64,000 bases of DNA from Enoplolaimus lenunculus (GCA_030248215.1 JASANG010004128.1:310001-374000), one strand, 5' to 3'. Positions 1 to 64,000 are shown, numbered from the stretch's first letter. Numbers and translations: made by a program. The notes: generated by a model from the sequence alone, not told the origin.

Positions 1-14636: not shown

Positions 14637-15100
14637 CTGTAGTGACCCAAATAAGAGGGGGACTGATGTGATCCGGTATTGCAACTAGGCGATGATGTAA
14701 ATAAGAGTCCGTAAGCGGATACCGTCCCTAAACCCTAATTAGATTCAACAAATGTCAGTTCTTCCTAATTGTAGTGCATAAATGGCTCCAGGACCAAATG
14801 AAATTAAGTTCGAATCTTTAAGCGTACTTAAATTTTGAGAGAGAAAATTTGTTTTGTGTCAATAGCTTGAGCGATAATGCAAGGTTATACTTAGGAATGT
14901 ACTTTCAAAATTTAAGCATGCTTTAAAGTTTCGAAGTCAAATTATTTGGTCCTGCAGTCATTTATGCGCATAATTAGGGTTAATTGACATTTATGGACTC
15001 TAATTAGGGTCTAGGGACTCTATCCGCTTACGGACTCGTATTAGGGATACGGACTCCTAACCCAAAACGGGGACCCGCCCTTTTATTCGGGTCAATACAG
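14637..15100. mobile_element. TA-flanked palindromic MITE (TIR CTGTAGTGACCC(G/A)AATAAGA); many nested or fragmentary relatives (14188, 15595, 15765, 28454, 31021, 32982, 57841)
   Basis: ta|ctgtagtgacccaaataaga ... ttattcgggtcaatacag|ta with long inverted arms. Confidence 0.7.
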
Positions 15101-15334
15101 TACTATACTTTCGAAGACATTAAAGAAAGTACACGAATACAAACGTATTCTAAGACGACACAACGAGCGGAAAAGATTCTTCCTAAAAATATTCTTGAAA
15201 GTAAATTCCTCAGTATAACCTTGCATGATCGCTCAAGCTATTGACGCAAGACAAACGTTTAATTCAACGGATAGTTTCAGTACCGGATATATATATCAGT
15301 AACGAAGGGTGGCGGAGCGTGGGTCAAAAATAAA

Positions 15335-15505
15335 GGCCCATGTATTGAACAGGGCCGGAACAGTAGTATAAACATATTCCAAAGCCTAAGTCTAAGCGTA
15401 TGGATGAGCCTATTCCTAAGCCTAAGCAAAAAATAGTCTAAAGCTTAAACTGACTCTACTATAGCCCCTCCGGAAAACGATCCGGCCCTGTTCCATACAT
15501 GGGCC
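15335..15505. mobile_element. Short MITE with 25-bp GGCCCATGTA TIRs carrying degenerate (GCCTAA/TTAGGC)n
   Basis: TIRs match at 24/25 positions; flanked by aaa/aaa. Relatives at ~15975-16230, 27555-27705, 51940-52050, 55045-55239 and 63590-63722. Confidence 0.75.
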
Positions 15506-16533
15506 AAACAGCCCGTAACCGAATAACAAGGGGGGTACCCTCTGGACAGTACAAATAAATATCGGTCCCCTTTCTTCTTATTCGGGTCACTACAGTACGC
15601 TTTAAAGTTTCGAACTCAACTATATTCGGTCCTGGAGTCAGTCATGCGCTACAATAAGGGATAATTGACATACCGACTCTATCCGCTTACGGACTCTTAC
15701 TTATTAGGGATGCGGACTCTTATTGATTGGGACTCAAACATGGATACCCCCTTTAGTCACTACAGTATCGTAACATGCGCTCGACATATATACATATATA
15801 TTATATTCATTGTAGATCATAAAAAATATATATATTCACTGTAATCATAACAAAATAACGATGTTTGTATATTTTACGTTAAAGTAAATCTATTACAATG
15901 TGTGACGTTGATAGACTAAGATTAAGCTTTAGATTAGACGGGCACCGGATATCCGGACAGAATATCCGGATATTGGCCAATGTAAAGAATAGGTCCGAAA
16001 CAGTAAAATATATAAGCATATTCTTAAGCCTAAAGTCGAAGCCTAAAAGCGTAAGAACGAGCATATTTCTAAGCCTTAGAGAGGATCCTGAAGTTATGGA
16101 CCAATATTACTTTCAGCAGTGTAACAACCGAAACGTATTCCCAAGCTTAAGCCTTTTCAACGTAATAAATACAAAGTCTAAACAAAGCTTAAGCGCCTAA
16201 AAGCCCAACCAAAATATTAGTCTAAAATTTTTCGACACCTTTAAGACTTAGCACTAATTACATAACCGGCGATAGGTGCTACACATTTGAAAATACGGGC
16301 CTAGAATTTTAAATTTAGAACAGCTTTCTGACACGTAATTAAATGTTAGTGAAAGGTTCTTGAGTCAACGCAATCACATTTAAGGAAAATTTGCACTCAA
16401 GCTAAAATCGAACCCCTCTTACGTCTCTGCAACCCATCAACCGCAATACATCTCTATAAATACAAAAATCATGTAATCGAATGCCATTGCGATAGTCCTC
16501 TATTTTAGAGACTCTTATAAAATAGCGTTGTCG

Positions 16534-19500
16534 CTAGTGTCGCTTCTTTAAATTCTGAAATCGTTTTGTTAAGTCGTCGAAATCCAAATCATTTCCTCCA
16601 CCTTCTTCGGCGCCTGCTTTCGGTTCAACAGAATCATTATCTTTGTCAGGCGGTTTCAAACTTGAATAACCTGGCGGTCCTCCAAACATATCAGGCGGAG
16701 GTCCTTGCCCTCCGGGATAATTACCGGATCCCGGAACATTCGGAGGCATAAAAGGACCCGAAGGGGGATCAGGTAAATCAGGAAACCCATCTGGGAACAC
16801 ACTTGCTGTGGGCAACGGAGCAGTAGCATTATCGCTGCTAGACGTTTGCGTATTTGGGGGGATATTGTCCTAAAAAAGGTTAGATAGCTGGTGTAATCGG
16901 ATTTCAGGTGTTATGAAATAACTGAGCCTAGCGGGTTAAACGCGTATAATATACAAACAGAGGGTGTGAAGCCTTTTGAACTCGATGCATTTGTACCAGT
17001 TTATCGTTATTCTTTGAAATGTTTTATTAACAAAAAATTACTTTTCCAAAAAATATTCTTAGTGAAATCCTTGGGTATCTTCCACCAAAAACACCTCTCG
17101 TGCAGTTGATTTTTTGCAAACATTTCAATTACTTATTACGTACAAATATTAAATCTCTCAAAATTGATTTCAGACCACTTACGTGCTGCAAGTTTGGATA
17201 ATTGAACGGTTGTTGGGTTGGCGGTCCAGGATAACCACTTGGCGTAGTTACGTTTTCAGTACCAATTGGAGGCTTCTCATCACCCGAAGTAGAGCCACCG
17301 CCACCGCTAGTAACAGCTCCCCCTGGTGGATAGGTCCATCCGTAACCTTGCTAAAACACAAAAAATAAATGTTTTTTTGAAAACCAACCGTCCCGATTCA
17401 TAAAATTCAATATAATCTGTTGTTATGTTCACATACGGACGTGACAACATAGAAAAATGGTGTTTTGCGTTTTGGTTAAAAATAGCACTCTTCTACGTTG
17501 ATTTTAGGTTTGTACATGAATATTCGTATTTTCGTGGTTTACATCTAACTACATAACGTTACTACATTAACACAAACGATGCGTATTATAACTTCAGCGC
17601 CAACAAGAATATCCAATTTTTCCAACTGCACAACATAAGTAAACAAAAGTTAACGAGAGCATTAGAATTTCACCTGTCCCTGATTCTGAAAATCAATTAG
17701 CATAGCTTCAGCGGTGGCGACTTCATCTTCCCGTAAAACTGCCATATCTGGCTTGAAAGGTACACCATGACTTTTTGCTATTTCGACCATATACCTGTGA
17801 AATGTTCAAATACATGAATATGATTTCAAAACATTACTTGGCATAGAGCGTATTATTCGATTGGCTTTAATACCTAACAGCCCTCACCACGTAAATAAGC
17901 TTCTCCTGATCTCAAGAATATATAATTTAAAGTTGTTGAGCTCTCAACAACGTAGAAATTCAACATTTTGTCTCGTATGTTATATCAAAAGCTGATCAAG
18001 TAGGTTACAGGAATTTTTAAACATTCACAGTATATTTTATTAATATGAAAAAATTTAACAAACCGGAAATTTGATTTACTTTTCAACTAAAATTTTCGGT
18101 GGCGCTGCAACCGACAACTTTTGCATGAGCTTGGGACTGACTTTACCGAGCTGATTTTCTCGACATGCTTCTAAAAACGGTTTGCCGTATTTTGCAGTAA
18201 GCTGGTCAGCTATTACCTAAAATTAAAACTAATATAATACAGGTTTCAAACTACAGCCTTGTTTAATCGAATGCTACTGCAAGCAAAATAAAGCGTTGTA
18301 TTCAAGGCGGTAATGCGTCATAGCTATAAAAGGCTTTTTATGCACAGTTTTCACAACCAATATGCAACCCAACATCCTGTTAATATCATAACTGCACAAA
18401 ATAACAACGAGTCACAATGAAACCTAATAATAGGGAAACAATTACGTGGTTAAGGAAGTAGTCGAGAGAGATTATGGGCATACACAGGAACAGCTTATAC
18501 GAACTTTAGTGATAAAATCGGTCCACAACCTTGGCAAGTCAATTATGTCTATAAATCCAAAGAATGAATTTCAAGCCCTAGTCGATTCCTATTTTTACAT
18601 GCTGTGCGCGGAAATAGTGTATATATACAATACCTCGAATTAATTTTAGAGGTACTAGTATTGAATCGATATATACCGCTACCGATAAATTTGTAATGTG
18701 TTCTCAGACGAATTTAGTTGAATTAATTACGTAGCGTCTACGAAATCATGCTCATCATGGGGCGGTTTCGAATATAGAGCAGATCCCAGATTCAGGCTAA
18801 TAATAAGGACCTACAGCATTAATACCGTTATTTTGATTTTCAGGGAACATTTTTGTACCTACAACACATACGTAATCTATGAAACCTGAACGAGCAGTTG
18901 TAACTCGACGCAGAGTGACGGCCTCGAAAAACACATATAGATAATTGTTCAATCACTTGTTCACCGCCTTGACATTTTTACTGAAGTTTGTTTTGTCAAG
19001 CAACAAGCCTTATATAACGGAAATTAAGGCTGGCTTGTAATAAGCTTCAGAAAATTCCGATTTGTTAAAATAGGTTATTGCCAGAAATAACTTTGAAAGT
19101 TGAGCTAAAAAGACAGTATGTAGAATGCTGGAATGCAGCTGTCCAAGAAAGGCTGGATTTCAGAACACGAGAGAAGGTAATGTTTGTGTTTGCCAAGGCA
19201 AATATACCTGCAGAACAGTTACCTATATACATGTAACTGAAAATGTCTTCAACACTACAGAACTTATACTGGTCGTGTATGTAATTACTTAACTTAAATT
19301 CTGGAATATCTGACTGAATTCGAATTGCTGCCCAAATCACACTGTTGATTGCCTCTTCTACACCTTCATCAATTGTTCTGCAATACACAGTGGCTACGTT
19401 ACACAGGCATTTATGCGCCCATTTGAAGCTTTAACTTCAGTGATAGTTAAAGATTGACAAACGTAAGAAATTAAAGTTGATTAACAATGCAGTAAATCAA

Positions 19501-22500
19501 CATAAAACTAGCAACAACCCTTCGGCTGATTGATTATTAAAAATGTGGCCAGCCGAAAACCCGGGTGGTCTACCTACGTATCTATATAACATATATAATA
19601 TATAATATATATATGTATATATACATATAAATCCACTTAAAACCGCAGGCACCTCTATGAACAGTGAAAATCAAAACGAAACTCTGCTACCGCGTCCTGT
19701 GTAGACGACGCGCGCCCTTGGCACACCGTCGGAGGCGTGATAAATATGCGAACGGTGAAAAAGTCCTTACGCCTGTGTAAAGACACGTGTAATATTGGCT
19801 CATGGAACATCAGAACGCTACTTAAAAACGGGTATGAGGAACTTCTTACTTAAAAACGGGTATGAGGAACTTCTATATAGATCCCTCGGTAATCGTCACA
19901 TACATGTAGCGGCCCTATCGGAACTACGATTGACGAAAACTGGTACTACTATCACCTCGCCAGAGGCAGAATACCGTGTGCTATTTTTCTGGTGCAGAAA
20001 CGACGGGTCAGCAGGGTGTAGGTATCGCGATTAGCACGGAACTGTTTGAGTCCGTCATGAGATGGTTTCTTGTCTGCTCACGTTTGGTCTACGCGAGACT
20101 TCGTGCAAAACCTTTCAATCTTTCGATCATCTCTGCCTACGGCTCAACTAATGATCAGCCAGTCGATGTGAAAGACAACTTGATGGAGGAACTAACAGAA
20201 CTCATTTCTGGTACTCCTTCTAATGATCTGCTCATTGTGTGTGGTGATTTCAACGCACAAATAGGGCCCCGTGGGTGCGGCGAAGAATCTGTAACAGGGT
20301 TGTTCACTAGCGGAACCCGCTCTGACAATGGTAATAGATTACTGGCGCTAGAAGAGACGCACGAAATGTTCCTGGTTAACACTATCTTTCGTCACCCTGT
20401 CATAAAATTGGAACGTACACATTTTCACAAAAAGCAACGACCAATCAACTTCATGGCATTGCGCGATCAAACTGTGGCTGAAACCTTCCGACTTTCTCTG
20501 GCTAACCGATTTGCTGCGCTGGAGCAAGTTGAAAACCTGTCTTCGGAAAAACGATGGGACACGATTTCCGACTGCACTGTATCCTCATTGAGAGCGGCAC
20601 TGCCCGTCCAGAGGCGAGATAAGCATGTACGCTGGCTAGAAGATTCTACAATAAACCAAGCAGTAAAATTAAGCCGCAGCTACAACAACCGAACAAGATC
20701 AATATTGAAAACGAAGCTTTACAACGGTATAAAAAATGATAGAGAAAATCAGTTTAAAGCAATTACAACTGAGCTAAATCATGCTGCTCAAGTGAATGAT
20801 CAGCACAGATTATATAAACTTATTCGAAAATGTTCGCAAGTACCGTTGGCAACTCGAGGCATCATAAAAGATGTATATGTAACAGCCTGGTTTCTGAAGC
20901 AGCACATGTACAACGCTGGAGTGAACCCTTTGAGCAACTGCATAATAAGCGTCTGCCGGAAAACCCAATATCCGACGAGGAGCTGAGCTTTAGTGGCTTC
21001 TATACAGCTGACAACAGCGATCCGCCAACGCTGAGCGAAGTTCAGGATGCAGTGAATAAACTTCGCAATGGCAAAGCTCCTGGCATAGATGGTATTCCAT
21101 CAGACTGTTTCAAACGCTCAAATGCACTAACCCAGCAACTTCACAGCTTATTATCTGAAATTTGGGCATCCGAGTCTATCCCGATCTCCTGGCGAACAGC
21201 CATCATACTGCCTTTCTATAAAAAGGCGATAAATCCAGTTGCTCGAATTATCGCGGTATATCGCTACTGAACACCGCTTTTAAAATCTTCGAAGCCGTCA
21301 TTGCAAATAGATTCAATGAATTCAAGGGAAAATTTGAACGAGAGCAACAATGCGGATTCCGAACAGGGCGTAGTACCATCGATCAAATTTTGACTATGCG
21401 CGTTCTACTGGAATCTCTGCACGAGCACCGCCAGCCTGCCTCACGGTGTTCCTTCAAAACTAGTTTCGCTTACAAGAGCCATCTTTGAGCCGTCGTTCGG
21501 TTGTGCGCGTGTGAACGATACGCTGTCGCGATCTTTTGAGATCAAGTCCGGTGTGAGACAGGGTTCAATACTGTCACCCACGTTGTTCAACTATGCGATA
21601 GCCTGGGTTCTGGAAACAGCTTTGAAAGGCAACGACGGTGTTCAATACAGCATGTCTGATAGATTCACAGATGCAAAATATGCTGACGACATTGCAATAG
21701 CCGGCACCTCCTCAGATACTCTTCAGCAGGTTTTAGACCGTGTCAACATGGCTGCTAAGCGCATGGGCCCCAACATCAGTGACACTAAAACAAAGGTAGT
21801 GACCTGTTGCATAAACCAGCCATCAAACATCGTGCTTAACGGCAAAGCACTAGAACGTGTTCAGAATTTCTGCTATCTCGGAAGTGTTTTAACATGTACT
21901 GGCTCGTCAGAAGGCGAAGTAACTAATCGCACAAACTGTGCACGGAGTGCATTCGGTGCGTTACGAAAGTTTTGGCGAGCTGAAGACATCTTGCTGAACA
22001 CAAAACTTAACATTTATAGCGCCGCAATCAGACCAGTATTGCTGTACGGTTGTGGCACGTGGTCCATGAAGCAAAGTTCTTTTCAACAAATCAACGTTTT
22101 TGAAAACTACTGCCGTAGGCGTATACTGCACCAAACAATCACGTCTTCACTTACTCGGACACTCTTTACGGATGCCAGAGCAACGAATACTGCGAAAAAT
22201 GGTACTGGTGAAAACTCCGACCGGACTTTTCTAGGACAAAAATTTTCAATGTTAAAACGTGAAGACGTGAACTTTTTTTGAGGCGGACATTCGGCAAAAT
22301 ATGATATTATATTACGCTGAGTACTCATAATTTTTTAATAGCGTTACATTTGCGGGGAATTTTTGTCGTTGAGCGATGAGTAATCTTCAGTTGAGTTGGA
22401 AACACGGTCTGGAATGAAAAAAAACGGTCCAAAAAGTCGGTTTGCAAAATTTTAAGCCTGCCCCCCAAGAAAGCTGCCCCCCAGCGGAAATTTTCAAGCT

Positions 22501-25266
22501 GTGGAGAAGCCAGATATATAGATATATATAAATATTATATAATATATATAAACATATATGTCAGGGTTTCAACAGAAACTAAGTTTTATTGGAAGAGGAA
22601 CAGAAATTTGATAGTAATTTTCATCACCGAAGTAATACTGAACTTTTTCCAAAACTAGCCAATAAAGGTCTTAAGCGAATTTTCAGTTATTTTATCACAA
22701 AGTTTTGCTAAAACATTAGCTTTTCAATCTAGCCGTTTATTAACAAAATTGAACTAAGTGCAAAAACACTACTTTTCGAAATAACAACTTTTTAAAAACA
22801 AACAAAGTTTCCAATATTTAGATGATTATGAATAATTCACCACAAAACCTAAAAAATTCCGGCTCATCATCTTTGAATGAAGGAACATTAACTGGTGCAG
22901 AAATTGGATTTTTGCAGACAAGAATTTCGGTTGAACACTGATATAAGTAGCTATTCAGGGTACAACCGCAATTCCTTTTCCGGCCGGAAATCCTGCAAAA
23001 ATTCAATTCCTGTTCCTGTTCCTGCATTCAAAGATGCAGGAACCGCAATTTTTCCGGTGTTGTGGCAAAATAATCACAATTATTTGAACATTGGAAACTT
23101 TGTCTTTAAAAAATTTTATTTCGAAACGAATTTTTTTTTGCAATTAGTTCGCAAATCTTGGTGATACAATAGCTGCAAATTCGCTTAAGCCATTTTTTGG
23201 CAAGTTTTCTAAGAAGTTTGAGTGTAACTCTCGGTGATGCAAATTATTCCAAATTCCGATTCTTAACAATGAAATTCAATTCCTGTTCCTGTTTCTGTTA
23301 CGGCAAAATTTAATTCCTGTTGGAACCATGATATATGTAATATATATTATATATACGATATATAATGTATAAATATATTCGTAACGTGAATACATTTTGC
23401 TGTTCGTTCACGCTATTAGGGTTTACAAAAACTTAAAAATACTTCATCTGTTGGATCAAACCGAATCTAGCAAGCAGTAGATCACAATACATCTCCAGCA
23501 GTTCGTAAGCTTCGACTATGTAATCTTCGCGAATAATGTGTTCAACTCGAATACGAGCACGGTCTTCTTTGTTCTCTGAAAGCAAATTGTAGCGAATTTT
23601 TTTTATTTATTATAAAAATATACAACCAGTTTTTAGCTCATAAAACCTATGTCTGTTCAAAACACAACTATGTATGTTTATTTATCTGAGTGGTTGTGGT
23701 GTAAGCAATTCGACAATGCTATAGTTGCGATCTTGGCTGTATGTCAAAATTGAAGTTGAACAACGTGTCTGAAAAGAGATCGTCGTACACCACACAGCAC
23801 ACGAGGCCATAACTCCACCTAGTCTTAGAACCTAAGTTACGCTTATGCCTGCTTAGCGGCGTAATTAAAAACTACTTAGCATGTCCTGTACCGCAATGTA
23901 ATTGGTACCAAAAGTCCTTCGTGGCTATTGAACAATGTAATTATGCAAGTTTTGCCGCACAATTGTGATAGCTGGTTGATGCTGACGTTATATTTTTATT
24001 ATGGGTTCGGAAACTTGCAAAACCAGTAGTATTACGCTAATCTCTTAAATATGTGGACCGGGGATGGGCGTCCTCGATTAAAAACGGACATCGAGACCGG
24101 CCAAGCAGGAATCGGTCTCGCTCAATTTTTGGTCATTACCAAAAAAATTAGTTTTCAAAGAAATTTACTTTTTTCGTCGTTTGTTGTGTTTTTCACAGCT
24201 TTTTTGCGTTTTTTCAGAGTATCTGCTCGAAATCATTGCGTAACTATGAATTTCAAAATTTCAGAGCGAAATTTTATTTATCTGCGAGCACTGACTACTT
24301 CAACAGTTGTACTGTCATACACATGCTGAATCCTCAACTTCTGGTCTCGGTTCCAAACCGTCGAGACTCAAAAAGCGAGACCGAGACCTGCCGAAGACCG
24401 AAACTTCCATTCCAGATGGAACTGGGGTAGCCAGCTTCCATAATCTTTCTGTTGGTTTTTCAATTAATTCCTGGTTCTGTTTCCGATTTCTAAGTTTTCT
24501 GAATTTTGTGCGTTCTTGCATATTATTGGTGTTGCAAGATTAGTTGAATCAGACACGGCGGCTTGATGTGAAGGAATAAGCGGTTTTTATACTTTTTCGA
24601 GATACCGTTAGTTCACTTGGCCAACGGACGCTAATACGGGAATTACAGAGAAAACGACATTTACCTGTTAAGTCAGGAATTCTGTGGTATTTTGGGAAAT
24701 ACGGGAACCTGGGTGGTATTTAGTAAATTTTATCGAGGCTAAAATTTACAGCTATGGAAGATAGTGAAGTTACTTGGGAATATATGCGTTTATTTTCGGT
24801 ACGTATTTATGTAAGCCAATGACTTAGTTGAAACCCAGCTAAAGTCGCATCGCAATTGACAGTATGCAGTAAAGTTTATTGAACAGAAAGATTACGTATC
24901 GTAATTCAAATTAATTCGGAATTTTAGACATAAGCATTGCGCTAAGTTAAACATGCATTACTTACAGTTTTTGTTTCAAGCTGGTTGTAATAGAGTAAAG
25001 CATTATAACAAGCCGCGTCCCTGCATCAGAGCTAATTGCGCATCTGTGAGGACGAACTTGAATTGAGTTTTGATTTGCGCGTCTACCTAGAAATCTTCAA
25101 CTTTGTACAATGAGCACGTAAAAGACTTACCGGCAATATAATCAGCTATTTCCTTTCGTGCTTTCTGAGTAAGTTCCGTCTTTTTCTTCTCCACCAACTT
25201 TAAGCGATTGATAGCTAGACGCAAATTAGTTTTAAGTTTGTTATAATTAGGCCCAGACGAAAACAT
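16534..25266 (-). CDS. IST1: IST1 ESCRT-III-associated factor, 7 exons, 371 aa
   Basis: Exons 25266-25131, 23575-23443, 19377-19293, 18216-18080, 17794-17674, 17350-17183, 16869-16534 (1116 nt). Motifs: KLKTNLRLAINRLKL, RARIRVEHIIREDY, ELLEMYCDLLLARFGLI, a Pro-rich linker, MIM2-like FPDLPDPP and MIM1-like DFDDLTKRFQNLKK. The intron 3 donor is non-canonical (see findings). Confidence 0.95.
19790..22150 (+). mobile_element. Degenerate non-LTR retrotransposon (RTE-like LINE; APE endonuclease + reverse transcriptase), antisense in IST1 intron 2
   Basis: Endonuclease motifs GSWNIRTL, ALSELR, GVGI, ISAYG and GDFNAQIG. RT motifs KAPGIDGIP, QQCGFR, GVRQGSILSP and YADD, followed by YLGS and LLYG. Broken by frameshifts, a 28-bp tandem duplication (19819-19874) and internal deletions. 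Boundaries are approximate. Confidence 0.9.
22562..23330. mobile_element. Two inverted adjacent copies of a CAGGG-TIR MITE (22562-22940, 22957-23330); others at 40038-40451 and ~2245-2425
   Basis: cagggtttcaacag...cggttgaacactg followed by cagggtacaaccgc...cctgttggaaccatg; the two interiors are degenerate reverse complements. Confidence 0.65.
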
Positions 25267-25376
25267 GGTGGATTCTACTACAAAAACGAAAAACAAGTAG
25301 CGCAAACTATGTCGTATATGGATAATTCTTTAGTTTTAGACCGCTGTTTTGATTTCCTTATTGATTTGGCAATCAG

Positions 25377-25865
25377 TTTCGGTATATGTTTACGTAAGTG
25401 TATGTAAAGCAAATGTTGCTATTTATGTGCACATATACCGTTGTAAGAAGTTGTTGCAATGACCGCGTAGTGTAGTTGTAGCATGTTTGGCTCGAGCGCA
25501 AGAAGGCCGAGGTTCCATTCACGGTGTGGTAATAAACTTTGGGCAAAACTTCAAACAGGGGTCGTGCAGGTCGTTAGTACCAACATGAAGGTCCCACCGA
25601 GATGGGCATTGCAAACAGCAAGCCCATGAATTCGGGTAGTTGGATTCACGGCCCGAGACGGCCGCCTGTAAAAAAGAGGATTGTCGGTATATGATCACAT
25701 AATGTAAAGCAAATGTTACCTTGCCATGCCTGTGCACATATACCAGTATAAGAAGTTGTTGCATGTTTGGCTCGAGTGCAAGAGGGCCGAGGTTCGATTC
25801 CCGGCACGGTCATTAACTTTGGGCAAAACTTCAAACAGGAGTCGTGCAGACCGTTAGTACCAACA
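25377..25865 (+). mobile_element. TRIM P: miniature non-autonomous LTR retrotransposon with tRNA-like cassette in its LTRs
   Basis: LTR1 25377-25585 and LTR2 25682-25865 (LTR2 TGTCGGTAT...GTACCAACA; LTR1 starts TTTCGGTAT). PBS tgaaggtcccaccgagat at 25586-25603. PPT aaaaaagagga at 25670-25680. 5-bp TSD ATCAG at 25372-25376 and 25866-25870. Confidence 0.85.
25461..25532 (+). pseudogene. tRNA-like cassette within TRIM P LTR1 (5'-deleted copy in LTR2, ~25761-25812)
   Basis: gaccgcg-tagtgtagttg (A box) ... ggttccattc in LTR1 / ggttcgattcc in LTR2 (B box) ... cacggtca in LTR2. Confidence 0.7.
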
Positions 25866-26656
25866 ATCAGTAGTTATTATCAGAACTGCACGGTCGTGAC
25901 GACCCATTTCCCCGAAGTACTGCGAATATAATTGGTTTTCCCCCATAATTTCTCCGAAAGATATGGCCACGCCGGGAATCGAACTTCGGACCTCTGGCTC
26001 GCGAGTCAAGCGCGCTACCCATTACACCAGGCGGCTGATATCATAATTTCCTCTGGTGCTATATATCCACGAGTATGGATGTGTCTTTAACATTACACAC
26101 TCAGCTACACAAGCTACACCGCGTATACTCACATCCCCCTTCTTTAGACAGTCGCCCCGGACCGCGAATCCAAAATTCTCGGTATCCACGGGCCTGCAAT
26201 TTACAGCGCCCATCTCGGTGGACCTCCATATCAGAACTGTACGGTCAGGAGTCGTGCAGACCGTTAGTACCAACAATCAGTAGTTATTATCAGAACTGCA
26301 CGGTCGTGACGACCCATTTCCCCGAAATACTGCGAATATAATTGATTTTTCCCCTTAATTTCTCCGAAAGATATGGCCACGCCGGGAATCGAACTTCGGA
26401 CCTCTGGCTCGCGAGTCAAGCGCGCTACCCATTACACCAGGCGGCCGATATCATAATTTCCTCTGGTGCTATATATCCACGAGTATGGATGTGTCTTTAA
26501 CATTACACACTCAGCTACACAAGCTACACCGCGTATACTCACATTCCCCCTTCTTTAGACAGTCGCCCCGGACCGCGAATCCAAAATTCTCCGTATCCAC
26601 GGGCCTGCAATTTACAGCGCCCATCTCGGTGGACCTCCATATCAGAACTGTACGGT
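25836..26656. repeat. ~410-bp near-identical tandem duplication spanning the TRIM P/TRIM M junction
   Basis: Units 25836-26245 and 26246-26656 both start caggagtcgtgcagaccgttagtaccaacaatcagtagttat. The duplication creates a third M-type LTR (25878-26133) plus internal region. Confidence 0.9.
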
Positions 26657-26897
26657 TGGGACGACCGCTTTCCACAAAGTACTGCGAATATAATTGGTTT
26701 TACCCTTAATTTCTCCGAAAGATATGGCCACGCCGGGAATCGAACTTCGGATCTCTGGCTCGCGAGTCAAGCGCGCTACCCATTACACCACGCGGCCGAT
26801 ATCATAATTTCCTCTGGTGCTATATGTGCACGAGCACGTATGTGTCTTTAACATTACACACTCTGTGCATACACAAGCTACGCCACGTATACTCACA
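26288..26897 (-). mobile_element. TRIM M: second, related miniature LTR retrotransposon with tRNA-like cassette in its LTRs
   Basis: 5' LTR 26897-26640 and 3' LTR 26543-26288 (TGTGAG...CTGATA). PBS tggaggtccaccgagat at 26639-26623. PPT aaagaagggggaa at 26556-26544. 5-bp TSD GTTAT at 26283-26287 and 26898-26902. Confidence 0.85.
26725..26797 (-). pseudogene. tRNA-like (Pol III A/B-box) cassette within the TRIM M LTR; further copies at 26374-26446 and 25964-26036
   Basis: GGCCGCG TG GTGTAATGGGTAGCGC G CTTGA CTCGCGA GCCAG AGATC CGAAG TTCGATT CCCGG CGTGGCC A. Acceptor and D stems pair. Anticodon and T stems are broken. Loop triplet is CGC. Confidence 0.8.
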
Positions 26898-28012
26898 GTT
26901 ATTAGCAAAGTGAATAGGTTACTAACAGCATTGCACATCAGAAATTTATTAGGCTTCTATAAACACAAACGACAGCGACGCTGCAGACGATATTTCCCTT
27001 GTCTGGTTTGGAACCTCGAGTATCTTAGGAGAAACGATGAAAAAAGATTTTCTATGAAATTGATGCTTTTGCATAACTATACCTATTATTAATCATCTCT
27101 AGAGATGACTCACGACTAGCTACGGTATTAAAAATATGCTTCAGTTGTAGAATACGACTACGATAAAACAATCGTGTACAGATGCGGCAACATTTTTAGT
27201 TTTCAATTTGACCCAAAGCTGGAGTTGAAGCAAAGTTAAATAATAAAATTTGTGTGAAACGTGCCGTATTTGGCAATGATAAGTTACAAAACGACTTACT
27301 TTTTTACTAAATCCGAATTTGACTTTAAAGCAAAGGTTCTTGTTAAATTTTTTGCCTGCCAGTTAAAGCTATGGTGCCAGAAACTTTACTTTTAATTTAC
27401 ACCTTCTAGTTCTGATTTTGTAGTTAGATGAGTACTTGAATGAGAAATGTGCTCTTGTCAAACCGGTTTGTTTGACTTTTAAACTTTAATCAAGCTGCCA
27501 TGTTGTTCGAATTCGACTCAAGGCTAAAGTCGACTTACGTCTCATGTAACGATCAGAGGCGGAACGTGGTACTGGAATGGGGTAAGCTTAAGCTTTAGAC
27601 TATTTTTTGCTTATGTTGAGGTATAAGCTCATTCTTAAAATTTAGGCTGAGGCTTTCAGAATATGCTTATACTACTGTTTCGCCCCTTTTCTATATATTG
27701 GACAGATACGTTAAGCGCTCTGTTAAGTTTTCTAATATAAATGGCGCATATTAAACTCTTGCTCCATGTATAAACCACTTGAGGACCGTTTTCCCTGGAA
27801 ATACCATAATATAAATGTCAAGCTTTAGACTACTTTTGTTTGCGGCCTATATTGGTGAATCTTTGGGAAATCACCTGGACTACTGTTGGTTTTTTTCGAA
27901 AAAATTGAATCGACTGGTGAAGGTTTTTTCCGGAAAAAACGGAATAATTGAAAACCAAGCACTAATGCTTCCACAAGTGTAAGACGTAAAGAACGTTAAC
28001 GAATCTTTTATG

Positions 28013-28401
28013 CAGGGTGCAAATGGAATCCGATTCCGGTAGGGAAATCCGGTACTTTTTCACCGGAACTGCCCGGTGTTTTCGGCATTAAAAATTTTTT
28101 CTCATTCGAAAATTTAAGAAAAATTGACATATCGTAACTATTTTTCTAAAGTTATCTGAGCGTGTATTGCCAAAATTTTTAATTTGTGTCATACTTTGAT
28201 CATACTTTTCAAGCTACTGCATTTGTTTCATAATTTTGGCATTCTAAATGGTGTGTTTACACCGTTAAAATCGATAAAATATCGCTAAAAATGAATTTTT
28301 CGGTGACAAGAATTTTTTGTTTTTTGGTTCCGGCTGCGGTTCCGGTGTTTTTTAAATTTCCGGTTCCGATTCCTGTGTTTTATAGTTCCGGTTGCACCCT
28401 G
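28013..28401. mobile_element. Second copy of the 7547-7960 hAT-like MITE
   Basis: Same TIRs and homologous interior; TSD is degenerate. Confidence 0.75.
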
Positions 28402-31400
28402 CATTTGTCAAGCGGAAAAATGGTAGGAGAAACAAACTAGTTTATTGATAATACTGTAGTGACCCGAATAAGAGGAGGGGGACTGATATTTATTTGGTCT
28501 TTCTAGAGAATGCTAAAGATGGGCACCGGATATCTGGATATAGAAAGTATCCGGATATGTATCCGAAAAGAAATGTTTATCCGGATATCCGAAATGCTAT
28601 ATTGTGTAACAAAATTTTGCAATAATTTGCATCGTTTCATTATTAAAGTAGCTGGAGCTGACGAAAACAAATTGTGTATTCAAACCTGAGTTAACCCTCT
28701 AACTCAGAGTATATATACTATGAGCAAATAAATAATATACAAGCAATATAGATATTGTGAGCAGTGTTTAACAAATGTAACATATATGCGCAGGGCAAAA
28801 TCTCCACAAGACGTGAGTGCCCCCTAGGGCTCGAGCGTCAAGAGCGCCCTCGTGCTCGATCGTCAAGCTCCTATAGCTCAGTGGTCTTCGTAAACGCCTC
28901 CCACCCGTGAGACTGGGGTTCGAATCTTACCTTGAAAATTCATGTGAGAAACGGTTAAAATATTGAGCCACACATAGTTCCATGATAATTTAACAGTTTG
29001 ATTTCTTAAACAATGCCGAAATTAAAAAACTTCAGTTTATCTTGATATTTATCAGAATAATGACCTCGAATTTTTAAATTCTCAAAACTAACCCAGTGAA
29101 AATTTTGCATCGGATACGTATACCATCAAGTACAAACAGTATTTTTGTCAGACACAAAATCTATACATATACCAAGTCGCGTCGTGAGATCGTATATATA
29201 CTGGGCGTTACTTTAAATTCTGATCGCTCTTGGTTTAGGAACCAAATATTAAGACTAGAGCGGGTCCTGAGAATATGGACTATAGATGGGCACGATATCC
29301 GGATATGAAAAATATCCAGATATGTATCCGAAATGAAACGTGTACCCGGATATCCGAAATGCTTTTGTCTAAAATTTTTTTGAAATAATTTGCATGGTTT
29401 CACCACCAAAGTAGCCGGAGCCCTGGTTGTTGGCCGGAAAAAAATTACCGGAAAAAATGGTTTTTTCCATTTTTTCAATTTTTTTCTGAGGGGGAATGGA
29501 AAAAAATGGAAAAATATTAAACGATTCTTAAATATAGTTTGTAGGTAAATATGGTATAAAATAATATTTTTAGGTAACATCCAACAAATTTTCATGCAAC
29601 ATATTAACAGTGACTGTGTGTATATGGTCACTAGGACACATTATATGTCCAAAAAACGCGAAAATTGCAGCATATAAATATATAAATGAATTTCAGAATT
29701 GAAACTTTGCCACGAGAGTCGATGTAAAACTAACTACATATGCAACTTGTTCGGTTCAGTCAACAGGTTTCGTCGACAGTGGGGCGTCCAAAGTTAGGGT
29801 ACTCAAAATTGAAAGCTAGCTTTTACCGTGTGATTTAACACAAGAATACGTCTAGCTTCAACCCCTGCCTTGCTCGCGAGGTTGCAGCAATTGAAAGGCT
29901 TCGGTGTCAGAAATAACCCAAAAGTATATATTGGGATTTAATGTATACTTATAAAAAGTGACTTGTTTAACTCGCTCCACTCATGAGTTTCTGATGTTCC
30001 GATGACCTCCACCGGTTATTCCGTGCCAAAGCTTAAATTTTTAAAAAATTCTAATTTTAAGGTTCCAAATTCCTCCACTGGACTCAAAATGTTTTTGTCA
30101 AAAAATTATACAAATTATATACCATTTGACACAGGTTGCGGAGCTAAGACGAATATTGTTAAATGTTTTCCAATCAGACGTCTTCCAAACAAGTCTGTGA
30201 TATATAATATATACAACTTATCGAAAAAATTTTGGGTCCCAGGGGGAACTTGTGGCCTTAAAAATCGAATTTTTCAAAAATTCAGATTTGGGCATGGAAT
30301 GATTACAGGATGTCATCCGAAGCAGAAATATGCAGAAACTTTCAAAATGGAACCTTTTTTGGGCAAACGACAGCTAAGGGAGGGCTAACCGATCACTCAG
30401 GCAAAGAGTGAATTTTTTCCATTTTTTTCCATTTTTTCCGGAAAAGAACAACCCTGTCTGGAGCTGACGAAAAAAATTCTGGATCCAAGTATCTATTGTG
30501 GATTCGATACGCTTTGGTGGGTTAAAATTTGGCCAATTTCATAAGAGATAAGGCGAATTTAGTCATTTTTAGTTAATTGTAGTTTATTGGAGCAATATTC
30601 GAGTTTTTCAATGTGTTAATTGTTTGGATAATTTTAATTATACGGCCGAGCCTACTAAGTCTACGCGTAAGTCTAAACATACGCCTGAGACTACCGGTCT
30701 CTAATTGCCCCGTTCCCCAGTCTGCCAGTGAAACGATCTCAAATGCTTGATTGAAACTCGCAAAGAATGCGTAAACTTTGAAGTTTCTTGATCACATCAC
30801 TATATATTCGTTTGCGGGAAATTAGCTATTTGTTCAGCATGTTAATTATGTATTATATATATTTGGATGCAATCCGTTGCTATTTCGTCTCAATCAGTTT
30901 CGTGTTCTGCTTTTTTGATGCTCGGACATTTAATAAAACTGGTTTCAAAGGGGGTTGGGCATGGCCCCCTTAGGTCTCTTTGGCACTATCCTTGCCAAAT
31001 ATCGCCAAATTATAACAATACTGTAGTGACCCGAATAATAAGGGTGGCTGACATTTATTTGATTTCTCCAGAGGGTGCCCCCTGTTACTCGGTTACGGAC
31101 TGTTATTTATTTTTATCCCGTCCTCCGCCACACTTCGTTACACATATATCCGGTATTGTAACTAACCCTTGAATTGAATATTTATTTGCCTTGTACCAAA
31201 AGCTTTAGCCATAATGCAAGGTTATTATTAGGAACGTACTTTGAAAACTTATGTACGCTTCAAAGTTTTGAACTCACCTTTATTTGGTTCTGGAGGCATT
31301 TATGCGCTACTATGGGACATCCACGTTATTATGCGAGCGGTAATGTAAAAATTTGTCCAATTACCCGGTAGGGATCTGTGTACAAATCGAAGCTGCAACT

Positions 31401-32553
31401 AGCATGTAGGTACAATTTCGTGCTGTACGTAGTCACTTCTCGACACTGTCCGAAGGGAGTCGGGACAAAAGGTAAAAAATTAAGTAAAATAAACAAGTGT
31501 ATATGTGTTTGTGTTGTTATGTATGTTTGCGATGCTATACGAACGCAGTGCAATATGTCTTTACATCCTCGTTAGGGATACCGGACTTTATGGTGGTCTC
31601 GTAACAAAGTGTGTTAAAACGACGTCGGGTCTTACTCAGACCTAGACATCTTTTGCAGTAGCGCATGCAGTGGTCCCTGCAGTACTGGCATAATAAATAC
31701 CGTTTTTAGAATTGTATCTTTTATGCTCATATCAATTTGTTTGAGGGTCAGGGTACTTTCTTTAGAGCAACAAGTTAAAACAAGTGCTTCAGCATCGAAA
31801 ATCGAGGTTCGGAAACTCAAAAAACACAAAATCGAGTTTCGGATATCCGAAATAGAAAATTTCATTTCGGATATCCGGATATATACAAATATCCGGATAA
31901 ATATCCGGCAAGAATTGCCGGATATCCGGATATGAAAAAATATCCGATGCCCATCACTAATATGAACAAATATTACTTTTAGCAATGTAATAATCAAAAC
32001 AAATTCCTAAGTTTAGGCTTCAGCGTAAAAAAACAAGTTTAAAACAAAGCTTAGCCTAAACCCAAGCAACAATTAGTCTAAAATTTAAGCGTAGTCAATT
32101 TCGGGCTAGTGAAAAGGCAGGCACAAGCGGATCCAGAGGGGGCGGGCCAGACTCGTCAGAAATTTATTTGTAATAAAATGGTAAGGTTCTTATACCTTTA
32201 CAAATTAGATTAAGGGTGAGATAGAATTGGAAACAACCCAAATCAACTCAAATTTCAGGTGGCCAACGTTAATTTTTGTTACTCAGCAGCAATCTTCTAA
32301 ACCGAATACCCAGCAGTGAAACAGATGCATATATAATAAAAAACTAGTCTCAGATTTGTATGTTTTACGTTCATAGCAATAGCTTGCGAGTCAGGTTACT
32401 TCCCTTAGAGCAACAGGTTAAAACAGCGCTTAGGAAACGAAAATTGAGATTCGGAATCCCAAAAAACGCAAAATCGAGTTTCCGATATCCGAAATAGAAA
32501 ATTTAATTTCGGATATTCAGATATGACTGGAGTCACTTATGCGCTACAGCTAG

Positions 32554-32910
32554 CAGGGTGCAACCGGAGGTGAAAAATGCCGGAGCCGGAGGTCAACGAA
32601 ATTTGCCGGAGCCGCAGCCGGAGGTGAGGCGAAATTAGGTAGTAACGATGATGGTCAGCTAGTTAATTTTAGCCAATATCTGCAATATGTTGTTAATTGG
32701 TTTGGTTTTACGCTAATTTTCTGCGAATTTTCGGAAATTCTTTCCTGAAAATTGTGACAAAAGTAAAACGAAACTCGTTCAAACACATAAATTTTGCAAA
32801 ATTCTGCAATATGTTACAATAGAAATTGCCGGAACTTCCGGCAAAAATTTTACAGGAACTGGAGGCCGATTTTCTGCCGGAGCCGGAAGCAGACCTCCGG
32901 TTGTTCCCTG
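32554..32910. mobile_element. CAGGG-TIR MITE, second subfamily (relatives at ~2771-3050, 14417-14598, 34140-34420, 52260-52395)
   Basis: cagggtgcaaccggaggt ... acctccggttgttccctg with repeated ccggag motifs. Confidence 0.7.
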
Positions 32911-34677
32911 ACTTATTAGGGATACGAACTCTTATTGATTGGGACTCAAAATGGGGACCCCCTCTTATTCGGGTCACTACAGTATTTGGCTTGTATCAAA
33001 TAAGTACTTGAGCGATAATGCAAAGTTATACTTCGGAATGTACTTTCAAAAATCAACTTTATTCTGTCCTGGAGTCTTTCATACATTAAAATTGAGGATA
33101 ATGGACATTTATGGACTCAAATTATTGTGTGGGGACTATCCACTTATTGTCTCTTATTAAGGATACGGACTCTTATTGACTGGAACTCAAATCAGCATTT
33201 ACGTTGACGAGAGCATGAGAACAATTTTTTTCGGTTTTCCTTGACGTTTTGTCGCTGTTTTGAATGTAATTTACTGCGGTTAATAAAAGTTTTTCCGTTT
33301 TTCCACCCCCTCAGAAAAAAAAACAGTTTTTCCATTGGGTTTTAACGGTGTCCAACCCTGACCTGGGCAAAGCCATTTTAACATATTATGGTAGTTATCA
33401 GAGCTACATTTGAATTTCCACGGGCAGCCAATCTGGAGGGTAGTAATTAATTTTACTTATTATATTAAAGCCCATGACAGGTGCTGCAATAACTATGGAC
33501 TGTTTTTATTTTCCGCATACCAAAATTAAACTGAATGAGAGGCGCACTTAAATGTTAGATATCATTAAATCCCATACAAAACTGACATTTGCAAAAAATG
33601 CTGGATACCTGAATCCAAAATTTTGGGATAATTAAACAAAGTAGAAACAGAATAACGTTCCTGCTATTGGTAATCAATAAAAAAATTAAAGTTCGACTTC
33701 TGAACTAAACGAAAATCACAACAAAGATCGGAAAAACTAACGAGTTTCTGTCTAGTATATGATTGAAAATTTTCAAAAACTTCTCCACAGACATACCTAA
33801 GTTGAACGCATTCTACAAAGGCATATAAAAAATATTTTTCTTCGTAAAATTTATGACTGGTATAAAACGCACTCGTCGTGTCTTTTGTTAGACTGGAGCT
33901 TACGGTTGCTCATTGTTACTCATTCAGAAATGCGAAAAAAATTTATAAACGAAAAAATTATTATTAACTCCCTACTATTACATGACCTGTATGCAGATAG
34001 CCAAGTTCAAATTGCAATCATTTTTGCTTATGGAATAGAACAACACTCGCTCATTAATTCGAGTTTATGTTTCATCAATTTAGTTTTGATACAAACGTTA
34101 TTATAAATAAGTTTGTTGCTAACAGGTATAATCAAGTGCAGGTCAGCCTCCGGCAGAAAATCGCCATCGGCTCCGGGCGAATTTCTGCCAAAGGCTCCGG
34201 CAATTTCGGTAGTGAAATTTTGCAATATTTTACAAAATATAATATGTTTGATACGTTTCGTTTCAACTTTTTATACACTTTTAAGAAAAAATTTATCAAT
34301 GTTTCAAAAAAATAAGCGTAAAAACCAAAAGATTTGCCAAAACCTTAAAGTTTTTAACTACCTAATTTCGCCTCACTTACGGCAAAATGTATTTCCGGTA
34401 TTTTTCAGCTCTGGTTGCGCCACGATTGCTAATCGTATAAAAATTGCAAAGACTATTTAATACAAAACCAATTAACTTTTCGTATCATTTTTGAAACGAT
34501 TCCATGACAATCGTGTAATGCTTTCCATATTCGGACAACAAAAGTAATCTTACCTAAGAAATTTTACCCATCAAGGTGCATCGATGCATACATCGTTAAA
34601 CACACAAAGTCAAGTACAATCATGTTTCATAAATTGGTTTTCGTTTGCACGCATTATTCACCAGAACGAATCAGAAA

Positions 34678-37600
34678 TCACGGCAGCACAAGACCGAGGC
34701 CTTCATCATCAGGCAACGTGGAGCTTGACTGAAATTTAAACATACAAAATGTTTTTTATAATAGTGAGATTTCCATGGTTATAAACCCAAAAGTATTTTT
34801 ATCTGTAAGTACATAGTTTTCACTTTAAAGCTTGAAATATTATGCGGCTTTACATCCAATGCACTACGAATACTGTACCACTTTATTTGAACACTACATT
34901 GCATGCGGTAAGCACACGTCATACAAGTTCATCTCAACAGTGTTAACGATATCTAGTTACAGAAACACATTATTGTGTCTTCACGCACTTATCATATAAC
35001 GTGAACATTTTATTGAAATATTGCTATATGAGGCCCAGTAAATTTTGTGAGGCTGCCAAATTGTACAATGAACGCATTTCAAATCCGAAATGACAGTCTA
35101 ACCTTGTTTACTTTTCGCTGAAAATCTGCGCTTAGAAGTAGCGCCTCGTCCATGCCAGCGACAAGTTTTTCTTGTTCAATGCAAAGTCTTAGCTGTAACG
35201 AAAACAATAATGTATTATTCGATGTAGCAAAATATACAATAAAACAACATTACACAAAGGTGTATCTCAAAGGTGTATCTAGGAGGAGCTTGAATGCTAA
35301 GCAGCAGATTAAGTTTCACAATGTATGCATATTAATGCTAAATAAATGATAACGGTTAGTAACCTGTTCGTCAAGAGACGCAAGAGTGTCCAAACTGGCA
35401 AACTTTTCAGGATTGTCTTCAAAATAGACCATGCCGTCTCGCTGATTAATTGAAGCAAAGATCTCTCCATCTTCAATCTGTTACAACAAAAAATAAGTCG
35501 CTGATGACCGGGCGTTGTTTAACAAAAATTGTAAATGTGAAAATCTTTAGAGCCAACATCCTTCGGTGATGAGCGCGGCAGTTATACTCAGCAACAAAAG
35601 GCGCTTTCATTTCTGACTTTAAATGAAGTAACCTATTTCTGACTTTAAATGAAGTAACATTTAGAAAAATGGTTATGTTCAAATATGTACGTATCGTGAA
35701 CGTATACAGCACAAATCGGTAACTGCTTTAGAGACTGAATTTTGCTCTTAAAGTCTGTACTAATAATATCTGTTTTAATCGGAGTTACTTCACTAACCAT
35801 GTTAATTATGTGCTTTTCTGCCACTGCGGGACTTTCAAGATTGCATTTGTTTGCGACATCTGCCAAACTAAGAGTAACAAATGTCTACAACAATGAATGG
35901 TATAAATTTAAATAAATAACAGAATACTATTATATTGTATATCCCAAAAAGATATTATAAACAGAGCCTGAACGGAAGCATTTCTTAAATCATAAATATT
36001 GAAGAAAAACTAATCCTGCATTTATACATACGTTTGACAGCAGAATAATATAAGCAGCCATCACATGTATCTTGACGTTTTTTGCTATGCTAATTTACGT
36101 ACTCACTACTGAGGCCTCTGTTACAACAACAACAACATAACAGATGTTTTGTATATTATGTTACAGGACTAATAGTTGTAATGAAAATTTAACCACATAT
36201 ATAATACAATAAAGCACAAGTACGCAGCTGTTAAGCAACTAACAAAGAAAACCATCAGTACATACTTTAGTCAGTCTTTGGATGTTTCGCTTGAACAACG
36301 AATTAACCACTTGCTTAACAAGACCAGCATTTTTATCCTGAAACATACAAGGCTATGCAAGAAAAATTAAAATTTATGTTGTGTTGTTTTACATGTATTA
36401 AAATAAAATTCGTGTTTAAACAGATATTTTGCTTCTTAGTAAATTTAAATCCATTAGATGGCATCTAATTGTACCAAATGTCATGTTTGCAGTATGTCAA
36501 ACAACGCAAGATGAAATAGGCTCGAAAATCTGCAAATTAGACAACTCAATCAAGTTTATTAATGCCCGGAATTAATTTTTTAACATCGAAAAGGATCTTG
36601 CGACAACCATGTACAGCTCATCAGATTACCTAGATATAAAGGAAGACGTGTCTCTTTTGAATAAGCAATGCCTTTGTTAAATTTGGTTCTGTAAACATTT
36701 GTAAACAATATAACACTTACAGCAATATAAACATGCTGATTCTGAGCAGCAACGGTATTCAATCTCTCCGAATCCCGACTGACATAAGCTGTAGCTAACT
36801 CCGTGTATGCAACGCACAAAGGCTGAAACACGGTTAAAAATCAGTAAAACGGTTGAAAAATACGGCATATGTAGTATCACTATTGAATATGCGCGTGCAA
36901 CACAAACTGGAAATAGCGTGGTAGAACGCATACCTAAACTATCTAAACTATAACTTAGCACGTCTAGGAGGCCTGGAGATTTACCGAGGTTCCAAAAACA
37001 AGTTTCGAATACGACTATTGAACAAGATATATTAATGTTCGAAAAATTCATTCTCGCGACAGCTGGAATTTTTGGTCGTACTTGTATTCTAACCAGGCGT
37101 CTGATATACAAAACATAGCGAATTCAAAAACCATCCAGTTTATTGAAACTAAGCAAACAACAACAAAAATAACTAACTTACATTTATAAAACGATGCACA
37201 ACGTTCGAAGTGTATTTCGGCACTTTTGGAAATCGGCCATGCAGTAACAACGACACCAAAATATACTTTTTGTAAGATTCTAACATAATGTGGCTAACTG
37301 CGGTACAAGGTGTAGTAATTGCCTAAATACGAAAACGATATACTAAATTTACTCGAAAACTCAAAAAATTGCGAAACGCAAAACAGCGTATTTATATGTG
37401 TACGCTATTTCAAGTACCTTAATTCCAAGAATGAGAATTAAAAATTACATCCAACAGGTATTTTGAAAGATCCATCGCCATCAAGATCGACAGTAACTTT
37501 TCATTATCTTTCTATTTCAACCGTTGCAAATGAGCTCGTTGCTGTTCCAAATTACGAATTTTAGAATCCAATAATTGCTGTTGCGCGCGTAATTCTTTGC

Positions 37601-40600
37601 CTTAGAGCAGAGCACTTTTACACGTTTATCCAAGTTATTATATACAGGGGAGACAAATGCATCATCAGGGGAAGACATATATTATGTGTGATATTTTTAA
37701 TACTCTGTTGACGCCTATGCGAGTCAGTGATTTTAATCAAAAATTGAGCATCAGTTTTCCGAACTGGGTCACAGAATTTCAAAGTCCACCTGAATTATTC
37801 CCCGTTTTACAGAAGAAAAACAGTTATAAATGGAAATGATGACAGCTAACATTGTGCTCTACCTTAAAATAATGTTACTATAGTTTTGACCAAAAACCAA
37901 TATCACTATACAATAAAGAAATACACGGAAACTTACAATTTCAAAAAAGAAATATGACCGCGCAAAGTTTTTCAACGTCGCATAGATCATGCCACCGTAA
38001 TAGTAATAAGCCAAGAAATATTTTGCTTCACTAGAATTTTCATTCTAAAGTTAAATCCTATATCCATGTAATAATGGCATCACAGTATTTACAGACCGTG
38101 GCAACGAAGAAGTTAAACTCAAATAAGAGACATGTAATATAGTAACCACAACCGGTCATACATTTCGGATATATCTCACCACTCGTTTTAAATAATTTTC
38201 ATGATAAATATGCCGTGTGTTGAAAACCAACCTAGACTAAGACAGTAAGATTCATACAGATTGAAAACCTAGTCACTGAAACTCGCTGTTTACAGTCAAT
38301 GTCAAATGCGCGTACAAAAATGGTTAACCTGTAACCTCTTTTAAAATATCAGTAATGTCGGTGTCCAAATATGGTAATGCTGGTTTAAGTATCTTTGAGT
38401 GCAAACATAACTATAATACGAAATATAAAAGCCAATAATAGTAAGATTCATACAGATTGAAAACCTAGCCACTGAAACTCGCTGTTTACAGTCAATGTCA
38501 AATGCGCGTACAAAAACGGTTAACCTCTAACCTCTTTTAAAATATCAGTAATGTCGGTGTCCAAATATGGTAATGCTGGTTTAAGTATCTTTGAGTGCAA
38601 ACATAACTATAATACGAAATATAAAAGCTAATAATATATATTTTCCTAGAACATCTTTTCATTGCATTCAACTGAACTCATATCAGAATTAAGGAAGCTA
38701 AACTAAAACGTCAACTCCGATAAAAAGATGATATAAATGATGAAGTAAGTTATGAAATTGATAGTGTCAGCAACCACGTCAATACTTTTGCTGAAAAGTT
38801 CAAATTCTTGCAAAAGTTACAAAATATATAAGCAGTTAGACAAAAATAAAATTATTTTCGATTACACTGCAGCGTTGTTTTAACAACAAATTAGCAAACA
38901 ACAAATTTTACGCAAATGACATACCTGACAAAGATCAGCATGAATTGGTGTCAGTTGAGATGCGGAATTTCGTAAACGATCAATCGCACTTTTCAACAAA
39001 GGTATACCGCGTGAGGACTGTAACAACACTAACATGAATGCCTATTAAACATACGCACACAGATCAACAGGAATTATCTTTCAAAGCAAGTGTCCGATAT
39101 AGTGCGTACGCAACAATTAATACTTAGCGCAAAAGAAGCATTTTAACAAAAACGCCAATACAAGTCAACTTTATAAACTTTAAAAGCAACTAAAACCAAA
39201 AATATAAATAACAGCAAAACTTCGTCGCATGTTTTGAAATACCTGATTTTTGGACGTTAATATTTCTGTTAACTTGTGGCATAGCTCGGAAACTAAAATA
39301 AGATGCGAAAATCATTCTGATAGACAGAAACAACAATGAATGATAGAAAACAATATTAACGTAATGTAGCGTACACTTTCAGCAATCCACTTAACGCAAT
39401 AATATGTGTATTAATACAAATCCAAACAAACAGAGCGGTTGCTAGCAGCTTATGTGCGCACCGCCTAAAAACTTTTAATGCCCACATCGTTTCAGCTCTT
39501 TATTCACAACAGTTAGATTGAGCACACTGCCAATTTGTTTCTATACAAGAACGATAGGTACTCACGAGGATAACGAAGCCAAATCTGTGAGACAAAACAC
39601 AAAAACATGAAATTTTTTCTCTTCAAAATTTGACTACCAACATACTTTGCGCATTTTAAACAAAAAGATTAGCCGGTGAACCGCAATTTTTTATGACAAT
39701 ATCATTGATGGCGAAAAGTAACGGTATTTATATCATTGCTAAACGAATGGTAACAAAACAACGACTGCTTAAGAGCTAGAGTCGTCGTACCGAATTACAA
39801 TCATAAATTTAACATCACGGCTAATTGTCTGTTAGGTTATATGTTTCATTCTATTTTAGTTAGTGGAAACCATAACACCCTTACTAGCACAAAAAGGTGC
39901 GTAATCACAGCAAGAATTCGAATATGCCCACTTGCGAAACAGGTTTATACCGGATACCAGAACCGTATTAGGATGTCGGTTCTTACCGGATGTCAAACCG
40001 GTACCAGATATTCAGTCGCATCCTGATATATAAATAGCAGGGTTCCAACAGGAACCAAATTTCGCCGGAATAGGAACAGGAATTGAATTTCTTTACAGGA
40101 ACCGGAACAGGAACCGGAATTTGAAATAATTTTCATCACCGAATTGCTGTTGGACTTTTTAGAAAATTTGTCAAAAATAACTTAAGCGAATTTTCAACTA
40201 TATACTTCAATATCAAACTTTGTGAAAACGAATCAAAAACAATTTATTAATAAACCGAAAATAATGGCAAAGCACTCATCTCCAAATAACAATTTTCCGA
40301 AGAAAAAGTTTCCCATACTCAAATGATTAGCAATAATTTGACACAAAACCGTAAAATTTTGGTTCCTGCATCTTCGAATGCAGGAGCAGGAACAGGAATT
40401 GAACTTTTTCAGGAATTCCAGAATTTCTGCAGGAATTGCGGTTAAACCGTGATACGCAGGTATATATACAAAAAGGTTGATTTTAAAAGCTAACTTACAC
40501 ACATCTGGTACAGTTCGCATTTGTTCACCATTGCACCCCAAAAAGAACTCTTGTAGCTGCGCAAAAACTAGTTCTATATCTGATCTATCAACATTTTGTA

Positions 40601-43600
40601 GCTTGACAAATCTAGAATGCATTGATATTATATAATACTTACTTTCTTCTCACCATTTAAACTAGAATTTTAAGTACTAGAAAGTATAATCAAAACAAAT
40701 AAATTCGTTACGTACGTTGTGTGTGTGCTGTAACATTTTTATATAACACACTTAATTAAGCTGAACAAATCCAGAAAAATATTCACTAACAAGACAGTCA
40801 GAACTCCTATTGAGTGATGTTGCAAATCAAAAGTGGGCAAAATATTGTCCAAGCTGCTAAGGTTGCGGGTAAGATCCGGAATAGCTTTCCGACAACATTC
40901 AGCCAACTGAGCATAATGTCCTGAAAAAATTACACATATTTCGGATATAGGTATTATATAAACGGATTTTCGAACAGCCATTTAATAGAACAATCAGTGC
41001 CGAGGCTACGTCTTGCGCGCGATCCCCCCGCCCTCCACAACAGAGCCTGCGCGGCCTTCACAAAATTCTATGAGGTCCTCAAAGATTCATTCAGGCCCTA
41101 TTTGATCCACCCGGACCTCTTGCTATCCGCTGAAACACAGAGTTGTGCACATAGGATCTATTGAAGGGAAAACAATCAAATTAAAACCCCATTCTATCAG
41201 CGAAGCCCTATCCACAACTTAGAACTGAGAGCGAACCCAATATGCGGCAGCGGAAGTGGCGATGAAATATTGGTCAAGCGGGTGATCGAACCCAGGCCTC
41301 CCGTTTCAAACACAGACATGCTACCCACAACACCATTGGCCCATGATACAAGGCCAATTTCCCTACCATTGTTTTTTGTGTGAAATAGGAGTTTCCACCC
41401 ACTTTTTTCAAAATTGCCCAGCGAAATTTATCAAAACCAACCAGAAACACCACCAAGACTTCCAAGTGATTTAACAGAAAGGAATTTTACTGAATACTGA
41501 AACTTAAACCAGCGTCAAAATCAAACAAATACGTAATATTTTTGCTACTTGGTTGTGTTGAGTGCTTGGATGCTGTTGTCATCACCATTTTGCTATACGT
41601 TTAATAATTCTCAGTTTGTTCGTACGCGGTTAGTAGATAGTGGTATGCGGAAAAGGGCCTTATTTTAAAACATTCATTTCATATATAATTAAGAGTAAGT
41701 CTTGGCTCTACCGGAAAGTAACCTGCATGTTTTCAACATATAGATACTAATTCAAAAAGACAATTCCAAGTACTAAGCTAACAACAGCTTATATAGACCA
41801 TTATTTCACTTTTAACAGCAGTTATGACTCGTCCCAGTGTCTACATTTTATATGTATTTTTCTAAACTTGTTGAGCGAAGCTCGGAGTTTCACGAAGCGT
41901 TTTATGTTTTGTACTTGGGGGTCGAAAGGTGGATGTCCGTCCGTCCGTCTGTCCGAAAAGAATCTCAAGAACGGCTGAACCGATTTTGATAAACTTTTTT
42001 TGTTTGAAAGCCAATTATCCTGGGGTGTTAACGTCGCATTGGGGTTTTAAAATTTTAAGCCGTTTATTAGCTACAGGCTAATTTGCATAATTAAGTCTAA
42101 ATTAGGACTTTCCACAGTATTTCACTAATTATTACAGTTATAGAAGCAATCTAATTTAAGCATTAAACGGTTTTTGTGTGCGATGAATCTGCGTAGATTG
42201 TTTACAAACCTCCAAAACCGATAACTGAGCAGTTAGCTAATAGATAATTTGCATATTAGCATAGTTTATAAGCCTAAATTAGGACTTTTCACAATATTTC
42301 ACTAATTATTAAGGTTAAAAGCTATATAATTTCAGCACTAAAGGGTTTTTAGGTGCGAGGAATTTGAATAAATAGTTTAAAAACATCCAAAACCGATAAT
42401 TGAATAGTTAGCTAATAGCTAATTTGCATATTAGGTTAATTGACAAGACAAAACTAGGACTTTCTAATTTATTTCAATAATTATTAGGGTCTACTGAAGG
42501 TTTTTGGGTGCGAGGAATCGGAATAAATTGTTTACAAACCTCCAAAACCGACAAATGAATAGTTAGTTAATAACTAATTTGCATATTACATTAATTGCTA
42601 CGTGTTTTTGAGCTTCGCTCAATAAATGTAGTCCCACTACGACTGGTATTCAAATATAGCGTCCGATGCATGTTATCAGAAACGTTGTTCAGCTAATCAT
42701 TAAACAAGATCTGAATCCATGTTCCTACTATGACTGACATGGGGGCTACCTACTCCGTGGAAAGATCAAAGAACCTAAGAGGCTAGCTAGATGACGCAGC
42801 GGTAGAGCGTATAAGCATGTCTGACATGCTTGTCCTGGTGTATATGCAATATATACAATGCACATTGTATAGTACGCTTGCCGGCAGCATGCGGTCGATT
42901 CGACGATAGAAGCAGTGGTAGAGTCGGGTTACGTGGAGCAGTGGTAATAGCGTCTGCCTGACACGTAGAAGGTCGCTAGTTCGAAACTACCCGTAACCCG
43001 CTTTTATAGCTACTTAGTTAAAAGGTCTGAAATCCCGGTTCCAACCTTGACTAACAGAGCGGTAGCTTAAGGATCCGTAGGCTGTGAGCGGTCCCCGACT
43101 CTGATCCCTAACGGCAATGACAATACCGGGTAATGACATATCCGTTACTTAAACAGTTTCATTAAAGGAATTAACTCAAGAGAAAAAACGGGTTTCTGGA
43201 CTTTATTTTTCTTTTGTTTTCAACTTAGAGAGTTATTTTGGTTCAACGTCGTTCGTTGGAACTTAACGTACTCAGGTATCCGTAAGTTACGTGTATTTCG
43301 TATACTTATTTGTTCGTATTATTACAAGTATTACTTGTTATTAAACCCTAACCTGAGTTACGTTCATCATTAGCGAGTTTAACGGGCTTCAGTGTATAAA
43401 ATCGGAGATCGAATAAACTCGATCATTCCTCTAGCAATCCTATTGTTCTAAACCCATGTCTACTAATATCTCCCTAGTTTACATAGGCTAAGAGTTCGAG
43501 CCACCAATACATTCGTGCTTTTCCACTGTTTAATAGTTTAGATCAAAAGTACCCGACCGTGCAAGTGGAGCGAAGGTCTCCGTTTTAGATGTGGCTCTAA

Positions 43601-43924
43601 TTTCGGTTTTAAGTTTAGTTTTGGTTTTTATAACTGAAATTCTACAGTGGGGTGCTTCCTACAAGGCTGTTGTAAAAACAAAATTACAACATATCGCATG
43701 TGGTACTAAATGAATATGATTAAGTTTAACTTTTTTAGGAACATGTACTTACATATTAGGCTCAGGCAACCCAGCTCCGTTATTTTTATTACGCATATAT
43801 ACGGTTGAAACCAGCAAACAGTACATAATTTTTTACAAAAAACATTGCATACACATGCTTAATATTGTTTACCTTCCGATGACAACTTCTGAACCGTGTT
43901 TACAAATTGCTGTATTACTGCCAT
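34678..43924 (-). CDS. COPS3: COP9 signalosome subunit 3, 14 exons, 425 aa (with one copy of the duplicated exon 6)
   Basis: Exons 43924-43873, 40920-40791, 40611-40499, 39292-39243, 39017-38925, 38606-38532 (or 38410-38336), 38044-37937, 37322-37182, 36822-36721, 36337-36266, 35884-35798, 35477-35364, 35192-35103, 34728-34678. All introns are GT-AG. Motifs: [83 protein letters not shown]. Confidence 0.95.
38244..38635. repeat. 196-bp tandem duplication containing COPS3 exon 6
   Basis: Units 38244-38439 and 38440-38635. I count 4 substitutions, all intronic; the 75-nt exon copies are identical. Confidence 0.93.
41271..41342 (-). pseudogene. tRNA-like SINE head (TTG loop triplet), COPS3 intron 1
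   Basis: A box tggtgttgtgg, B box gggttcgatc, paired anticodon-like stem TCTGT/ACGGG, degenerate T stem. Confidence 0.5.
41868..42648 (+). mobile_element. Same DINE-1/HINE-like family, full copy (COPS3 intron 1)
   Basis: ttgagcgaagctcg...gtccgtccgtccgtctgtccg...gagcttcgctcaataaatgtagtcccactacgactggt; highly similar to 8861-9643. Confidence 0.8.
42927..42999 (+). pseudogene. tRNA-Val-like sequence (GAC triplet); pseudogene or repeat head, COPS3 intron 1
   Basis: GGTTACG TG GAGCAGTGGTAATAGC G TCTGC CTGACAC GTAGA AGGTC GCTAG TTCGAAA CTACC CGTAACC C followed by TTTT. Acceptor and anticodon stems pair, the T stem has one mismatch and the D stem is unpaired. Confidence 0.6.
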
Positions 43925-45307
43925 CAAGATAGTACTGATCCTAAACAAAACGGAGTCATATACCCAATATGAACTGAATTTTTTATCTACAAATCTTAAA
44001 TTCCACTAGCTAACTGTTTACAATCAATAAAAGTTTTATCGTGCGAAAGAAAACTGAATGTTACAAGTGCGTTTATCCCACACCAAACATATAAGTATGT
44101 AATGTCAAAAATGCGAAAGTTTCAAAAAATGATGAAACCATCTATAGATTGTGAATAAGCATTAAAACGCAAACCTCAAGTGTAGCTGGAGTACACCATG
44201 ATCAACACAAAAACCTTTCGGTCCTTGTAGAACTGCAGCCAGGATTTTCAGTAGGTAGAAATCTTGACTACTAGGAGTTGCATACAAGGTTAAGTTTTGA
44301 AAAGTTCGCACTCGGAGGATTGAGAAAGCTTGGCATAATTTAATGTAGTGTCCCAACAAAAAAATTTAACACTATGGGAGTTCCGAAATGCGATTCTAAC
44401 GATAGATCCCCCATGCAGCATTGTTGGACGTAAGTTTAGCACAATGTCGTTGCAACGGACGCAGAAACCCGTGGTTACAAGCAGTGTTCACATTTGTCAT
44501 CTAGGAAAGTCGAAACATGTTTAGTGTGTACAATTTAATTTGGCGTCAATACGAATATGTTGCACGTCTAAGTTTTGCACACAAAAATTTTTCGGTCCCA
44601 AGCGGGGGATCCTTGCACCTTTAAAATGTAATTTTTAAAAAATTCCAATTTGAACGTAGAATATTAGGGAGGTCGTAAGAAGCTCAAATATGCCAAAAAA
44701 TTTCAAAATCCAAACATTTTTGGGCAATTGCGTGCTGGAGGAATTACGGAAAGGACCCGGTACTCTAAGCAGGTGTTGGCATTATGACTTTTTGTCTGAG
44801 GTAACGGTATAAAGATTGACTTTTAAAAGCAAGACAAGTTATTTGACCGAGTCAAATGCATGGACACCGCGCTAGACAGCCAAAACATAAACAGTCAAAA
44901 GGATAACATTTGTTTCATGGTTTGTGCGTACTTTTTAGATTGCAAGAGCGTGTACAACTCTCGATTTCCTAAAGGTGACACAAGCGAATTTTTGTTGACT
45001 AAAACCCGTGCAAGGTCTGTGCATTTTTACAAACAGCTCTGACTAAGCGCACCTTGGACACATTTTTATACTGCTACGTTTTCATTCATGCAAAGTCCAC
45101 ATTAAAACTGCGGCAGCGTGGGACATGCTTTATCCAATGTTGATTCTACATCAACTATAAAACTGATCTACAATACATAATGTAAACAGACAACATTTGA
45201 ATATCATTCCACACTGGTGTACAAACAAACTTTAGCCAATGTTACTTTAAAGGCCGTCCCATTTTCCCGGGACAGCAATGTACCAGGAGTACATTCCAAA
45301 AATATAA

Positions 45308-45905
45308 TTGGGACAGTTGGGACAGATGAGACAGTGGGACAGATGGGACGGTTGGCACAGCTGGGTCAGCTGGGACAGTTGGGACAGATGGGACACTTGG
45401 GACAGTTGGGACAGATGGGACAGTTGGGACAGTTGGGACAGATGGGACAGTTGGGACACTTGGGAGACTTGGGACAGATGGGAGAGATGGGACAGAATGG
45501 GACAGTTGGGACAGATGGCACAGCGGGATAGATGGGACAGATGGAACAGTTGGGACAGATGGGACACTTGGGACACTTGGGACAGATGGGACAGTTGGGA
45601 CGGATGGGACAGTTGACAGTTGGGACGGATGGGACAGTTGGGACAGATGGGACAGATAGGACAGTTGGGACGCTTGGGACAGATGGGACAGATGGGATAG
45701 TTGGTACAGATGGGACAGTTGGGACAGATGGGACAGCGGGACAGATGGGAAAGTTGGGACAGATGGTACAGTTGGGACACTTGGGACAGATGGGACGGTT
45801 GGGACAGATGGGACACTTGGGACACTTGGGAACGATGGGACAGTTGGGACAGTTGGGACAGATGAGACAATTGGGACAGATGGGTCAGTTGGGACAGTTG
45901 GGTTG
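45308..45905 (+). repeat. G-rich 9-bp minisatellite (TGGGACAGT/TGGGACAGA/TGGGACACT)n, ~65 units
   Basis: Directly visible. It runs into a degenerate (ttttgggcgcagcgttttt/ttgggaaattgggat) repeat at 45905-46400 and 47150-47315. Confidence 0.95.
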
Positions 45906-48026
45906 GGCGCAGCGTTTTTTGCTCGGGATATTGGAAAATTGTGATTTTGGGAAATTGGGATATAACCCGGGAAATTTGGATTTTAGGCGCAGCGTTTTTT
46001 GCTCGGGATTTTGAGAAATTGGGATTTTGAGAAATTCGATATTATTCGTGAAATTGAGATTTTGGGCGCCGCGGTTTTCCCTCGGGATTTTGGCAAATTG
46101 GGATTTTGAAAAATTTGGATATAAAACCAGAAAAATTTGGATTTTGGGCGCAGCGTTTTTTGTTCGGGATTTTGGGATATAGGGATATCACCAGGGAAAT
46201 TGGGATTTTGGGCGCAGCCTTTTCGCTCGGGATTTTGGGAAGTTGGAAGTTTGGGAAATTGGAATATTACACGGTATATTGCGACTTTGGGCAAGCGTTT
46301 TTCGCTCGGGATTTTGGAAATTGGGATTCTGAGAAGTTAGGATATAACCCGAGAAATTGGGGTTTTGGGCGAAGCCTTTTTCGCTCGGCATATTTAGGAA
46401 TTTGAAACAATAAAATTTTGGTAACTCCTCTCTTAACGGATCAGGTGAAATTGTCCTTTTGTACTATTTAACACATGTTTGCCGTAATTTCATTTTACGT
46501 TGCTTATATAATTTAAATGATACGTTGAGTTTTCCCTTTGAAAAATTAGGTTACCCTTCGAAAATTAAATCCCGGCAACACCCCTTTTCGGAATGCACTA
46601 TTTGTGGTATTATAATTTTGAGAATACACAATAGCTGTGTTTAATATAATTTCAATATATACGTAAATTGCCTAGTCGGGGGTTGGAGGGGCATACCTTT
46701 GTGATCACAATAAAAACAACTTCACGAGATAAAACCTTCCATCCTCCACAGAGACTCCTTTTTAAATTACGTTCTCTGGGGCTGTCGCTGCCCTGGACCC
46801 CTCGCAGTTTTAAGGGACCCTAAGCAGGATGGGGGGCTACCGCCCCCCCAAACCCACCGCACTAAGCGGCTCTCACGATTAAGCTGCACAGACACAGTCA
46901 AAAAATTTTGCTCAAACAATGAATTGCTTTGCGTTGGGGATTGGGGTCGACAGCCCCTTGAAAACGCAATTAAAGACAATGTTTTTATGTGAGCAAGTTT
47001 CTCAAGTGCGGGAAAAGCAACTGTGCCAATTTGGCTTCAAAGGGCCAAAGGCTTCTGGCATCCGTCGGTCTATGGTTCCGTCAAGCCTACGCTCAAACCT
47101 ACGTATACACCTTAACTTTTCCCAGAATATTTGGATTTCACAACGAAAATTGGCAGATGACGCGTGATACTGCTATTTTGGGAAATTGGGGTAATACTCG
47201 GGAAATTAGGATTTTGGGAAATTGGGATATTATCCGGGATATTGCGATTTTGGGAAACTGGGATATTACCGGCAAAATTAGAACTTTGGGAAATTGGGAT
47301 ATTACCCGGGAAATAGGGAGGGACCTGTTCTATACATGGGCCAACGTAACGATATATCATCCTGTAAAAAAGCGGATTGTACAACACCAATGCAAACCTT
47401 GCAGAACGGAAGCGCATAAATTTGTTCATTTTTAAATACCATAGACGACGAAATGGTAAATTTAAAGGTTGCACACCAACAAAAACTGCTTTGTACACCT
47501 GGTAGCGGATAAGAATGTATTTGAGGTTCTGTTTCCGGCTTATTCTCACGCTTTAGTCTAATTTGTGCGAAGGCTTTAAGACTTATCCTTATTTTGGGTT
47601 AGATTTAGTTTTACACTTGCTATTTGTGTTCATGCTTAGGCTTTAGCCTGTGGTTAAAGATAAGATTATATTTGTCATATTACTGGTAAGTCCCTAAAAC
47701 GTAACATTGGTCGTGTTTCCCAACACATTGAGTAGGGACGATTTTTATATAACGTTTTGGTTCTATACAGCGAATTTATATTACTTTTGAGAATAAGTAT
47801 AGGTAAGAATTTACAAATTTAGCTGAAATATTCACTTTAACATTGTAATATAATCATAACATAATTTCATTAAAAAACCGCGAAGGAATACAGATTCACC
47901 GCTCGAGGGCGGTGACAAAAGTCCAGCGCCGCGCGGAAACTGCATTTTGCAAATAATGACAATTTAATGTCATATTGCCAAATAGGTTGTACAAATGCAC
48001 CAAGTATTATATTTAGAAAACAAATT

Positions 48027-48821
48027 TTACACCTTATGCATATCAGTATACTTTTTACAAAAGCGTCTTTTATCGTACATGCGATAATTGTTACAAATAA
48101 ATGTTGGCAGTGTTTTACGAATATCTTGCAGCTGATATGAGCTTACGCCGTTGACAACAATCCAAGGAACGTAGTCTTTTTTTACAGGCCAAACGTTCCG
48201 CGTTTTTCGACCCATTCGCATTGTCAAATCTTTGCCTTCTTGCCCGTTTTTACACCTGAGTATATTTTGTTGGTTCGTCGATGAAATATATTCTTGTTGA
48301 AAGCACAAATCCTGCGAATATTGAGCAGGTCGACGCCGGCTTAACTGGTACATCATACATCGAATAAATGGAAACCAAACAGACCGATCTGGTTCGTATC
48401 TCATCACACACGCGTGTAACCGAATTTGTTCGCATTCTTCCGGTCCATGAAAGCAAGTTATTGTGGTTTCACCAGTAACCGGATCTTTACGTTCTTGAGC
48501 ATTTCCGTACGGTATTAGGTCAAGGTCAACAATTTGACGAAGATTTCTCCAAACTTCAGGGTAAAGTATATCGTTGAAGAACGCCTGACAATATGGACAC
48601 TTTGGATCGTAGAGGATTTGCAGTTTCATTCGAACGCTTGATGTTGCATTAACATGGTCACATTGCTGTGTAACGCGACAAAGTTGAGCAATTTCTGGAG
48701 AGTCACACCACATCCCGGGAGGTACATTACAATTGGTCGGCTTCTGAGAGGATGCGAAATGTAGCAAAGAAGATAATATTGGAAAACCAATTTTAAGGCT
48801 AATTAATAATTGAGTTAGCAT
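48027..48821 (-). CDS. GILT/IFI30-like lysosomal thiol reductase with N-terminal saposin A-type module, single exon, 264 aa
   Basis: Signal peptide; SapA-like CNVPPGMWCDSPEIAQLCRVTQQC; active-site CPYC; LIPYGNA; signature-like CFHGPEECEQIRLHAC; YVPWIVVNG. Confidence 0.9.
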   Translation of the reverse strand: MLTQLLISLKIGFPILSSLLHFASSQKPTNCNVPPGMWCDSPEIAQLCRVTQQCDHVNATSSVRMKLQILYDPKCPYCQAFFNDILYPEVWRNLRQIVDLDLIPYGNAQERKDPVTGETTITCFHGPEECEQIRLHACVMRYEPDRSVWFPFIRCMMYQLSRRRPAQYSQDLCFQQEYISSTNQQNILRCKNGQEGKDLTMRMGRKTRNVWPVKKDYVPWIVVNGVSSYQLQDIRKTLPTFICNNYRMYDKRRFCKKYTDMHKV

Positions 48822-48940
48822 TTTATATCACAATTTCGAATTAATAGAGTATTGACTAATAACTTAACTTTATATTTACACTTTGTATGGAAATATCGTT
48901 AGATATGCAATAGATGGGACTTTTCCGTTATCTTCACCAG

Positions 48941-49499
48941 CCGCTTTTGCCCAAACGTGGTTTGAATTTGAAAATTGTTGCATATTTGAGCTTCTCATGA
49001 CCTCCTCAGATCGGTCCACTCCTAAATTTTAATTTTTGAAAAATTCAAATTTTCAAGGTCCCAAGGTCCCACTGTCTTGGGACCCAATTTAACAAATTAT
49101 ATATCATTATATGCAGCTTGCAGAGCTGAGTTGAATGGTATTAAATTTTTCGGAATTAGACTATTGCTTAACGAATTATGATCAAACAACTGATTTAGCG
49201 CCGTCCATAATCGTTTGTATTGTGCCAAATCAATTATCTGACAATAACTCGTAAACAAATCGTCTGATAAAGAAAAATCTGACACCATTCCACTCAGCAC
49301 TGTAAGCTACATATAATGATATATAATTTGTTAAACTTTTGGACAAAATTTTTGGGTTCCAAAACAGTGGGACCTTGGGACCTTGAAAAATTGAATTTTT
49401 TAAAAATTAAAATTTAGGCGCGGACCGATCAGGGCAGGTCATGAGAAGGTAAAATATGTAAAAACTTTTCAAAATCAAACCATATTTGAGCAAACGCGG
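48941..49499. mobile_element. MITE with ~150-bp inverted arms just upstream of the GILT-like gene (relatives at ~29990-30370 and 44585-44730)
   Basis: ccgcttttgcccaaac...aaggtcccaaggtcccactg versus cagtgggaccttgggacctt...tttgagcaaacgcgg. Confidence 0.7.
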
Positions 49500-51037
49500 G
49501 CTAAAAAGATAACAAAAAAGACAACAACTAGAGTACACACCGTGCACACTAGCATGTACCCGGCACGCGTTGCGTTTGTTAGCCTTACTCGTCAATTTTG
49601 GTGGCGCGTTAGGCACAGAAACGCAGTTAGTAGGAATTGTGATACTGTGCATGCTGCCAAAATACTACCTATTATATAATACTTAGCTATAAGTGGTCAT
49701 ATTTCTTTCAAGTTTATGGATATATTCTCCGTCCACATTATGACACAAGGTGGTTCATGGCAGCAACATAAATTACGCTGAGATGAAGTGCAAACAGCTT
49801 TCAGTTGCATACTATTCTCTATAAAAGTCGTCATCGACTCTTGGATAAACTAGTACTGTGGCGAGCGCAAATACTCAGTCTTTGATTTGAAATAAACACC
49901 AAGGTGCAACCAGATATTGGTTTTCGTTTCTGCTACAAATACACACTGAGCCAAGACAAATTTTATGAAATCGCTTAATTATTTATTCAGTAGTGGCCAA
50001 ATCGCATACTCGATGGATACATGCCTTTGGCAAAACCTAAGTTTGATCTGGTAATTCCAGTGCAGTTTTGGTTGCGTAATTTGTTTGTTTGCCACGATCA
50101 ACAAAATAAAATTTGATCGGTTTAAGTTTAGTATAATTTTATTAAACATACAACAACGTTTGAAAGCACATTAAATCTAAAATTTTGTAAAGGGTAACAC
50201 TAAAAATTGAAAATTTATTTAAACAAGAATCCCTTGTAGGCATAAAGTCTAAACAGGTCGATGTTTTACTGACGCGTTTAGCGTACAGTGGTAGAACAAC
50301 TTGTATAAAAAATACACACTTTTTTCGTTTTATAGTACGTAAAAACTAAAGTGTAAAGAGCAACAGCAAAAATACTTCAAAAAACCTAAAATTTAATAAG
50401 TAAATGACGAAAAACGCTGCGCTTCAAAAACGTATAAACTTGTTCCAAAATGTGTAAAAAACCATAATACCTGCACCATCGTTAAAAAATGCCAGCTCGA
50501 ACGGTTTAGTTAATAGTTGGGGCTATTTTTAGGATTGCCACAGAAGTTTTACATAACAAACGTTGTTTAGTTAGCCGTTCATCGCAATGCTTAATGGTGA
50601 ACAGTTTAAAATGTTGTAATATTGCTTGTCTGTAAAGAAAAAACTTGTAGATCTGTTACATTTTTTCTAGTCAGCTACAATTTTATGGTCAAAGATGTGA
50701 GTAAAACGTGCAAAACGAACCCAGTGTAGGCAGAAGTGCCCCCCAAGCCCTCCAATTTTGGTGGCCGACTGATACATGGGCCCATCTTGGCAAACTAAAA
50801 TTTTTTCGCAGACCACAAAGTTAAAAAGCTGTGAAACATTTAATTGAGAGCCTCCAAGGACCTGTCTGAATTACCGACCATCCTAATACCGGCCATGAAA
50901 GAACCAATCAGCAGAAAAAACCAAATGTTGAATTATATGATTACATTGTCTTCTGAGTTAAGCTACTTTGAACATTGAATGATTCACTTGCAGCTTTACT
51001 CTTGGCTTTATGTAGTGATGACAGTCTTTCAAACGCT

Positions 51038-51445
51038 TGTTGAGCGAAGCGACACTCCGAGCGAAGCTCGAAGTTTCGCGCAGCGTTTTATACTTTGCGT
51101 TCGGTGGTCGAAAGGTGGATGTCCGTGCGTCCGTAGCTGGTCCGTTCGTCCATCCCTCCGCCCAAAAATATCTTAGGAACCGCTGAGCAATTTTGACAAA
51201 CATTTTTCGTTTGAAAGCCAGTCATCTTGGAGTGTTAACCTCGCATTGGTGTTTCACTATTTTAAGCTGTTAATTAGCTACAGGCTAATTTGAATAATTT
51301 GTGAAGCCTAAATTGGGACTTTTTAAGATATTTCACTAATTATTACGGTTACAAGTAATGTAATTTGAGTACTAAAGGGTTTTTGTGTGCAATGAATGTA
51401 AATAAAATGTTTGTAAGCCTCCAGAAACAATAAATAAATAGTTTT
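51038..51445 (+). mobile_element. Truncated DINE-1/HINE-like copy (another fragment at ~13355-13560, minus strand)
   Basis: 5' subTIR, gtccg microsatellite and core are present; the 3' end is missing. Confidence 0.7.
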
Positions 51446-53080
51446 CCACTTAGGCTTAAAAACAGGCTTACCCTTTTCTCTCCGCATTTTGTGTAGATAG
51501 CTGAGGTAAGTTTGAAGTAACTTATTTTTTCGCCAGCGTTTACTGGTTTCACTGCACCTGGTGTGGTACTTGCTAAAACCTGTGCTACACCGGTGAGTAT
51601 TGAGGGCCTGGTGTCACACAATACCTATACTTAATTTTTTACTTTTTTAAATGAAGCAATAAAATGTTTTTCACCAAAACACGGAATATTTATATTTTAA
51701 AACGTGGTTATACATGTTAAAGTAGAGTACTTTTGTGAGTTATGTCAGTTTCCTGTACCGTCTATTGTAGTAATCACAGATAGGAGTGAGGCATATGGGA
51801 ACCCACGAAAACCATATCCTATTTGCTCCACAAAATATCATATGCATAAACGAACAATATTTGCTGAATTTTGTAGTTTTGCGTTATTCCATAACAGCCG
51901 TAATGGAATTTTGTTATTTTTGCATAACAAAGTATAAAATGCCGGAAACAAGATTAAAGCCTAATCCTAAGCGAAGCAAAAAAATTGTCTAAAGCATGAG
52001 CTTTAGTCTATTCTAGTCCCACAGAAAAACGTTCCGCCCCTGATCTTTATATGGTGCAGAACAACGAATGTATCATGCACAAATTTAAAAAATGTCATTT
52101 GTGAAAATACAATCGAAAAAATCATAAATTTCCGCCTAGTTTTTCTAAATTGAAACAAAACTAATCTTTCTCTTTATTCTATCAAGCATGCAAGATGCAA
52201 ATGTTGTTAGCTGGTTTGGTTTCAGCTGTTTTTTTAGCAAATCAAGGCAATTTTTGTTAACGATTGTACCAAAAACAAAGCGCGTTAAATAAATAAAGTT
52301 TGTAAAATTCTACAAAATTTTACTACCGAAATTGCCGGACCTCCGGCAGAAATTCTACCGGAGCCGGCGCCAGGGGCCTCCCTCCGGGTGTACTCTACAA
52401 GCACGTGAATGTAACTTAACATGAATTGAAGGCATAAACAGGCACTGATTGATCTGTAGCTGAACCTGAAGCAATTATGCCACCACAACGAACCTATTTT
52501 TGGTACCCATAAGTTTTGGGGAAGTGCCCGCATTTCATCCAAACTCAAATTTTTCAGGCGCAATTCACAGAAATTAACGGACTTTTTACAACAAAGTTCT
52601 CAGAGCCGACAATTTTGGTATATACTCTTGAATCTGAATGAATAGGAACAATTAACTTTTTAATATTGGGATTCTTAAGAGAATCTCACGCATATTGTGA
52701 GTTCCGAAAACGCATTCATTACACGTGTAATGAATGAAAACACGTTTACAATTATTTTGCGCAGTTTTTGGGTTTGACCGAAATTAATGTGCAGTCATAC
52801 GTCCGCGAACAGTTAAGTTTTTAACACATTTTATTAATATTTCGTGCACCTATGCAAGAAATCACAGAAATCTAGGAATGTTATACTGATTTAACACAAT
52901 GTATCGCAGCCTACTGCGTAAAAGGACAACTTTGGTTTTTGTAAATGTTATTCAGGATTCACCTTAAAATTGAGAAAACGAATTTAAACCTATATTTTTT
53001 GATTGAATTTGCTGTTTTAATTTTTTCTATCAAGAGATTAATGGCTGTTATAACACAAAATACGCTACGCGCAGCTTTTT

Positions 53081-56000
53081 TTATGACCTAAGCCGCCTTC
53101 TTAGCCGACTGTTGTGCCTGAGCAGTTGATAATTATTCAGTTGCCGGTACGCTGATGAATCGCATAGGCCAAAATAATCCAACGCAGTTGACAGTCCGTT
53201 TAAAAGTCCGTTACCATCCCGGCGAGTGAACGTTTGCCCTCGATGCATAGCTTCAATGAGCTCAGTTGCATCTGATAGCATTTGAAAGAACGATTCACTA
53301 TTTTCATTGTCTTTTAATTTAGATGACTTTAATGAATTTTTGTCATTCTCCTTTGTCGTTGGAGAAATTTGGCGAACTGCTGAGTTTGGTTCATCGTTTT
53401 GATTCAAAATCAAATCTAAAGAAGTTGACTGCTTTGGCCGAGGTGGTAGCTTGGCGTTTGATGTTTTGTAATTAGATTGTTTATCTTTGACATCTCCAGA
53501 ATTGAACGCGTCCGCAAATCCTATTGGTCGTATATAAAGATCATTGGAGCCAGTTGCTGAATCTGAAACCATTTGATCTTCTGTAGCTTGCTTGCTTTGA
53601 CCCCTGTGCTCCAACAACTTTGTCTGAATTTGTTTAGTTGTTGTTTGCAATGAATTTGGCGTAGTTTGCCGTAAGATCAAGTTTTGATAATATTCCACCG
53701 GGCCGCTATTTGTTTCAACAGGCAACGTTTTGTATCGATCCGTCTGATGGTTCACCAGTGTTGACGCTTGCTTACTGGGTTGCTTCCGAAACCGCAGAAA
53801 ATGTTGTGTTTTCGGTATTTTACTTTTTGATTTTAGTAGTTCACGTTTTAGTTGTAACTTTTGTTTATCATTCATCTTCGGTTGATCAGCAACAGATACA
53901 AGTCCGTATTTGTTCGAATGAATTCCTTTCGAAAATGTGTTGTCAACATTGCTTGTCTGCTTAAAGCTTGGATTTGAATTCAATCTCAAATACCGATTGG
54001 ATCGAGTTTGATATAGAGGTGACCGGTACGGAAATCCAAAAGCAGATACTTTATGGTGGACTGGTTGATATGCCTGTCGATTGAGTGTTTTGTCTGAAGG
54101 CCAATAATCGGTGACATAGCTACTACTTTTAGATGCAGCTGACGCAAGCGCGGGATCGTTTTGGGATCGATGATTGGCGAATTTAGTAGGATAGAAAAAT
54201 TTTGGCACTACAACTGGCAATTTTTGCGGTCTGTTAGCCAAATTAGTTAGCATCGATTGGAAATAGCGTTCGCGAAGTTCGAAAGATCTCAGAGACTGAG
54301 CGAGTCCAGCTCTTGGCCGAGATTTCTTAGTTGGCCTATGAGTTGTGGTTGCGAAACTGAACCGTTTTGTTGATGGCTTTGAAAGATTGAAAGGTTTTGC
54401 TGTAGTTTCAGTTGTTGTTTTTGAGCTCTTTTGAGCATTGCTAACAACTTCGTACGGACACACCTCAAACCACCATCTTCGATCTCTGAAACATCGTTTT
54501 ATTGTAGAAAAGTGTCACAAATTGTTAAGCAACATTTGGCCAACTGTTGAGTTGAATATTTTCCCCTACAGTTGTACATTTCTGAAACGTTACCGTCCGA
54601 CGCGAGCAAATAGAGTAAACGCCTTGTTATCGCGCTCTTTACATTTGAAATACTGCGACAGCGTTAAAATAGCTTAAAGAATTTTAAAATTCGCAAATTT
54701 AAATCACTAACATGTAAGCACGTACAACTTGAAATTCAATTGTAACATTGAATGACGCGAAATAAGATTTAATCATTCGGCACCTTATCGAATCTGGAAC
54801 GGGTTACTTTTTACTTTAATGAGTTTACCTTTGCCGATGATCGTAAATACTTTTCCATTCAGTTATCACCGTGTTGGTAGCACGTCGATGTCTAATGGAA
54901 CCCCTCCACTGATTCAGCAGTCCTGTTTGATAACACAGCTCTGTTCGAATTTTGACATTTCTTGATGAGCAACAGCGCAGTCTCCATCTAAAACCAGATT
55001 CAATGTTATTATGATGTTTGCATATCTGCTTATGTTTATTTTTTGGGTCAATGTATAGAACAGGGCCGCAACAGTAATATAAGCACACTAAGCCTAAAAC
55101 CTGAACCTAATCCACAGCCTAAGCGCAATGAGCTTATACGTAAGCCTAAGCCTAAGCAAAAAATAGTCTAAATTTTGAGCTTACTCTATTTTACTGTCCC
55201 GCATAAAAACGTTGCACCACTGTTCTTTTTACATGGGCCTTTTTTTGAAACCGGAATAGTGTTACCCAGTGCCTCGGTCCTAAACCGCGACGGTTCCCAA
55301 TCATATATATACATTTCATTAAAATGGACTTGAAGCAAGCTATAGCTATCACCAAATTTCGTCAAGGAAAACAGTCTACCCAAGAAGATTTACCGTTGAT
55401 GAAATCCTTTTTTTAAAATTGATACACCGGCAGTATAACTAGCATCCGGGCACGTCAGATCCATGTCACCATAGCTGGTATCTGTTGCGCTGCTCCAAAC
55501 GCACGACGTTCTCCCAGTCTGGAAATGAGAATGTTTAAAATAACATTGTAAACCAGCTGTTTGAGCTATATTCAATCCTTCAAAATGTAGTCTTTCACAG
55601 GGCCGCGCTAAACAGCGCACTCTAAAACGCCCTCAGTTGGGATCCTTGCGTCAGAAGAGTCCGGTGTTGAAAAGTAATATCAAATTAACAACTCCAATGA
55701 ATCGAAAAGTAAAATACTTGGTTGAAGTAAAGAAAGTAAAGCTATTTAATGTTGGTGAAGCCAGAAATTCCTAAACAGGGACGCTATTTTTGTTCTTCAT
55801 CACAGTTTTACTTAATAGTATATATTGCGAAAGTGTCAGCGGTACTGTTCTAGAAAACAGGTCACCCAAATTAACTCAAAGAACTTCTTGCTTTTTATTG
55901 AAAACGTATGGAAGTCTGTTTGAAAATCAATTTTAGCAGTATCACCAATAAAGAAATAAACAGTATAATGATTCGACCAAACAAATACATAAATGGTTGT

Positions 56001-57358
56001 GAGATAACAGTAAACCAGTCGTAGTGGGACTACATTTATTGAGCGAAGCTCGAACACACGTAACTAATTAAGGTAATATGCAAATTAGTTATTAGCTAAC
56101 TATTCATTTGTCGGTTTTGGAGGTTTATAAGCAATTTCCTCAGATTCCTCGCACGCAAAAACCTTTCAGCCACCCTAATAATTATTGGAATAATTCAAAA
56201 AGTCCTAATTTTATCTCGTCAATTAATCAAATATGCAAATTATCTATTAGCTAACTATTAGATAATCGCCTTTAAAGGTTTGTACACAATTTATTCAGAT
56301 TCCTCGCACCCGAAAACCCTTTAGTGCTGAAATGATATTGCTTTTAACCTTAATAATTATTGGAATAATTTAAAAAGGCCTAATTTTGCCTGGTCAATTA
56401 AGCTAATATGCAAATCAGCTATTAGATAACTATTCAATTATTGGTTTTGGAGGTTTGTAAACAATTTATTTAAATTTCTCGCACCTAAAATCCCTTTAGT
56501 GCTGAAATTCTGTTGCTTTTAACCTTAATAATTAGTGAAAGTTTGTAAAAAGTCCTAATTTAGGCTTATAAACTATGCTAATATGCAAATTATCTATTAG
56601 CTAACTGCTCAATTATCCGTTTTGAAGATTTGTAAACAGTCTACGCAGATTCCTCGCACGCAAAAACTCTTTAATGCTAAAATTAGATGGCTTCTAACTG
56701 TAATAAGTAGTGAAATATTGTGGAAAGTCCAAATTTAGGCTTAATTAATTATGCAAATTAGCGTTTAGCTAATAAACGGCTTAAAATTTTCAAACCCCAA
56801 TGCGAGGTTAACACTCCAGGATAATTGGCTCTCAAACAAAAAAAAAAGTTTGTCAAAATCGGTTCAGCCGTTCCTGAGATTCTTTTCGGACGGACAGACG
56901 GACAGACGGACATCCACCTTTCGACCCCTAAGTACAAAACATAAAACGCTTCGCGAAACTTCGAGCTTCGCTCAACAAACAATATTCTTTTCTACATTTT
57001 TGTATCTTTGCTAAAATTAGCAGGGTTTAATCCGAAACAGGCAAACATTCCCAAGCTTATTTTGTATAATTAAAACACAGATTAAGGACTGTGAACAAAA
57101 GAAACCACTGCCACATATGCGTGATTTTTTTGATGAACACAGTCCACTGCTAGCAGTAAATACCTTTAAGGTTGAAAGGTTTTCGCATCCAAAGTTATAC
57201 ACTCTTCGTTCGATGTCCCATCCGCGATACGAACTTTCAACTGTTGACAGCACGTGACCGTCTGGACACTTAAAATCAATCTTTCCGATGTTTTCTGACA
57301 GCGCAACATTAAATAAAAGTAATATATGCGTTAAAAGACTAATTGTTAAGCTAGTCAT
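53081..57358 (-). CDS. Secreted protein with dermatopontin-like N-terminal domain and long basic low-complexity tail, 4 exons, 627 aa
   Basis: Exons 57358-57164, 55518-55394, 54987-54829 and 54485-53081 are GT-AG and in frame (1884 nt). Signal peptide; DFKCPDGHVLSTVESSY..ERRVYNFGC; DLTCPDASYTAGV..RWRLRCC; LNQW..SIYDHRQRDRRWWFEVC, matching the repeated dermatopontin DRxW-x-C pattern. Confidence 0.75.
56012..56978 (-). mobile_element. Same DINE-1/HINE-like family, longer copy with an extra internal subrepeat (dermatopontin-like gene intron 1)
   Basis: Same termini, microsatellite and stem-loop; about 190 bp longer because of an extra central repeat. Confidence 0.8.
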
Positions 57359-59274
57359 GGTGCTGATATTACGATCTTTGGCAGATTGCAATTGCAAAAA
57401 AAACAAGACAATGTATATTAAGCCATGGTTATTTTCGAGTACTCCGGATCCAATCTTACACGGGTTACATATTGATTTAATTTAGTTATGTTTGCACTCA
57501 TAAACATGTGTAAAAATTTGTCTGAAAATTACACCTGACACTGTATTAAATGTATATAAAACGTGCGGCAAAACTGGCTCATATCATGCACCACCACACA
57601 TTGCAGTTTATAGGCCATTTGCGAATTGTGTACAAGTTAACCCATATAACAAACCAACTGGTCTTTGGTGTAACTTATATTCGATTATAATAGCAAATTT
57701 AAATTTGCTTCATATTAGGCGAAACTGAAAACAAAACGTATTTTTCAACAAATCGAATTCATTAATTATAATCCAGACAACGGTAACTACCATGTAGCTT
57801 TATAAATGAAAGTTGTAAAATGAATTTCTGGTTACTGCGCACTGTCGTTACCCGAATGGGGACTGATATGTATTTTGCCACTCCAGTGGATACCCCTGTT
57901 ACTCGGTGACTGACTGAGATTATTTCTAATGATCCCAATGTTAGTTCGACACTATACCGTTCTCTTTACTCTTTTATATCGTTTTACGGACTGAACTGCC
58001 CTGCTCCAAAGTTGTTTCGTTGATTGCAATGTTCGTTAGTCTTTTTTTGGATTTAATAAAGTTTTTGCGGTTGTCTGAGTGTATGTTACATATTTGTGCA
58101 GTCTAGGCCATTCTTCTGCTTTTGTCTCTTTTATGGACTCTAAATATGACTTATGGAATGTATCCATTAAAGAACTCTAATTAGAGCTTACAGACCCTAT
58201 TGATTGGGACTCAAAATGAGATACTTTTTTGTTAATCGTACCCACTTATTCCGCTCAGTACACTACGCAATTTATACGCTGTAGGAGGAAGTTGCCAGAC
58301 CAAACTCTTTGAAGATTTCGGGCACCTAAGCCGGGGACGCCTAAGGGCGGAGGTTCCCCCCTGGAAAAAGTTTTATCTCCCGAGAAAGATTAAACCGACG
58401 TAAAATCCTGGCATTCCCTTCTAAATTTAACACACATTCATGTTGAACTGTTGCGATCCTGAAAAATTTACAGTTTGTCATTGACTCAGATTTTTAGTTT
58501 CGAGCAAATCGGCAAATTCACAAGTTCACTTAGGTTTCCTTCGCTACGACTCATTAGCGGATCCAGCAAAATTAGCACCTTTATAATTTTATAGCATACA
58601 GGGAAAATTGCGTTTCGTAACTTTTGCCAGTCCACTCCCGTCAGAAATTTCTGGATCCGCCGCTACATGACCGTTTTTTTCTATTTTTCAGACCTTATAC
58701 GGAGCAAACATATGTCCTAATTTCAAAGTAACCAACATTTACTAATTCGCGTATGCACGCAATACGGCGACCTTAAACGCGATTCGATACTTCAAAACAC
58801 CTTGCGAACATAAGAGCACTCCACGTATCGCGCACAGAGTTAATATCTACTTTCGAATGCGAAGACGCATGAAATTGCGAGAAAACATTACACAAATTTT
58901 ATATAAAATACACAATCGTTGTGTTAATAGCTTTGCGTTTATAGAAATAGGAAAACAATTTTGATATTTGACCTAATTTCACATTTTGCTCTTAGCCAAA
59001 ATTGAAGCCTGATTTTGAGCTTAGATTTATAGGTTAACAGGTTTTAAATGTCAATGCATTCAAACAATTCTGCAGTATCTGTTTAAATTTTAGCTTGCAT
59101 ATATACATACATTCAGAAAATGTGCTCTCCAGGACATTTTATGACACATTTTAATAAAAAAAAAGATATAATACCGTGACGCAACCGATATGTTGTTCTA
59201 AATTTTAATATCAGTTTTTATTCATCTTCACAATTTATTGTTAACGATCAGCGTGGTAGCTGCTTTTAAGAATT

Positions 59275-59860
59275 TACGACAATTTGTCTCCCGGCAGCTT
59301 GTCGTCCGATATCTGGTCGCTAAACATAACGTCGACCCCGACGTGTTGTCGCCTCGACAATTCGTCCACTTCGACAAGTTCTGATCCCGACACATCGTCG
59401 ACCTCTACCATTCGTCGACAAAAAATTATACTTAAAATTAAGTAAAACTGTTGCCGAATTAAGTGTCGGTTTTACGTACTATGGTGCTTGGCAAAGTTTT
59501 ACTTAATATTAAGCGAACACAAAATTTTTTAACTTTACATTTACTAATTTTATCAGGAAATGACAGCAGTAGTTTTACTTACTTACAATTTTTAAGCAAA
59601 GATTTATTCAATATTACACTTATACTCAAAAAGTTTAGTAAAATACAACCATAGTATTTTAAGCAGAGTGTTTTTACAGAGACTTGTCGTCCTCAGAAAT
59701 TATCGACCTCGACAAATTGTCGTCCCAACAGCCGGTGCCCCGATATCTTGCCGACCCCGGCAACTTGTCTGATATCAAGTTGTCCGGTCGACGAATTGTC
59801 TCGGACAACGAAATATCGGACTACGAGTTTTCGGTCGACAAATTGTCGAGCAACGAATTG
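59275..59860. repeat. Element with two arms of degenerate cgacaa/ttgtcg subrepeats around an AT-rich core
   Basis: CG-rich short repeats at 59275-59420 and 59680-59860; probably a foldback-like MITE. Confidence 0.5.
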
Positions 59861-62800
59861 TGATACCGCATTTTACAGCCCACGTATTGCTAACACCAAC
59901 AAAAAATAGCGTTGTTTCAAAGTTCCTTATTTTGTTCACAAAACCTCTCTACAATTGCGATAGGTCTGAATCATGTTACAAAACGAAGCGGACAATAAAC
60001 CAGAAGCTGTTAACGCGGTTGCGGATTCAAGAAGTGTCTTGTGCCAGCCTTTTTAATTAATCAATTTTTAACTAAAAATAAACCTGACCATAGTTGAAAC
60101 TATACGGTCTGAGCAACGACATTTTAAAACGTTGCCGAAAGGAAAGCTTACGACAACGTACTGAACCACACCGTGAATATATTTTGCTAAATCCAAGCTT
60201 CAACAGCTTGAACACGCTTATCAAAAACAATCTATACGCAGCAAAAATTACTTAAGCCCCATTCGACATAACACAACTATTTAGCTGAACAGAAATTCAT
60301 GATAACCTGCTTATCCAGTGTACTTATACTTGCATGCGGCAACCATATTAACTTTGTACCCGTGCCACGTTCGGGTCCGTAGCCAAGGCGGGGGCACCGG
60401 GCTCTGCACCACTATAAAATTTTCAACATTGCTTATAACTTATTGGAAACTCATGAATGCGTCTCCTGAAAACTTTTAAGCTTCCCCTAGCAAGGCGAAC
60501 TGGCTAACGAGTCTGGCCACTTTCACTAAGTTGTCTGAGTGTCATATCAAAAGATTAATATTTTAATACTTAAAATCCGCACAAAGTATAATAAAATATA
60601 TTCAAATTAGACCAAACGCAACATTAATAGTTACTAATAAGACAACTTTGTATACACCGGCGCAAGTCTTAAAAGAGTTGCTTTACGCAAACGACCTCAA
60701 TTTTTACACGCGCGGATTGTTTATTTCTAAAATGCAAACTTTTACGAAATTTTAATAAAAATATAAAAGTTCACAAGGGCTTTTTTAAAACGTTTTCATT
60801 TTACGTAATATCCGTCTTGATCATTAACGTTCATGTGCATCCAATGCCACAACTGGATGGTCGGAAAAGAAAACATGAACGGTTAAATTTATTCAAAATA
60901 CACACAACTCACAATGCGCCGAAATGCATGCATGCAAAATGCACAAATTTTAATTCCAAAAATTGATCTGCTTCTCTTTCGTGTATACCGCGAATACAAG
61001 ATTTGTGTTTCGCCCTTGTAACTGCGGACACAATTGCGATAACTATCAGAGAAACACCGAAATGAGCAGTCAGGAGGGAAGATCAACCCTCATACCCGTG
61101 TTGATTGCTGTAAAGACAAAGCATGATATTGAGCAATCGTTAACGGTTGGCCAATCGTACGGAAAGAACCAATGGTTTGGTAGTTTGTTTCGGTTTCGGT
61201 TCCCACTAAACACCAATTTCCGGCATGCCACGGCGAATTAACGTAAAAATATACACAATTTTGCGCACATTGGTAGGTACACCACGCAATTGCGATTGTA
61301 CTAAAGTTTTCGGCGTTGTTTTTGTTATGTTTTATGTGTATTTTTTGTCGATCGTACTCCGCTGATTCACATTTGACTGCTTCCAAACGTTGAAAACGTA
61401 CTAAATAAAATCACGACGACTTTGAAAATTTTATGCATGGAAATATCGATCAATATATAATGTTGAAAGATGATGAATAAATTTGTTACGCAACCTTTCT
61501 AGAAATCGATGTTACATCCGAGTTTATTCGTTTGTCATTTGATTAATGATTGGAAGTTTTATTCCAAGGCAATTTGGTTAAACCAAGACATTATGATGAC
61601 TCAATAGATGAGAGTAGCGATTAATAACCCATGTGAATTATGGACGCCTGTTCATCTGGAGGACATGGAGCCCGGTGGACGAAGAAAATGAGTAGCTAAT
61701 GCAAGCTATGCCTACGATTAGAATAAGGCGTATGTATGGACATACGCTAGACTTTGGTTTGGGCTCAGTTTAGGCTTTGGCTTAGGCTTAGCGGGCAAGC
61801 CATTAAAATTAACATGGACCCGACTAACATTATTTTGTTGTACATCAAATGAACCCAGCATGCGTTGCTTCTTAACTCTTCCTCAAACCAAATTGTCTAA
61901 CTTAGCACGCGATACGCTATTGGAATTAGTGCTTTGTGCATTGGAAACATCCCAAGTGTTGAGAACGCATGCAGACTACCTTAATCCAGTTGACGGATAA
62001 GAGCACAATGGGAACGCGTAATATTCGCCACACGTCTATGCATCACCGTTCAATGCTAAATGCTTTGATCTACTTTACATAAAAACTGAAGAAAACCTAT
62101 TTCACGCCGTTAAATGAAACTTGCTGCATGGCACCATTCAAGTATTAATTCAATTTTATTGTAGTGTGAAACATAAAATAATACCAAATTACAACAAAAC
62201 GACTCGTTTCCAAGTTATCGATATGTGCGTACGATTAAAAACCAACAACAGTTCAACATTTTTACACAAAACAGCAGGTTTAAAAGTTCAAGACACCTCA
62301 TGTGTTAAAAATTTAAGACAAATGATTCAACGTTTAAAAATACCCAAGACATTTTTGACTCAAGTATTTGTAGTTTAGATGTTATAATTTCTACTGATTA
62401 ATGTTGCTAATCTTTAAAACATGAAGTTAGGTGCACTCTGCTTTGAAGAAGGTTTCCGCAATTTGTGTTTATATACACATAATTTGATTAAACTTCAATT
62501 ACGTAACCTGCCGTTGGTTCACGGCGTCATTCTTTTCCTGCCACAAGTGTACATTTTGTGATTGATAATTACATTAATGCCATACTCAAATACGATTAGC
62601 TGATGCAAATTCTCGTTTCTGATTGGCTAAATAATCGTAATCAGTTGGTTTCCAGTTTAATTTACTAAGCTATGTGGAATGAAACTGATTTACGACTATC
62701 AAGTAACCAATCAGAAAACGGGCAGATTTATCCGACATAACAACATCTTGGGCTAGCCCAAGTGTTAATTCCGCTTTGGACTGGTCCAATTCAGAATTGG

Positions 62801-64000
62801 GCTGAGTTACCCATTGGGTTTTGACATATATACAATACGTTTTGCACTGCTTAGCGATCTTTGAAGTTTGTTTTAGTGTGAAAATTTTGACAAATTATGG
62901 AAGTTGTAGAAAGTCAATTAAAATTCGCACAGTCGACCAACTACGCTCATGGAACAAAATTTCTGTGGTATGCAAAGCAGGAACCTTTTACCATAATTTA
63001 CACCGTATTTCTTTTACAGCAATCGCTATATTTACATATCCCAAAGCAACACAAGCTGACTTCTGACGCACCGTTTGACTATCGTATTGTTGCTTATGCA
63101 ATTCGACTAAAAATATAGATCGGCGTACAATATTGCCAAGCTTGCAGCGCGATGCGGTTGCTGAAGTGTTCTAAGACACTTGTAGCCTGCAAGTAAACTG
63201 TTGTTATTGATGGAAAAGACGCAGAGCAACATCACAATCTATATAAAGTGAATATATTGTAACTTTTTCGCAGCAAACTTAAAAGCAAGACTTCGTTGAT
63301 TTTTTTTCAATGTGTTGCATAAAGTGACGAACGTTTGTAAGGTTTACTTAAATGTGAGTTGTTTTACTTTAACAAATATGTCTATTTAGTTCTTTAATTA
63401 ATTATGCACAAACTCACTTTTCAACTGAATACTCAATGATTCTAAATTTGAATTCATTTATTGCTTAAATTATTTATTTTTGTCCCGACAACATCTTAAA
63501 ATAAAAACCACAATACATCCCACATCCCAGTGCGTGATGTAACGGTGTTTTTGTTGTTTCTCTTTTTAACCCATGTAACAAGATCAGGGGCCAAGAGTTT
63601 TTCTGTGTGACAAGAATGGAATAAGCTTAAGATTTGGATTATTTTTTTGCTTGGTTTAGGCTTATGCTAGGCTTAGGAATATGCTTATCATACTGTTCCG
63701 CCCCTGTTTTTTACATTGGCCCTCTTTTTTAACATAGAATTATATGGATGAAAATTTACAGAAACGATGCCAAGCTTGCGTAATATCGGCGTTCCAACTT
63801 TAATAATGCCGCAGATTAGAGGAAGATTGTATCTCAGTCAACAATGGTTACTAAAATCTATTCGAATACTAAAAACAGATCGTAAAGTTCAATAATATAA
63901 ACATTGTTTGGTTTCAATAACAGTCAACGTGGACAATTTCGGATCTGTATATAATGAACTGCGTAATTAAGCTTGACACAGTTGAAAATATATCTACAAT

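Follow-up and report, generated by a model that had tools for sequence, protein, structure and literature searches.

The window, meaning the whole stretch of 64,000 nucleotides analyzed here, contains metazoan genes, KDELC, GILT, and IST1. The matches to KDELC span animals, and there is no nematode among the 120 matches listed. Among the named top matches to GILT are Priapulus, Blastocystis, a thrips, Trichinella, and Gnathostoma, so that the protein matches do not settle the phylum. The IST1-like gene has two short elements, designated P and M and arranged tail to tail, ~106 bp upstream of its start codon. TTAGGC runs are present in a repeat family neighboring them and suggest a nematode, which is the probable host. 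The features of the two elements are as follows.

25372..25376, plus strand: left TSD of P, ATCAG
25377-25865, plus strand: P, a TRIM of 489 bp with two LTRs, a PBS, a PPT, and a 96-bp interior
25377..25585, plus strand: 5' LTR of P (LTR5), 209 bp, starting with TT and ending with CA
25427..25437, plus strand: TATA-like 11-mer in LTR5, at -34..-24 relative to the cassette start
25461..25532, plus strand: tRNA-derived cassette of LTR5, with the A box at 25468 and the B box at 25512 (one mismatch)
25586..25603, plus strand: PBS of P, complementary to the 3' end of tRNA-Gln with one mismatch, zero spacer after the LTR
25586..25681, plus strand: interior of P, 96 bp, with a predicted hairpin immediately 3' of the PBS
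25670-25680, plus strand: PPT of P, 1 nt before the 3' LTR
25682..25865, plus strand: 3' LTR of P (LTR3), 184 bp, TG...CA, with an intact B box at 25792
25866..25870, plus strand: right TSD of P, ATCAG, 2 bp (TA) from the TSD of M
25836..26656, no strand: head-to-tail tandem duplication of 410 bp, 25836-26245 and 26246-26656
25873..25877, plus strand: downstream TSD of M, GTTAT on the plus strand
25878-26897, minus strand: M, a TRIM with three LTRs and two interiors
25878..26133, minus strand: 3' LTR of M (LTRc), 256 bp, cassette at 26036-25964 (Rfam tRNA score 24.0 bits, below gathering)
26134..26228, minus strand: second copy of the M interior (PBS, hairpin, PPT), 95 bp
26229..26245, minus strand: 17-bp tail of LTRa copied with the duplication, including an LTRa-specific base
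26246..26287, minus strand: duplicated flank of 42 bp, with the M TSD, TA, the P TSD, and the final 30 bp of the P 3' LTR
26288..26543, minus strand: duplicate of the M 3' LTR (LTRb), 256 bp, cassette at 26446-26374 (30.2 bits)
26544..26639, minus strand: first copy of the M interior, 96 bp, with a PPT at its 3' end
26639-26623, minus strand: PBS of M, one base short of the tRNA-Gln complement
26640..26897, minus strand: 5' LTR of M (LTRa), 258 bp, cassette at 26797-26725 (39.7 bits), with the A box at 26790 and the B box at 26745
26898..26902, plus strand: upstream TSD of M, GTTAT on the plus strand

Termini, target sites, and copies in read data

P and M are non-coding TRIMs. Both follow the two-LTR plan within less than ~1 kb, M in its unit of LTRa, interior, and LTRb, with a PBS 3' of the 5' LTR and a PPT 5' of the 3' LTR, and none of the five stop-to-stop frames overlapping them matches Pfam. 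The LTRs, PBS, PPT, and 96-bp interiors were found where the initial annotation had placed them, the interior being 95 bp in the duplicate. The PBS abuts the 5' LTR and the PPT precedes the 3' LTR at a distance of 1 nt, also in agreement with that annotation.

The 5-bp TSDs that had been proposed, ATCAG for P and GTTAT for M, are exact in both elements (n = 2 insertions) and are within the 4-6 bp range of TRIMs. When TSD lengths from 3 to 8 were compared, the flanks were identical only at 5 for either element, and the 4-mers differ. The LTR limits follow from the junctions with the PBS and PPT and do not rely on the TSDs. The chance of matching 5-mers at the segment ends is ~0.0016 for each element (97-109 of ~63,000 window positions).

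Read data consisted of three DNA runs (X1, X2, and X3) from two samples of one study, and one of these runs may be the source of the window itself. Both outer junctions are spanned by contigs in each of the three runs, without differences in X1 or X3 and with a small number in X2. In X1, the summed contig depth rises from 30-40 on the flanks to ~3,000-184,000 across the elements, stepping at the element edges, so that element depth is ~1,000-fold over that of the flanks. As summed depth does not equal copy number, we read it only as pointing to related copies on the order of a thousand. Loose ends with low agreement (0.38-0.41) fall at the exact termini of the M LTRs (19 and 23 contigs at 26133; 62, 31, and 60 contigs at 26290), and there are also loose ends near the 3' end of P (92 and 95 contigs). 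Dozens of unrelated flanks are seen at exact LTR ends in contigs from the two samples. In other copies, the LTR is joined directly to the PBS. The depth and the unrelated flanks at exact LTR ends indicate that P and M belong to dispersed families, and the multi-copy status on which the initial annotation had made its call depend is thus seen in the reads. There is no empty-site joint among the joints listed in the read data, and a search of the window with BLAST and nhmmer gave no additional copy of either element.

The termini are partly altered. LTR3 of P has TG...CA, LTR5 of P starts with TT, and all three LTRs of M end with TA. Because the LTRs of related copies in the reads end with CA, the terminal TA is considered private to this copy of M and common to its three LTRs.

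tRNA-derived SINEs or tRNA pseudogenes lying in tandem by chance would likewise show tRNA-like heads with A and B boxes and a very high read depth. However, the cassette is located 84-100 bp inside a TG...CA repeat, not at the 5' end, and the PBS and PPT are present at the repeat junctions, with the LTR-PBS junction recurring in contigs of other copies. The TSDs enclose the whole two-LTR unit, and an A-rich or simple-repeat tail is absent. The origin from SINEs or pseudogenes is thus largely refuted, and we regard it as extremely unlikely.

The third LTR of M

The LTR lengths of 184-258 bp in the initial annotation were reproduced, but M has three LTRs and two interiors, not two LTRs, and the annotation did not mention the 410-bp duplication. 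The unit composed of LTRa, interior, and LTRb is 610 bp long. The duplicated unit spans the last 30 bp of P, both TSDs, the 3' LTR and interior of M, and 17 bp of LTRa. Six substitutions and one indel were observed between the two units (7/410 positions). Since the unit carries flank, TSDs, and an LTRa-specific base, it points to a local duplication after both insertions, not to an array formed by LTR-LTR recombination. It is likely that the third LTR of M is the product of this local 410-bp duplication, which postdates both insertions.

There is some possibility, on the unlikely side, that the third LTR is an assembly artifact in which two haplotypes were joined in tandem with no duplication in the genome. 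None of the contigs listed bridges the inner junction at 26245/26246, and the inclusion of flank and TSD in the unit, unlike arrays from LTR-LTR recombination, fits such joining as well. On the other hand, the two units differ at 7/410 positions, while the second sample differs far less from the window in the flanks: one substitution in 823 bp on the left, and one substitution and three gap positions in 570 bp on the right. In addition, changes relative to the read majority are present in both units, which also argues for a genuine duplication.

The order of events is implied by the divergence between LTRs. LTR5 and LTR3 of P are 87% identical over aligned columns (K2P 0.142), and LTRa of M is 91.8% identical to LTRb/LTRc (K2P 0.088). 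These values suggest the order of P insertion, M insertion, and then duplication, with the reservation that LTR divergence may come out too high where template switching has occurred between copies. Of the two, P is probably older and by now crippled; the A box of LTR3 is lost through a 25-bp deletion, and the B box of LTR5 has one mismatch. M is likely to have been inserted 7 bp from the target site of P.

The tRNA-derived cassette, the primer, and the proposed replication

The cassettes of M score as tRNA with Rfam RF00005 (39.7, 30.2, and 24.0 bits for LTRa, LTRb, and LTRc, against a gathering score of 29). There is no Rfam match for the P cassettes on their own, and the cassette of P LTR5 is identical to the M cassette at 52 of 73 columns. 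ARAGORN called none of the cassettes as a tRNA. Judged by sequence, the LTR cassette is a degenerate, tRNA-derived sequence. The initial annotation had proposed a tRNA-like sequence with A and B boxes in each LTR, 5'-deleted in LTR3 of P. The scores of M, the alignment between P and M, and the deletion in LTR3 bear this out, and every M LTR has both an A box and a B box, but the B box of P LTR5 is mismatched. The cassette may resemble tRNA-Trp. Neither a single viral match, a tRNA-Pro, nor the identities to five viral tRNAs (41-48 columns) discriminate among parents. Rfam scans found no match to 5S rRNA in P or M.

The comparison between P and M shows uneven conservation. The cassette is 71% and the interior 69% identical, compared with 52% for U3 and 40% for the region downstream of the cassette. 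The alignment scores of the cassette and the interior are far above the best of 300 shuffles, whereas those of U3 and the downstream region are at or below it. A TATA-like 11-mer at -34..-24 has the same sequence and spacing in the 5' LTR of P and LTRa of M. The cassette, the interior, and the TATA-like 11-mer thus appear as the conserved parts. A sigma-70 promoter scan gave matches at chance level and is irrelevant to a eukaryote.

It is quite unlikely that P and M are TRIMs transcribed by Pol II, in which the TATA-like motif in U3 is the promoter and the tRNA stretch is a passenger, left behind when a SINE or tRNA was inserted into the LTR long ago. The conserved 11-mer is located where a Pol II TATA would be, and the motif fits either polymerase. 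The avoidance of T4 runs is not statistically significant, which leaves room for Pol II. A passenger should, however, decay like the remaining LTR, so the conservation of the cassette, the best conserved part of the LTR (71% versus 52% and 40%), counts against it, as do A and B boxes at the spacing of a tRNA.

Even less probable is the maintenance of the cassette as an RNA structure in addition to a promoter, where cleavage by RNase P or RNase Z would set the RNA ends or free tRNA-like small RNAs. The acceptor stem of M LTRa is intact (seven of seven pairs, one of them G-U), and pair 2 of this stem is swapped between G-C and A-U in M and P. LTRa and LTRb are above the Rfam gathering score. In contrast, the T and anticodon stems are mispaired, the predicted fold is no better than that of shuffled sequences (z-scores -0.43 and +0.37), and the absence of ARAGORN calls also disagrees with a maintained structure. 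Cutting at the 5' cassette would moreover destroy the template.

On the sense strand, there is no T4 run in P and one in M, within the interior, and no LTR contains a run of four or more Ts. In X1, ~98% of the depth from related copies lacks the T4 run of M. Compared with shuffled sequences, the scarcity is not significant (P = 0.18 for element P and 0.44 for M), so it fits read-through by Pol III without demonstrating it.

The PBS of P and M complements the 3' end of tRNA-Gln, imperfectly in both. In viral contigs, the PBS complement with a T-loop ahead of it was found at five loci, four of which ARAGORN called as tRNA-Gln(UUG), leaving the fifth uncalled; the tRNA-Gln genes compared are thus viral ones. 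The calculated duplex with tRNA-Gln is ~-30.5 kcal/mol for the PBS of P and M, compared with -10 to -13 for their own cassettes. The tRNA-Gln primer of the initial annotation is upheld by these loci and this duplex, but the match is perfect in neither element, with one mismatch in P and one base short in M. The cassette is not complementary to the PBS in either element. Two other matches in the viral contigs were dropped as chance matches, as no tRNA was called: one (L006) is within the env gene of a deltaretrovirus, and the other (L007) is apparently in coding DNA.

A PBS scan of metagenomes found at least 121 loci, 94 of them distinct, from 42 of 64 parts. Among the 94 distinct loci listed, CA is present 0-4 nt upstream in 34 of 44 exact Gln complements versus 10 of 50 inexact ones, which indicates that the Gln complement is a working PBS type elsewhere. 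None of the metagenome loci listed resembles P or M beyond the PBS region, and a tRNA was found in none of the 16 selected loci.

A Gln PBS precedes a DUF1759 gag (L067), which we take to be of BEL/Pao type, and a Gypsy-type gag-protease (L074) in other organisms. The spacers between LTR and PBS are 2-3 nt in L067 and L074, compared with zero in P and M. In Cer1, a Gypsy element of C. elegans, the PBS directly adjoins the LTR (PMC3315495), and this zero spacer is as in P and M. By this analogy, a Gypsy-type candidate helper is slightly favored over BEL/Pao. No TSD lengths per superfamily are given in the available text of PMC3118150 and PMC2836005. One element (L014/L047), which has a 387-bp LTR and a zero-spacer Gln PBS, was rejected as a helper as it has no 5-bp TSD, no Pfam family above the cut-off, and only a weak gag-like Atlas lead. 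Troyka was ruled out by its termini and TSD.

It is quite likely that P and M represent two related TRIM families of high copy number, in which a decayed tRNA gene is the likely internal Pol III promoter and which are copied in trans by a predicted LTR retrotransposon primed by tRNA-Gln. What was seen directly comprises the element structure, TSDs of 5 bp, a tRNA-like cassette, the match of the PBS, and the unrelated insertion flanks, and from there we infer Pol III use and the helper. TFIIIC would bind the A and B boxes and TFIIIB the TATA-like 11-mer, and transcription would start at the first base of the cassette in the 5' LTR. With no run of four or more Ts in the LTRs, Pol III would pass through the interior and the 3' LTR and terminate where a T run first occurs in the flank, as happens in SINEs. 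The R region would then extend from the cassette to the LTR end. The RNA would be packaged by the Gag of the helper, possibly via the hairpin predicted directly after the PBS in both interiors. Only the interior of P folds better than shuffled sequences (z-score -2.5, versus -0.6 for M), and a role in packaging is thus tentative. Minus-strand synthesis would be primed by host tRNA-Gln and plus-strand synthesis by the PPT, and the integrase of the helper would produce the 5-bp TSD. The copies in the window are degenerate, with broken termini and an imperfect PBS, and P has either an A-box deletion or a B-box mismatch in its LTRs.

A broader scenario is unlikely: an independent and ancient radiation of Pol III TRIMs in nematodes, with thousands of copies in at least two tRNA-Gln families and possibly a third, tRNA-Pro family (42650-43122). 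These would depend on a helper with a 5-bp TSD, would carry no terminator and stop at T runs in the flank as SINEs do, and would have an integrase preferring neighbors of Pol III units. Such a preference for existing Pol III units, if true, would explain the insertion of M 7 bp from P.

Comparison with known TRIMs

By definition, Helenus (TRIMp3) comprises TRIMs whose LTR contains a tRNA-derived sequence (Kojima 2024, PMC10886601). P and M meet this definition, and the likeness to Helenus noted in the initial annotation holds. They share with Helenus the size of a TRIM below 1 kb, a tRNA-like sequence in each LTR, and the PBS and PPT (PMC10886601). The tRNA fold is non-functional and the cassette is not self-priming in both (PMC10886601), and the A and B boxes are conserved, although degenerate in the P copy. 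The sizes of P and M are inside the range listed for Helenus, 311-1263 bp (PMC10886601).

P and M differ from the described animal Helenus in the 5-bp TSD, the tRNA-Gln primer, and the host, which is a metazoan and probably a nematode. In the available part of PMC10886601, animal Helenus families have a 4-bp TSD wherever it is stated (two are not determined), as the initial annotation had correctly stated, and 5-bp TSDs are listed only for fungi and Selaginella. Because of the 5-bp TSD, P and M are not filed with the described lineages of animal Helenus. The primers listed there for animals are tRNAs for Lys, Leu, Trp, Arg, His, Ile, Pro, Glu, or Ser, and tRNA-Gln is not among them (PMC10886601). 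In those animal lineages, a Gypsy helper in the same genome has the PBS in common with Helenus (PMC10886601). The term "Gln" and the PBS motifs gave no matches in the whole Helenus supplement, in which a control motif gave 48, and four element motifs of P and M gave none in it either (PMC10886601). There is no nematode among the hosts in the available parts of Tables 1 and S1. The A box is TRGTG in P and M, compared with the common TRGCY in Helenus (PMC10886601). Later mentions of Helenus add nothing on nematodes in the available text (PMC13570524, PMC12859917). No prior description of a nematode TRIM or a Gln-primed Helenus was found in the open literature, to which the search was directed, Repbase, Dfam, and subscription papers being outside it.

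PbTRIM (PMC3532108), ta-TRIM (PMC4558846), and biv-TRIM (PMC6934838) are short non-coding LTR elements of invertebrates, like P and M. PbTRIM and ta-TRIM have a tRNA-Leu primer, and biv-TRIM has no typical PBS (PMC3532108, PMC4558846, PMC6934838). None of the three is from a nematode, and an LTR cassette with A and B boxes is not mentioned in the available text of these papers. The TSD of ta-TRIM is 5 bp in Taenia and 4 bp in Echinococcus, which was interpreted as a switch of helper (PMC4558846). Such a change within one lineage gives less weight to the 5-bp difference between P/M and animal Helenus.

Ajax is likewise an animal TRIM with a Pol III-type cassette in the LTR and a 5-bp TSD, but its cassette is derived from 5S, it is primed by tRNA-Leu, and it is hosted by nemerteans (PMC10886601). 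Cassandra also has a Pol III-type cassette in the TRIM LTRs, and three-LTR forms occur (PMC7215508, PMC10886601). According to the available part of PMC7215508, Cassandra differs in being a plant element with a 5S-derived cassette, terminators within the LTR, and an 18-bp R, and its arrays are repeats of LTR and interior, whereas the third LTR of M stems from a duplicated unit containing flank and TSD as well.

P and M extend TRIMp3/Helenus to a probable new phylum. The 5-bp TSD breaks the published 4-bp pattern of animal Helenus, which implies a further independent origin or a helper from a different clade. With two diverged families lying side by side, the parts under selection can be seen, namely the cassette, the interior, and the TATA-like 11-mer at a fixed spacing. 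From this conservation, a concrete model of the promoter can be drawn for a class in which transcription by Pol III was not validated (PMC10886601). Such elements inflate the counts of tRNA genes, and at the depth observed, elements of the P and M type may supply the host with a considerable amount of tRNA-like sequence. The position by the start of the IST1-like gene makes a local regulatory effect testable. As a class, TRIMp3/Helenus has already been published, and the tRNA-Gln primer and the 5-bp TSD in an animal are new to it, as the phylum of the host probably is.

Spacing of the adjacent TRIMs P and M

The two TRIMs with tRNA-Gln-type PBSs, P (+ strand) and M (- strand), lie tail to tail, and 7 bp separate their target sites (25866-25877). 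Their pre-insertion site is composed of a 5-mer, TA and a 5-mer. This adjacency is a single case: insertion may have been targeted to Pol III units, the site may be an open-chromatin hotspot, or the spacing may be due to chance. The left TSD of P is located ~106 bp from the ATG of an IST1-like gene. The first coding exon of this gene matches Pfam Ist1, and its downstream exons were assigned by eye.

ATG at 25266; 16534-19430, - strand: IST1-like gene

Other tRNA-like units in the window

A possible third Pol III TRIM was observed at 42650-43122 (+ strand), where the PBS start directly follows the LTR-like end and T4 comes after the tRNA-like unit.

PBS start 42740, + strand: LTR-like end (CA) and, directly after it, tRNA-Pro-type PBS start
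42926-43001, + strand: tRNA-like unit (ARAGORN, tRNA-Val GAC; Rfam, 37.5 bits)
41270-41342, - strand: weak tRNA-like unit (22.1 bits, E 4.9)

A repeat (41871-42649) truncates this candidate on its 5' side. The candidate lacks a detected second LTR, and its similarity to P and M is not above that of shuffles. The weak unit at 41270-41342 aligns to the tRNA-derived cassette of the M LTR with a score of 45, against a shuffle maximum of 37 (n=200); it may represent either an old solo LTR or the head of a SINE.

A young LTR element in a metagenome locus

The scan for tRNA-Gln-type PBSs included the metagenome locus L014, which contains a complete young LTR element.

L014:4794-7883: identical 387-bp LTRs, zero-spacer tRNA-Gln PBS

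Its coding content is limited to gag-like ORFs; no RT motif was found in the element. Its flanks agree over 3 bases only.

Other repeats, a GILT gene and the host

The window also contains the following features.

19934-22281, + strand: frameshifted fragment of a LINE, containing endonuclease and RT domains
8860-9642, 41871-42649 and 56011-56975: three near-full copies of a dispersed element that has an internal minisatellite of 175 bp
22605-23255, 48920-49520 and 14700-15042: palindromic MITE-like elements
48027-48827, - strand: GILT gene, apparently intronless

The GILT gene shows at most 41% identity to the best relatives found. The repeat at 27566-27700 has very high depth, and its relatives contain TTAGGC runs. 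These runs are the main hint that the host is a nematode, as TTAGGC is given as the nematode telomeric repeat in a published abstract.
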